From NCBI GenBank assembly GCA_025603075.1, contig MU626265.1, positions 1-64,000 on the forward strand: DNA of 64,000 nucleotides, given 5' to 3'. Numbering within the stretch: the stretch's first letter is position 1; each line of letters starts with the position of its first letter. Below the pieces are notes generated by a model that ran no database searches, was not told where the DNA came from, and worked only from the letters and a program-made list of their open reading frames with translations. Shown here in pieces: positions 1-64,000 of the stretch. The position numbers were made by a program, and so were the translations under genes. Origin of the DNA: Neoconidiobolus thromboides FSU 785. Its lineage: Eukaryota > Fungi > Entomophthoromycota.

Positions 1-732
1 ATCCTTACTGCATCTAAAAAATATCGTTTAGTAAGGTCATAGTTAGAGTGAGATAAACTAATATAAGATAATAAGCCTAAAGCTACCACACAATTATAGC
101 TTGGATTAGAATAAGACTGGGGTAAAGTTGCTTTTATTCCCTTCAATGACTTTCCATAAATTTGTTTATAGCATATACTATTATGTGGAAGCGTAAACCG
201 AGAAAGGACAGCAATTAAAGCATATGACAATATATTTGGTTCATTTTTTGTTAAAATCTCTCTCAAGTTAAACTTATCTAACCATAATCTAAATGGATCT
301 ACAATTTTATGGAAAAAAAGAGGACCATGCTTTAAAAAGTGATAATAAGCTTGATCTATTTTCATTGTGTCACTACATTTGAAAGCTGTATTGGTAATCA
401 GAGTTGGCGCAGTTTTATTAATTTTACGTTTCTTGTGTAACATATTCTCAAGTTGAGAAATCTTTTTCAAGATTTCACTATTGTTATACTTTTTTTCTTG
501 ATTTATTATTTCATATTTCTTATGAGCCCATTTTAAATATTCTAAACATAAATAAAATATGAGATATTAATAAAGCATTAAGTTAATTACCAATTGCCTG
601 TCCTTTAAGTTCATTATTTGAACTTGAGTCCAATTGCTTGAATATATCATTTAATATGCGATCGATGTTATTTAACCTGAACTCTACTAAACCTACTCTA
701 CTTCTTATCTTTTCTTTTGATTTTGACTTCAT
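1..732 (-). CDS. Fungal transcription-factor-like (MHR) protein, family A paralog; 3' end truncated by window edge
   Basis: Exon 1 732-591 (142 nt, MKSKSKEKIRSRV...), GT-AG intron 590-542, exon 2 open from 541 to the edge (EYLKWAHKK...SYSNPSYNCVVALGLLSY...LDAVR). Colinear with the 22540 and 24759 genes. Absent from the ORF track because no stop lies in the window. Confidence 0.85.
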
Positions 733-2294
733 ATTTAATTTTATTATCTTAAGTTTTTATTTAAATTGTATTGGAATTTATATTGAATTGAACATAATAA
801 ACCAGGGCTGGAACGCATTTTGGTTAAAGTAGATCACTGGTAAAATTATTCGTAAAAAAGTAATTTAATACTGAAACTTAGATTTTCGCTTAAAATTTTT
901 TAACAAACTTTATTTATAAATAAAAGTGAAAACATTAAATTGAGAAAGAGCGTTTTTACTAAACTCTAAATCAAAAGGTAATTTTCATCAATTTGATAAA
1001 TATCTTATCATTATTAAAGAAAGACATTATGGCTTTAATTAAATTATTCACTTTATTCAACCCTAGTTTTTATTGTATAGTTAAGCTACCTTATTAGGAC
1101 TCAGTTTTAGTTTGTAAAATATTTATTAACAGAGTTCAATTTTCTAAATAGAATCAACACATAGAATTTGATAAATGCTTTGAGTAAATTATATTTCGGA
1201 ATTTGCTTTAACTATTGGTGATGAAAAGTAAAAAAATGAAATTAAATGTCCAAACAAAAACTCACTTATTTTACTTGTTACTTTTGATTACTTAAGCTCT
1301 ACTACAGCTTGGTTGATTCGTTTTACTCAAAAATGTATGTAGTAGAAATCAAGGAAATTTTGGGGCAAACGCCAAGGGGAATTGAAAAACCTATATCTTT
1401 TCTGAATATTACTGAAGAGAAGGGTTTCTTCAACACTCTTGCTTATAAAATAAATAAACCTAGTTGCATCAAAGTATGCTCTAAAGTTTTTGAAAGTGTA
1501 GCTCTAAAGGAGTTTTACTTATTAGATAAGTGACTCATGCATTTGGACTCCTATTCAATTTGAGTATTACAAGGTAGGTGACTGTGTTGAAGTGTATTAA
1601 TAGTCAATTCTTTTTAAAACTAAACATAAAACTTAATATAATACCTGATATATGTTTGTTTCATTCAATTAAAGTTTTTATTTTTGGTATTTATGTCATC
1701 TTATCAGTTTTTTTATGGAAGCAACGCTAAAATTTAAGTTATAAATTTGTCTACTCTAAGCTGGGTATCCTTTGTCAGATTGGTTGATTAAGTAAACATT
1801 CATTTACTACTGTAATTAGTTTATTATATCGTTTGGTTGAATATTAGCATCATTTTTATTACAGCCTACAACATGTATTAAAAATAAATAGCTTTTATAT
1901 ATAATAGTTTCATTGAAACTTAAATTTATAAAAATAGCATACAGATTAGATAGATTTATATTGTAGCTTTTATTTGAGTGTCAGTAGGGACTACATTCTA
2001 ATGCGGAATCTTACAAAATAATTACTACAGAGATAAAATGCTCATCTATAATTCAAATGGGACTCCTCAGTTTATTTTATACTGGGCATTATATTTTAGT
2101 AAAATCTGCTTGTATAATGTCGGGATAGAACTTTAACCCTTACTGAAAATCAATTAAAAACCCTACTATAAGTCTATCTATCTATATCAAAATTGACTCA
2201 AGGATGTCTTTTTGGCTCCAATATTTTGTTCATTTTTATTCAATAAAGAAGTTGAATGGCCTATTGAGTTTTTAAACAAAAAAAATGTTCTAAT

Positions 2295-2400
2295 ATATGG
2301 GGCTGTTTTTTTAACTTCATTATTTCTTCCATTTTTTAAGCGCTATTTATGTGGAAAAATTATCAGTAAAATTCTTAAATACAAAAATACATCCCCATAT
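2295..2400 (+). mobile_element. MITE family 1 copy (coordinates of MITE copies include both 4-bp flanks; strand is an arbitrary orientation label)
   Basis: ATAT-GGGGCTGTTTTTTT...AATACATCCCC-ATAT; matches the ~98-bp consensus. Confidence 0.9.
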
Positions 2401-2449
2401 GTTTATGTAATATGAAAATAAAGTCATTTATAGATCATTATTATTAAAC

Positions 2450-2550
2450 ATATGGGGATGTATTTTTTGTTTAAGAATTTGTTTACAATCTTTTTACTCA
2501 AACAGTGGTTAAAAAATGAAAAAAGTAGAAACCAAAAAACATCCTCATAT
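2450..2550 (-). mobile_element. MITE family 1 copy, inverted relative to the 2295 copy
   Basis: ATAT-GGGGATGTATTTT...AAACATCCTC-ATAT. Confidence 0.85.
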
Positions 2551-2921
2551 TGAGTTTAAAGTAAATTTTGATTAATACAAAACATGGTGGCTTCTATAAT
2601 TAAGCTGGATTTTTTCCACTAAAAAAATAAAACTTGAAATGAACCAATAATAGTTAATAATACGAGTTTAATTAGGGATAAAAAAAGGATATTCGAAAAT
2701 AGTTAATAGGTTTAAAATTAGTTTTAATTTGAAATGTATATAATTAGTGAGAAGTGAAATAAATACAACTAGTTTTTTAATTTGACATCGGTTCTTTCTA
2801 TAAGATTTCAATTCAATAGCCTGGTTCTATTAGCTATATTATTAGACAGCAGACAACTTATTCCAACTTTAACATTAAATAACGCAATAAATTATTTTAC
2901 AATATACCTTCTGGTAGTAAA

Positions 2922-3830
2922 ATGGATCCCAACGCATTGAAAACAATAGCAATTACGTCCAACACAATCTCAATTATATTTACAGCAACATCGATTGTTC
3001 TGTTTATCACTATCTCTATAATTAACAATAATATCTACGACTCCCTTGTGTATCGATTATCAGCTATTATCTTATTTGGCAATCTAATATTAAACATAAT
3101 CAACTTAATCCAAGCAACATTATTAATAAATTCAACAATATCATGTTATGTACTAGAATTTCTAAGTACCCTAAGTATCTCTTTATCCATGCTTTATGCT
3201 ACTGTAATAGCCACTATATTACTAATTAATGTTATTTATCTATATGAGTTTTCAAAACGGGCTAGATGCTTCACTTATCTTATTCCAATATTTCTTTCTT
3301 TACTTCTGGCTGGCCTACAAGCTATCATTGGCAACATCGAGAATATTAATAATCAATGTGGCTATTCAAATGTTGAAGATTGGCTATCAGCTAGCTTAAT
3401 CAAATTAGGATCAGTTATTGTTAGCATTATATTATGTCCAATTAGTTATTTTACTATCTTTATTTATATCAATATCAGGAATTATAACTCGAATCAAGAT
3501 GTATTAAGAAAGGGAGGGTCTTTTAAACAATTAAATTGGAAAGTTTTACTAAAATTATTAGCTTATCCTACAATACCTATCTTAAGTTATTTGTTCTATT
3601 TTATTATACTCTATTTAATTACTTATTCTGAAGAGGAATTATCCAGGTTGAGTCAAATGTATGCTGCCTTTCAAGGATTTTCCAAGTTTCTATTTGGTTT
3701 CCAAGGGGTTTTAAATGCATGTTTATTTTTTAATAATACAATCTTTTTGAAGGAGTTGAAAAAAGCGTATTGTAAGTTATCATATCCGGATAACCACACT
3801 TTACTTTGTAACAATGGTTGTGAGGGTTGA
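2922..3830 (+). CDS. Putative 7TM GPCR-like receptor (cAMP-receptor/Git3-like)
   Basis: 302-aa intronless ORF with about seven hydrophobic segments. Motifs SLVYRL, extracellular Cys (SCY...QCGY), KLLAYP in TM6 and QGVLNACLFF in TM7 resemble fungal CAR/Git3-type receptors. Confidence 0.7.
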   Translation: MDPNALKTIAITSNTISIIFTATSIVLFITISIINNNIYDSLVYRLSAIILFGNLILNIINLIQATLLINSTISCYVLEFLSTLSISLSMLYATVIATILLINVIYLYEFSKRARCFTYLIPIFLSLLLAGLQAIIGNIENINNQCGYSNVEDWLSASLIKLGSVIVSIILCPISYFTIFIYINIRNYNSNQDVLRKGGSFKQLNWKVLLKLLAYPTIPILSYLFYFIILYLITYSEEELSRLSQMYAAFQGFSKFLFGFQGVLNACLFFNNTIFLKELKKAYCKLSYPDNHTLLCNNGCEG

Positions 3831-4389
3831 TGCTGTGTTTTGTTGCACTTGAGTTTTTCTAGAAATGGAATTATAAAGTAAGACATATCTGATATCTGTA
3901 GTTGTTAGATAGAATATAACTATCAGATGTTAAAGTAGAAAAGACGTAATCGGGATTTTATTTTTGATTTAATTTTAATAAAATTATTAATTTTTTCTCA
4001 AGTATTAAGTATAAATAAATTATATTAAACTAAACTGAATTGAATTAATAGAAATTTAAAACCCATAGTGATATAAAAGCATATTAATGAATACAAATAA
4101 AATGAAGATTGAACTATAAATTAAGATAGCAAAGGCGAGGAAGTGGCTAAAGAGATAAACAACTTTGAACTTTTTCTAAAGTTGATTTAAAATCTAAGAA
4201 ATTGTAGTCTGAGCTATTAGACAATGTTAATTACCTAATGAATTTAGTTAAGCATTTACGAATAAAATCGTTATCTTCTTTAGTTAATAGCCTGTTAGCT
4301 AATAGATTAATTGAAAAATAAACTAATAGAATAAAATTATAACATTCAAGCATTACCCGATGATCAAGACTTTTTTGGTTTTTTTTGAA

Positions 4390-5872
4390 TTATCGAGTCA
4401 ATTACCTTCCATATGTTTATAAAGTCCTCCTATATTTTATAAAGATAGTTTTTGGAGGGTAATCTATGAAATTGAGGTGATAAAACTAATATAAAGCCCA
4501 ATGACAATAGCATACATGTATTTAAAGTATTATACACATAATTATTAAACATGTGGTTTGAAAATCTTGCTACTTTTTGGCTTTTAAATCTAATCATTTA
4601 AGATTGAGTGATAAATTCATATATTTTGTATTATTCTAGTGCCATTTGAACTGTTTTATGTATTTTGTTTCTAAATTATCTTTACAACTGTTTTTTCATA
4701 ATATATATACCTAATCTTGTTATTTGTATCATGCTTTACTGTGTTATTGTTATAATAACTTAAATAACTACATATTTCCATTTCTAAACTATTAGTACAT
4801 AATAGGAAGATCGAGAGTTGTATTCTGGAGTTGAATTCAACGCTTTACTATTTAAAAACAAAGTGATATCTTCTACACCCATAGCACTGACAATTTAATT
4901 TCTTATTAATGTTAAAGCACAAGACACCTTTTCATTCATACATGCAAATCCTTGATTTTGATCTAACTTCAATCCGTTTTATTGGTTTCAATTTAAAATA
5001 TTAAAAACGTGATAATAGTTTCGTACAATTTTTTCTTACATTTTTGTCCGCTTTCATCGAGCTCATTACTTTTTTTACCAGCTGTACTTTTCATTTTAAT
5101 CAAACATTTAAGATGTACCAAAGCGGGCTTCCTTTTATTCCTAAGGAATTATTCTAAAGTAAATAATGTGGTAACAGTGAGGTTCTCTAAACAAGGTTGA
5201 CTCATACTATTACTTAGCAATTGATCAAAGTTTTCTAATTCACAATTTAATAGGATACCAGATTCACTTATCTGCAGATTTTATTACCTTATTAAATTTT
5301 TGGAATAGCAGTAACTTTAATGAATTTTTAACACTACTTTTTAACTTTACTAAACACTCTTTATCTAATCAATAACCTTCGAGATCAATTCTGGCATGAT
5401 ATACGTTTATAAATCAATTAAATAATTTATTTGAATCCACCCCATTTAATGATATGGATGATATCTTTAATTCATTTGTTGACTTATCATTAATAAATGA
5501 GAATAAACTAAATAGAAGGTCATCACAATTTATTAGTTTATTAAAGTTATAGGTTAGTTTAAAAGCTCGATTAAAATTTTGCCTAATTCTGTTTTTTTGC
5601 AAAAATTATAAGTAACAAATGCTACAAATTTTTTACTTTTTTGCTTTTTTGCTTTTGCCTATTAACACAATTTATACTGTGACGTTTTTTATCCAGTATT
5701 AATAGTTGAAAAAAAGCTACACTAAATATTAAATGGACAAAAAAGTGAAATTGAAAAACTTTAATTCTAGTTTTAACCGAGCTTTTAAACTTACTCGTAT
5801 ATATGGCATCTTCGACTTTATCCTGAAACTCATGCCTTTTTTAATAATCGACCTTTCCCTTTTCTTCTCAGT
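4390..5872 (-). pseudogene. Decayed TF-like gene, family B copy A, interrupted by a 246-bp TIR element
   Basis: Translated fragments FSFINDKSTNELK, ILLNCELENFDQLLSNSMSQPCLENLT and VEDITLFLNSKALNSTPEYNSRS align with 27163-28480. In-frame stops are present. Confidence 0.7.
5552..5797. mobile_element. Putative non-autonomous TIR element (family 2), TATA-flanked
   Basis: Inverted repeat 5553-5577 vs 5770-5794 (22/25 identical by eye). TATA at 5548-5551 and 5798-5801. It interrupts otherwise colinear pseudogene homology. Confidence 0.65.
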
Positions 5873-6689
5873 TTATACTTGCTGTCTAGAGCATTCTTTT
5901 GCCTCAAATAAGTATATATCATCCATTTAATACTTTTTGTCAATTATTTTCTACTTTTATTCAATTGGTTCCTGAAACTATTTAATATCATAATCAACTT
6001 GTGTTATAACTAATTTACTCGCTTTTCTGCAATTTTCTTGTAAAATAGCCATATTTATAACATTAAATAAAATAAAATAATTTACCTGTTTTATTAACAT
6101 ACTATAACGCTACTATAAAATTTATAAATTATCAAACCAATTGAAATTAAGTTCTAAGTTAAATCAATTAGTCTTTTAAATTGTTAATTAACAAGTAAGC
6201 ACTAATTAAAAACTAATTTATTTTAATGTCACAATGACCCAAAAGTAAAGTTAAGTAAGAACAAAATAAGGTATGGTATACTTTCCCAGTGACTTAATTT
6301 TCCTCTAATTGATTATCAATTAGTTTACTTTATTAATAAAACATTCGGGGACTAATGCTCTTTTAAAGACATATAAAAAGCTGCAAAGTTGAAAAATAAT
6401 AAGCCATAGATTTGTAAATCATTTATAAGCTTTATTATTATTGAGAATAAACAACAGTAATATGTAATCGAATACACTAAAAACATAAGGTTTTGGGATT
6501 TATGCTATAAAAAATTTAAACTATAAACCTGATTATTTAATTACTATTCAAAAGTAGTATAGACAAGTAAATCGATATTAATTATTAAAGTCAATTAAAG
6601 TTAAAAAATCATTTTACAACTTTGACTTTAATGATATTATTATCCTTAATTAGGAGATTAATTTAAATAATATACTGAATATAGATTTA

Positions 6690-8580
6690 ATAAATTATAT
6701 TGCTAGATATACTTTTATATTTTATACTTACTTCAAAAGAATCGATGGCTGATTTTGCTTTAGTTATGATGAAATTAATATACATTCCATATTTATACAT
6801 AATAAGGCTCATACCCAATTCATAACTGTGAAGTAACTTAATGATATTAGTCTTAATCATATTAATAGCTTCATTACCGATTAAGCTTGAACTTAAAATA
6901 GAAAGAGAAGAGAATATTGTCAATAAAGTATAAAAGGTGAATATAGGGTATTTAGATCTTAAAAAGTGTATCATCACTAATTAATTATATTTATGGCATT
7001 TAATAATAGAACTGTTTGAGTTTCCAAATATTTCAAAACTACTTTATGTATTTTCTGATTTCGTAAGTTATATAAATCAATTTCATCCGATATTTCTTTA
7101 AAGTAGATATGACGTGAAGCTTTATATAAAGATACTATCTTAATGAAGTCCTCAGTAGAGTTAGTATATGCTTTATCAAAACATCTATTTGAACAGGCTC
7201 TTTAGTTATAGTTGAATATATCAATGATAATTAAAAAGTGTAAATTATTAATTTTTATTTTATTTTATAGGCTTTTTAAATCTACAAGTATAACATCAGG
7301 AAAAATACATAAAAAATGTTTTAAATCTATAGCCCTATTACTATTTGTAACAATATAAGTCAAAGATTTAATTAAACTCTTATGAAATTAATTAATATAG
7401 CTCTGAGTTAGACTGAACTCACCTAATGATAAAATAAGGCTTAAACATGGTATGTAGTTTAGATTATCAATCCTTTTGAGTGTTTCTACAAGGCGCTCAA
7501 CTATTAGTAAATTTACTATAGTTATTTGATTTATGTATAAAGATGGCACTTTCTTAAAATCACCCTTTTCATGATTGACTTCTTTAAATTGAGTGTTAGT
7601 TAAATGATAAATAGACTCAGTTTCTGAAAAACCACAGTATTTAATGAGTGAGGAAGTACTATAGAATGCTTTATTAATTTTACTGGATATAACGATTTAA
7701 GACTATATTTTTTCATAATCACAAATGAATCTAACTTCTTTACTTTTAAAATATGACCCTTGATTTGACTTTAACTTGTCTATTCATAATATATATAGCA
7801 TCCTTACAAGCAAATTTGCAAGTTGATAAGATAAACTATAATTAATTAAAATTAAAGAAATATAGTATAACAAACATAATGCTTCAACACTTTCGAAACT
7901 TGAGTTGCTCCAGGCTTGAAAAATTAATGATTGTATGTTATTTGACTAAATATGATAAATGGTCTCAAAATCGTATCCAGGGAAAGAAAAACGACTAAAG
8001 CTTAAAGAAGTGGTTAAAATTTTTGACATGAATCCTGCCTTGAGCTGCTTTATATAAGAAGCTAATTGTTTAGGTTCAATATAAGAACTCAATCCATAAA
8101 CAAAGTAATCGCGAGTCTTTGTATTAAATTCTAAAAAAGATTCACAATCAGAAATAATTATTCAAGTTCCAACATGCTCAGCTCTTCTCAAATTATGATT
8201 CCTCAAAGTTATTAAATTAGATGACGAAAGCTTGGTATTAAGAGTTTTTTTGAATCAAATCAAGCTTCCATTTTAACTCTATACCTTGTTTGTTTAAAAT
8301 TGCCTTTTCATCTAAACTGGTTGTACCTTTGCTTTTAAGCATCTTTAATACCCATATTAAGTACCTTTTTAACTCCAAGGTCCTATATTTACTTTAAAAG
8401 AAGACTCTGAACATAACTGAGATAAAGCATGGTCATTGTCAAAAGAATCTAATATTTCAACCAATTTAAAAATTGTAAACAACTGTAGTTCAAGCTTTCG
8501 TATCCCGTTTTCCAACTCTCTTCTCCTTGCCTTTAATTAAATTTCATCATTTCACTTAGTCTTATTCTTGATTTTATCAT
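6690..8580 (-). pseudogene. Decayed, divergent fungal TF-like (MHR) family member
   Basis: Reverse-strand fragments RRRELENGIRKLELQL, SRFSFP, AWSNSSFESVEAL, LLVRMLYIL and EDFIKIV follow the order of family A motifs (SRFTLP, AYSNPSY, AVRMAQ, NFIEV). Several in-frame stops. Confidence 0.55.
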
Positions 8581-9096
8581 TTGTAAATAAATAGCTAATG
8601 ATTTTTAACTTTGATACCATAGCTAGCAGCCTGATTTTGAGATGTTATTAATATGATTGTTTGTTTTAAACAAGCTTAAGAAGACTAAGAAGCTAATTAA
8701 GCTTTAATACTTATAAATACTTTAAAGCCATATTTGTTCCTATCACTTTATATAAAAGTCCAATATCTTTATCACTAAAGTTTGATTACAAAACATTTGA
8801 TTCCTAAATAATGTGTTTTTTGTCTATGGATTTAAAACTTTTCTAACTTTTAAGTGGCCTAAAAGTAAATAAGATGAAGATTACAAAATAAATGTCAAAA
8901 ATGTGAGTTTATTTTTTAAAATTTTGAATTATTAGCTATTAGGAATTTTTTCAAACTCAAATAGTCAATGTCAGGTAAAATTATATAAAGAATAGTTACT
9001 ATTTTATTTTGAACTCAGATTAATTTATAATATATTAAACAATTATAATAAAATATTAAAAAATACATACTATTTATTATAACAGTATTATTGAGA

Positions 9097-10846
9097 TTAA
9101 TTTAAATATATACTTATTTCTTCTATTAAATCTGGATGCAGCTGAAATCGATGGATACAGCACTTGATCTGGTCTAAGGCATTAGTAGAATCTTTGGAAT
9201 GCCTTTTGTTATCGGATTTAGATATTATATAAAGTTCTTTGATTAATAACACACATTTTGCTTGTGCTTCATTAACCATAAACATATCATCATCCCTCAA
9301 ACTCGAAGTTTGATGTGATAAATTAAGAAGCGTGAAAAAACTAAAATAGGCTTGGTAATAAAAAGGGACACGAATATTGGCTTGAAGCTTATATTTAGTA
9401 TCAAACTGGTGTATTTTACTAAACATTAAAGTTTCATGATTCAAATTTTTATTTAAACTTTTGTTTAAGCAATATGTAATAACTTGGTTAGCATGATTAA
9501 ACAGCAACTTTAACGTTGGCCCTATAAATCGTACAGGTTGAGGGTAAATCATGACAGATGGGTAATAAAGTGTCATAATACTATGTTGGATTAGTACTTT
9601 AATATACCTTTTGAAATTGAAATTATGATCATTTGCTCTCTCCTTTAATTCGGTCTCACTATAATCACTTTCTTCTCTTAGTAGATTTTGATTTTGTATT
9701 ATATTAATGAATTTAAACAATTTGTGAACTCGCTTTGAGGCAGAACCAAATCATCAGTGGGTATATTCGAATAATTATTTGAAAGCTCATACTTTTCTTT
9801 TACGTTTTGTATATGAGTTGCTATTTTAATATTTACTCCAATAAGATCTTTGATAAAAAGATATGGATCTTTGTCTACAGTTTCACACCGTATTCGCTTA
9901 CTATTGGTATTATTTTTGTTATGGTTCTTTCTGAAGAAATATAATGGCTCTTTTATTTCAAATTTAATAAAATACATATCTGCAGTATAATAAGAAAGGG
10001 TTAAATGATTGAGATAAAGGGTTTTCCAAATCCTTCTGCCTCGAGATAATTCATTATATCTCATGTCCAAAATATCTAGCTCATTAAACGAGGAATCATT
10101 TATATTATAGCTTAAAGATTGGACCATTCTTATTGCGCCTAGTAAATACTGTTTAGCAAGGTCAAAGTTTGAATGAGATAGACTAATATAAGATAATAAT
10201 CCTAGAGCTATCCCTTGGCCGTAGCTTGGATTAAAATACGATTGAGGCAAAATTGCTTTTATTCCTTTTAATGATTTTTTATAAATTTGTTTATAAGCTA
10301 TACTACCATGTATAACAGTAAAACGAGCAAAGAGAACAATTAAAGTATATGATAAAGTAGTAGGCTCTTTATTTGCTAATATTGCCTTCGAATTAAATTT
10401 TTCAAACCACAGTTTATATGGATATATATTCTTTACAAAGAAAATCGAGCCTTGCTCTAAAAAGTGGCTATAGGTCTGATACACTGTTATTGAGTCTATG
10501 TTTTTTATTATTGTTTCATTTGGTGGATGTGAAAATGTGGTTACAGCTTCAAAATTTCCATCCAATAAGAGTTTATAATAGAAAATCTTTTTTAAGATTT
10601 CATCATTACTATACTTCTCTTGATTTATTATCCTAAACTCATTTTGAGCCCAATTCAAATATTCTAAAAATGAATCAAATACTATAAAATATTAAAATGA
10701 TTACCATATACTTTTTGCCTAAATTCTAAATTTGAATGTGAGTCCAATTGTTTAAATATATTATTTATTGAACTATCAATACTATCTAACTTTGATTTTA
10801 TTACATCTACTCTACTTCCTGCTCTTCTTTTTGAGCTTATCTCCAT
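9097..10846 (-). pseudogene. Family A TF-like paralog with a single frameshift near 9710 (pseudogene or assembly error)
   Basis: Exon 1 10846-10705 (142 nt), intron 10704-10664, exon 2 from 10663. ORFs 9699-10658 and 9097-9720 are the two halves of a paralog, offset by an apparent 4-nt loss. Confidence 0.8.
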
Positions 10847-11166
10847 GTTCAACTTCCTCTTTGTTACTCCTTTTTCTTACTGTTATTTATAACTGCATTG
10901 ACTTTATTTTGAATCTAAAATGAAAAACAAAGGTATATAATTACTTTTGATTCGAAAATAACTAGAGTTTAGTAAAATTAAATACAAAAAATAAACTAAA
11001 AGAAAATTGTGCTTTTTTAATTCATCTTGTATTTATTCTATATAATAAGAAAAATAATTCTGTTTTACTATTATTTCGTGTTGCTTTATTCTTTAAGTTA
11101 ATTTTACAATTATTACTAAAGCTAAAAAACTATTTTAGTTATGATATTCGTTTATTGACATGAATC

Positions 11167-11273
11167 ATATGAGAGTGTTTTTTTTGACTTCATTATTTTT
11201 TCCATTTTCTAAGCGCCATTTAAGCGGAAATTTTGTTGGTAAAATTCTTAAACACAAAAATACATCCCCATAT
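11167..11273 (+). mobile_element. MITE family 1 copy
   Basis: ATAT-GAGAGTGTTTT...TACATCCCC-ATAT. Confidence 0.9.
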
Positions 11274-12540
11274 TTTCCTTGAATTTTTTTTAAAAATTAC
11301 TCTTATAAAAATAAATATTAATAAAAATATTAATACTACCTTGTTATGTAAATAAAATTAATTTTGACGAAATTGAACTAAAGAATTAAAGTATTAAAAA
11401 ATAAAATATTGTAGCTAAGATGGTGTTTATAGATATATAAACTATCTAAAATATGAATATATAAAAATTAAATATTTTTGGAATATTTAAATCAATAATA
11501 AATGTTTATCTAAAATCCTTCTATAGCTTTCTGATTTTATCAAACAATAATAGTATATTTGTCAAATAATAACACAATTCAGGTAAAAGTAAAGAATAAG
11601 CAGTGTTAGAATAACAAATGTATAAATTTGGTTCAAATTGAAGTATTATATAATTTATTATAAAAAGAGAACATTCGAATACACCTTATTTAAAGGCACA
11701 TACATTTTAGTATATAAATTAAACTAGGGATTAATAAGCAGTGATACTGCTTTAGAAATGAAATCTTAGGTCCCTTTATATTCATTAGTTAATACATTTT
11801 ATTTCGCTCTTAATTTTAAATTTTAAGCATAACTTCATCAATAAAAAATGATCTTGTATAACTTATTATGTAAAATAGGTCTTCTCTTATTTATAATATT
11901 AGAAAGATTTTCAAAAATTACTTAGATACGTAAAATAATTATCAAAAATCCTATTAAATATAAGAAATGAAACTTATAATTCTTAAGCTTTAGCTTTTTG
12001 AATCATACCCAATACAGTTTAGAAATCGTCAAAAGGAGTATACTCAAATTTATACTCAATACAATATTTTCCCAACTCTTTACTACGTCGAGTAGATGAG
12101 GCATCAATATAATGAGCTGTAGGTATATCTAATACGCTATTATCGTAAAATATAATAAAAAGTTTCGTTCCTCCATTTTCTTTTTTGTATTATTCTTTAT
12201 CAATGTCCATTCAAAGGCCTTTGTTGTGAATATAAGCACTATATTAAGAGAAAATTAAGAGTCCAATCATTATAAACGATGGATTTCCCTATCATCCTTA
12301 AAAGCGCAAGGTCATTTCCTGTTCAAGAGTTCTATGACTAGCATGAATTTTAAAATTCGTACAATCATTAGGAAAGAACTGAACTTTTCAAGTGTTCAAT
12401 CATAAAACTAAAGCCAGTTACAAAATATAGACTGTGATAAAATATCAAGCTAAATTCACTTATGCCAAAACACATGTATCGAGATATTACTTGAAAAACA
12501 ATATTCCGTAAACTCTTCAAACTTAGGGGTCTAATTCAAC

Positions 12541-12646
12541 ATCTGGGGATGTTTTTTTGGCTTCATTATTTTTTCCATTTTTTAAGCACTATTTGAGTGG
12601 AAAGATTGTTAGTAAAATTCTTAAACACAAAAATACATCCCTATCT
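12541..12646 (+). mobile_element. MITE family 1 copy with ATCT/ATCT direct flanks
   Basis: ATCT-GGGGATG...ACATCCCT-ATCT. Confidence 0.9.
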
Positions 12647-12860
12647 GTTTACAATGAATAGTAATTCTAAAAACGAAAAGTATGTAGCTTTGAGAAAAAT
12701 TAAGGCATCTTCCCAACTCAGATCTACTGACCCCCATAGTAATTTAAAAACTTCTCTGGGATTACCTAATGTTTTTTTAAATGCTAATGTTTTGCATATA
12801 TATCATTTTTCTTTCCCTAGGCATCATTTTATCATTTAAATTCTTACGAGTTTCTATACA

Positions 12861-12961
12861 ATATAGGAATATATTTTTGTGTTTAAAAAATTTACTAATA
12901 ATTTTTCTGCTCGAATAGCGCTTAGAAGATAGAAAAAGTGAAGTCAAAAAAAATCTCATAT
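12861..12961 (-). mobile_element. MITE family 1 copy (diverged ends)
   Basis: Internal CTCGAATAGCGCTTAG...GAAGTCAAAAAAA matches the reverse consensus; ATAT flanks. Confidence 0.8.
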
Positions 12962-13647
12962 ATTTATCTATCGATATAACACCAGAGCCTTGTAATATAA
13001 TTATTCCACTAAAATTACAAAAAATTAAAACATAAGGATTCCTTTTAGTCGTTTAAAAGGTTTTAAATAGATATGGTAACTGAAAAGTTTATAAAATCTC
13101 TTGGTTTTTATATTAATTGTTAACTATTTTACCCACATAATCAAAGTGATAAGTCTTTGGGGCATCACTTAAAAATAGATCACTTATAAATAAAAATAAA
13201 GTTAAAAGACAAATTAGGTTGTTAGACAAATAACAGAATTTTACAACACTATTTCTAAGTTTAATCTAAATTAATATGTAAAAATATAAGGGGGATTTTA
13301 ATAAATTATCGTTTTTAATTAAAGCTTAATCAGATGGTAAGGAATATCAATGAATCCAAGCAGCGCTTTATTACGGTAAAGGATAAGGATTTCTATTTAC
13401 TTTACAACATTTTGTTTTTTAATTTTTTTAATGACAAACAATTAAGATCAAAGGAAATAAGAATATTGAATTTAATTTTAAGCATTTAAAAAAACATTAC
13501 ATACAATAAGATTTATTAAACTGTGGTACAACTCTACAATAGCCGTTCAAAATTTCAGCATAAAAGTATCAATGCACAATACTTATAAACAATCATAGTA
13601 ATAAGCTACTATAGTTTATATAAAGAACATCAAAATACCCATTAAAA

Positions 13648-15261
13648 TCATTTTTCCTCAGCTCGTAAAGGGATATGCTGTAAAAATAAAGATGAAATTA
13701 AACCTAAGGCTAAAAACGGAACTCCTGTAAAGAAGAAATACTTGAATCCATCAACATAACATCCTTTGATTTTTTGAATCAACTCTGGGCTTAAGCTTGA
13801 TATATAAGACGTATTCTTAGATAATTGAGATAGATCCACTTCAGACGAATATTTTAATAAGGAATTTGTTGTTACATTTTGATATACAGCTCCAAGTACT
13901 GCAATACCAATAATTCCACCAAAATAAAAAACAAATTCAATTAAAGAGGTCGTAATGGCAACATCTTTTTTATCAACTGCAGCCTGTGACGCTATTAAAC
14001 AAGTCTCTACGCAGAGACCAATACCTGCACCAAGTATAGCGGAGAATATATAAAATTGAACACGAGTAATTTCATTACTCATAAAAATGCCTAATAAAAT
14101 AATCCCGACCAAGCCAACTATTGTTCCAAGGATAGTCAATGGGTGGTAAATCTTAGTTTTCAGGATAAAAGCACTTGATCCAATAGCAAATATTATTAGG
14201 CCACTTATTAATGGGAGGATCCCTATGGTAGAAAGTCGAGCGCTTTCGTGGTAATAAAGTTGAAAATATAATGGCATATAAATTATAATAGCAAAGAATA
14301 CAGCACTAATAGAAAACGTTACGGTACATGAAATAATGACATTGGGTACTAACAAATGGCCAGGAATTATAGGCTCTTTTGATACTTTCCATTGAGTATA
14401 AACAAAAACTGCTAAAGATACAAAACTTAAAATTAAAGGTACAAGAACAGGAGCAGAACTCCAAGGATAATCTTGTCCACCCCAATTAAGACCCAAAGTT
14501 AAAAGTATAGTAAACCCAAGAAGAAAAGTTGAGCCCAAGTAATCGATTCTTTTCAAATTTTGCTTTAAGTTACCTCTATTACTAGGAAAACGAAAAAAAA
14601 CACCAATGCAGACAATAGCTATAAAGCAAAATGGTAAATTAATATAGAAACACCATCTCCAAGATAGCTTGTTAACAAAGATTCCCCCCAAAATTGAGCC
14701 CAAGGTAGATGACACTGTAGTAGCAATAGTAAGAATCCCCATATAAACACCTCGTTTATGAATAGGAACTAAGTCGGAAATAATAATTGAACATAAAGTA
14801 ATCAAACCGCCACCACCAATACCAGCAATAGCACGAGATATAATTAGCATTGTAATCGATTGGCTAATACTACATAGTATGGAGCCAATTAAGAACACAA
14901 CTAATGCAAAAATGATAGTAGGTTTTCTTCCAAATATATCAGACAGCTTGCCATATAACAGCTGAAATCCGTTACTGGTCAAAAGATAAGCTGTAGAAAC
15001 CCAATTAATTTCCTTCAATCCATTCAAATCAGACGCGATTGCACCTATGGTAGTTGCTATTATAGTAGTGTCAATTGAAGCTATTGAGACAGTAGAAAAT
15101 AAGCCTAGCATTATTAACCAAAATTTTAATGAGCCAAGCTCTATTTTAGGCTGTGAAGAATCATCATTTGATTCTTCTTGGTTTTTAATGTTGTTTAGAT
15201 TAATTGGTTCCTCTATTTTAATTGTGTCACTCATACCAATATCTATTATTTTTGTTTTCAT
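13648..15261 (-). CDS. MFS drug:H+ antiporter, 14-TM DHA2/EmrB-like exporter
   Basis: 537-aa ORF. Motifs ASIDTTII, YGKLSDIFGRK (motif A), RAIAGIGGGG, WRWCFYINLP and DYLG are typical of the DHA2 family. Confidence 0.92.
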   Translation of the reverse strand: MKTKIIDIGMSDTIKIEEPINLNNIKNQEESNDDSSQPKIELGSLKFWLIMLGLFSTVSIASIDTTIIATTIGAIASDLNGLKEINWVSTAYLLTSNGFQLLYGKLSDIFGRKPTIIFALVVFLIGSILCSISQSITMLIISRAIAGIGGGGLITLCSIIISDLVPIHKRGVYMGILTIATTVSSTLGSILGGIFVNKLSWRWCFYINLPFCFIAIVCIGVFFRFPSNRGNLKQNLKRIDYLGSTFLLGFTILLTLGLNWGGQDYPWSSAPVLVPLILSFVSLAVFVYTQWKVSKEPIIPGHLLVPNVIISCTVTFSISAVFFAIIIYMPLYFQLYYHESARLSTIGILPLISGLIIFAIGSSAFILKTKIYHPLTILGTIVGLVGIILLGIFMSNEITRVQFYIFSAILGAGIGLCVETCLIASQAAVDKKDVAITTSLIEFVFYFGGIIGIAVLGAVYQNVTTNSLLKYSSEVDLSQLSKNTSYISSLSPELIQKIKGCYVDGFKYFFFTGVPFLALGLISSLFLQHIPLRAEEK

Positions 15262-15673
15262 ATGCTTCCTTTATATCATTTTGAGTTATAATAATATTTT
15301 TTATCGTTTCAAGGCTTGAGATCTAATTGGATAGATATAGTATTTTTTCATATACCTTTTAGATTAGGGAAAATATATTGAGGTTTAAATTGAATTTTAT
15401 AGTTAATTTCAATTTATCATATCACTGTTATAATTAGAACATGGATTAGGGATTTTATTTGGTGTTACCTGAGTTTATTTATGACAGCTTTTTCTATATT
15501 TACATTCAGTAAATACAAAATTACAATACCCAACCTACATTTAAATTATAACAGTAGTAATTGTAATATTATTCAATGAAATGAATAAATTAGATTTTCA
15601 TTAAAGTGCTACTTTGATAATAAAAAAGCGAAAAAAATAAGACTGTGATGATCAATTTGTATAAAATAGAAAG

Positions 15674-15773
15674 NNNNNNNNNNNNNNNNNNNNNNNNNNN
15701 NNNNNNNNNNNNNNNNNNNNNNNNNNNNNNNNNNNNNNNNNNNNNNNNNNNNNNNNNNNNNNNNNNNNNNNNN
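15674..15773. other. Assembly gap (100 N)
   Basis: Run of N; TAAAATAGAAAG occurs on both sides. Confidence 1.
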
Positions 15774-16264
15774 TAAAATAGAAAGCTTTGTTTTTTCTTT
15801 TACAAATCGAAAGCGGAGTAATATTGTTACATGAATAATACAATATATCGGATTAATATGATTTTAATAAATATTGATTCAAATTAAGTCATTTTATAAA
15901 GTAAAAAGTTTTTCTATATAACTTCACTTTGTTTGTTTATTATATATAGTTTGTCTATATCATTGATTTATCACCTGCTTTGTTTTATAGTCCCTTTTAT
16001 CATAAAATAGGTAATATAAATTCAACAAGGAGCGAACTTAATATTTTTAAAGTAGTTAATCGCACTTTGGAATATTTCGTCTACCATCAGAAATTGGTAT
16101 TTTTATGAACAGGTGATTTAATAAGGTCAAAATACTATTAATTAAACAACTATAAACATTGATATTGTAGGCTGATTGAAAGTTATAAAATTTCAAAGTT
16201 CATTTTTCGAACAGTAGCATATTTTAATAAGTCCATTTTATCAGGTATAGAATATAAATATAAT

Positions 16265-18216
16265 TTATTGATTAATTGTTGCAATCATATCCAATTTATC
16301 ATCTGGGGCACTAACAACATAAAATATTGAGTCCAGTTCTTTAGTTTTATCCTTCAACTCAAAAGAGAAATTCTTGATTAAATTTGCAGAAACTAAATAC
16401 AGCTCCATCCAAGCAAGTCTATTATAAAATAAATTAAAATCATTTTTTTAAAAGGATAAATCCTTACGTTCGCCCGATGCATGCTCTAGGTCCAATTAAA
16501 AATGGCATAAAATTACTATTCATTTTAAACTTTTTATTTTGAATCCAGCGATCAGGATTAAACACTTCAGGATCTTTCCAGTTCCTAACTGAATTGTGTA
16601 ATGCTTTTATATTTATGCCAACTATAGACTAAAAATAATTAGTAGAGATTTTGAAAAATGCTTTTAAATTACGTCTTCTGGAATGAAATACCCATCAATA
16701 ATTCTTCCGCCTTTAGGAACAATTCTCATAACATTCCCTGAAACAACAGGTACTATTCTTAAGCTTTCATGCAATACAGCACTCAAATATGGACACTCTG
16801 TTTTACATTTATTAAATGTAATTTCATCTTTATTTGGAAATGTATTTGCTATTTCCTGTCTTAATTTCTCATAGATATCAGGGTGTTTTGACAATAAGTA
16901 AAATGTCCTAAAAATTAGTTTCAGTTATATTTATACTTATATTTATATATTAAATACCAAGCTAATGAGTTTGATGTGGTGTCTGTTCCAGCAATCCTAT
17001 CGAGTAGGTTTAGTTTGTTATTATAGTTTGTGTATAGATTATTACAATTGAATAATAGATTCCTCGGCAAGTTCTTTTTCTGTAAGCTTCTTACCAGTAT
17101 CTGGGTCCGATGCTGTAATGAAAGCGTTTAATATAGTTGTTCTATCTGGATGTGACTTTGAATTTTCTATAGCTTTATAGGCAAACTTTTATGTTTTAAT
17201 ACAATTTATCAAGCTTGTATCAAATACTACCTCGTATAAGTTTTGGACACTTTTAAACTTATAAATTTTTAAGATAGGCATCATTGTACACTAAAGAGTG
17301 GATACCAGATTAAAAACTCAAAATTTGATATATATATACTATGCTTACAAGGATGCTTATAAAAAAGAAGTCTTTGATCCAACCTATAACAGGATGGTAT
17401 CCTTCATTTAACATGTCAAATGAGTTCCCAAAGGCAAGGCTCCCAATAACATCCTAAAAGTAGCTTTAATATTGGATTGTTAAGTTAAAGGTATATCCTA
17501 CAAATGAAAAGTAATGGAAATAAATAGATAAATCAAACACATCCTTCTCTTTAGCCAAATTTTTGATCTTATTAATTAAATTAATAACATTTTCAATAAC
17601 AATATGCTCAATCGAATCAATTGCTTTTTCAGAAAAGCTCGGAGCTAAGATTTTTTTCTATTTTAAAATCAATTATAATCCGAAAATTTGAAATCAGTAA
17701 ATATACTCTTTGTCTATGGAAATCTTTATCTCTACTTTGTGTTAACAAAAGTCTCAAACGTAGTGATTTAACCTTACCTTGTACTAAATATTGTTTCACC
17801 AACAAGCTGAAAAGCAGAGTAAAATCTTGATTTGGGATAAGTATAAGTTGAATACAACTCTTTACATGCAGAATCGGATTCAAATGAAACTGCAATCCTT
17901 CCTATCATAAATTAGGCTTATTATAAAAATACCTATTCAACATTTTACAATACCTAATCTAACAACGCTACCATACTTTTTATGTAATTCAAATATTACC
18001 TTATGGCCAGTTCCCTTCCACATGTAATATTGAAAAATAATAGGAAAGAATTGGTAAATTAGTGGCCCTGGAATTTTACGTAACGGACTAAAAAAGATAG
18101 AATAGATAACCTATTTTGATAAGATTAGATGAATATAATATCCTGTAATCAATTACATTATAAGACCAGTATATAAAATAAGAAAAAATGACTGCTGATA
18201 AAATAATTTTCAACAT
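16265..18216 (-). CDS. Cytochrome P450, about 12 exons, apparently intact
   Basis: Manual splicing gives an N-terminal TM anchor, IPGP, HKKYGSVVRLG, I-helix AGTDTT, K-helix ESLR, PDRW and heme motif FLIGPRACIG. All introns read GT-AG and no frameshift was found. Confidence 0.9.
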
Positions 18217-19029
18217 TTTCAAGACTAATTGGAAAAAAGAAAAAAGAAGGCTTTTATACCATTGGTTCAATTTAGTTTAATCTTGTTTTTAAAACAGACT
18301 GAGGGCATTAATATGCGGATTGTTTATTCCTAAAAATTGTTTTTTTCCGAAAGTTTACCCATTTGTATGGGGCATTTAATATAAAATTAAAGCTGTAAAT
18401 TAAGTAAATGAGTTTATAAAATATTAAAATTAAGTTTACTTTTATTCCAAAATGGGGAATATCAAAATCAAAAACATTCTTTTAGATAAATACTAAAATA
18501 AAGTGTAGTACTAAAACAACATCAAAAATAACACGATGTATAGTTTAATTGACAAAAAATATACACGGCTTTTAACTTATTTATAGTTCTTTGGAACTGT
18601 TAATATATAAGTGTTAAAAGTACAAGAATTTCTAAAAACTATAAATAGTATATTAAATATCTGTATAAATTTTTTAATGTGTTGCAATAACAAGCGTTTT
18701 ATCAAGGATTCTTCAATCTTAAAAATCTATTTCACCTTGTTTTTTTAAAACTCTGGATCCTTTTGGAAATGTGTTTTGTTTAGAATAAATCAATAAAAAG
18801 GAGAAGATTGAGGGGCTATTCGGCTACCAAACGTTTAACTTCCAGAACTACGGTTAATTAATGGGTTGGGTAAGTGAGTAGCAATGGGCTACCCTGTGTG
18901 TTATTATTTAACTTTGTTACAACTTTTCAGATCAATTTTTTTGTATCAAAAATGAACCCAAAATTATGATAAGTAGGAAACAACAAAGTTTATAATAAAA
19001 ATAAGCTATATTAAAAATAGAATAAGACA

Positions 19030-21600
19030 CTGCTATTTGATCACTTTGGGGTAATTTCCATCAAGCCATATTAACATTTTTAGATAAAGACGATTTTTAA
19101 TTCTTATTATTATCACAAGAGTAATATGAATCAACATCTACATTAATTCGTTGTCTTTTTTACCTAATTTAAAAACTCTAACTCTTTTTAAGCCTCAGAA
19201 AAAAATCTGAAAAATTTTCTCCTCCATTTAAATGAGCTATAACTTCAAATAGATATTCTTGATCCACAAGGAACTGTTGACCTTTTTTAGGATAGTACAT
19301 TTCTTGTGTATCCTTATATACTAAAAAATAAAAAAAGCCATCAAAGCCTTCTTCATCGTATCTTTTGGCCCTTGAAATTCGAACTAAGTATCAAAAATTT
19401 AAGGTCTAATCAATTCAAATAGCAATTTATTTGTCTGATTTTTGGGCTTCTTGACGACGAAACTCATAATAGGAAGAAATTTGTATAGGACAGATGGCCT
19501 CGGAAAGACCAATCGAAGTATCACTGACTTGAGATGAAAGTATCGTCGCTATTTTTGGATCCCTTTTGAACTTATTCAAAATTTTCATATTTCTACTTGT
19601 TTTATGTCATCCATCATAAATAAAGTACATTTTTAGAGCTTTAGTATAAACCTTAAAGTGATTTAGATTTTAGTTAAGATTAGTTAGATATAAACTATCT
19701 TTATTATTCGTGCATTATCACAAAATATTATTATTTTATCTCCTCGCTTTTTATAATAATCAACTAAAAGTTGGCATGTTCGAGATTTATTACAGTTCAT
19801 AATAAAAAATAAGTTGAATTTTCTAAATAACTAATCAGAATTATCATTAAGCTCAACAGTTGATTATCTAGGTTTTCCATCAAGATAAGCTTTATAAAAC
19901 TTTGATTCTATTAGACATTATATTTCGGATCACTATATAAATTGGTATAAAGAAGCTATATTGGTTGCAAGTATATCTTATATCTGAACTGGAGCGATAT
20001 AACGTTTTTCAGATAAATCCACCCAATTAGCTTCATATAGTTTAGACTGAATTGATGTATATGAATTTTTAATTTTACCATTTCTTCGTACAAGGATTGC
20101 TAGTATTAAAAAGTCAAATAAATACTAGCTGAGTATTTCGGTATCTGTGAGATCCAATTTAACGTGGGCTGAAATAATAATAGGAATCTTTCAAAACATA
20201 CTGACAGGAACAATATGAGCTTCATCTAATAAAAGAAGCCTCCATCTACAACCTATTAATGTACCCATTACCCTTTTCGTATCATCAGATCTATTTGTTG
20301 TGTTGAGGATCATTGAATAAGTAGATATAATTATTCCAGCACCCATGGAGAAAGTTCCTATTTTTTCAACAGTAATGACAGTAATAGATTCTCCACTAAT
20401 ATTAGAGATTTAAGAAACTATTCCTTCAATCAAATTGCAGAGATTCTATTGGCTATTAGCTTACTGGATTAAAATTTGTTATTAACTATGATGTACGTAA
20501 CACAAAGGCGCTCTTCTTCATTGTGGTTTCAGCTGCAATACCAGGCTTCACTAGCTCTGTATAGCAATGCAATCATTCCGGAGCGTGTACATTTCTAAAT
20601 GCATTAATAAATTTAGCAAATAAGAAATCATTTTGCCCATTTTCAGACATTTTTGAGAGAGATTTTTGTTGATGAGGCCGAATTGTTAGATCTGATTTTA
20701 AACTGATTTTAAGATCAGGATCAATTGTATCTTTACGAAAGTCATACTCTTGTAATAGCAAAAGAAGAACTTTGACATATCCGTTTTTAGTTTTCTTTGA
20801 TAGAAATTTTATACCAATTGCTTTTTTATTAAAACTAGTTACTTTAACTTGAGCTTTTGGGATATTTATAAAATAGAGAGCGTTTTATTTCTTTTTTAAT
20901 ATATAAATGTACTCAAAGGAAATAAAAATATTTACTTTTAAAGTCATAATAAAGTAATGTTATATATATTACTAAAACTAGTGTCACGATTTACATCTCT
21001 TTGTAACTAAGCCTCATTATTATTCACCTTAATAGTTGAATTTTCATTAACCATATTTTCAGCATTTTGATAAGATTCTACATTGAAGTCACATAATAGT
21101 TGAATTACAGGATCTCTAATAAGCTTTCGTAATATTTCAAATAAGTTGGTTCTAAATAATAGTCATTGTCCTTAAGTAACAACTTTACTTTCCCGTAAGA
21201 TAAAGTACAATCCTAGATTAATTCAACTAAAGAACTAGGTAGTAGATTCTAAAAATAGGTTCAATGACCTTTCTTTTCAAAAATATAAAGATTATCTTGG
21301 AAAAAAGTTTTAGATTGGTTATAATTTCTTTACTTTCTAAGCCAAGAGAGACTGCAGCATGAAGTTAATAGCAGGCAATTTTATATCCTTGGACCATTCT
21401 AGATCTAATAATTTTAGCTCATAAACAAATAGACCTGTATAAAAGCGTCTTATAATAGGCTCGCTAATTGTCAATAGAAACTCCTTCCCTTGTTCAGATA
21501 TAGATGAAAAAGTTTCTAAAGTTATTTGATAATTTTTGGGGTCAATCCACATGGACTTAAACTTAGAAGTTTTGTCGGAACAACCAGATGTGAAAGTATT
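19030..21600 (-). pseudogene. SSL2: Decayed XPB/RAD25 (SSL2) TFIIH helicase copy
   Basis: Fragments MWIDP...LETFSSISEQGKEFLLTISEP, QEYDFRKDTIDPDL, LLDEAHIVP, KLYEANW, DTSIGLSEA...RRQEAQ and KDTQEMYY match XPB in order. Walker A is degenerate and frameshifted, and multiple stops are present. Confidence 0.85.
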
Positions 21601-22539
21601 TTATGCAATTCAATCATAATTAAGTTTAACTCCTCAGTTAAAGTACTAGGCTCGTCTCTTTTTAAGCCAACTTTTAAAATATCTAATAACCATTCGTTTT
21701 AGTATCTAGCATAATTATATATTTATTATATATACCAATATTAATTTTTCTAGGACTCACCTAATTTATATGAGGTATATTTTATTATTTTATACTGTAT
21801 TTTGAACTCTCAAATTATTTCAAATAGTTATAAAAACTAACTGATTTTATTTCTTGGATTATTTTTATACTTTTTACTCCAATATAAAGAACTTACCATA
21901 TGATAAGCGCAGTTGATAAAAGATTTATAATATATTAATTGAATAATAATAAACCAACATATAAAATTAAAGGTAAAATACTATAGAAGATGGGACAAAG
22001 CCGAAAACAGAGTAAAAATTAAAAACTCTATCTTATGTGTTTTATTCAATATAGAATATTAATTTAAAAAATAAGTAAAATTTATTTTAAGCTTAATTTA
22101 TTTATCAAGGGAAATACAGTTATATTTGGCAGTATTTGCGTTAATGAAATTTTTTACCTTTCATGCAATTCAAGTTGAAATAAAAGACTAAATACAATTA
22201 ACCTAAATTAGTTATTAAAATAATCTTGTGCAAAAGTGACTTTTATTTAATATTAAATTGTAAAAAAAGGTTCCCAAATAAAGCAAGTATTCATAAGCAT
22301 AATCCTGCATTTTTTTTCTTTTTACAAGCTTAAAATTAAAAATTGTTAGTAAGATATCGAGACAAAAAAAATATTCAAAGGCTTAGTCATTTTAGCCTCT
22401 GTTTAGTTTTTAATAAACAAGACCACATTCATATGCAACTAAAAGAAAACATTTTAATTTCTTTCTTTTTTAAAATTTAAATTTAAATACAATTATAAAC
22501 GATAAAAAATTAAAGGGGAGATAGAAAAAAGATATAATT

Positions 22540-24274
22540 ATGGAACCAAAAACGAAGACAAAGGCAAGAAGTAGGGTAGAAGCATCAAAATTAAAATTAG
22601 ATAATGTTGATCACTTATTAAACAATATAATAAAACATCTAGACGCTCACCCAAACTTGGAATTTAAACAAAAAGCATTTGGTAAATATTTGAATATTTA
22701 AAGCTATAAATTAATTGTTTTTAGAATACTTAAAATGGGTCAAAAAAACACTTAACATCATAGTTAAAGAAAAGGATTGTAATAACAATAAACAGGTCAC
22801 CAAAGAAGTTTCTCAATATAAAGCTATGTTGGTTGGAAACTTTGAAGTTGATATCACTTTATCACCCTCAACAAATAATATAGATTTAATAGGAGGAAGT
22901 CAAACTTATAGTCAGTTTTTAGAATATGGCTCCGTCTTTCTAGGAAAGGTTATGGATCCATACAAATTATGGTTGGATAAACTTGATTTAAAGGCAATTT
23001 TAACAAAAAAAGAACCTAGTATTTTATCTTATACATTGATTCTACTTCTTGCTCACTTTACCCTTCCACGTGACAGCGTAGCTTATAATCAAATTTACAG
23101 GAAGGCTTTACAGGGAATAAAAGCAACCTTATCTCAATCTTATTCTAATCCATGCTACAATCATGTGGTAGCTTTACGATTACTAAGCCTAGTTAATTTT
23201 TTTCATTCTAATTTTAGTCTTGCCAGACGTTATATTTCGGATGCTGTAAGGATGGCTCAATGTTTAGGATATGATATTAATGACTCTTCATTTGATGCAT
23301 ATGGTGTTACAGATATAAGGTACAATGAGTTATCTCGAGGTAGAAAGGTTTGGAAAATGCTTTACTTTACCTACCTAATTCTTTCATTTTACATTTCAGA
23401 TATGCCCTTTGTCAGATTTGAAGTAAAAGATCCCCTACATTTTTTTAGAGAGAATCAAAGTATATACAATAATAGAGAAAAAACAGATTACAAGGTTGCT
23501 AATGAAGATTCATATAAACATATAAAAAATTTCATTGAAGTAGTTTTAAAAATATTTACTCATGTACAAAAGGTAAAAGAAAATTATAATATTTCAAGCG
23601 ATTGCTCTATAATACCTTCCAATGAACTGCTTTTACCACGAAGTGAATTTATAAGTTGCTCAACTATATTAACGAGTTTAATTCAGCATCTAAAGTTAGT
23701 AAAAGATGAATGTGAATACACTAAAGAAGAAATAGAGATAAAGATAAATGATCATGAGTTTAATTTTCTAAGGTATCTTAAAGTATTAATACAATACACC
23801 GCTATTGTACTTTATTATCCATCTGTGATGGTTTATCCTCAGCCTATTAACTTTACGAAGCCAAAATTAAAGCTATTATTTAAGCATGCTAACCAAATCA
23901 TTACATATTATTTAAATAGTAACTTAAGTGAAAATTCGGATTGTAAGATTTCTACTAAAGTGTATCAGTTTGGTTCTAAAGATGGATTTGATTCTGTCAT
24001 CGACATGCCATTTCACTATCAGGCATATCATTCTTTTTTTGTCCTCATTAATTTATTACATCAAACATCAATTTTGCAATATGAAGATATAATAATGATC
24101 AATGAATCAAAAACAAAATGCGTGATGCTAGTCAAAGAACTTTATAGAATCTCTAAATCTAATAATACACATTCCAAAGATTGTGCTAATAGATTAAATC
24201 AGATTAAGCAATGTCTCCCTCGATTTCAGTTATCTATAAATTTGATACAAAAGATATCCATATACTTAAATTAA
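22540..24274 (+). CDS. Fungal TF-like (MHR) protein, family A, no Zn2Cys6 cluster
   Basis: Exon 1 22540-22681 (142 nt), intron 22682-22724, exon 2 22725-24274. Motifs AVRMAQCLGY and GRKVW. Confidence 0.85.
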
Positions 24275-24758
24275 CTTTATTTAAATAAATTATGGATTTT
24301 TCTACATATCCATATCTCCAACCTCCTTATTTTACTTTTACTATCTAGTTTAATTTAAACTCAAAACTTAACTATTTCTTAGTTTTAGTATACTGAAAAA
24401 TCACTTGTTACACCTGATGTCTTAAATAACCTTATAAAATAGTTTCTTTGCTCTAGTATTTGACTAAAACTTTGACTTTATGCATACAAAAACAGATAAT
24501 TAATAAAAAATAATATTTTTGTATGAACTTTGTAATCGATTTAAATTTAATTGGAACTTTTATCCTGGATTCTAATTAACTTAAGTTTACCAAAAGTAAA
24601 AATTAAAATTTTAAATACTTTTAGTTGTTACTTTATTTGGCAAGTGGTTAATTCATTGATTTGGCATTAACAAAATTGACAATTTCATCTTTGTGAGTTC
24701 AAAATTAAATTAAATACGATCATAAATAGTAGAAACCTAAGGAATAAAAAAGAAAGCT

Positions 24759-26506
24759 ATGAAATCAAACTCAAAGACGAAGATAAGAAGTAGGGTAGAT
24801 ATATTTAAATTAAAGTTAGACAGAGTTGGTTCTTTATTAAACAATGCATTTAATCAACTGGATTCTCATTCAAACTTAAAAGTCAAACAAATCGCATATG
24901 GTAGTTATCTTTAACTCTTATAATGGCTAATTTATTTTTAGATTATTTAAAATGGGCTCAGAAGGAGCTTGAGGCTTTAAATAGAGACAGCAACTACACA
25001 GAAAATAATAAAATCTTCAAAAAAATTTCACAATTTGAGGCTATATTGGATAGGAACTCAAAGGTAAATGCTGCTTCATCCTTGTCAGTAGACGAAACAG
25101 TATATGTAAATATAGGATCAATGAAAGTATATCAGACTTATGGTGAATTTATAGAGAACGGTACTGTCTTTTTTAAAAAGGTTATGGACCCAAGCAAATT
25201 ATGGGTTGAGGAATTAGATTTAAAAAGAATTCTAGAAAATAAGGAGCCTAATATTTTATCATATACTTTAATTGCACTCCTCTCTAGATTCACTCTTCCA
25301 CGCAATAGTATGAACTACCAACAAATTTATGGGAAAGCTTTGCAGGGGGTAAAAGCAACCTTACCACAAGCTTATTCTAATCCAAGTTACAATCATGTGG
25401 TAGCCTTAGGATTATTATCTTTTATCGGTTTGTATCGCTTAAATTTCAGCTTTGCTAAGCGATATTTTTTGGATGCTGTAAGAATGGCCCAATGTCTAGG
25501 TTACAATATTAGTAATTCTTTATTTGATGAGATAGATGCTACTGATGTAAGGTATAATGATTTATTAAAAGGTAGAAAGATTTGGAAAACCCTCTACCTT
25601 ACATATTTAGTCCTTTCATCTTGTATTTCAAATATGCCCTTCATCAAATTTGAAGTAAAAGATCCCTTGCACCACTTTAAACAGAACCAAAACAACTACA
25701 ATGCCAATAAAGTGTTGTGTTCAGAAATTTCAAAAGAGAGTCGATACCTATGTGTTAGAAATTTCATTGAAGTAAACATAAAAATAGCAACTCATATACA
25801 AAAGGTAAAAGAAAGTTATGAGACTAATAAAGATTACTCTAAAATACCTCCCAATGATTTATTATTGCCGCAAAAAGAATTCATAAACTGCTTGACAATA
25901 CTAATAAATTTAATTCAAGATCGAAAATTAGCAAAAGACGAAAGTGAATATAGCAAAGGAGAACTAGATGAGAGAGTAGATGACGATGGGTTCAATTTTG
26001 AGAGATACATTAAAATCCTAATTCAACATACTATAGTTACGCTTTACTATCCATCTGTTATGGTTTATCCTCAACCTGTTCCTTTTACAAGCCCAGAATT
26101 AAAACTATTATTTAATCATGCTAATCAAGTCATCACATTTTATTTAAACAAAGGTCTAGATAAAAAATTTGACCGCGAAACTTTTACTAGAATGTATCAT
26201 ATTAATCCCAAGCATAGATTCCAGGCCATCATAATACCATTTTATTACCAAATATGCTATTGTTTTTTCGCACTTATTAATTTGTTACATCAACCGTCAG
26301 TTCTAGATCCTGAAGATATATATATGATTGATGAGTCTGAAACGAAATGTTTATTATTTGTCAAAGAACTTAGTATAATATCTAAATCTGGTAATGTAAA
26401 GCAGGCTAAAAATTCAATCAATGCTTTGAATCAGATCAAGTATTGTATCCATCAGTTTCAGCTGTCTGAAGATTTAACACAAAAGATACACGCATACTTA
26501 AATTAA
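24759..26506 (+). CDS. Fungal TF-like (MHR) protein, family A, tandem paralog
   Basis: Exon 1 24759-24900 (142 nt), intron 24901-24941 with GCTAAT branch site, exon 2 24942-26506. Motifs AVRMAQCLGY and GRKIW. Confidence 0.85.
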
Positions 26507-27011
26507 CCTTTAACAATCTTAAAATGAACCTTGTATGTTTCTTTTATTTAACGTTTATTGCCGTTTCTATAATAACGTAAGTTTTTTCATATGTTAAAAA
26601 CAATTCTGAACCAATAGTAATCATTCTTTATTTTACTTCAAAAAGGGGGCTTCTTTTAGTCAATAATTGTAATAAATGGATTTTTGAGTTTTGTACTTAA
26701 ATAATTTTTAATGAATATCAATTTATGTAAACAGTTGCCCATGATGAAATTAAATATTAGGCGAACGACGTATAGTTGGATTTATATAAAGTTGTTCTTA
26801 TTATACCATTTTTTAACTTCCTTAATTGTCAAATGTAAACAATAAGTAGGTAGTATCGTTTTTCTAACTATAATAAATGACCAAACCATAAAAATAATGT
26901 AAAAAACAAATAAATTTATTAGAAGAGGAATTCGCCTGCATATTATACAATGTTAGAAGTAGCTCTGCTAAAACCAAACAGCATTTAATAGTAAATTATG
27001 TAAAATAGATG

Positions 27012-27118
27012 ATATGGGGATGTATTTTTGTGTTTAAGAATTTTATTAACAAATTTTCCGCCCAAATAGCGCTTAAAAAATGGAAAAAATAATGAAGTCA
27101 AAAAAAACACTCCCATAT
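27012..27118 (-). mobile_element. MITE family 1 copy
   Basis: ATAT-GGGGATGTATTTTTG...CACTCCC-ATAT; near-consensus. Confidence 0.92.
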
Positions 27119-27162
27119 ATATGAATCAAAAACAGGAAGAAGTGTTGGATACAAAGTATAAA

Positions 27163-28480
27163 ATGAGAAGGAGGAAAAGTGGAGAGTTGGTTATTCAAAA
27201 GGAGAAAGAACCTTTTTGAGAAGAAGTTGACCATGATATAACAATATTTAATACAATAATGAATTCCAGCGAATTTTCATCTAATATATTTTCATTTATT
27301 GATAATAATCCAACTGGGGAACTAAAAGTGTCATCACATTAATAAATAGAATATACCTAAGTCAATTATTTAAGTGCTTTGTAAACGTATATTGTAGTAG
27401 AATTGATCCCAAAGGCTATTGATTGGATGAATAGTCCTTGGCGGATAAAATAAAAAGTAGTAATAGGTTATTATTGAAGATAATATTATTACAAACATTA
27501 AATAAATCTATAAAATTTTCAGATAATGAGCTTACCATACTATTAAACTATAAGTTGGATAATTTCAATCAACTATTGAATGATAATATGAATAACCCCT
27601 CTTTAGAAAATCTCACCCCTATTATGTTGCTTGCTGCAGAGTATTTTTATAGTCATCAAAGGTCAACTGCTTCAATATATGAGGATGTATCTTTGCATTT
27701 AAGAAGTTCATTAATAATTTTTCCGCTCAAATAGCGCTTAAAAGATGGAAAAAGTGAGGAGATCAAAAAGACATTTTTATATATTGGCTGCTCTGTTAAA
27801 ATGTGATATAATCAATCAAAAATAGAAAGAAAAGTTATGGGAAATTATATACTTGTTTTACGTATTTATCGAATCCAGCGACACAAATCTATTAAACTTA
27901 GATGTGATAAATACTTTAAACATGTAATTAAAAAAACAATATATTTTCCTACTAAAACAAGAAACCCAGAGAATGATCTTGTAATTGTAGAGAATATTGA
28001 ATTATTTTTAAATGGTTGTAAATTCAACTTGACATCAGAGTATAGTTCTAGATCCTTCTATTATGGATTTTCAATATGGATAGAGTTGGAAATATGTAAA
28101 TATTTAAGTGAGTTTAACGGTAAGCTGGTAAAAAGCAAAGTAATCAAATTGAACATATAACTATATACTATATTGAAAACAGTCATAGGATTAGGTCAAC
28201 AAAAGATTGACCAAATTATTGATGCTACTTGAGACGAATATAAAATATACTAATTGATTATGTAGTCGCAGATATATGAACTTAAAAGTTATTCAATGAA
28301 TTTGATATCAAACTATTCATTAAACAATTATTCATACTATATTTTAAATATATATAAACTGTTTTAACTAGATTCAATGTTAAGTTTTGCTTCCAAATAT
28401 TATAAATTACCTTCTAAAGAATATTGCTATTAGATATATAATAACACTACAAACATATGGAAACTTATTGATTCTGCCAT
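27163..28480 (+). pseudogene. Decayed TF-like gene, family B copy B, interrupted by a MITE
   Basis: Includes ORFs 27438-27734 (NNPSLENLTPIMLLA, MHR-like) and 27837-28160. Homologous to 4390-5872 and 38800-40009; stops present. Confidence 0.7.
27677..27782 (-). mobile_element. MITE family 1 copy inside a pseudogene
   Basis: ATAT-GAGGATGTAT...TCCGCTCAAATAGCGCTTAA...ACATTTTT-ATAT. Confidence 0.88.
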
Positions 28481-29467
28481 TAAATAAAATATTAAAAATA
28501 TTTGCAATAATACTATAAACGATTTGAACGATTCTATCTCACTACTTTGTCTTTTTATCGATTTATTAGCAATTAATTTATTGGAAAAATGATAGCAATG
28601 TTATGTATAAAGGTTTAATAAAGTACGTTAGATATACAAAATTGTCTTATAGTTCAAATTATGGTTTTCTAGATTCAAAACTTATCTTTGAGGAAATTTA
28701 ATCTATTTTAAATGTTCTTACGCTTCCCAGGTCCTATCGTTTTTCTCCATAATTACATTTGTATTATTGTTTGTGTTGATTAATAAGCTTTTATTTACTG
28801 TATTTAGTGAGTATGTGGCATTCATAGTTTTTTATTCTAACTGGCTCTAAGTGATAAGCTATAATATTAATTTTTTATTTTGATATCCTTCTACTATAAA
28901 TGCGCTCCTATCTAATTTTTTTCATAAATCAACGCCTTGGCCACTATCAATACTAACATTCAATCTACAAATAACGTATAAGGTCAAGGTCAATCATCAA
29001 TAGATATTGACTACCAAAAAGTATATTTTAATAATGCAATTAATAAGAAGTGTCAAATCTTTTCATAAATATTAACACTTACAAAATATACAAAGCATTT
29101 ATATTACAAATATAAACTTCATGATTAAAAAACAAAACGAAGGATTTTATGAACAACATAATCGAATTTGATATTAAATTTTGGAATATTAACTCCGTCT
29201 ATTATTAGATATTCCAACTTTTTTGTAAATGAAATTATCCTAAATTTTTCAATTGTACAATTTATGCAAGAAACTCTGTGCTAACAAGTACTCTTTGCAC
29301 TTAACCACTCAATAACTTCATTTTTCAGAAACTTTATTAGGACAGTCTAAATTTAAATCCTGACTTTAGTTCAAATATTCGAGCTGATTTGATTATTGAG
29401 GAATTAAAATTATTTTGATTAGATTTGAGCACTTGGAAAATTTTATTACACTTTTGTATCCATAAAG

Positions 29468-30600
<1,133 letters not shown>

Positions 30601-30963
30601 TTAAAAGTTTATCAAATATTAGTTTAAAGTAATTTGTATATAGCCAGCCACGTTATATTTTTTTTTGATTTTAACAGCATTTTATAAATAAATTCAAAAA
30701 GGGGTAAAATAGTCAAACGAAGAAAATCGTTCTTATATCTACAATTTATCAGTACAGAGCTTGTTTTTAACCCACTAGTTTTTCTGAATCTATATTCTAT
30801 AAAAGTATATAACATTGAGCCAAAAAAGACTTTTTATTAATATAAACTACTTTACAATAAAAAGATGATTTTTAACAAATTTTATTGCAATAAAAAGTTA
30901 TAAATATTAAAATTATAATATATGAATATAGATTAAAAATAAGCTTGCTAGTAATTGAGCAAC

Positions 30964-33900
30964 CTATGCTAACACTTCTATTTTGTTTTGTATAGGATTA
31001 CTAACGCTATTTGCTTCTAAGCTATTAAACTCTAACTCAACTAATCCGCCTGAGACTGGAAGTTTAGTATTTCCTATAAGGTAGTGATCAATCTCACGTG
31101 CTGCTTGCCTACCTTCGTTTATACCCCAAACAATCAATGACTGTCCACGGCGACAATCTCCCGCTGCAAACACCCCTTTTACTGAAGTAGCATATTGATC
31201 TTTTGGAGTTGAAATATTTGATGCTTGAGTAGTATCTAACCCTGCTTCTTTAACAACCTTACTTTCAGGTCCTAAGAAGCCCATTGCTAATAAAACTAGA
31301 TCGGCTTCAAAGAATTTTTCTGATCTTTCAATCTCTTGCATCTTCCATCTTCCATTACTATCTTTCTCCCATTGTACTCTTACAGTATTAATTCCTTTAA
31401 CATTACCATTTTCATCAGTAACAAATTCTTTGGAAAGTATACAGTATTCTCTTGGGTCTCTCGAGTATTGCTTTTGTACTTCTTCATGACCATAATCGAC
31501 TTTGAATACCCTTGGGAACTGTGGCCATGGATTATCGTTACCACGTTGTGCTGGTGGCTCTGGCAAAAGCTCAAAGTTCACGATAGACTTAGCTCCATGA
31601 CGCACTGATGTACCAATACAATCGCAACCTGTATCTCCGCCACCAATAACGATTACATTCTTGTCTTTAGCTGAAATGTAACTATCCCTATCTTTAAACT
31701 GAGAGTTTAACAATGCAGAGGTATTTTTTTGTAAAAAGTCCATTGCAAAGTAGATACCATTAGATTGTCTATTTGGAATGTTTAAATCTCTTGGCCAAGT
31801 TGCTCCGGTTGCCATCAACACTGCGTCATTATTTCCTTGGAGTTCACCAAAAGAGACATGAGTACCAACCTCGGTATTAAGCACAAATTGAATTCCTTCT
31901 TCTTCGAGTAGATCCAACCTTCTCTGGACTATTTTTTTGTCCAACTTCATGTTGGGAATTCCGTACATCAAAAGTCCTCCTGCACGATCATTACGGTCAT
32001 ACACTGTGACTAAGTGACCTGCTTTATTAAGTTGATCTGCTGCTGCAAGTCCTGCTGGACCCGATCCAATAATTGCAACCTTTTTACCAGTACGAAATTT
32101 AGGTGCTTTAGCAACGATCCAATTCTCTTCAAATCCTTTGTCAATAATAGCACATTCAATACTCTTAATACTTACTGGGGATGAATTTATGCCTAATACG
32201 CATGCCCCTTCACAAGGAGCAGGACAAACTCTACCAGTAAATTCAGGGAAATTATTGGTCATCATAAGACGATCAAGAGCTTCTCTCCATTTGCCTTTGA
32301 ATACTAGATCATTCCATTTAGGTATAATATTTCCAATAGGGCAACCAGTATCGGACTGACAAAATGGTACACCACAATCCATACATCTTGCAGATTGTAC
32401 TTTAAGTTCACTTGGCTTAAGACGATGATTGACTTCATTCCAGTCTTTTAGGCGAGAATTGGGCTCACGGTAATGATCACCCCTTCTCTTATACTTGATA
32501 AATCCACGAACCTTATCAGCCAGTTTAAGCTTCTTTTCAATTAATTCCTCATCGGGTGTAACGTCTTCAATATCTCCAATAGCTTTATGTTGATGTAAAT
32601 TTTTACTTCTGTTTTCTTCGAGTTTGGCATCCCCATTAATGTGCCCGTTAGTATGACCATTTACATGTCCATTAGTCTTTACTTGCTTAGCTTCCTCTTC
32701 TTTTTTCTTTAACGCTAACTTGTAATCAATCGGCATAACTTTTATAAATTGGCTTAAATTAGCATCAAATGAATGATAAACTTCTTTTGCGATTTCAGAG
32801 CCTGTCTTGATATAATGCTGATAAATTAACTCTTTAAGCTCGCTGATATCTTGTTTATCCTCCACGCTTTCTAAATGGACCATTTCCTTATTGCAGTTTT
32901 CACTAAGTACTTTGTCTCTATTTAACACATATGCTATTCCTCCACTCATACCTGCAGCAAAATTTCTTCCTACGTTTCCAAGGATGACTACCCTTCCTCC
33001 AGTCATGTATTCACAACCATGATCACCTACTCCTTCAATAACAGCAGTTGCTCCAGAATTTCTAACAGCAAAACGCTCAGCTGCAACACCACTAATAAAT
33101 GCAGATCCAGAAGTGGCACCATATAAACACACATTTCCTACAATAATGTTTTCATTTGCCTTGAACTTTGAAGCCTTTGGTGGATAAATAGCAATAATAC
33201 CACCTGAAAGACCTTTACCAACATAATCATTAGCATCACCTTGAAGTTCCAATGTGACACCTGGTGCTAAAAAGGCTCCAAAACTTTGACCAGCGGACCC
33301 TTTTAAGAAGACGTGAACTGTACCATTTGGGAGGCCTTCCTCTCCATGTAGTTTAGATATTTGGTAAGATAAAGTGGAACCGAGAGTACGATCAGTGTTA
33401 ACTATCTCAGTATCAATAGTTATAGGTTCTTTATTCGTTATAGCCAATTCGGCTTCTGCAATTAACTTGTTATCTAATCGAGTATGAAGTTTGTGATCTT
33501 GTTTTCTAACACAGTATGTAGCTGCCCCAGGACGAAGCTTATAAGCAGGTACCAAAATTGAACTCAAATCTAAGCTTGCTGCTTTACGGTTTTCAAACGG
33601 TAGGTTTAGCTTTAATTTTTCGCATCTACCTACCATCTCGTTTATAGTTCTAAGCCCTAATTTAGCCATGATTTCTCTAAGCTCTTCAGCAACATAGTAA
33701 AAGAAGTTAATAACATGCTCCGGTAATCCAGTAAATTTAGCTCTAAGTTCAGGATCTTGAGTTGCTATTCCTACTGGACAAGTATTAAGATGACATTTTC
33801 TCATCATAGTACATCCCATTGCGATCAAAGGCGTGGTTGCAAAACCCCATTCTTCAGCACCAAGTAAACATGCTAACGCTACATCTCTTCCTGTTTTAAT

Positions 33901-36900
33901 TTGTCCATCAGTTTGAAGCACAACTCTACCACGAAGATCATTGAGTACCAAAGTTTGATGGGTTTCAGCAAGCCCCAACTCCCATGGTAATCCAGCATAT
34001 TTAATACCTGTCCATCTAGATGCACCTGTACCACCATCATGTCCAGAAATTAAGATATGGTCAGCTTTTGCTTTAGCAACTCCAGAGGCAACAATCCCTA
34101 CTCCAACTTCCGAAACAAGCTTAACTGAAACCCTTGCCCTTGGATTGGAAGTCTTTAAATCATAAATGAGTTGCTTGAGATCTTCGATAGAATAAATGTC
34201 GTGATGAGGTGGGGGGCTAATAAGACCAACACCAGCAGTAGATTTACGTGTTTTAGCAATATTCTCAGATACCTTGTGTCCTGGAAGTTCACCTCCTTCA
34301 CCTGGTTTTGCTCCCTGCGCCATCTTGATTTGAAGCTCATCTGCATTTGTTAAGTAAAAGCTAGTAACTCCGAACCTTCCAGATGCAACTTGTTTAATAG
34401 CAGAACGTAAGTTTTTACCATCAACTAATCCAGAGGCTCTTTGTGGGTCTTCACCTCCTTCTCCAGTATTACTTTTGCCTCCAAGCTCATTCATGGCAGC
34501 AGCAAGAGTGGAATGTGCTTCCATAGAAATAGAACCATAACTCATAGCACCAGTACAAAATCTTTTTACAATTTTGTCCCAAGGCTCAACCTCATCAATT
34601 GGAATTCCTTTACTTTTTTCAAAATCGAAATCAAGTAACCCTCTTAGTGTACAGTTACGGATTGAATCATGGCATGCTTTTGCATACTCATCATAAGCAT
34701 TTTTATTTTTATTGCGTACAGCGTCTTGAAGTTTAGCAACAGTCACAGGCTCGTTGATATGTTTTTGACCACCTTTACGCCAATGATATTCTCCTACTTC
34801 TGGAAGACCTTTGATATTTTCTGTATATCTAGTAGGATAGGCAGCTTCGTGAAGTCGAATAGCATCTTGCGCAAGCATTTCAAAAGTAGAACCCTTAATT
34901 CTAGAAGCGGTACCATTAAAACATTTTTCAATAACTTCCTCACTAATACCAAGAGCCTCAAAAATTTGAGCTCCTTTATAGGATTGTAAAGTAGATATAC
35001 CCATCTTTGACATGACTTTCAATATACCATTACTGGAAGCTTTTTTGTAATTTTTTATTAACACTTGGCCATCGATTTCTTCTTCCAGTAAACCATCTCT
35101 TTTTAATTTAAGGATCGCTTCAAGAGCAAGGTAAGGGCATATAGCATCTGCACCATATCCTAAAAGTACACAAAAATGATGTACTTCTCTTGCTTCACCA
35201 GTTTCAACTACCAAAGCAACTTTAGATCTTAATTTATTACTAATAAGATGTTGATGAACAGCACCTGAAGCTATAAGAGAACTAATAGGAATATTGTCTA
35301 CATCAGCTTCGTTATCTGATAAGACAATTACTTTAACGCCTTCATTTATTGCTTCGACTGCGCTTTCGCATAACTCGTTAAGTTTCTCTAGGTAGCCTGA
35401 AGGCCCTAATTCCTTTTTGAAAGTTATTGAAAGAGTTTTTACCGACCAATCAGCTACGTACTTTGAAATATTCTTAATTGAAGCAAGCTCATCAATATCA
35501 ATTATTGGAGATGGAAGCGTCATTCTATGACACTGCGATTCCTCAATTTCTAAAATATTTCCCTCTGGTCCAATATAACATTCCAAAGACATGACAATTT
35601 CTTCACGAATTGGATCAATGGGTGGGTTAGTTACCTGGGCAAAGAGCTGGCGGAAATATTCATAAATTGGCCTTACTTGAGTAGAAAGGCAAGCTAAGGC
35701 GTTATCGTTACCCATAGAACCCAATGCTTCCTTTCCTTCTTTTATCATTGGTAAAATAAGGAAATTTATTTGCTCCAATGTAAAGCCAAATACAGTCATT
35801 CTTGGATCTCTTGCAACAGAAACAGGATCTAACACGTAAGCTCTAGTAGGACTATTTTCTAAAGTCACTGCTTTGAGCTCTTCTAAACTAAGCATTTGGT
35901 TGTCAATCCATTTACCAAAGTCTTCGCGTTCCGCTACCTTGCTTTTAAGCTCGGTATCATCAACAATACGCCCTTCAACAGTATCCACTAAGAGCATTCT
36001 ACCAGGCTGCAAACGTCCTTTTTTTATAACAGTGGCTGGGTCAATAGTTATAGTACCTACTTCAGAAGCGCAAACTATTCTATCACCTTCAAGGACATAA
36101 TAACGACATGGTCTGAGACCATTTCTATCTAAGCTTGCACCAATATAACGACCATCAGAAAAGGTAAACAGGGCAGGTCCATCCCATGGTTCCATCAAAC
36201 AAGCAGCCCATTTATAGAACGCTTTCTTTTTTGGGTCCATGTTTGGATTATTTTGCCATGCTTCTGGCGCCATTATCATTACTACTTCTGGAAGAGAAAA
36301 TTTACCGTTCATTAATAAAAGCTCTAAAACATTATCAAAAGCTGCGGAATCAGAACCATCTGGTTCAATAATTGGGTATAGTTTTTCAAGGTCTTTACCA
36401 AAAAAAGTGCTTTTCATAATACCTTCTCTGGCTCGCATCCAGTTTTTATTTCCTCGTAATGTGTTAATTTCTCCATTATGAGCACAGAACCTTAACGGTT
36501 GAGCACGATTCCAGCTTGGAAAAGTATTTGTGGAGAATCTAGAATGGACTAAAGCAAAATGAGCAGTATAACGGTGATTTCCCAAATCTAAAAAGTATTT
36601 ATAAACTTGAATAGGGGATAACTGACCCTTATAAGTTATGTTTTCTGTAGCTAACGAACAAATATAAAACCATTCTTTTAATGTAATATTATGAGAGGAT
36701 ACTTTTCGAAGCAAATAAAGCTTCTTTGTAAAAGTTTTAGAATCAAAAGTTTTATCATTTAAAGTAATAAATGGTTGAAGAATTTTAGGTTCTCTTGAAA
36801 GAGATACGGGTCCTAAAATTGAACTATCTACTGGTACCTCACGCCAACATAGTACGTTAAGGTCAAAAGAGGTAGCAATCTTTTCAAAGCGTGCCTTTTG

Positions 36901-37248
36901 ATCATCGATAGTATTTGGGTTAAAAAATAAATTACCAGTTGCATACTGACCAGGTGGTGGAAGCTTAACCCCTAATATATCAGCTTCTTTATTGAAGAAC
37001 TCATATGGCATTGAAGTCATTACACCAGCACCATCACCATCACGAAAATCAGCACCAGTAGCACCTCTATGGGTCATATTGCATAAAATAACGCTAGCAT
37101 CGCTTACTATTTTATGGCTTGGTATTCCTTTAATATGTGCAGCAAATCCCACGCCGCAAGCATCTTTTTCTAAAGAGGGGTCATACAAACCTTGTTTTGG
37201 TGGTAAGCTCTCGGCCCAGCTTTGGTTTTTATTAATAGTAGAAGGCAT
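30964..37248 (-). CDS. GLT1: NADH-dependent glutamate synthase (GOGAT), fused alpha/beta
   Basis: 2094-aa ORF with CGVGF amidotransferase start, HSRFSTNT, FMN-domain KMAQGAKPGEGG, 3Fe-4S CTMMRKCHLNTC, and C-terminal CMDCG and GSGPAG motifs. Confidence 0.98.
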   Translation of the reverse strand: MPSTINKNQSWAESLPPKQGLYDPSLEKDACGVGFAAHIKGIPSHKIVSDASVILCNMTHRGATGADFRDGDGAGVMTSMPYEFFNKEADILGVKLPPPGQYATGNLFFNPNTIDDQKARFEKIATSFDLNVLCWREVPVDSSILGPVSLSREPKILQPFITLNDKTFDSKTFTKKLYLLRKVSSHNITLKEWFYICSLATENITYKGQLSPIQVYKYFLDLGNHRYTAHFALVHSRFSTNTFPSWNRAQPLRFCAHNGEINTLRGNKNWMRAREGIMKSTFFGKDLEKLYPIIEPDGSDSAAFDNVLELLLMNGKFSLPEVVMIMAPEAWQNNPNMDPKKKAFYKWAACLMEPWDGPALFTFSDGRYIGASLDRNGLRPCRYYVLEGDRIVCASEVGTITIDPATVIKKGRLQPGRMLLVDTVEGRIVDDTELKSKVAEREDFGKWIDNQMLSLEELKAVTLENSPTRAYVLDPVSVARDPRMTVFGFTLEQINFLILPMIKEGKEALGSMGNDNALACLSTQVRPIYEYFRQLFAQVTNPPIDPIREEIVMSLECYIGPEGNILEIEESQCHRMTLPSPIIDIDELASIKNISKYVADWSVKTLSITFKKELGPSGYLEKLNELCESAVEAINEGVKVIVLSDNEADVDNIPISSLIASGAVHQHLISNKLRSKVALVVETGEAREVHHFCVLLGYGADAICPYLALEAILKLKRDGLLEEEIDGQVLIKNYKKASSNGILKVMSKMGISTLQSYKGAQIFEALGISEEVIEKCFNGTASRIKGSTFEMLAQDAIRLHEAAYPTRYTENIKGLPEVGEYHWRKGGQKHINEPVTVAKLQDAVRNKNKNAYDEYAKACHDSIRNCTLRGLLDFDFEKSKGIPIDEVEPWDKIVKRFCTGAMSYGSISMEAHSTLAAAMNELGGKSNTGEGGEDPQRASGLVDGKNLRSAIKQVASGRFGVTSFYLTNADELQIKMAQGAKPGEGGELPGHKVSENIAKTRKSTAGVGLISPPPHHDIYSIEDLKQLIYDLKTSNPRARVSVKLVSEVGVGIVASGVAKAKADHILISGHDGGTGASRWTGIKYAGLPWELGLAETHQTLVLNDLRGRVVLQTDGQIKTGRDVALACLLGAEEWGFATTPLIAMGCTMMRKCHLNTCPVGIATQDPELRAKFTGLPEHVINFFYYVAEELREIMAKLGLRTINEMVGRCEKLKLNLPFENRKAASLDLSSILVPAYKLRPGAATYCVRKQDHKLHTRLDNKLIAEAELAITNKEPITIDTEIVNTDRTLGSTLSYQISKLHGEEGLPNGTVHVFLKGSAGQSFGAFLAPGVTLELQGDANDYVGKGLSGGIIAIYPPKASKFKANENIIVGNVCLYGATSGSAFISGVAAERFAVRNSGATAVIEGVGDHGCEYMTGGRVVILGNVGRNFAAGMSGGIAYVLNRDKVLSENCNKEMVHLESVEDKQDISELKELIYQHYIKTGSEIAKEVYHSFDANLSQFIKVMPIDYKLALKKKEEEAKQVKTNGHVNGHTNGHINGDAKLEENRSKNLHQHKAIGDIEDVTPDEELIEKKLKLADKVRGFIKYKRRGDHYREPNSRLKDWNEVNHRLKPSELKVQSARCMDCGVPFCQSDTGCPIGNIIPKWNDLVFKGKWREALDRLMMTNNFPEFTGRVCPAPCEGACVLGINSSPVSIKSIECAIIDKGFEENWIVAKAPKFRTGKKVAIIGSGPAGLAAADQLNKAGHLVTVYDRNDRAGGLLMYGIPNMKLDKKIVQRRLDLLEEEGIQFVLNTEVGTHVSFGELQGNNDAVLMATGATWPRDLNIPNRQSNGIYFAMDFLQKNTSALLNSQFKDRDSYISAKDKNVIVIGGGDTGCDCIGTSVRHGAKSIVNFELLPEPPAQRGNDNPWPQFPRVFKVDYGHEEVQKQYSRDPREYCILSKEFVTDENGNVKGINTVRVQWEKDSNGRWKMQEIERSEKFFEADLVLLAMGFLGPESKVVKEAGLDTTQASNISTPKDQYATSVKGVFAAGDCRRGQSLIVWGINEGRQAAREIDHYLIGNTKLPVSGGLVELEFNSLEANSVSNPIQNKIEVLA

Positions 37249-38799
37249 TTTATATAACTAATAATAACACAGTTTAGTAACTTTTTATTTTTATTTTTGA
37301 AAGTAGGATGATGGTTAAAGATAAATAGAATGAAATAAAAGTTTGGATTATGACTTTTTTTAGCTTTTATAGTATTGAGGTCAAGCATAAACTTATGCAT
37401 TTTGTTTCATCATAAATTCTTTGATTGGATTTAGCAACATGTTTAAAATAAGTATATTAAATTGTTGATATTTGTTAAATTAGATATAAACTATCAAATA
37501 ACGTATGTTTTGTTACCTTTTATGATATAAATTAAATAAATCGAATTATATGTTAGTTAGAATCTCTCTACTTTAAGCCATATTTATATCCCCATACTTG
37601 ATGATTTTAATCTTTATCAATTTCTTAAATCTTCAATTAAAATATATGTGACTATTTTGATTAGATAACAAGATGAAAATAATCTAATCAAGTAGAAATT
37701 ATATTTGACATTTGATAAATAAACTTAGGATAGCAGTCACGCTATTGTTTAAGGTGGTTAAGCATGAACATTATTGGCCCAAGTTGTTATAAATTAAATC
37801 ACATTTTAAAGTTAAAGTAAAAAAATTATTTTATTCTAATTGCATAAATGTAAAAGACCCGAATTCATTTTAAGCAAAGTGGAGGAAAAAACTTTTCAAA
37901 TGACAAAGCTTATCAATAAATTATTTTTTGATTTCATTTGACATCATCAGGATATCTAGGAACTCTTACTAAAAAAGGCAAAATGGTATTTTAAATTTAA
38001 AATCATGTTGTGAACAATCTGTTACCTCTCTTTATCATTCATTTTATTTAATAATATTCTTATTCATTTTATTATCATAATGTTAAGAGTCACTATTATT
38101 CATAATGGAAAAGTTAACAGAAAAGTTAGTAAAATATTTTTTTGGATGTGACTTCCGTCGCTCATAGTTTTAAAAATCAAACCTTTAATTCCTTAAAAAA
38201 ACTAAGCCTCCTTATTTTTTATCAATTTTGATAAAGAATTGAAAGCGACAATAAGTATAAAGAAAATTTAAGTTTATAATGAGACTTATAAGAACTTACT
38301 TTGCTCTTCTAAACTTTCATGTCTATTTGTATATTAATTAATAATACCTAGTAAAATAAACCATTATATAGTCCGTTCTTAGCATGTTCTGGTTTGGTTT
38401 TAAATGCTAGTCTTATTTTTATCAAACTGATAAGAGATTATTCTATTTTTGAAGAAAGATAAGAAAATGTATCTGAAAATGTATCTAAAAATGTCATGGT
38501 CTATATAAAATTTATTTAATACAAAATCAAATGATGAATATTTTGTAAATACTACTATACGATAAGCTTTAGAATTTCATGTGGGTTTAACAATTGTTAT
38601 AAATTATTTAAAGTAAGCTTACTTTAATATTTTTACAATAATTTATAACAAGGCATTTAAACAAATTTCAACTAGAAATGTCACTATTAAAAGCTTTACT
38701 ATCTTCAAAACGGATTTTAATAACGAAGTGAATTTTAAGTATACTTTGTAAAGTAATAGCTGATAATAGGCATTTTCTTGAATATTTTTGTCAAATTCC

Positions 38800-40009
38800 T
38801 GGGTTGACTAACTTACATATATTTATAACGTTGTCATACTCATTGTAGTAATAACCTTTAGAGGTTAGCTCATGGAGTTGGGATGATAAGTGTATTATGG
38901 AATCTAATAGTACGATTTAATTCTATTTAGGACAAAATGATCGTGATTTTTGTACGAAAAGCAGAGGACAATATTACTCTATAATTTCCAAGTTCATAGG
39001 CTTGAGATTAAATAAATAATTTGTACTTTTTGAATTCTTTTAGGGCACCTTGGATCAATTCATTAATTTTTTTACTAGACTATTTTTGTAAGTATCTTAT
39101 CCATAAATAAAAGACAAAATTTTAAACAAAGAAACACGTCCCCATATATATTTCACTTTAACCAAGTTGTTACTCTACCATAAGAAGATCGGAAGCCATA
39201 TTTTAATGTTGGTTTTAATTCACTGCCATCAATAAATGGATAAATATCCTACACAGTTACAATACCATTTTTCGATTCTCTTACTTTTTTAGAAATATAT
39301 ATTAATATTTCATTTATGTTTAAATTGTACACATTGAATTAATTTCACTCAAATTTTCATCACTAAACTTTGTATAACCACAAAAAAAATCAACAATTTC
39401 CTACAAATTTTCTTTCTATATTGTATAGCTTTTATTTGAAGCATTTACTTGATTTCTGTTTACTCTTCTCATTCTAGTCAGACAATCTATATACATAAAG
39501 GTACCTACATTTGATAACTGAAAAAACATTATGAAATAAATAATATAATACCAATAATATTCAACAATCAAGAGTGTCTTAATTCATCATTTCATAATTG
39601 ATTAGAATTATTAGATTTATAACCAAAAGGTATACTGAGCTCATTATCTAGACATCTAAAGATTTTATTAAATATTTGGAGTACCATCAACTTTAATGAA
39701 GATCTATTACTACTTTTTAGTATAGTTTTCAAGCGTCTTTTGGCTAGCTAAAAGTCTTCAGGGTCAATCTTATTACAATATATTTTTATGAAGTAATTAA
39801 AGAGTTAACTTGGCTCTACTCTATTTATTGTTACTGATGGCATAATTAATTTGTTTGAGGAACTACTAGTAACAAACAAAAAGGAGTTAGATTGAGCTCT
39901 ATTACATTTTAACAGTTTATTGAATCTTAATACTTCATACTCAATTTGTTCTAGAAAATTATCTTTCCCTTTTTGAATAATTAGCTTTTCTCCTTTTCTT
40001 CTTTCCATC
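38800..40009 (-). pseudogene. Decayed TF-like gene, family B copy C
   Basis: ERRKGEKLIIQKGK, KSSNRSSLKLMVLQIFNK...DNELSI and SQAYELGNY align with copy B (RRRKSGELVIQKEK, KSSNRLLLKIILLQ, SQIYELKSY). Stops present. Confidence 0.65.
39112..39147 (+). mobile_element. MITE family 1 3' fragment
   Basis: AAAATTTTAAACAAAGAAACACGTCCCC-ATAT only. Confidence 0.5.
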
Positions 40010-40116
40010 AAATGGGAATGTCTTTTTTGGCTCCATGACTTTTTCCATTTTTCAAGTGCTACTTAAGCCGAAAATTTGTTGTTAAAATCCTTAAACACAA
40101 AAATAAATCCCTATAT
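40010..40116 (+). mobile_element. MITE family 1 copy
   Basis: AAAT-GGGAATGTC...AAATCCCT-ATAT. Confidence 0.85.
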
Positions 40117-40334
40117 GTTTAATATATAATACCCTCTTTGCTTTTTGGAATACAAATATCATACATTTCAATCAATTCCCTATCAAGCGCTACCTGGTTT
40201 CATGAGGAAGATTATTAATGTCGTGGAATAATTTGCTAACCACAAACTCTGAAGAATCTATTTGTTTTCCTCCATTCGTTCGATAAAACAATCTCAGTTA
40301 TTATATATGGATATGTTTGAAGTTTTAATGACAG

Positions 40335-40391
40335 CTATTTGAGCGGAAAGGCCATTGGTAAAATTCTTAACAAAAAAATGCATTTACATAT
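40335..40391 (+). mobile_element. MITE family 1 3' half, sharing ATAT with the next copy
   Basis: GCTATTTGAGCGGAAAG...GTAAAATTCTTAA...ATAT. Confidence 0.65.
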
Positions 40392-40493
40392 GGGGATGTT
40401 TTTTTGACTTCATTACTTTTTCCATTTTTTAAGCGCCATTTGAGTGGGAAAGCTATTAATAAAATTTTTAAACACAAAAATACACCCCCATAT
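40388..40493 (+). mobile_element. MITE family 1 copy
   Basis: ATAT-GGGGATG...TACACCCCC-ATAT. Confidence 0.92.
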
Positions 40494-41126
40494 TCTAACA
40501 AAAAATAAAGGTTGAATAAAACTAAAATATTTATGAGAATCAATAATTATTAAAAATCAGATTTTTATATATAATCCACTCGACACACAATTTGTTGATT
40601 TGATTTGTTTGATTTATAGCTATAATCATGTAACATTTATGTTTTTTCATTCAGGCTTTGCTTAAAGTGTAAACAATGCGATATCGAGAATCAGCACTTT
40701 AGTAACCAGATTAATTCCATTAATCAATATAGGATATCATTTAACTTTTAATAACTCTTTAAGATATATTATTGCTATGATCTAGTTTGTAAATCCATTT
40801 TTATTTAAGCTATGAGCTAAAATACTGGATCCCTTCACTTTTCGATAATATTTTTTAAAAGTAACATAATGTTGGTAAACAAGCTGATTTTTTCAAGTAG
40901 CCTTAGTTGCCTTAAATTTCTCATCAAGATGAAACTTTACGATACTTTTAAATATACTATATAAGAATGTTATTTTATTAGGATTTCGTATTTTCTATAT
41001 AACATAAAGCTTAAGAAACTATCACTTGAGTTTTAAACAAAAAGTATAATTATTTTTATTTATTTAAATCAGAGCAAAGTTTTTTTTGGTTTTACATGTA
41101 TTTAATAATTAGCTAATAATTTAATT

Positions 41127-41232
41127 ATATGGGGATGTTTTTTTCTGTTTAAGAATTTTGTTAACAATTTTTCCACTCAAATAGTGTTTAAAAAAATGGA
41201 AAAATAATGAAATCAAAAAAACATCCCCGTAT
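41127..41232 (-). mobile_element. MITE family 1 copy
   Basis: ATAT-GGGGATG...ACATCCCC-GTAT. Confidence 0.9.
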
Positions 41233-41313
41233 GATGATACATTTATTATAGAAATCAATAGTTTATGATTTATTATATAAAAAATAAAACTATTTAAAAA
41301 AAAAAGTATTACT

Positions 41314-41420
41314 ATTTGGGGCTGTTTTTTTTGGCTTCATTACTTTTTCTATCTTTTAAGCACTATTTGAATGGAGAATTTGTTAGTAAAATTCTTAAAC
41401 ATAAAAATACATCCCCATTT
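41314..41420 (+). mobile_element. MITE family 1 copy with ATTT/ATTT direct flanks
   Basis: ATTT-GGGGCTG...ACATCCCC-ATTT. Confidence 0.92.
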
Positions 41421-41488
41421 ATTTAAATTAAATTAATATTTTCCATTTTTATTTAAAATATTCAAAAAAAGTTTAAACCATTTTAAAT

Positions 41489-41594
41489 ATATGGGAGTGT
41501 TTTTTTGGCTTCATTATTTTTTCCATCTTTTAAGCGCTATTTGAGCGGAAAATTTGTTAGTAAAATTCTTAAACACAAAAATACATCCCCATAT
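41489..41594 (+). mobile_element. MITE family 1 copy
   Basis: ATAT-GGGAGTG...ACATCCCC-ATAT; near-consensus interior. Confidence 0.92.
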
Positions 41595-42363
41595 ACTATA
41601 AACAAACATTACAAATTTATTAAAATCAGATAGCGATATTAACATGCTTTTTAATAGTTTTATTTTTGTTGTGTTCACAATGTTAGTTTGCAATATTTCG
41701 AAAAAGTAATAAGGAAAACCTTTACTTTAATTATAACTAAATAAAGATTCTTTCATAAAATATTAGAGTTTTCACTAAATATTTCATATTGCTTATCTAT
41801 GTAACATCAATTAGTTTTATACTTAAAATAATAACTATTAAAGAACGATTTATTGTAAACTTTACAATTTGAATTATATTTCATTTAAATCATCATTGAT
41901 ATAGGAATAACAATAAGCATTAATATATCATGTTAGTTTAAACTTAGATCTTAAAACTCTTAATAAGATAAAATTTATAACAGATGTAAAATCAAGGGTA
42001 GAATTTAGGCTGTAATAATAATGTTTTCATAGTAAATAATAATCAAATAGTATTTTTATTATAGAAGTATAAACCCAGAGAGGCTAGAATGGAGAAATTC
42101 TCGGGGTATTGTTAGAACACTAAAGTCACCTCCCTAGAAAATTATCCTTATTAAACAAGGAATAGTAATTATAGATAAATTAAAAACCATAATTAGAAAT
42201 TCGCTTTAATTTAACCGTTTTATCTTTTACTTTAAACCATAACAGCCTTTAATTATTTTAATAAATTGATGAAAAAGCATTTATGAAACATGGAAAAATA
42301 GAACAATGTATTCTTAAAACTAATTAATATACATTTTTATTGAATTATACAGTTAATCGAAAA

Positions 42364-43014
42364 TTAATATAAAGAAATAGGAAGGTGACAAAATAAGTCT
42401 TTAGCAATGTCAAGGTAATAATAATTAGTGTAGCTTAATTTCTTTTCTTTTAGTAATAAAAGAACTTTCCTAGTCATATTTCTTATGCGATGTAAGTAGT
42501 TTGGTAATTCTTCGTTTAGTTTAATATTAGGGGTGTAATGTAAAACTAGAAGGGCCATGATTAAGAGAGGGAGCATATGGTATGGCTCGTTACTATTTTT
42601 CTTTAGAAAATCCAAATCATGAGTACATATTATGGTAGTTATGTTTGTGTTAGGGATCAAATAAAATTTGTTAATAAGCATTTGATCCAAGGGACTTGTT
42701 CCAGTATAAATATCATCTTTAGATTGATAATATTTCATGTATGGGTAGATATCTCCAAATACTCGACAAAAGTATATGAACAAAGCATTAGATTTCCCTA
42801 GCTCGCTATTGATTTCGTTGTAGTAACTTAAAAGGATGTTGTGTCGTCTCTGGAAGTCATTATAGAGCTCATTTGTATAATCATAGGCCGGGTTTTTGGT
42901 ATCGACTTCACTTACGCAAATAATTTTTTTATCTGGCCGGGCCCAATTATCACTATCCTCTTCTCTTTTATAAGCTGTATTTGCCTTGGGCTCTAAGGCA
43001 GTAGTAGTACTCAT
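42364..43014 (-). CDS. Hypothetical protein, 216 aa
   Basis: Uninterrupted ATG-started ORF, long for such AT-rich DNA; no recognised domain. Confidence 0.55.
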   Translation of the reverse strand: MSTTTALEPKANTAYKREEDSDNWARPDKKIICVSEVDTKNPAYDYTNELYNDFQRRHNILLSYYNEINSELGKSNALFIYFCRVFGDIYPYMKYYQSKDDIYTGTSPLDQMLINKFYLIPNTNITTIICTHDLDFLKKNSNEPYHMLPLLIMALLVLHYTPNIKLNEELPNYLHRIRNMTRKVLLLLKEKKLSYTNYYYLDIAKDLFCHLPISLY

Positions 43015-45063
43015 ATAAATAAATAAAAAGTATAAAACAAAAGTTATAAAAAAGCGCTTTATATACCTGGGGTTGCCAATTCAATTATTTATATATTAAG
43101 AAAATCACATTTATAGCAGGATTTTTGTAGGCTAAATAGTTAAATTGGACAGGTTTACTATTTTTATTCGCACATAATTTGGCCTTCTAAGCAATATATT
43201 AATAAAAACTGTACTAAAATTCAATACAGAAGAAAGGGTAAATTGTCATACAACTCTGATTAAACTTACCTTAAATAGAGAGCAGCACTATATTAGTTCA
43301 GGTGTAAATCAAACTCGAATATTCAGATCAAAGCAACAGAAATATAACCTTATAGGAATAGAATTCAGATGTTGTAAAACCATACCAAATGGTATCAATT
43401 TAAGTTGATTCAAACCTTATTCTTTAACTAAATGTAAATAAAACTATTTGATGATGAAATAAACTTTGACTTAATTTATTAAATACATATTACTATTTGG
43501 GAGATTGAAGAGGCTTTTAGAGATAAAATCATCTTGAGCTTAATCTAAGATGTTTAATAGTATAAATAACAGCTAAAATTAAGCGTTACTATGATATAAA
43601 TACTAGAGGAATGTTTTAAAAGAACTGATTTGACCAAAATGGAAAGTGACGCTCAACCTTTTGCAAAAAATGATTAAATTTGACATTATTTGTACTATAT
43701 CGGTAATTAAAAGACAACCAATAAGCCTAAGGGGCAACCTTGTTTCTAAAAATGGGAATTTACGTGAATAATTTTAATGAATTGTTAAATTAAATTTAAA
43801 GAATTTTACTATTCAAACTATTTCTGGGATCATTAAACTAATAAACAAGTATAAAATAAATATAATAAACGGCTGTTGTTATTTTGAGCAATAGACAACA
43901 CTTATTAAGCTTTTATATTCATTTTCAAATAGTAAAGAAGTACATGAAGCGAATATAAATTATAAAAACTGATGTCTAGTAACTGCTTTATAAAATAAAG
44001 AATATATAAGTCTTCGCCTAAATTGCCAAAAGTATCATTTATCTCATGTTAATTTTGCAAAAAAATAGGCATGTTCATTTATGATCTAACTTATTGCTTT
44101 TATTTTCCCTATAACCATAGATATTCTGATTCCTTTAAAGGGGATTAATGAGCAAAAAATAATAATTAACTCAAATTTACTTTCTAAGGAGCCCGCGGTC
44201 TGGATGCACTGTAGGTGTTTTTCTTATAACTTCTCATTAAATAGAAATATTATTTTTTAAATCATATGATTTAAATATATTATCACGTACGTTAAATTGA
44301 TTAAAAAAGTGCCACTAAAGTAAATAAATTAAAAAGTATAGATACTTCTAAAAATAATTTAATAAGATAAAGCTCATGAAAAACTCCTTTTTGTAAGTAT
44401 TGTCAATAATACTTCATGTATTAAAGGCATTGCATCTTTGACTGAAAGTGTCTGGACTCTTTTTTAAATTTCTTAAAATTTATATAACAAACTTGATATC
44501 CATAAGAGTAAAATAAAATATTTTAAGTTCCTGTAATGATTTATTTACAACTGATGTTAAATAGATCCTTCCTTATCCTGGTTCTAAAATTAAATTTGAA
44601 ATAAAAAGAACTAATAAAGTAATATCCTAAACTCAAATTAATTAAAGCGTATATATTATAATGATAGATAAAAAAAATGAGTCATGGTATATATTTTAAA
44701 AAAATAAGTGAGTTTTTCGGTTTTTTCGTATGCTAAAAGTAACCTACTTTATTCAAATAATTGATAGACATTACAGAGCATTTACTATAACACATGGATT
44801 AACAAAACGCAAGAAAGGACTAAGACTTCAAAAGTAGTTTATTAATTGTGATTTAATATCGGTTAATAAGAAATAGGATTAATGCAAAAAACAAAAACAA
44901 ATCATCTGGTTCTTTTAATACATTAAAGTGATATATTTCATCCAGATTTAAAAAACTATATAAAATGCTTGATAAGTTTTTTTTTAGAAAGTTATGAAAA
45001 TTCCATAGCTGTTCAAAGCATTGTTTTAGAAACATTAGTTGATTGTATACGAATGCAATCTAT

Positions 45064-45165
45064 ATACAGGGATTTTTTTTTGGTTTCATCACTTTTTCCA
45101 TTTTTTAAGCGCTATTTGAGCGGAAAGATTGTTAGTAAAATCCTTAAAAAAATACACATTCATAT
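45064..45165 (+). mobile_element. MITE family 1 copy (eroded right end)
   Basis: Interior TTTAAGCGCTATTTGAGCGGAAAG is intact. Confidence 0.82.
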
Positions 45166-46169
45166 CTTATAACCTAGATTTAGCTTTATAGAGATACGAT
45201 CGTGTAAATTATTCATTAAATTTAAGTAATAAATAAACCACATTACTTTTAAACAAAGATAATTGCTTTGAGTATATCTATCAGGGCTATATTATAAATA
45301 ATTTTAAAGCTATAATAACTCTTAAAGTTAAGAAGTAATAGTAGAATCTTTAAATAGTATATTAAATCTTTAATCACATTGACTTATACTAAAAAAACTT
45401 ACTATTGTATGGAGAAATGCTATAACAATTAGCTATTTGAATAAAATGAATTTTTTTACATTAGAGTATAAGCTCTATAAGCTAAAAGATAAATGTAAAC
45501 TAACAAATAATAAAATTCTATAAATTCTCTGTACCCAAAATTTTCATAATAACAAATTAATTTCTTAAATATCATGTTATCGAAAGTACATTTTGTAAAA
45601 AGCGAGTCCAAGTTTAAATTAATTTAAAAAAACTATATAAAACCGAGCCCTCTAATTTGTATCCCTTCTTTTTCAACCAATAACTTTTCTAACAATTATT
45701 ATTTAGATCTTATACAAATATAACAACTATAATTTATTTTAAAGCTAAAAGTAGATGTTTAAAAGATGCAATATCAGTTTTTTTATAGTTCGAGTAACAA
45801 ATCCTAAATACAGGACTTTCCATCTCTACTCTCAGGTGCAATAATTAAAACATCCTTTCTGAATCTTAGATATAATGCTCTTTTTTTCAGATAAAGTTAG
45901 TGCTTTATCAAACACAAAAGTACGTTTAAAAAATCAAGATGTTCAATCAGGTTCTTTATACCTTTGGTTACTTCCAACAATAAACCATTTGGGAGTCTGA
46001 CTCCTTTAAAATATTAAAAAAAATGCAGTGTTAAAATAATTATAAAAACTGTTTTAAAATTCAATATTTTTTAATCTGTATAATAATATATATAACAATA
46101 ATTGTCTTAAAGAATATTAAGGTACTGCAAATATAGCTCTACATATTTTTTACACATGGAAATAGGAAC

Positions 46170-47326
46170 TTAAAGAAGCTTCCAGTTAAGCTCAGCTCCT
46201 GCTCTAAATGGTACAACACCTCGCTCAATACCTTCATCATCATTATATGTAAATTGCTGAGGCACTTTCGATGGCTCTTTGACTAAAGTCAAAGCCTCTT
46301 CATTACCTACCTCAATTTTATAGAATGCAGCACCAAATTTTGAGGTAAAGTCCTTTAATCGATCAAGCATATTTAATCTTTCAAATTGAGTTGCTAAATA
46401 AGGTAATAAATAAGGGCTAGTAAAAACACCTGCTGCACAAGGATCTGAGCCTTCCTTACGGTGTCTAGGATGTGGTGCAGAATCTGAGCCTAAGAAAAAT
46501 CGAGGGTGACCTTCTCTAATAACTTCTTGTAAAGCTAAACGATCGTGAGGGTATTTGGCTACTGGTTTACAATAATGGTGTGCAGCCCCTGCCCAATCAT
46601 CAACAATTAATTCAAGATGATGAGCAGTGATAGTACACCCTACAGTATCACCTAATTTTTTAACAACTTCAACAGCTGCTTTGGTAGTAGCATGTTCAAG
46701 AACAATACGTAACTTTGGAAACTGGGCATGGAGTTTCTCAAGGTGTTGTAAAAAACGTTCTTCAGCATTTAAAATGCAGGTACCTTTTTCTGGATCACTT
46801 GGAATTTCACCATGGAGATTTAATACCATATCTACTTCTTCCATAGCTCTAAATACTGGGTAATATGTTTCATAAGACTCAATACCAGAATCGCTATTAG
46901 TTGTTACGCCTCTTGGATATGACTTTACTCCTTTTTTATGTAGATATTATTAGTGAATAGAATTGAAATATTAAATATAAAATAAGCAGTCAAATTATTA
47001 CCAGCTATACCAGCTTTAGCAGCCTTTTTGATTTCTTCCGGAGTAAGTTCAGGAGACAAATACAAAGACATCAAATAGTTAATACTAGGGTCAATCTTTA
47101 CAAGTTTTTGCTTGTAATCTAAAGCTTCTTGAGTATTTTTGATAGGTGGTTGTAAATTGGGCTATAAAAGATTATAAAAAGTATGTGACAATTTTAAAAT
47201 AACTACCATAACAAAAACAGTGCCTACACCACCGCCTGATAATAGCGGAGTAACAAGTTCCATTAGTTTGCCTTGACGAAGGTGTACATGTAAGTCATTT
47301 ACCTTTGGTAATAAAATTCGGTTCAT
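46170..47326 (-). CDS. URA4: Dihydroorotase (type II), 3 exons
   Basis: Exons 47326-47207, 47161-47002, 46930-46170. Motifs DLHVHLRQG, MPNL, KSYPRGVTTNS, LHGE, LEHAT and FLGSDSAPH. Confidence 0.95.
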
Positions 47327-47871
47327 TTTTTTAATTTGCTAAAAAACAGGGCTTACTTTGGTGACTTCCTTATATTCAAGCTCTGTCCAATGAAATCAAT
47401 TTGATTCAATACAATTTTAATATAATTTTTTTTGCAAAATTGTAAAATGCCTATGGATATGGATAGGGTAAAGTTAAAATAAAATAAATATGAAATTTAT
47501 TTCATGTTTATTTTAGATTTAAACATCATTTATTTAATTAACAATAGCACTAAGTGAGCATTAACCAAGCTTTATTTCTTTTAATTATGATTTATCTAAT
47601 TTACCAATACCAAATATTCAGGATAAATATTATAAATTAAATTTTATCCTTTCATCAGCATATTGTTAGTATTAAGTTAGACTACAGAGTTGTTCCTTTT
47701 GACACGGAAATGATGTTTCGAGCAATAAACTGTGTATATTTTGAATAACCGTTATAGCAGCAATTGGTATATTCTTTGATTATTTGATAATTCAAATAAA
47801 GGGAAAAAAGTATAATTTGGAATAGAAGCCATTCTAATATAAAGATACATTCGATTTAATGGAAATGAGCA

Positions 47872-49707
47872 TTAAAAAACTATTCCATAATAACCTAATT
47901 TGTCTTCAAATACCTTGGGTAACTGAAACCTTGATATTACATTTGATAATTGAGTTAAAGCTTCTGAAGCATCCATACGATTTTTTCCAGAAGATTCAGC
48001 AATTGATTTTAACATAATAAGTAAAAATAAAGAATGTTGTTGACTTTGGATAATGATATTAGCATCAATCTCATAAAACCCAGACTCTGATAGATCGATA
48101 ATTGTAAAATAAACGTAAATAATGAATATAGAATGAAAATAAAAAGGTAATTGAAAATGAGACTCTTCTTTTTTTGTTTTAGGGAGCACCAGCTCCATAG
48201 TACACGTATTTTTAGATGGGGCATAAAACAGCTTAAATGTACTTAAATAATAAAATGTAACTAAATTAGCTGAGCAGAAAAGTAAGTTAATCTCTTCTTT
48301 TGAAAAAATAACCGGTTTGGGATAAACTAATACAAAAGGATAGTATAAAAATATTAAAACCAGTTGCAAAAGCATTTGTGTATGAACATTGATTCCAATA
48401 TCTGGTTCATTAATTATTGTTAAATCTAAAGTTTTAGTTGAGTTATTAATGTTTACTTTGAGTAATTCAGTTTCAAAGTGTAAATTTAATTGATACTTTT
48501 TTTCCAAGTTTAGCATTGAGGTCAAAATAACATAAAACTGGCTAGGTGGAAGCCTTAATTGTTCTAAAGTGATTGTAGCTAAATCATTGTTACTCATAGT
48601 AGAGTGTTTAACAGTTTGAATATGAGAAGTTATTTTTGAAAACACTTCAATTAATTCTTTGTTATATTCTCCAATGAATAATTTTTCTTGCCATTTATAA
48701 AACGGATAATTAGCCAAGTTTTCCTTATTTTTGGTTGCTACTAAATTTTTCGAGTAAAACTTAATATTGGAAAAATGAGCAGAATGACTCAATTGTGGAA
48801 GGTTGGTTGAAATGGTACTAAATATCATATAATAGAAGCTTAACACAGCCCATAATTTTTCTTTTACTTCTTTACTAATAGTTCCATTCTTAATGTCTAA
48901 CCTTTTATTACCTTGATCATATCCTAAAACCTGTGCCATTCGGATAGCTGAACTAAAATATACAATAGCAAGCTGGGACGAATAAGTAGTCAAACTTATA
49001 TGTGAAAGCATAATTAATGCGATTACATCTTCATAGGTAGGTGTGTTATAAGCAACAATTAACTCTTTACGGGCGTTTCTTACGCTATTTTTATACAAAA
49101 GATGGTAATTAGCGTTATCTTTTGGAGCAGTAAAACGAGCTAAAAAGGCTATAAAAGCATAAGATAAAGAGTTATGGTTCTTTTTAGTGATTATTTGAAA
49201 TAGTTGCTGTTTAGTGAGCAGTAAATTATACATATCAAAGGTTTGAATATATAATTTTAATCCATTTTTTAAAAAAATACCATAAGACTGAATATCAGGA
49301 CCTAAAGCTTGTGGTGGCTTTTTTTCAACTACAATATCATTATTATCATAAAATATAACAACCTTCTTTAAACTATTTATTATTTCACTTTCAAAACAAT
49401 GAAGTTGTTGTTCAACACAATGGTCGAGTATTGACTTCTCATGCTGGCTGTTTAGTATCCGAATGTATGAACAAATATATTTCAAATACGCATAGAATGG
49501 ATAAGATTGGCTTGGATTAACTAATTGAATTTTCTTAAACAACATCGTATATTTAACAGCTAAAGCTTCTAAAGCTTCTAATCTTGCCCTCTTTCTATCG
49601 ATATCACTTCTCACTTTTAAATTTACCAAATAACCCCTTGAATCTAAAGGATGTGATACTCTTAAAACTTGAACATTGCTTCTTTTATTTTGCGTCTGTT
49701 TCAACAT
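47872..49707 (-). CDS. Divergent fungal TF-like (MHR) protein, intronless, no Zn2Cys6 cluster
   Basis: 611-aa ORF. SYAFIAFLARFT, YNTPTYEDVIAL, AIRMAQVLGY and FLYYP align with family A. Confidence 0.8.
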   Translation of the reverse strand: MLKQTQNKRSNVQVLRVSHPLDSRGYLVNLKVRSDIDRKRARLEALEALAVKYTMLFKKIQLVNPSQSYPFYAYLKYICSYIRILNSQHEKSILDHCVEQQLHCFESEIINSLKKVVIFYDNNDIVVEKKPPQALGPDIQSYGIFLKNGLKLYIQTFDMYNLLLTKQQLFQIITKKNHNSLSYAFIAFLARFTAPKDNANYHLLYKNSVRNARKELIVAYNTPTYEDVIALIMLSHISLTTYSSQLAIVYFSSAIRMAQVLGYDQGNKRLDIKNGTISKEVKEKLWAVLSFYYMIFSTISTNLPQLSHSAHFSNIKFYSKNLVATKNKENLANYPFYKWQEKLFIGEYNKELIEVFSKITSHIQTVKHSTMSNNDLATITLEQLRLPPSQFYVILTSMLNLEKKYQLNLHFETELLKVNINNSTKTLDLTIINEPDIGINVHTQMLLQLVLIFLYYPFVLVYPKPVIFSKEEINLLFCSANLVTFYYLSTFKLFYAPSKNTCTMELVLPKTKKEESHFQLPFYFHSIFIIYVYFTIIDLSESGFYEIDANIIIQSQQHSLFLLIMLKSIAESSGKNRMDASEALTQLSNVISRFQLPKVFEDKLGYYGIVF

Positions 49708-50169
49708 GATCTTTAATAAAACAATGGAGTGTTATTATTACATTATAAATTGTTATATAGTTATATTTACTTACTTTTTCAATGGATAAGTTGCATTTGG
49801 TTTATAATTATCTAAAAATTTATTAAAACAAAAAATCAAATTTAGAGCAGTTTCACTTGTTTAATACGTTGAGTTTTAAATCTGGATCAAAATCATCTCT
49901 AAATCAAAATCTAAAGCTAGTCTAAAAATAATGCCTTAGTATCCTCTAACACTGTATTCAGTTTACTATCAATTATAACTGTTTCTAACTACATTGTGAG
50001 AACTTGTACAATAGCTAATAAATACTCAAATATATAAAGCATAAATTTAATGAGAAGAAATATTTATTTATTTTTGACCATAAATATTTAAATAAAACAA
50101 CAATAATTAAGCAAAGAAAGTCCTAGGTAGTGACAGTACTCCTACTATGCTTTGCAATATATTAAAAGC

Positions 50170-50701
50170 TTAGAAACCGTGAACTTTGATGCTGGCTTTA
50201 TCAGCAATCTTTTCACTAATCAAAAATTCACTAATTTTTACACGCTGATCACCTTGAAGTTGGATGACTTCTCCTAACTCCTCGTCAGTAGCAATGATTC
50301 CATTTGTAGAGAATACTTTCTTGAAATGTTTAAGAAGGCGTTTTAAATCAACTTGACTTGGTAACCCTTGAAGAGTGGTTAAAGTTTTACGACCGTTACG
50401 TTGTTGTATACGAATATCTATAATAAATGATTTAGTATACAATTCATAATTAATATATAATATAGTGGTATAGTGTCAGTGTAACTATGACTATAATAAT
50501 AGGAACATTGTAAATCGAGTTCAATAACTGATCTCAAAATTATTTACTACCAATTAAAATAATACTGTCATCACTCTATAATAGCCATAAATTAAATAAA
50601 CACTTACGGATATAATCAGGTTTGGTAGGAGTAGCAGATTCCTCTTGAAGGCCAGTGTCGGCAAAGGGATCGTAGGTAGCAAGGTTATTAATAGTTGACA
50701 T
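50170..50701 (-). CDS. SUI1: Translation initiation factor eIF1 (SUI1), 2 coding exons
   Basis: Exon 50701-50608 (MSTINNLATYDPFAD...DYI), 190-nt intron 50607-50418, exon 50417-50170 (HIRIQQRNGRKTLT...QLQGDQR...KVHGF). Confidence 0.95.
50469..50580 (-). ncRNA. Intronic box C/D snoRNA, snR63/SNORD46-type, guiding 2'-O-methylation in LSU rRNA helix 69
   Basis: C box GTGATGA (50574-50568), D box CTGA (50479-50476), terminal stem TATAG/CTATA. Guide AGTCATAGTTAC (50492-50481) is the exact complement of conserved LSU GUAACUAUGACU. Confidence 0.88.
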
Positions 50702-50704
50702 ACA
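50699..50704 (-). promoter_or_regulatory. Poor start-codon context of eIF1 (TGT ATG T)
   Basis: Pyrimidines at -3 and +4. Poor context is the known autoregulatory feature of eIF1 genes. Confidence 0.6.
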
Positions 50705-50838
50705 GATGCGGCTAGCTTTTTTTCTTGTAGTTAAGAGAAAGAACTACTTGTAAACAGGATAATAAAAATAGAGAATTAAAGAAAATAAAATTAGTTGATT
50801 GTTATTTTATACTTGAGGTATTCATAGGTTACTCAATT

Positions 50839-50945
50839 ATGACAAATCAGCTTATTGAAATCTAGAATTTCTAGCAAATTAAAAGGTTTTACCCTTGGGC
50901 AATTTAACCCCTCCCAACTTTGAAAATATTTTCATCATTTTCATG
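50839..50945 (-). ncRNA. Candidate box C/D snoRNA upstream of SUI1
   Basis: C box ATGATGA (50938-50932), D box CTGA (50850-50847), bulged terminal stem ATG-AAA/TTTGTCAT, internal hairpin GGTT-AAA-TTGCCC-AA-GGGTAA-AACC. Target not identified. Confidence 0.5.
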
Positions 50946-51408
50946 TTGAATTTTAACCAATCATTTATGTTACTGTCATATTTTGCTTAAAATTAGATCT
51001 TAGAAAGTACTTATAAAAACTAAGCAGTTGGCCTCATTTTTTTTAATTAAGTTATTTAAAGTGGCTATTTAAAACGTGAACTTATTAAAACTTGCCCAAA
51101 ATTATTGCTATCAAATTAATTTGGTGGCTGTCTTTAAACTTACTTTATAGTAGTAATGCTGTATAAAATCTGGGTTGTAGCAGCTAATCTGTAAAGCTAA
51201 ATATTAAATCATCTTCTTTGTTTCATTTATTTATCAGTTAATTAATAAAAAGACACTCCTGTAATATTATTAGTAACTTTTTGTAAAAAATAAATTTGGT
51301 TTCACAAAATGGTCAACTTTTAAATATTTGATATACTATATCAATCTATATACTCTAACCTTAACTTTAAGATAAACCTTGTATAACATTAGCTTTAGCT
51401 TAACAACC

Positions 51409-51514
51409 ATATGGGGATGTGTTTTTGTATTTAAGAATTTTACTGACAATTTTTCCACATAAATAGCGCTTAAAAAATGGAAAAATAATGAAACTAAAAA
51501 AAACAGCCCCATAT
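51409..51514 (-). mobile_element. MITE family 1 copy
   Basis: ATAT-GGGGATG...ACAGCCCC-ATAT. Confidence 0.92.
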
Positions 51515-51521
51515 ATCTAAC

Positions 51522-51625
51522 ATATGGGAATGTATTTTTCGTTTAAGAATTTTGCTAATAATCTTTCCACTCAAATAGTGCTTGAAAATGGAAAAAGTAA
51601 TGAAGGCAAAAAAACATCCCCATAT
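51522..51625 (-). mobile_element. MITE family 1 copy, 7 bp from the previous one
   Basis: ATAT-GGGAATG...ACATCCCC-ATAT. Confidence 0.9.
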
Positions 51626-51802
51626 TAGTAACTATCATTGATTCTATTTTTTAATTATTCAAAAATTTTGTAAGTGAATTTTGAATTGTCACAAGCTATA
51701 ACTCCAGTTAATGATGTTCAAATGATATCATAGTTGATTTTAAATTTTATAATTAGTTTGTAATAAAAATTTCTTTTTTATTTACTTTTTATCAACATAA
51801 TC

Positions 51803-52171
51803 ATGTCTCACCCAGCTGAAAATAATACTAGCCAACCACCGCTAGGCTCTAAAACTGAATCAATTCAACAACAGGTTAATGAAGTAGTCGGTATCATGCA
51901 AGATAATATTGATAAAGTAATGGAAAAGCAAGAACATTTGGAAAATTTGAATGATAAAGCCGAAAACTTAAACGAAAACGCAATGCACTTTAAACATGGG
52001 GCTAATAAAGTACGTAAAGCCATGTGGTGGAAAGATTTCAAAATTAAGATTATTATTGGCATTATAGTAGTTATTATTTTATTAATTGTCATACTTTCGA
52101 TTGTATTAAAAGACAAAGGAACTAACTCACCCTCAACAGATACCCCTACACCTTCCGCTTCTCTTTCTTAA
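51803..52171 (+). CDS. SNC1: Synaptobrevin/VAMP R-SNARE (SNC1/2-like)
   Basis: IQQQVNEVVGIMQDNIDKV...GANKVRKAMWWKDFK SNARE motif followed by a TM segment. The 0-layer position appears as K (EKQEHL) rather than the canonical ERGE. Confidence 0.85.
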   Translation: MSHPAENNTSQPPLGSKTESIQQQVNEVVGIMQDNIDKVMEKQEHLENLNDKAENLNENAMHFKHGANKVRKAMWWKDFKIKIIIGIIVVIILLIVILSIVLKDKGTNSPSTDTPTPSASLS

Positions 52172-52547
52172 TAGTTTTATTTATTTTATTATTTTAAAAG
52201 AATTAAAGCTTCAAAAGCAATATTTTTTTGTTTTAAGGCTGTTTGATTTATCATCGTCTTAAATTACTTGTTAATAAACTACTTGGTGAATAGGTTCACA
52301 AAGATTTTAAGTATGTTTGCTTTGAAACTAGAATCAACTATTGTTTCGCTTCACTTATCAAGTATTTGAACAGGATGTACAAATATATGTGTATAGTAAA
52401 ATCATCAGATTTGACTATTAAATAGGGTAAAAGTAACATTGTTCTAACCAATTGCCGACGAAACACGACCTCCAGTCATAGCCAAATGTAAGCTTAGTTA
52501 ATTTATAAATAACTATGCAGTATGTGAAAACTAGGCTAAAATAGGAC

Positions 52548-52656
52548 ATAAGGGGATGTATTTTTTGTGTTTAAAAATTTTATTAATAATTTTTCCGCTC
52601 AAATAGTACTTAAAAGATGGAAAAAGTAATGAAGTCAAAAAAATATGTCCTCATTG
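52548..52656 (-). mobile_element. MITE family 1 copy
   Basis: GGGGATGTATTTT...TTCCGCTCAAATAG...GAAGTCAAAAAAA; flanks eroded. Confidence 0.85.
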
Positions 52657-53012
52657 TAAATAAAGCTTATAAATAAAAACAAATTAAGAGATTGAATTAT
52701 ACGGGTTATTTTAGTTTGTTGATAATTGTATTACCAGATACCCTAACCATAAGTTATTATGATTTCCTTTGCTATATAGAATAATAGTGTTCAGCTTTAA
52801 AGCTATATAAAGCACAAAAGGCAATAACTAATATGAACTAAAACTAGTAGCTTTTGTAGATAAATATATATCTTGATAGGATATATAAAGACGTGGTATA
52901 TGTTTTGTTTAAAACTATGTAAAGTACAAGTTTGCCATATTTATATATTTATGTTAAAGTTATGGTTAAAAATAAGTACATGAATTTTGAAACCTAAAAT
53001 TTGAGCTGATTA

Positions 53013-53950
53013 TTAAGGATAATTTATTACTATAAGAAGGTCTAATTTAATAGTCTTTGAATGTAAAAATAAAGCAAAAGTAAAGTAGAGAAAGGCAATA
53101 ACATTGTTATCTTCTACCAATTTCACACCATCGTATTTAATGTTGATGTTGAAATAAGTGATATAACTACTTGATAACTTAATGCTCTTTAAATGCTTTA
53201 GATTGGTTAGATGTAATAATATCATTACTAAACGTTGTGTTAATTTCCTAGTATTTTATTGGTACTAAAGTTTATGTTCAAGATGATTTTGGAAGCATAA
53301 GGAGTTATAGCTTTGTTTAAATGTAGTATCTTCAATTTAACAAATTTCCTTTAAATGGTATTTAACCCATCAATATCTAAATTATATCTGAGTAATTTTA
53401 CTGTGCTTAATTTACTAGGATTCACCAACTTAACAGCTTTAATTCTTCAGTACTTCCATCAAGTTTGAATAACTCAAATTGATTTAACAATCCCAAGGAA
53501 TGACTGTGGCTATCTGAATATATGCTTATCTGACTTAATTTTAGGAATACAGCACTTGTATCACCATTATTGTTGGCACTATTATCAATGGTAGAAAAAC
53601 TGTTTCTATATTTATAATGCGTTAATTTTATATTTAAGCAATACTTCAAATAATGGAGATCAAAACAGATAAATTCAATTTTTCAGCAAAAATTCGTTTT
53701 CTTTAATGAATTTTCTTTGATATTGTCAATACTTATAAGATTTACTTTGGTCATAAAGTGTATAGCTCAAATTATGCTTGATAACCATACTTATAACCTT
53801 AAGCAAGTATTTACCTAGAAAACATAACTCAAGTAGCTCTTCTAGATTTAGCAGTTTCAAGGTGTCTTCTAATAGGATGTCAAATAATTCATCAAATTGT
53901 AACACCATATGAAATAGAATTAAAGAAACAAACAACTTGGTTCTTATCAT
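53013..53950 (-). pseudogene. Possible decayed F-box/leucine-rich-repeat gene
   Basis: Three same-strand fragments. The first resembles an F-box (ILLEDTLKLLNLEELLELCFLGKYL) and the last is LRR-like (LTNLKHLKSIKL). Confidence 0.35.
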
Positions 53951-54061
53951 GATCTTTCTAATTCACAATTATGATTTGAAACCAAAGTTATACATAGGTT
54001 GTTATGTAGGTATAGAAACTCTTAATTAAACTGCCGAATATTGCTTTTGTTTAGAGTCAAT

Positions 54062-54165
54062 AAATGAGGATGTTTTTTTGGTTTGATTACTTTCTCCGTT
54101 TTTTAAGGACTATTTGAGCGGAAAGATTGTTAGTAAAGTTCTACAAAAAAAATATATCCCCAAAT
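54062..54165 (+). mobile_element. MITE family 1 copy with AAAT/AAAT direct flanks
   Basis: AAAT-GAGGATG...ATATCCCC-AAAT. Confidence 0.88.
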
Positions 54166-54470
54166 AATGTTTAAATTAAGGTTGTTTAATGTATATGCGT
54201 CTTTATTGCTTTAGAAATCCAACTAAAAATTTCCAAATATTTAAATAATGGACAAAAATGAATGAAAAAAGATGGAATATGTAGTAATTAAACCTAAATC
54301 GTTCATATTAACAATATTTCATATGCTCATCTCAAGAATTCCTATATTTTATACCTAATATAAATACTATGTCGTATTACTATAGCAACTATTAAACCAT
54401 GAAGTAAAAGTACAAAATTGTTAATTTCAATTTATTATATACATAAAATAGAGTATAACAAGACATAAAC

Positions 54471-55913
54471 TTAATTTACATTTTCCTTCTTATCTTGATT
54501 TACGCTAGAATCGAACTCATTATTTAATTCAATATCGACTATTTCCTCTGTCTTTTCTACAAAACTTTTACCACTATTTTCTTTAGCAAAAAGGATTACA
54601 ATGAAGGTAAGAGATAAAGCACACCATAATACAACGGATTGAACCAATGCATAGTTTGGCCTTCCATCTGGAAAACGGAAACTTTCACCTAATGCAGCCT
54701 CAAGTTGAGCTGCACAAGAAGAAATCATATTACCAAATTGATAAGTTAAACCAGGAAAAGTACCACGTATAGATGGTGGGGAAATTTCAGTTAAAAAGGC
54801 TGGAACAATACCCCATGCTCCTTGAACGCAAAATTGAATTAAAAAGGCACCCAAAATTTGGACTCCATAAGAATTTACTCCAGCAAAACCCCAAACCGGA
54901 ACTATGAATAAGCCTATAAAACATATAAGAGCCATTGTACGACGACGGCCAAAATATTCGGAATACCATCCTATAAAGGTACCCCCTATGATGGCCCCTA
55001 CATTTTGAACGATTACTGTAATGGATGCTTGGGATGGTGTATATCCTAATTGAGCCTTAAGATAGGTTGGAAAAAGATCTTGTGAACCATGGGACATGAA
55101 ATTTAATGAAGTCATTAAAATTACAATATGGATAAACAGTAGCCAATGATTCTTAAACACTACTCCAGTTTGTTTAATCCATCCTTTGGCACTTGAGCCT
55201 CCACTATTATGTTGCTTTTCTTTCTCTTGCTTCCAAGCTTCAGATTCGGGTACGAAAAATCTAATTAAAATACATAACAAGGCTGGGAAACTACCAATGT
55301 AGAACAAAGCTCTCCATCCTAAACTTGGAAAAACTGCCCAATAAATCAAAGCTGCAAGTAAATAACCAGTAGCGTAACCTTGCTGTAATATACCCGAAAA
55401 TATACCTCTTGCCTCAGGTGGTAAAGTTTCCATAGCTAGAGAGGCACCTAAACCCCATTCACCACCCATGCATATACCAAAGATTGCTCTGACAGCAACG
55501 AATTGACCTAAATTAGTAACGAAACCAGTACAAAGACCCATTAAAGAAAACAAAATAATATCGACCATTAATGGTATTCTTCTACCAAACCTATCGGCCA
55601 ATAAACCAAAAATAATAGCACCAACTGGACGTAATAATAAAGTAAGGGTGATGCCCAAAGACATTTGGGTATCAGTATAACCTAAGTCTTTACCCATATC
55701 ATGTAATGATAAAGAAACTAAATGGAAATCAAAGGCATCTAACGACCAACCCATAAAAGCAGCAGCAAAAGTTAATGCTTGAGTACGATTTAAACTACCA
55801 AGGATGCGTAATGGATTTTTAACTGGTTTAGGTTTGGCAGTTATAAAACTATACCATCTTTCCCGCTTCTCTGCTTCCTCCACTTTCAATATCTCATTGT
55901 TAATTGTGCTCAT
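54471..55913 (-). CDS. JEN1: JEN1-like carboxylate:H+ symporter (MFS, sialate:H+ symporter family)
   Basis: 480 aa. DAFDF, LRPVGA, ADRFGRR, GGEWG, SGILQQGY and NFMSHGSQDLFPT motifs. Confidence 0.92.
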   Translation of the reverse strand: MSTINNEILKVEEAEKRERWYSFITAKPKPVKNPLRILGSLNRTQALTFAAAFMGWSLDAFDFHLVSLSLHDMGKDLGYTDTQMSLGITLTLLLRPVGAIIFGLLADRFGRRIPLMVDIILFSLMGLCTGFVTNLGQFVAVRAIFGICMGGEWGLGASLAMETLPPEARGIFSGILQQGYATGYLLAALIYWAVFPSLGWRALFYIGSFPALLCILIRFFVPESEAWKQEKEKQHNSGGSSAKGWIKQTGVVFKNHWLLFIHIVILMTSLNFMSHGSQDLFPTYLKAQLGYTPSQASITVIVQNVGAIIGGTFIGWYSEYFGRRRTMALICFIGLFIVPVWGFAGVNSYGVQILGAFLIQFCVQGAWGIVPAFLTEISPPSIRGTFPGLTYQFGNMISSCAAQLEAALGESFRFPDGRPNYALVQSVVLWCALSLTFIVILFAKENSGKSFVEKTEEIVDIELNNEFDSSVNQDKKENVN

Positions 55914-56388
55914 TTAAGCTAATAAAAAAGTCAATTTTTTTATTCTCCTTTTTCTCGGTGGCTTTTTATACTTTAAATTTTCCTATTTACATAATTTTAA
56001 AATTCCTAGTGAATTATGTGGGATAGCCTTATATAGTCAACTGTCTATTTAAACTTGATTGTAACAGTTTTGGAATGCTAAGTTGCTTTCTCATATTCAT
56101 TTTGCATAATCACACACTTACAAATTAGCTGCTTTGTGCTACTGATGATAGTCATTTGACTCCATACTTTATTAATTAGAATTCTAACTTGATCAGTCAT
56201 TTATAATTTACAAGTATTGTGTGGGATCTATTGAGATGTGAATGTTAAATTCAGGCTTTGTCTTAAACATTATGCTATTTTTGTTTGATGTTTACTTAAT
56301 AAAGATGAATTACTATAATGTTCATATCCGACTGCAAACCGGATAGTAACAACGGTTTATTGAATTATCAAAATATAACAAAATTTCG

Positions 56389-56441
56389 ATTTTTTATTTT
56401 TTTATTTTTTATTTTTTTATTTTTTATTTTTTTATTTTTTA
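56389..56441. repeat. Low-complexity tandem repeat (AT6AT7)n, about 3.5 units of 15 bp
   Basis: Alternating ATTTTTT and ATTTTTTT. Confidence 0.85.
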
Positions 56442-57626
56442 TAATATAAATTTAAGTTAGCATAACAATTAACTTATTTGTATTTAAAATTTTAAAAATA
56501 TATTTATATTTTATGCTGTAAAAATTTCAAGAATTTTTAAAATCTTCACCAAAAATTTCTAAAAATTTACTAATTTACTCCATTTTGGGCTAAATGAATG
56601 CTTTTGTGTCTTACTCAATTTAGTGATCGAATAAATCATCCTTAAAATAATAATGTTCATGTTTTGTTAACTGTATTACTTTATTGATGATTATTTATAT
56701 GTATATATTTTGTTCAATTATCAATATAATTTTTGTTTAATATTTATTGCTGTAGTTTTGAAATGCAGACTATTTGTACTAACATTAAAAAATATTTTTG
56801 AGTTGGACATCATTTAATCTTCCTATTTTTAGAAAAAAGATAGAACTGAGGATACTGTTCTATTCGCATGCAATATAAAAAACTTGAACTAATATATGTA
56901 AGTAATTAACAACAAAATACATAAATGAAGCTAGGATGTAGCTACTTTTATACAGTAAGAGTACATTTCGATTTTTGGTGACCAAAGATATTGTTAAATG
57001 AGTAAGAATATTCTTTTTAATACATATAATGAAATAATAATACTTTATCATGATAAAATCTGTTGCCTTGTATTATTTTTATCTGTATATCCCTTTTTTC
57101 TAGAACAATCAATTAGAACATAATTTTATTACTCACTTATAGTTATTATGTAGCATCAAAACATGAAGATCAAAACATAGATTATTTAAACTATTAACTA
57201 ATACTTTCTTATATTTAATGAAACGGTAATTAAATATAATAATATATATTTATAATATTGAATATATTTAATAAGTAGGTAGTTACTAAACTTTCAAAAT
57301 AAAATGTTAATATTAATAAAAAATTTAAAATTCATCTGATGAATCACCTTAACGATCATTAAATCAATTTCGCCGCTCATAGCCTGTTATATATATACAT
57401 ATATTCCACGGTCACGATACTTTTGACTTATTTAAATTGGAACTTACTCCCTAACTTGAGAACTTCTATCAGTTGAAATATTATTCATCTAGCTTAATTG
57501 CCAACATACTTAATTAAGTAAGTGTATATTTATTTTGATGCTAAATTATATATGTACTTGAATAGAAGTTTTAATCTTGTGTTTTTGTAATATTGAATGC
57601 TTTTTGAATTTCAGAAGTAAGGTAAG

Positions 57627-57731
57627 GTATGGCGGTATTTTTTTGATTTCATTGCTTTTTCCATTTTTCAAGCGTTATTTGAGTAGAATAATTGCTAGTA
57701 AAATTCTTAAACAAAAAAAACAACTCCATAT
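57627..57731 (+). mobile_element. MITE family 1 copy (diverged)
   Basis: GTAT-GGCGGTATTT...AAGCGTTATTTGAG...AACTCC-ATAT. Confidence 0.8.
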
Positions 57732-58157
57732 TGTAATATTTATTGTAGTAGATAAAAAGGTAATAATAACAAAACATGACATTGTATAAATATTATAGTA
57801 TAGTAATTAATAAATAATAGAAATAAAAGAAGTTTTTTTAACGATTATATACATTTATAGACTTTAAAAACCAAAATCATTTAATTTAGTTTAATTAAGA
57901 TTTATTTTTAATTCGATTTTGAAAGCTAAAATAAATATCGTAATATTATTTAAATTTAAATTATAATTCATATTTGATGTAAAAGTCAATTGTATAGTTT
58001 AGTTTTTGTTATAACTTATTTGATAAGAAACATACAGCTAAGCTAAAAATTGATGATATGGTTTAAAAGATATAAATTTCACAATAAATTGCCATTAACT
58101 TTATAAAAAAATCTATTTAAATTATCATGAATATGAGCAAAAGTTTATTATAAATAA

Positions 58158-59591
58158 TTAAATATCATCCTTCTTTTTATCGGTAACAGTATAATCAAAA
58201 GCATCCTTAAGTTCCATTTCTTTTTCAGATTCAGCTGCAACAAACTCTTTACCACTATTTTCCTTACATAAAAGCGCAATAATAAAGGTTACTGAGAGTG
58301 CACACCATAGTACAATAGATTGTATTAAGGCATAATTTGGATGTCCATTTTCCAATCGAAATTTTTCTGAGAAAGCAGCTTCAAGCTGACCAGCTGAAGC
58401 TGATATCATAGCACCTATTTGATAAGTTAATCCAGGAAAGGTACCACGTATAGAAGGTGGAGAAGATTCAGTTAAAAAGGCTGGCACTACGCCAAAAGCA
58501 CCTTGTATACAAAATTGTATCAAAAAGGCACCCAAAATTTGGATTCCATATGAGTGGACTCCAGCAAAGCCCCAAATAGGCACCATAAATAATCCTATAA
58601 AACATATCAAGGCAATACTACGTCGACGACCAAAATATTCGGAATACCAACCAACTAATATACCACCAATAATAGCACCAATATTTTGGACAATTACAGT
58701 AATAGATACTTGTGAAGGTGTATAATCTAATTGAGCTTTAAGGTAAGTTGGGAAAAGATCTTGAGAACCATGGGACATAAAACTAATGGAAGTCATAAAC
58801 AAAATCATTTGAATACATAATAACCAATGTTTTTTAAATACTATAGCAACATCCTTAATCCAACTTTTTGCACTTCCTCCAATCTTTTCTTTTTGTTTCT
58901 CTTTCTCTTGTTTCCAAGCTTCAGACTCAGGTACAAAAAATCGGATTATTATACATAATAAAGCTGGACAGCTACCAATATAAAATAAGGGTCGCCATCC
59001 AATATTTGGAAATACTGCCCAATAAACTAGGGCTGCTAATAAGTAACCAGCTGCATAGCCTTGCTGTAATATACCAGAGAATACCCCTCTTGCTTCCGCT
59101 GGCAAAGATTCCATAGCCAAAGAAGCACCTAAACCCCATTCGCCACCCATACAAATACCAAAAATTGCACGTATAATAATAAATTGAGTTAAATTAGTAA
59201 CAAAGCCAGTACATAAACCCATGACTGAAAATAATATAACATCAATCATTAAAGGTATTCTTCGTCCAAACCTATCAGCCAATAATCCAAAAATTAAAGC
59301 ACCAACAGGACGTAACAATAATGTCATTGTTATACCAGTGGACATTTCAGTATCACTATAACCTAAGTCTTGACCAATATCATGTAAAGCAAAAGAAACT
59401 AAATGAAAATCAAAGGCATCTAATGACCAACCTAGAAATGCAGCTGTAAAAGCTAAAGCTTGAGCTTTATTTAAACTACAAATGATTGAAAATGGATTTT
59501 GGACTGGCTTTGGTTTAGCAATTATAAAATCGTACCATCTCTCCCGTTTCTTTGCTTCTTCTACTTTTAATATTTCATTGTTTTTGCCCAT
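58158..59591 (-). CDS. JEN1: JEN1-like carboxylate:H+ symporter, tandem paralog
   Basis: 477 aa, colinear with 54471-55913; motif reads SFMSHGSQDLFPT. Confidence 0.92.
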   Translation of the reverse strand: MGKNNEILKVEEAKKRERWYDFIIAKPKPVQNPFSIICSLNKAQALAFTAAFLGWSLDAFDFHLVSFALHDIGQDLGYSDTEMSTGITMTLLLRPVGALIFGLLADRFGRRIPLMIDVILFSVMGLCTGFVTNLTQFIIIRAIFGICMGGEWGLGASLAMESLPAEARGVFSGILQQGYAAGYLLAALVYWAVFPNIGWRPLFYIGSCPALLCIIIRFFVPESEAWKQEKEKQKEKIGGSAKSWIKDVAIVFKKHWLLCIQMILFMTSISFMSHGSQDLFPTYLKAQLDYTPSQVSITVIVQNIGAIIGGILVGWYSEYFGRRRSIALICFIGLFMVPIWGFAGVHSYGIQILGAFLIQFCIQGAFGVVPAFLTESSPPSIRGTFPGLTYQIGAMISASAGQLEAAFSEKFRLENGHPNYALIQSIVLWCALSVTFIIALLCKENSGKEFVAAESEKEMELKDAFDYTVTDKKKDDI

Positions 59592-60116
59592 TGAAGTTTA
59601 TGTTGATAAACAAGGTAAAAAGTTTTTGTTTTTTATAATAACTCGAGTTCCTTTATATACTCATTTAATGACAATTGTTTCGTTTCAAGTTTTGGACTTT
59701 AAATTTAAGGTTCCTTATAAAGGCATTTACTCATTTACAAACTAAAATTTTGGATACATTATGCTATTTGGTCTATTTTTATCAAGTTAAATTTTATTTT
59801 TGTCAATTTTTAGCAATAATGAATTCAAGCCCATTGTCTAATTTAACTTTAAATAATAAAATTGAAAATCTCCTGCTATAAAAAGGGGATCGATGAACGG
59901 AGTGTTCAACCTAAAATAATAATTGCATAAATTAATAGCTATACAAAGATACATAATAATAGTACTACTGGGATTTGAAAATAAATTGTTCATAGTGTCA
60001 TGCATATTATGAAGTTTTATTTTTCGATAAAAGTACATTCTGTATCATTGCTTTTATGTACAGTTTTTCTAAATTTTAGCATAAAGACGCAACGTTTATC
60101 TTGTATTACTTGCAGC

Positions 60117-60220
60117 ATATAAAGATGTATTTTTTTGTTTAAGAATTTCACTAATAATATTTGTGCTTAAATAATGCTTGAAAATGCAAAAATCATGAAG
60201 CTAAAAAAATATCCCCATAT
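60117..60220 (-). mobile_element. MITE family 1 copy (diverged)
   Basis: ATAT-AAAGATGTAT...ATATCCCC-ATAT. Confidence 0.8.
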
Positions 60221-60560
60221 ATTTTTTGATTTTATCAAATTACCACACATTAGAAATTCTTATAAACAATAAACTAAGATAAAAAGACAAAGCTGTTGCA
60301 GCTCTATTGTAACCTAATTTGTAGCGATTTTTAGAGCCAATTGTTTATTATTCGAGTTTTTTGGATCCTGACCCTTAGATTTTAACTTAATTTTAGTTAA
60401 ATTTTACTGTAAAAATGAACAGTTAATTAAGTTGCAATAGAGTTGCAACTGTAATTATAATTTCATTTTAACAAATACCGCTTTTCTAACTAATGTTTTT
60501 ATATAATATTTTTATAGTATTTTTTATATAATTTTTTGAAATGATATTGAATAAGTATTT

Positions 60561-60665
60561 GTATGGTGGTGTATTTTTTTATTCAAGAATTTTATTAACA
60601 ATCTTTCTGCTCAAATAACGCTTAAAAATCGAAAAAGTGATGAGACCAAAAAAATATCCACATAT
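60561..60665 (-). mobile_element. MITE family 1 copy, sharing ATAT with the next copy
   Basis: GTAT-GGTGGTGTATT...ATATCCAC-ATAT. Confidence 0.82.
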
Positions 60666-60768
60666 GGGGATGTTTTTTTTGGTTTCATTACTTTCTCCAC
60701 CTTTTAAGCGCCATTTGAGCAGAAAAATTATTAGTAAAATCCTTAAACACAAAAATACATCCCCATAT
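60662..60768 (+). mobile_element. MITE family 1 copy
   Basis: ATAT-GGGGATG...ACATCCCC-ATAT. Confidence 0.92.
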
Positions 60769-60971
60769 ATTAAACTTTATCTTTTAAAATTTACTTATTT
60801 TATAAATATTATTTATAAATTAATAAATTATAGTTCTAAAATAAAAAAACTGAGTAAAAGTTTTGATTATTTAGCAAAATAACATTACATTTTTTCAACT
60901 TAAAAATTAAACTAAAATAATATTCTACAAAATTTATTAAATAGATTTATAACTAGTTCAAACTTTTAAGT

Positions 60972-61071
60972 AAGTAGGGATGTATTTTTTTAAAAATCTT
61001 ACTAAATTTTTTTCGCTCAAATAGCGCTTAAGAAATGGAAAAAGTAATGAAACCAAAAAATATCTCCAAAT
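60972..61071 (-). mobile_element. MITE family 1 copy
   Basis: AAGT-AGGGATG...TCGCTCAAATAGCGCTTAAG...TCTCC-AAAT. Confidence 0.85.
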
Positions 61072-62085
61072 GCATGGCTTTTTGCAAAAAGATCAAAATT
61101 TTTATTTAATTTTTTTACTTTATAACATCTTCATTTAAGCTATCAAATAATTTATTTAGTTATATAAATTTATGTGTAAAGTAACAGCTTATGATAATTA
61201 AATAAGCAGATTTTTCTTTCAAAATGTATATTTTTAAGTCATAATATTCAATGCTATTAGTATTGTGATTTTTTAATACTGTTAGAAAAATAAAGTTGTA
61301 GTTTAAAAAAACCTATTATATTATTATTACAGTCTGTTGCTTTGCACATAATTATTTAAAATAAATCAAATCATAAAAGTGTTATAGAGTAAAAAGGTCG
61401 GATAAAAGTTTTGATTACCATTTAGTAAAATACTTTTATGTTTATTCCAATTTAAGTTTAAATTGGAGTTATAAAATCGATCTAATAAGACAAACTGCAT
61501 AGAAAATTACTTAACCAGTTAAAGAAATGTTCCAGAAGATGGATTTAAGTTGTATAAATTATAACAGAGTAAACAACTTATCTAGCATGGTTAAGGGTGT
61601 AATCTTTGACAGGTCACTATCCTGTCTTTTATTAAGAGCATCGTTTAGTATAGCCTTAGCTTAACTACATATGTCAAAAAGTATATATAACTAATACAAA
61701 GTTAATAACATAGATATTCATACTATCAAATAGCATGTAAAAACAATATTTGATATATTTTTATTTTTATTGAACTTTATTTCGCCGCTTCTTATTTCGC
61801 CGCTTCTTGTTTCGAAGATAATCCCAAGCATTAAAATCTAGGAAGTTTTAAAGCAATTAGCCCAAAGCTTGATATAGAAAGTAAGTCTACGACCAACTAA
61901 AATTAATCAGTCTGATCTTTCAATTAAAGGGTTTTTATTATGGAGGTGCAGTTTAGACTTTCAGATTATGATTTTCTGGAAGCACAGTTTAAATTTTAAT
62001 CAAAAAGGTATATAATCGTGGTAATGTGAATCTGTTTCTATCAACAAATTCTATTTTTCCCAAAAGCTACAGTGCTCCAACGACC

Positions 62086-63396
62086 ATGTTACCGTTACTT
62101 ATCAGTAGTTTTATTATTGTAAACTTTTCAATAGCTAATGCTATTATGCTTGAAGAAGGAAATAAACAACAATTTACATGGATGGCCTATGGTGCTACAG
62201 TCAGAGTATGGGGAAAAAGAGGTACCTTTGGTGCCAACCGCTTAATTGCTAGAAAGGATCTTATGCGTATTGCTGCTAATGTTGCACGTTTTGAACCTGT
62301 AATCATGATTGTTAACGATTCAAAGGATAAAGCTGAAGCTAAAAAGTTCTTAGATCAAGTTGTCCTTGAACCTGTTAGTGCATTGTCTGATTCTTATGAA
62401 GATGGTGCTATTTTTACTGGTGGTAAATCGTTGCCCGAGATCCAACTTAGTAATATAAAATTTGTTATTCAACCTGTAGATGATCTATGGATTCGTGATA
62501 CAAGTGCTATTTTTGTTACCGATTCCAACCAGTTACTGTATGGTGTAAACTTTAATTTCAATGGTTGGGGTCAAAGTGATACTGGAGCCAAAGGATGGAA
62601 AGAAGACAAGAATAAGGCTGCTAATGGTATTCAATACCAGCCTATTGAAAACGATCAAAATATTGCTGATTTCACTATAAGTCAAACAAAAGCTATTAAA
62701 ATATCAACTTGGCTTGTTATGGAAGGAGGTGGTATTGAAGTAGATGGAAAAGGTACAGCTATATGTACCGAAAGTTGCATTGTTAATTCCAATCGCAATC
62801 CAGGGAAAACTAAGGCGGATATAGAGCTGGAACTTGAACGTACCCTTGGCGTCAAGAAGGTGTTATGGTTGCCAGGCGTTAAAGCTAAAGATATTACAGA
62901 TGGACACATTGATTTTTATGCACGTTTCTCTGGAAATGGGCACATTATCTATGCCTTAGATAATGATCCCAGCTCGCCTGATTACAAACCAACCTTACTT
63001 AACAAACAAATTTTACAGAACATTACTGATGTGTCTCAAAATAAGCTGATTCCAGTTCCATTAAACACACCTGACCTTTTACTAGTACGTTCAGCAGTTA
63101 CAGCAAGAAATGGTTGGAGTCGTAATAGTACCAACTTTAATAGTGATGGCTTTGCAGCAAGTTATGCTGGCTTCCATGCTGGTGAGAAATATGTATTAAT
63201 GTCTCAATATGGTGACCCTAATGCTGATCTCATTGCATTTAAAACTTTGAAGGATTTGTTTAAGGGTAAGTCGATTATACAAATCACGGTGGATGGGATT
63301 TCTAACGGTGGAGGTACAATTCATTGCTCTACCCAAGAATCCCCTTTAATACAAAGAAAGAAGAGTTGTCCAATTCGAAACGAACATTCTGATTAA
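62086..63396 (+). CDS. Agmatine deiminase / Porphyromonas-type peptidylarginine deiminase family protein with predicted signal peptide
   Basis: TWMAY, DDLWIRD, MEGGGIE, DGHIDF and GGGTIHC catalytic motifs. First ATG is at 62086 (the ORF track starts at an upstream GTG, 62026), followed by hydrophobic MLPLLISSFIIVNFSIANA. Confidence 0.9.
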   Translation: MLPLLISSFIIVNFSIANAIMLEEGNKQQFTWMAYGATVRVWGKRGTFGANRLIARKDLMRIAANVARFEPVIMIVNDSKDKAEAKKFLDQVVLEPVSALSDSYEDGAIFTGGKSLPEIQLSNIKFVIQPVDDLWIRDTSAIFVTDSNQLLYGVNFNFNGWGQSDTGAKGWKEDKNKAANGIQYQPIENDQNIADFTISQTKAIKISTWLVMEGGGIEVDGKGTAICTESCIVNSNRNPGKTKADIELELERTLGVKKVLWLPGVKAKDITDGHIDFYARFSGNGHIIYALDNDPSSPDYKPTLLNKQILQNITDVSQNKLIPVPLNTPDLLLVRSAVTARNGWSRNSTNFNSDGFAASYAGFHAGEKYVLMSQYGDPNADLIAFKTLKDLFKGKSIIQITVDGISNGGGTIHCSTQESPLIQRKKSCPIRNEHSD

Positions 63397-63398
63397 AT

Positions 63399-63504
63399 AT
63401 ATGGGGATGTTTTTTTTGACTTCATTGCTTTTCCATCCTTTAAGCGCTATTTGAGTGGAAAAATTGTTAGTAAAGCTCTTGAATACAAAAATACAGCCCC
63501 ATAT
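63399..63504 (+). mobile_element. MITE family 1 copy, 2 bp after the deiminase stop codon
   Basis: ATAT-GGGGATG...ACAGCCCC-ATAT. Confidence 0.92.
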
Positions 63505-63904
63505 GACCTTATTGCAACTTAAATCAACAAAATTAATAAAAAAAATTAAGTATCAAATTTTGAATTGGTTTTATGTTTTTTTAATTAAACTATTTACGCT
63601 AATTTTTTCTTTAACTTTTAAAAGTACATAAATGTATATGAACGTTAAAAGAATTGCTCTATTTTATTTTTCTAACATTACTTACAAACCACTGCTATTA
63701 TGTTAATGCATTGTTATTTTTATATACTTATTTGCTTCAATAATATAAAAAGTATTGAAATGATAATAACAGTAATGTTTTTATCTACATTGATACTTTG
63801 TCCTCTCTTTATGAAATGTGAAGGTTAGAAAATCTAACCTAAACTTTAAAACAGAAATAATATTCTCAAACAATTTATTAAAACAATAAGATATTTGTTT
63901 ATTC

Positions 63905-64000
63905 ATATGCAGATATACTTTTTTAAGGATTTTACTAGTAATTTTTCCACTCAAATAGCGCTTAGAAAGTGCAAGTGATGGACTAAAAATATTCCCATAT
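63905..64000 (-). mobile_element. MITE family 1 copy (diverged)
   Basis: TTCCACTCAAATAGCGCTTAG...ATTCCC-ATAT. Confidence 0.75.

What the first reader, a model, noticed from the sequence alone, without database searches (positions are those of the whole stretch)
22540..26506. Expanded family of fungal TF-like MHR proteins that lack the Zn2Cys6 DNA-binding cluster
Seen: four close paralogs (1-732, 9097-10846, 22540-24274, 24759-26506) share a 142-nt first exon with ATG at the same position and a phase-1 intron. Exon 1 encodes a basic stretch plus a leucine heptad-like segment (KIRSRVDIFKLKLDRVGSLLNN) with no cysteines. Exon 2 carries AVRMAQxLG and RKxW motifs. Established: these motifs mark the middle homology region (Fungal_trans, PF04082) that normally follows a Zn2Cys6 cluster and dimerisation coil, and in Pdr1-type factors this region senses ligands. 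Inference: this may be a lineage-specific repertoire of headless sensor or dominant-negative modules that heterodimerise with DNA-binding partners. This is the best candidate for an undescribed system in the window.
Basis: partly seen in the sequence, partly recalled or inferred. Interest (0 to 1): 0.75.

Follow-up and report, generated by a model that had tools for sequence, protein, structure and literature searches.

The report
Headless fungal transcription-factor-like gene family
This insect-pathogen relative (Neoconidiobolus thromboides) carries a tandemly expanded family of Gal4-type regulator genes that begin just after the point where the zinc-cluster DNA-binding head should be. This is a clear exception to the recent claim that such "headless" proteins are nearly always annotation errors.

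Summary
The window is contig C8 of Neoconidiobolus thromboides FSU 785. It carries four close paralogs, each with a 142-nt exon 1, a 41-49-nt phase-1 intron and a roughly 1.55-kb exon 2. One is cut by the contig end and one is frameshifted. A fifth, intronless paralog lies at 47872-49707.

The genes encode a divergent middle homology domain (MHD). Evidence: hhalign E 6.8e-8 against canonical Zn2Cys6-MHD genes of the same genome, Cep3 as the best solved structure (Z 11.4), and Fungal_trans clusters as the best ESM Atlas matches.

No zinc cluster is present. The Pfam Zn_clus model finds 117 sites in the genome, none on the contigs that hold the core family's arrays. Not even a half-motif occurs in the window or in 124 kb of family loci.

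The N-terminus aligns with the linker and coiled coil that follow the cluster in canonical factors. The same build occurs in Conidiobolus coronatus and Entomophthora muscae.

The genome holds at least 18 intact core genes, about 10 distant ones and about 7 decayed copies. dN/dS is 0.19-0.41.

Function as non-DNA-binding partners or co-regulators is inferred, not shown. Expression could not be checked. Another first-stage note (s1-250495) flagged the same family on another contig.

The parts
22540..22681 (+). Gene A, exon 1 (142 nt; MEPKTKTKARSRVEASKLKLDNV...; no Cys)
22682..22724 (+). Gene A, phase-1 intron, 43 nt, GT..AG
22725..24274 (+). Gene A, exon 2 (divergent MHD; Pfam Fungal_trans E 1.1e-4, 21.8 bits, just under the 23-bit cut-off)
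24759..24900 (+). Gene B, exon 1 (142 nt; MKSNSKTKIRSRVDIFKLKLDRV...)
24901..24941 (+). Gene B, phase-1 intron, 41 nt
24942..26506 (+). Gene B, exon 2. With exon 1 it equals public model P0001 (568 aa). Modelled as all-alpha, pLDDT 75.9, with a Cep3-like fold.
9097..10846 (-). Paralog with exon 1 10846-10705, intron 10704-10664 and exon 2 10663-9097. The reading frame is broken by a frameshift near 9710, so it is a probable young pseudogene or an assembly error.
1..732 (-). Paralog cut by the start of contig C8: exon 1 732-591, intron 590-542, exon 2 from 541 to the contig end
47872..49707 (-). Fifth, intronless family member (611 aa) with a longer N-terminus that carries the same KVRSDIDRKRARLEALEAL motif and no Cys cluster

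Best explanation
These are real genes of an Entomophthorales-restricted family. It derives from Gal4/Cep3-type (Zn2Cys6-MHD, 'CeGAL') transcription factors that lost the zinc-cluster head.

Each protein starts a few residues before the segment that corresponds to the post-cluster linker and coiled coil (consensus [KR]-x-[IVP]-R-S-x-x-D followed by an amphipathic helix). It then continues into a three-helix N-terminal bundle and a roughly 450-residue all-alpha MHD.

In N. thromboides the family grew by tandem birth-and-death duplication. There are at least 18 intact core genes, about 10 distant ones, about 7 copies cut by contig ends and about 7 decayed copies. They sit in nearly pure arrays on contigs C8, C70, C65 and C165.

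Shown here: the gene structure, MHD homology and fold, absence of any Zn2Cys6 coding potential, conservation of the headless build in three genera, and purifying selection.

Inferred: without a sequence-specific DNA-binding head, the proteins act in the nucleus as partners or co-regulators. They would use the retained dimerisation helix and/or the MHD interface to pair with themselves or with some of the roughly 117 canonical zinc-cluster factors, and so modulate (activate, titrate or gate) those factors. This would resemble FarD working alongside FarA in Aspergillus niger. I put about 0.85 on the descriptive part and about 0.45 on the co-regulator mechanism.
For: Gene model:
- The 142-nt exon 1 and phase-1 intron sit just before (D/E)YLxW in all window copies.
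- The same intron position and N-terminal motif occur across paralogs down to 25% identity, and in a relative from an unrelated Logan sample.
- The public model P0001 is identical to the gene B model.

MHD identity:
- Pfam Fungal_trans: E 1.1e-4 for gene A; 3 of 20 members hit, best 2.5e-5.
- C. coronatus relatives reach the cut-off (P0023, 23.8 bits; P0046).
- hhalign of the family against 8 canonical Zn2Cys6-MHD genes of the same genome: probability 94.6%, E 6.8e-8 over the core motif.
- VIA-align top two of 48,161 chains are Cep3 (6p7v_B Z 11.4, 6f07_A Z 10.9, 344 residues aligned).
- The best ESM Atlas cluster is 100% Fungal_trans, TM 0.51/0.48 over 395 residues.

No head:
- Zn_clus has 117 genomic hits, none on C8, C70, C165, C170, C353, C30 or C41.
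- CxxCx6-8C occurs 0 times in the window outside spurious GLT1 frames and 0 times in 30 family loci (124 kb), against 2 per gene in 16 of 16 canonical genes.
- It is absent from 60 kb of array sequence apart from one isolated chance match on the opposite strand.
- It is absent within 4 kb upstream of the C. coronatus genes.

N-terminus equals the post-cluster linker and coil: compare KKRGPPRSYIEAIDSRLHRMEHIF (canonical P0049) with KSKPRSYADRARIRVEELEKLV (E. muscae P0056) and SKTKIRSRVDIFKLKLDRVGSLL (gene B).

Selection: dN/dS 0.19-0.41 at dS 0.57-1.45. Intact 500-codon frames sit beside copies with 9-23 stops.

Distribution: only 44 representatives at E<=1e-3 among 1.84 billion. All strong ones are headless and come from N. 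thromboides, C. coronatus, E. muscae or unlabelled samples.

Precedents: FarD is a genuine MHD-only regulator (PMC10512302). The MHR of PnPf2 mediates homodimerisation and cofactor binding (bioRxiv 10.64898/2025.12.09.693112).
Against:
- Most members score below Pfam's threshold. Gene B has no Pfam hit at all.
- Foldseek against PDB gave nothing below E 1e-3. Z of about 11 is within the range that helical repeat proteins can reach by chance (note).
- The N-terminal helices are modelled as an intramolecular three-helix bundle at pLDDT of about 60 rather than a dimeric coil.
- The homodimer prediction gave no verdict.
- No partner, localisation or ligand is known.
- The quick tree does not resolve whether all headless lineages share a single loss. 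C. coronatus P0046 groups with canonical outgroups on long branches.
Confidence: 0.6

Rival explanations
1. The proteins bind DNA by themselves. The short basic stretch plus the following coiled coil would act as a bZIP-like or Gal4-linker-like DNA contact that replaces the zinc cluster. The family would then be a new class of sequence-specific factors rather than co-regulators.
For: A conserved basic run sits directly before a conserved amphipathic helix in every subfamily. From my own knowledge, the equivalent Gal4 linker contacts the DNA backbone.
Against: The basic run is only 4-8 residues long. The exon-1 peptides have no bZIP or other DNA-binding Pfam hit at E<=1. The most conserved residues are R-S and D, not a basic array. 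The helices are modelled as an intramolecular bundle.
Confidence: 0.12
2. The family has left transcription altogether. The MHD scaffold would have been reused for another role, such as a cytoplasmic adaptor or sensor. Alternatively it is a fast-turnover, largely dispensable array with no coherent function.
For: The family is very divergent from canonical MHDs. Canonical factors appear only at E of about 1e-4 in a search of 1.84 billion representatives. Pseudogenisation is high and arrays are nearly pure tandem repeats, often at contig ends. There is no consistent neighbouring gene.
Against: The core MHD motifs are retained: PS..V(I/V)AL and A(V/I)RMAQ.LG. The post-cluster linker and coil are conserved in three genera. 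dN/dS of 0.19-0.41 shows constraint.
Confidence: 0.15
3. Annotation or assembly artefact. A zinc-cluster exon would exist upstream, or the genes would be fragments of normal Zn2Cys6 factors. The CeGAL study found this for more than 85% of 'MHD-only' database entries.
For: The general prior from PMC10141177. No RNA evidence was obtained here.
Against: No Zn_clus HMM hit lies on the family contigs. No half-motif occurs in any frame of the window or of 30 loci with 1.5-kb flanks. Gene B has only 484 nt between gene A's stop and its own ATG. Each copy has its own ATG a few codons before the conserved motif. The same start is seen in C. coronatus, E. muscae and a Logan sample. They are too short to encode a 28-residue cluster.
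Confidence: 0.04
4. The copies in this window are silent pseudogene remnants of a dying family.
For: One of the five window copies is frameshifted. At least six heavily decayed copies lie elsewhere. Expression is unverified.
Against: Genes A and B and the copy at 47872-49707 keep 519-611 uninterrupted codons in 26% GC DNA. They also keep intact splice signals and have dN/dS of about 0.2-0.4.
Confidence: 0.05

Closest known systems
CeGAL family (Zn2Cys6 + MHD factors: Gal4, Cep3, Pdr1 and others; Pfam PF00172 + PF04082)
   Same: The MHD is homologous by hhalign (E 6.8e-8), and the best structural match is Cep3. The core motifs are kept. The N-terminus matches the linker and coiled coil that follow the cluster.
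   Different: There is no zinc cluster anywhere in or near the genes. The MHD is so divergent that most members fall below Pfam's threshold. The family is restricted to Entomophthorales.
FarD of Aspergillus niger (genuine MHD-only regulator, PMC10512302)
   Same: [quoted passage not shown] It is genetically required alongside a canonical Zn2Cys6 factor (FarA).
   Different: FarD is a single-copy, 817-aa protein confined to Eurotiales. No Aspergillus protein appeared among the 44 hits of the profile search, so this is an independent loss of the head. The family here is expanded to dozens of tandem copies.
Cep3 (CBF3 kinetochore subunit; PDB 2veq, 6f07, 6p7v)
   Same: It is the best solved structural match, over about 344 residues of the MHD (Foldseek probability 0.98).
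   Different: Cep3 keeps its zinc cluster and is a single essential kinetochore protein of budding yeasts. Sequence identity is about 10%.
Headless dimerisation-only regulators such as Id (HLH without a basic region). This is an analogy from my own knowledge.
   Same: The architecture has lost the DNA-contacting part but kept the dimerisation part of a large transcription-factor family.
   Different: The fold is unrelated. Dominant-negative action is not shown for the present family.

Membership tests
CeGAL (Zn2Cys6-MHD supra-domain, PMC10141177) | N-terminal CX2CX6CX5-16CX2CX6-8C binuclear zinc cluster (PF00172) | tested here: not met
   PF00172 six-frame search: 117 hits in the genome, none on the family contigs. 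Half-motif regex: 0 in the window and 0 in 30 loci, against 2 per gene in 16 of 16 canonical genes.
CeGAL (Zn2Cys6-MHD supra-domain, PMC10141177) | Middle homology domain downstream of the DNA-binding domain | tested here: met
   hhalign probability 94.6%, E 6.8e-8 against canonical genes of the same genome. Cep3 is the top structural hit at Z 11.4. The top ESM Atlas cluster is Fungal_trans, TM 0.51.
Pfam Fungal_trans (PF04082) | Whole-protein score at or above the gathering cut-off of 23 bits | tested here: inconclusive
   Gene A scores 21.8 bits, below the cut-off. Gene B has no hit. 3 of 20 members hit at E<=0.01. No family locus appears in the six-frame PF04082 search. C. coronatus relatives pass: P0023 at 23.8 bits and P0046 precomputed.
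Genuine MHD-only proteins (FarD-like class) | Headless architecture conserved among orthologs or paralogs, not a gene-model error | tested here: met
   The same start and motif occur in more than 15 paralogs, a Logan relative, C. coronatus and E. muscae.
Genuine MHD-only proteins (FarD-like class) | Orthology to FarD itself | tested here: not met
   The profile search of 1.84 billion representatives returned no Eurotiales protein among the sources checked.
Genuine MHD-only proteins (FarD-like class) | Regulatory phenotype or expression | not testable with these tools
No RNA run is on record.
bZIP factors | Extended basic region plus leucine zipper recognised by bZIP profiles | tested here: not met
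   The exon-1 peptides give no bZIP hit at E<=1. The basic run is only 4-8 residues.

The most novel reading that the evidence does not exclude
Entomophthoralean fungi evolved a second, combinatorial layer of transcriptional control. In this reading, dozens of decapitated Gal4-type proteins each keep the dimerisation helix and a rapidly diversifying MHD pocket. They pair with the canonical zinc-cluster factors as signal-sensing or dominant-negative subunits, as a fungal counterpart of Id/HLH or Aux/IAA-type partner repertoires. This would show that the MHD can act on its own, which the CeGAL authors left as an open question.
Probability: 0.2. Interest if true: 0.75.

Novelty: new variant of a known kind. 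Interest (0 to 1): 0.5.

Why it matters
The CeGAL study (PMC10141177) concluded that more than 85-90% of 'MHD-only' entries are annotation errors. [quoted passage not shown] This family is a well-controlled counter-example. It has dozens of paralogs under purifying selection and a conserved start codon just after the cluster position. The same build occurs in three genera, and no zinc-cluster coding potential lies within reach. In N. thromboides the family is about as numerous as the Pfam-detectable MHD set (33 six-frame hits). Standard transcription-factor censuses would miss nearly all of it, because most members fall below the Pfam threshold and are annotated as 'hypothetical protein'. It therefore offers a natural system for asking what an MHD does without its DNA-binding head. 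It also affects how regulatory repertoires of early-diverging, insect-associated fungi are counted.

Tried and rejected
1. RNA evidence. The look-up of sequencing runs listed 5 holders, none on record as RNA. No read-level test of expression, splicing or 5' ends was therefore possible.

2. Complex prediction on a homodimer of P0001 residues 1-110 returned 'no answer' with a score of 0.01. This is neither support nor evidence against.

3. Foldseek against PDB gave nothing at E<=1e-3. Cep3 (2veq) appeared only at rank 33. The VIA-align wide search and the ESM Atlas search were needed to see the fold.

4. A profile search of PDB sequences gave 0 hits at E<=10.

5. Pfam on the exon-1 peptides gave only a chance-level DUF1280 hit.

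6. The CeGAL paper's text and 11 supplementary files contain no mention of Conidiobolus, Zoopagomycota or the C. coronatus accessions.

7. I looked for a consistent neighbour gene in the arrays and found none. The arrays are almost purely family genes.

8. The quick ML tree did not resolve the deep order, and the careful search did not finish in the time allowed. A single origin of headlessness therefore remains unproven.

9. Isolated Cys-rich half-motifs in L047 (337-369), L055 and L056 (1535-1570) were inspected. They are short ORF fragments without the second half of a cluster, 1.9-2.4 kb away or on the other strand. I rejected them as heads.

10. Joined spliced model. For gene A I searched exon by exon by reference and left the joined protein out. 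For gene B the public database protein P0001, which equals the spliced model, was used by its id.
Full report
**Source and setting.** The window is contig C8 (bases 1-64000) of a 24.6-Mb, 799-contig assembly with about 26% GC. A word-index protein search returned a 100% identical public protein, 'hypothetical protein K502DRAFT_346024 [Neoconidiobolus thromboides FSU 785]' (P0001, 568 aa). It also returned four to five paralogs from the same strain. N. thromboides belongs to the Entomophthorales (Zoopagomycota). Other genes in the window are ordinary: glutamate synthase, three MFS transporters and an agmatine/peptidyl-arginine deiminase.

**Checking the observation.**
- Gene A has exon 1 at 22540-22681 (142 nt), a 43-nt GT..AG intron and exon 2 at 22725-24274.
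- Gene B has exon 1 at 24759-24900 (142 nt), a 41-nt intron and exon 2 at 24942-26506.
- The two minus-strand copies also have 142-nt first exons (732-591 and 10846-10705) followed by 49-nt and 41-nt introns.
- In all four the intron splits a codon after its first base, and exon 2 opens with (D/E)YLxW.

Three corrections apply. The copy at 1-732 is cut by the end of the contig. The copy at 9097-10846 has a frameshift near 9710: 'LVLPQSEFTNCLNSLI*' continues in another frame as 'NIIQNQNLLREESDY'. Public model P0005 hides this behind a doubtful intron. A fifth, intronless member lies at 47872-49707 on the minus strand.

**Is it a middle homology domain?** Pfam alone is marginal.
- Gene A hits Fungal_trans at E 1.1e-4 with 21.8 bits, against a cut-off of 23. 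Gene B has no hit.
- Only 3 of 20 aligned members hit at E<=0.01.
- A six-frame PF04082 search of the genome finds 33 sites, none in this family.

Three independent lines settle the question.
1. A profile of 20 family members (A1) was compared with a profile of eight canonical Zn2Cys6+Fungal_trans genes from the same genome (A2). It gave probability 94.6% and E 6.8e-8 over 122 columns. These cover the hallmark helices, including 'PS..V(I/V)AL' and 'A(V/I)RMAQ.LG'.
2. An AlphaFold2 model of P0001 (pLDDT 75.9, pTM 0.71, all-alpha) has Cep3 as its two best matches among 48,161 solved chains. Cep3 is the only zinc-cluster factor whose MHD has been solved, according to the CeGAL paper. The matches are 6p7v_B at Z 11.4 and 6f07_A at Z 10.9, with 344 residues aligned over model residues 108-561. 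This Z is not outstanding for a helical protein. It is, however, the top rank, and Foldseek gives Cep3 (2veq) probability 0.98.
3. The best ESM Atlas cluster by shape is 100% Fungal_trans (TM 0.51/0.48, 395 residues). The second best also carries Fungal_trans.

More distant relatives in Conidiobolus coronatus pass Pfam's own threshold (P0023; P0046). UniProt names them as regulatory-domain proteins.

**Is the head really missing?** This is the critical point. The CeGAL study (PMC10141177) showed that most database 'MHD-only' proteins are gene-model errors, with a Zn2C6 exon within 1 kb upstream.
- The Pfam Zn_clus model searched in six frames finds 117 sites in this genome, so the method works here. 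None lies on C8, C70, C165, C170, C353, C30 or C41. On C65 and C133 the nearest sites are separate genes several kb away.
- A deliberately loose half-motif (CxxCx6-8C, no stop) occurs nowhere in the window except in wrong-frame glutamate-synthase sequence. It occurs nowhere in 30 family loci totalling 124 kb with 1.5-kb flanks. It occurs twice in each of 16 canonical control genes.
- Sixty further kb of array sequence are also empty, apart from one chance match on the opposite strand.
- Gene B has only 484 nt between gene A's stop and its own ATG.
- Each paralog has its own ATG 1-36 codons before the conserved motif. The exon-1 peptides hold 0-1 cysteines.

**What the N-terminus is.** Across all subfamilies, exon 1 carries [KR]-x-[IVP]-R-S-x-x-D followed by an amphipathic helix. 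Canonical factors that surfaced at the weak end of the profile search show the familiar post-cluster segment, for example '...C|TYNGIKKKRGPPRSYIEAIDSRLHRMEHIF' (P0049) and 'KKRGPKAGFIEELEARVRELESRL' (P0047). The Entomophthora muscae family member starts 'MEYCPRKSKPRSYADRARIRVEELEKLV' (P0056). Gene B starts 'MKSNSKTKIRSRVDIFKLKLDRVGSLL'. The register (basic, R/K-S/G, aromatic or any residue, hydrophobic, acidic, then a heptad-like helix) is the same. I infer that the proteins begin about 5-10 residues after the position of the last cluster cysteine. They would thus keep the linker and dimerisation coil and lose only the head. This is a pattern-level alignment, not a statistical test.

**Family size, dynamics and range.** The A1 profile finds 55 matches at E<=1e-5 in the genome:
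- 18 full-length uninterrupted core genes;
- about 7 copies cut by contig ends;
- the frameshifted copy in the window;
- about 7 copies with 9-23 stops;
- about 10 distant ORFs of 500-650 aa (on C165, C159, C1, C23 and C91), which also lack clusters.

The arrays on C70 and C65 consist almost only of family genes. Pairwise dN/dS among six close paralogs is 0.19-0.41 at dS 0.57-1.45.

A full HMMER search of 1.84 billion representative proteins found only 44 at E<=1e-3. All strong hits are headless, and canonical Zn2C6 proteins appear only at E of about 1e-4. Named sources are N. thromboides, C. coronatus NRRL 28638 and E. muscae. The rest are unlabelled JGI or Logan contigs.

A Logan relative (L047) has the same exon 1, the same phase-1 intron and a divergent methyltransferase gene only about 450 nt upstream. 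The C. coronatus loci have no half-motif within 4 kb upstream. The E. muscae locus has only one atypical Cys-rich ORF fragment, 2.4 kb upstream.

In a quick ML tree the window's four close paralogs fall in a starred clade of five N. thromboides genes, and the C65 array forms another such clade. E. muscae P0056 groups at 100% with the N. thromboides C165 subfamily. Deep branches are long and unresolved. The headless build therefore predates the split of these genera in at least one subfamily, while the core expansion is specific to Neoconidiobolus. A single loss is plausible but not demonstrated.

**Mechanism.** The following are shown: gene structure, domain identity, absence of a head, constraint, and tandem birth and death. 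The function is inferred. My preferred reading is that the proteins are nuclear co-regulators. They would pair through the retained coil and/or the MHD interface, either with themselves or with canonical zinc-cluster factors. Three precedents support this. The MHR of PnPf2 mediates homodimerisation and cofactor binding (bioRxiv 10.64898/2025.12.09.693112). The Cep3 MHD forms a large dimer interface, as cited in that paper. FarD, a true MHD-only protein, is required together with FarA for ferulic-acid induction in A. niger (PMC10512302).

Against over-reading: the N-terminal helices are modelled as an intramolecular three-helix bundle at modest confidence. The one dimer prediction allowed gave no verdict. 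Expression is untested. The rivals are intrinsic DNA binding by the basic-plus-coil segment, a non-transcriptional role, a gene-model artefact and silent pseudogenes. They are weighed in their own sections.

**Novelty.** MHD-only proteins as a class are known and debated, and FarD is characterised. No paper found in three full-text searches describes this family or an expansion of this kind. The N. thromboides members are annotated as hypothetical proteins with no Pfam domain. I rate it as a new variant of a known kind. It is an independent, ancient, Entomophthorales-specific decapitation of the Gal4-type architecture, expanded to dozens of copies.

Another first-stage note of this scan (s1-250495) reports a 'tandem family of MHR-like transcription-factor paralogs with no DNA-binding zinc cluster' on another contig of the same genome. 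This agrees with the census here.

**Procedural notes.** The spliced protein of gene A was never joined; its exons were searched separately by reference. For gene B the public protein P0001 was used by id.

Noticed in passing
window 9097-10846 (-), break near 9700-9720: This paralog is intact on both sides of a single frameshift (330 and 217 codons). Public model P0005 removes about 19 conserved residues with an intron that no paralog has. It is either a very young pseudogene or an assembly error in an A/T run.
   Followed up: partly
L003:3050-3110 (G000:C70, gene at 22625-24391, minus strand): The family intron here is 42 nt, in frame and free of stops. Public model P0002 (583 aa) reads through it ('GNHFNILLAFNLFL'). 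This is probably an unspliced-intron model error, or a case of intron retention that keeps the frame.
   Followed up: partly
G000 contig ends: C8:1, C70:1, C568:1, C62:4, C492:6, C170:82: At least six family copies are cut by contig ends, so the arrays break the assembly and the true copy number is higher than counted.
   Followed up: no
G000:C60:29498-30214, C77:12809 and 64835, C141:45268, C14:20097: These are strong Pfam Fungal_trans hits in long ORFs on contigs that have no Zn_clus hit. They may be further headless or differently headed MHD genes, unrelated to the present family.
   Followed up: no
window 22540-24274: Gene A seems to have no full-length public model. The only database entry for it (P0003, 482 aa) starts at an internal Met in exon 2.
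   Followed up: no
window 30964-37248 (-): A glutamate synthase gene (2094 aa, single ORF) stands out at 38% GC against about 26% elsewhere. Highly conserved coding sequence in an AT-rich genome is the likely reason.
   Followed up: no
L054:6765-7826 and L055:40-1371 (G000:C165): A phytochelatin-synthase-like ORF and an amino-acid transporter are interspersed among the distant ~600-aa family members on C165. The C70 and C65 arrays, by contrast, are nearly pure.
   Followed up: no
It was left out of all later searches.
   Followed up: no
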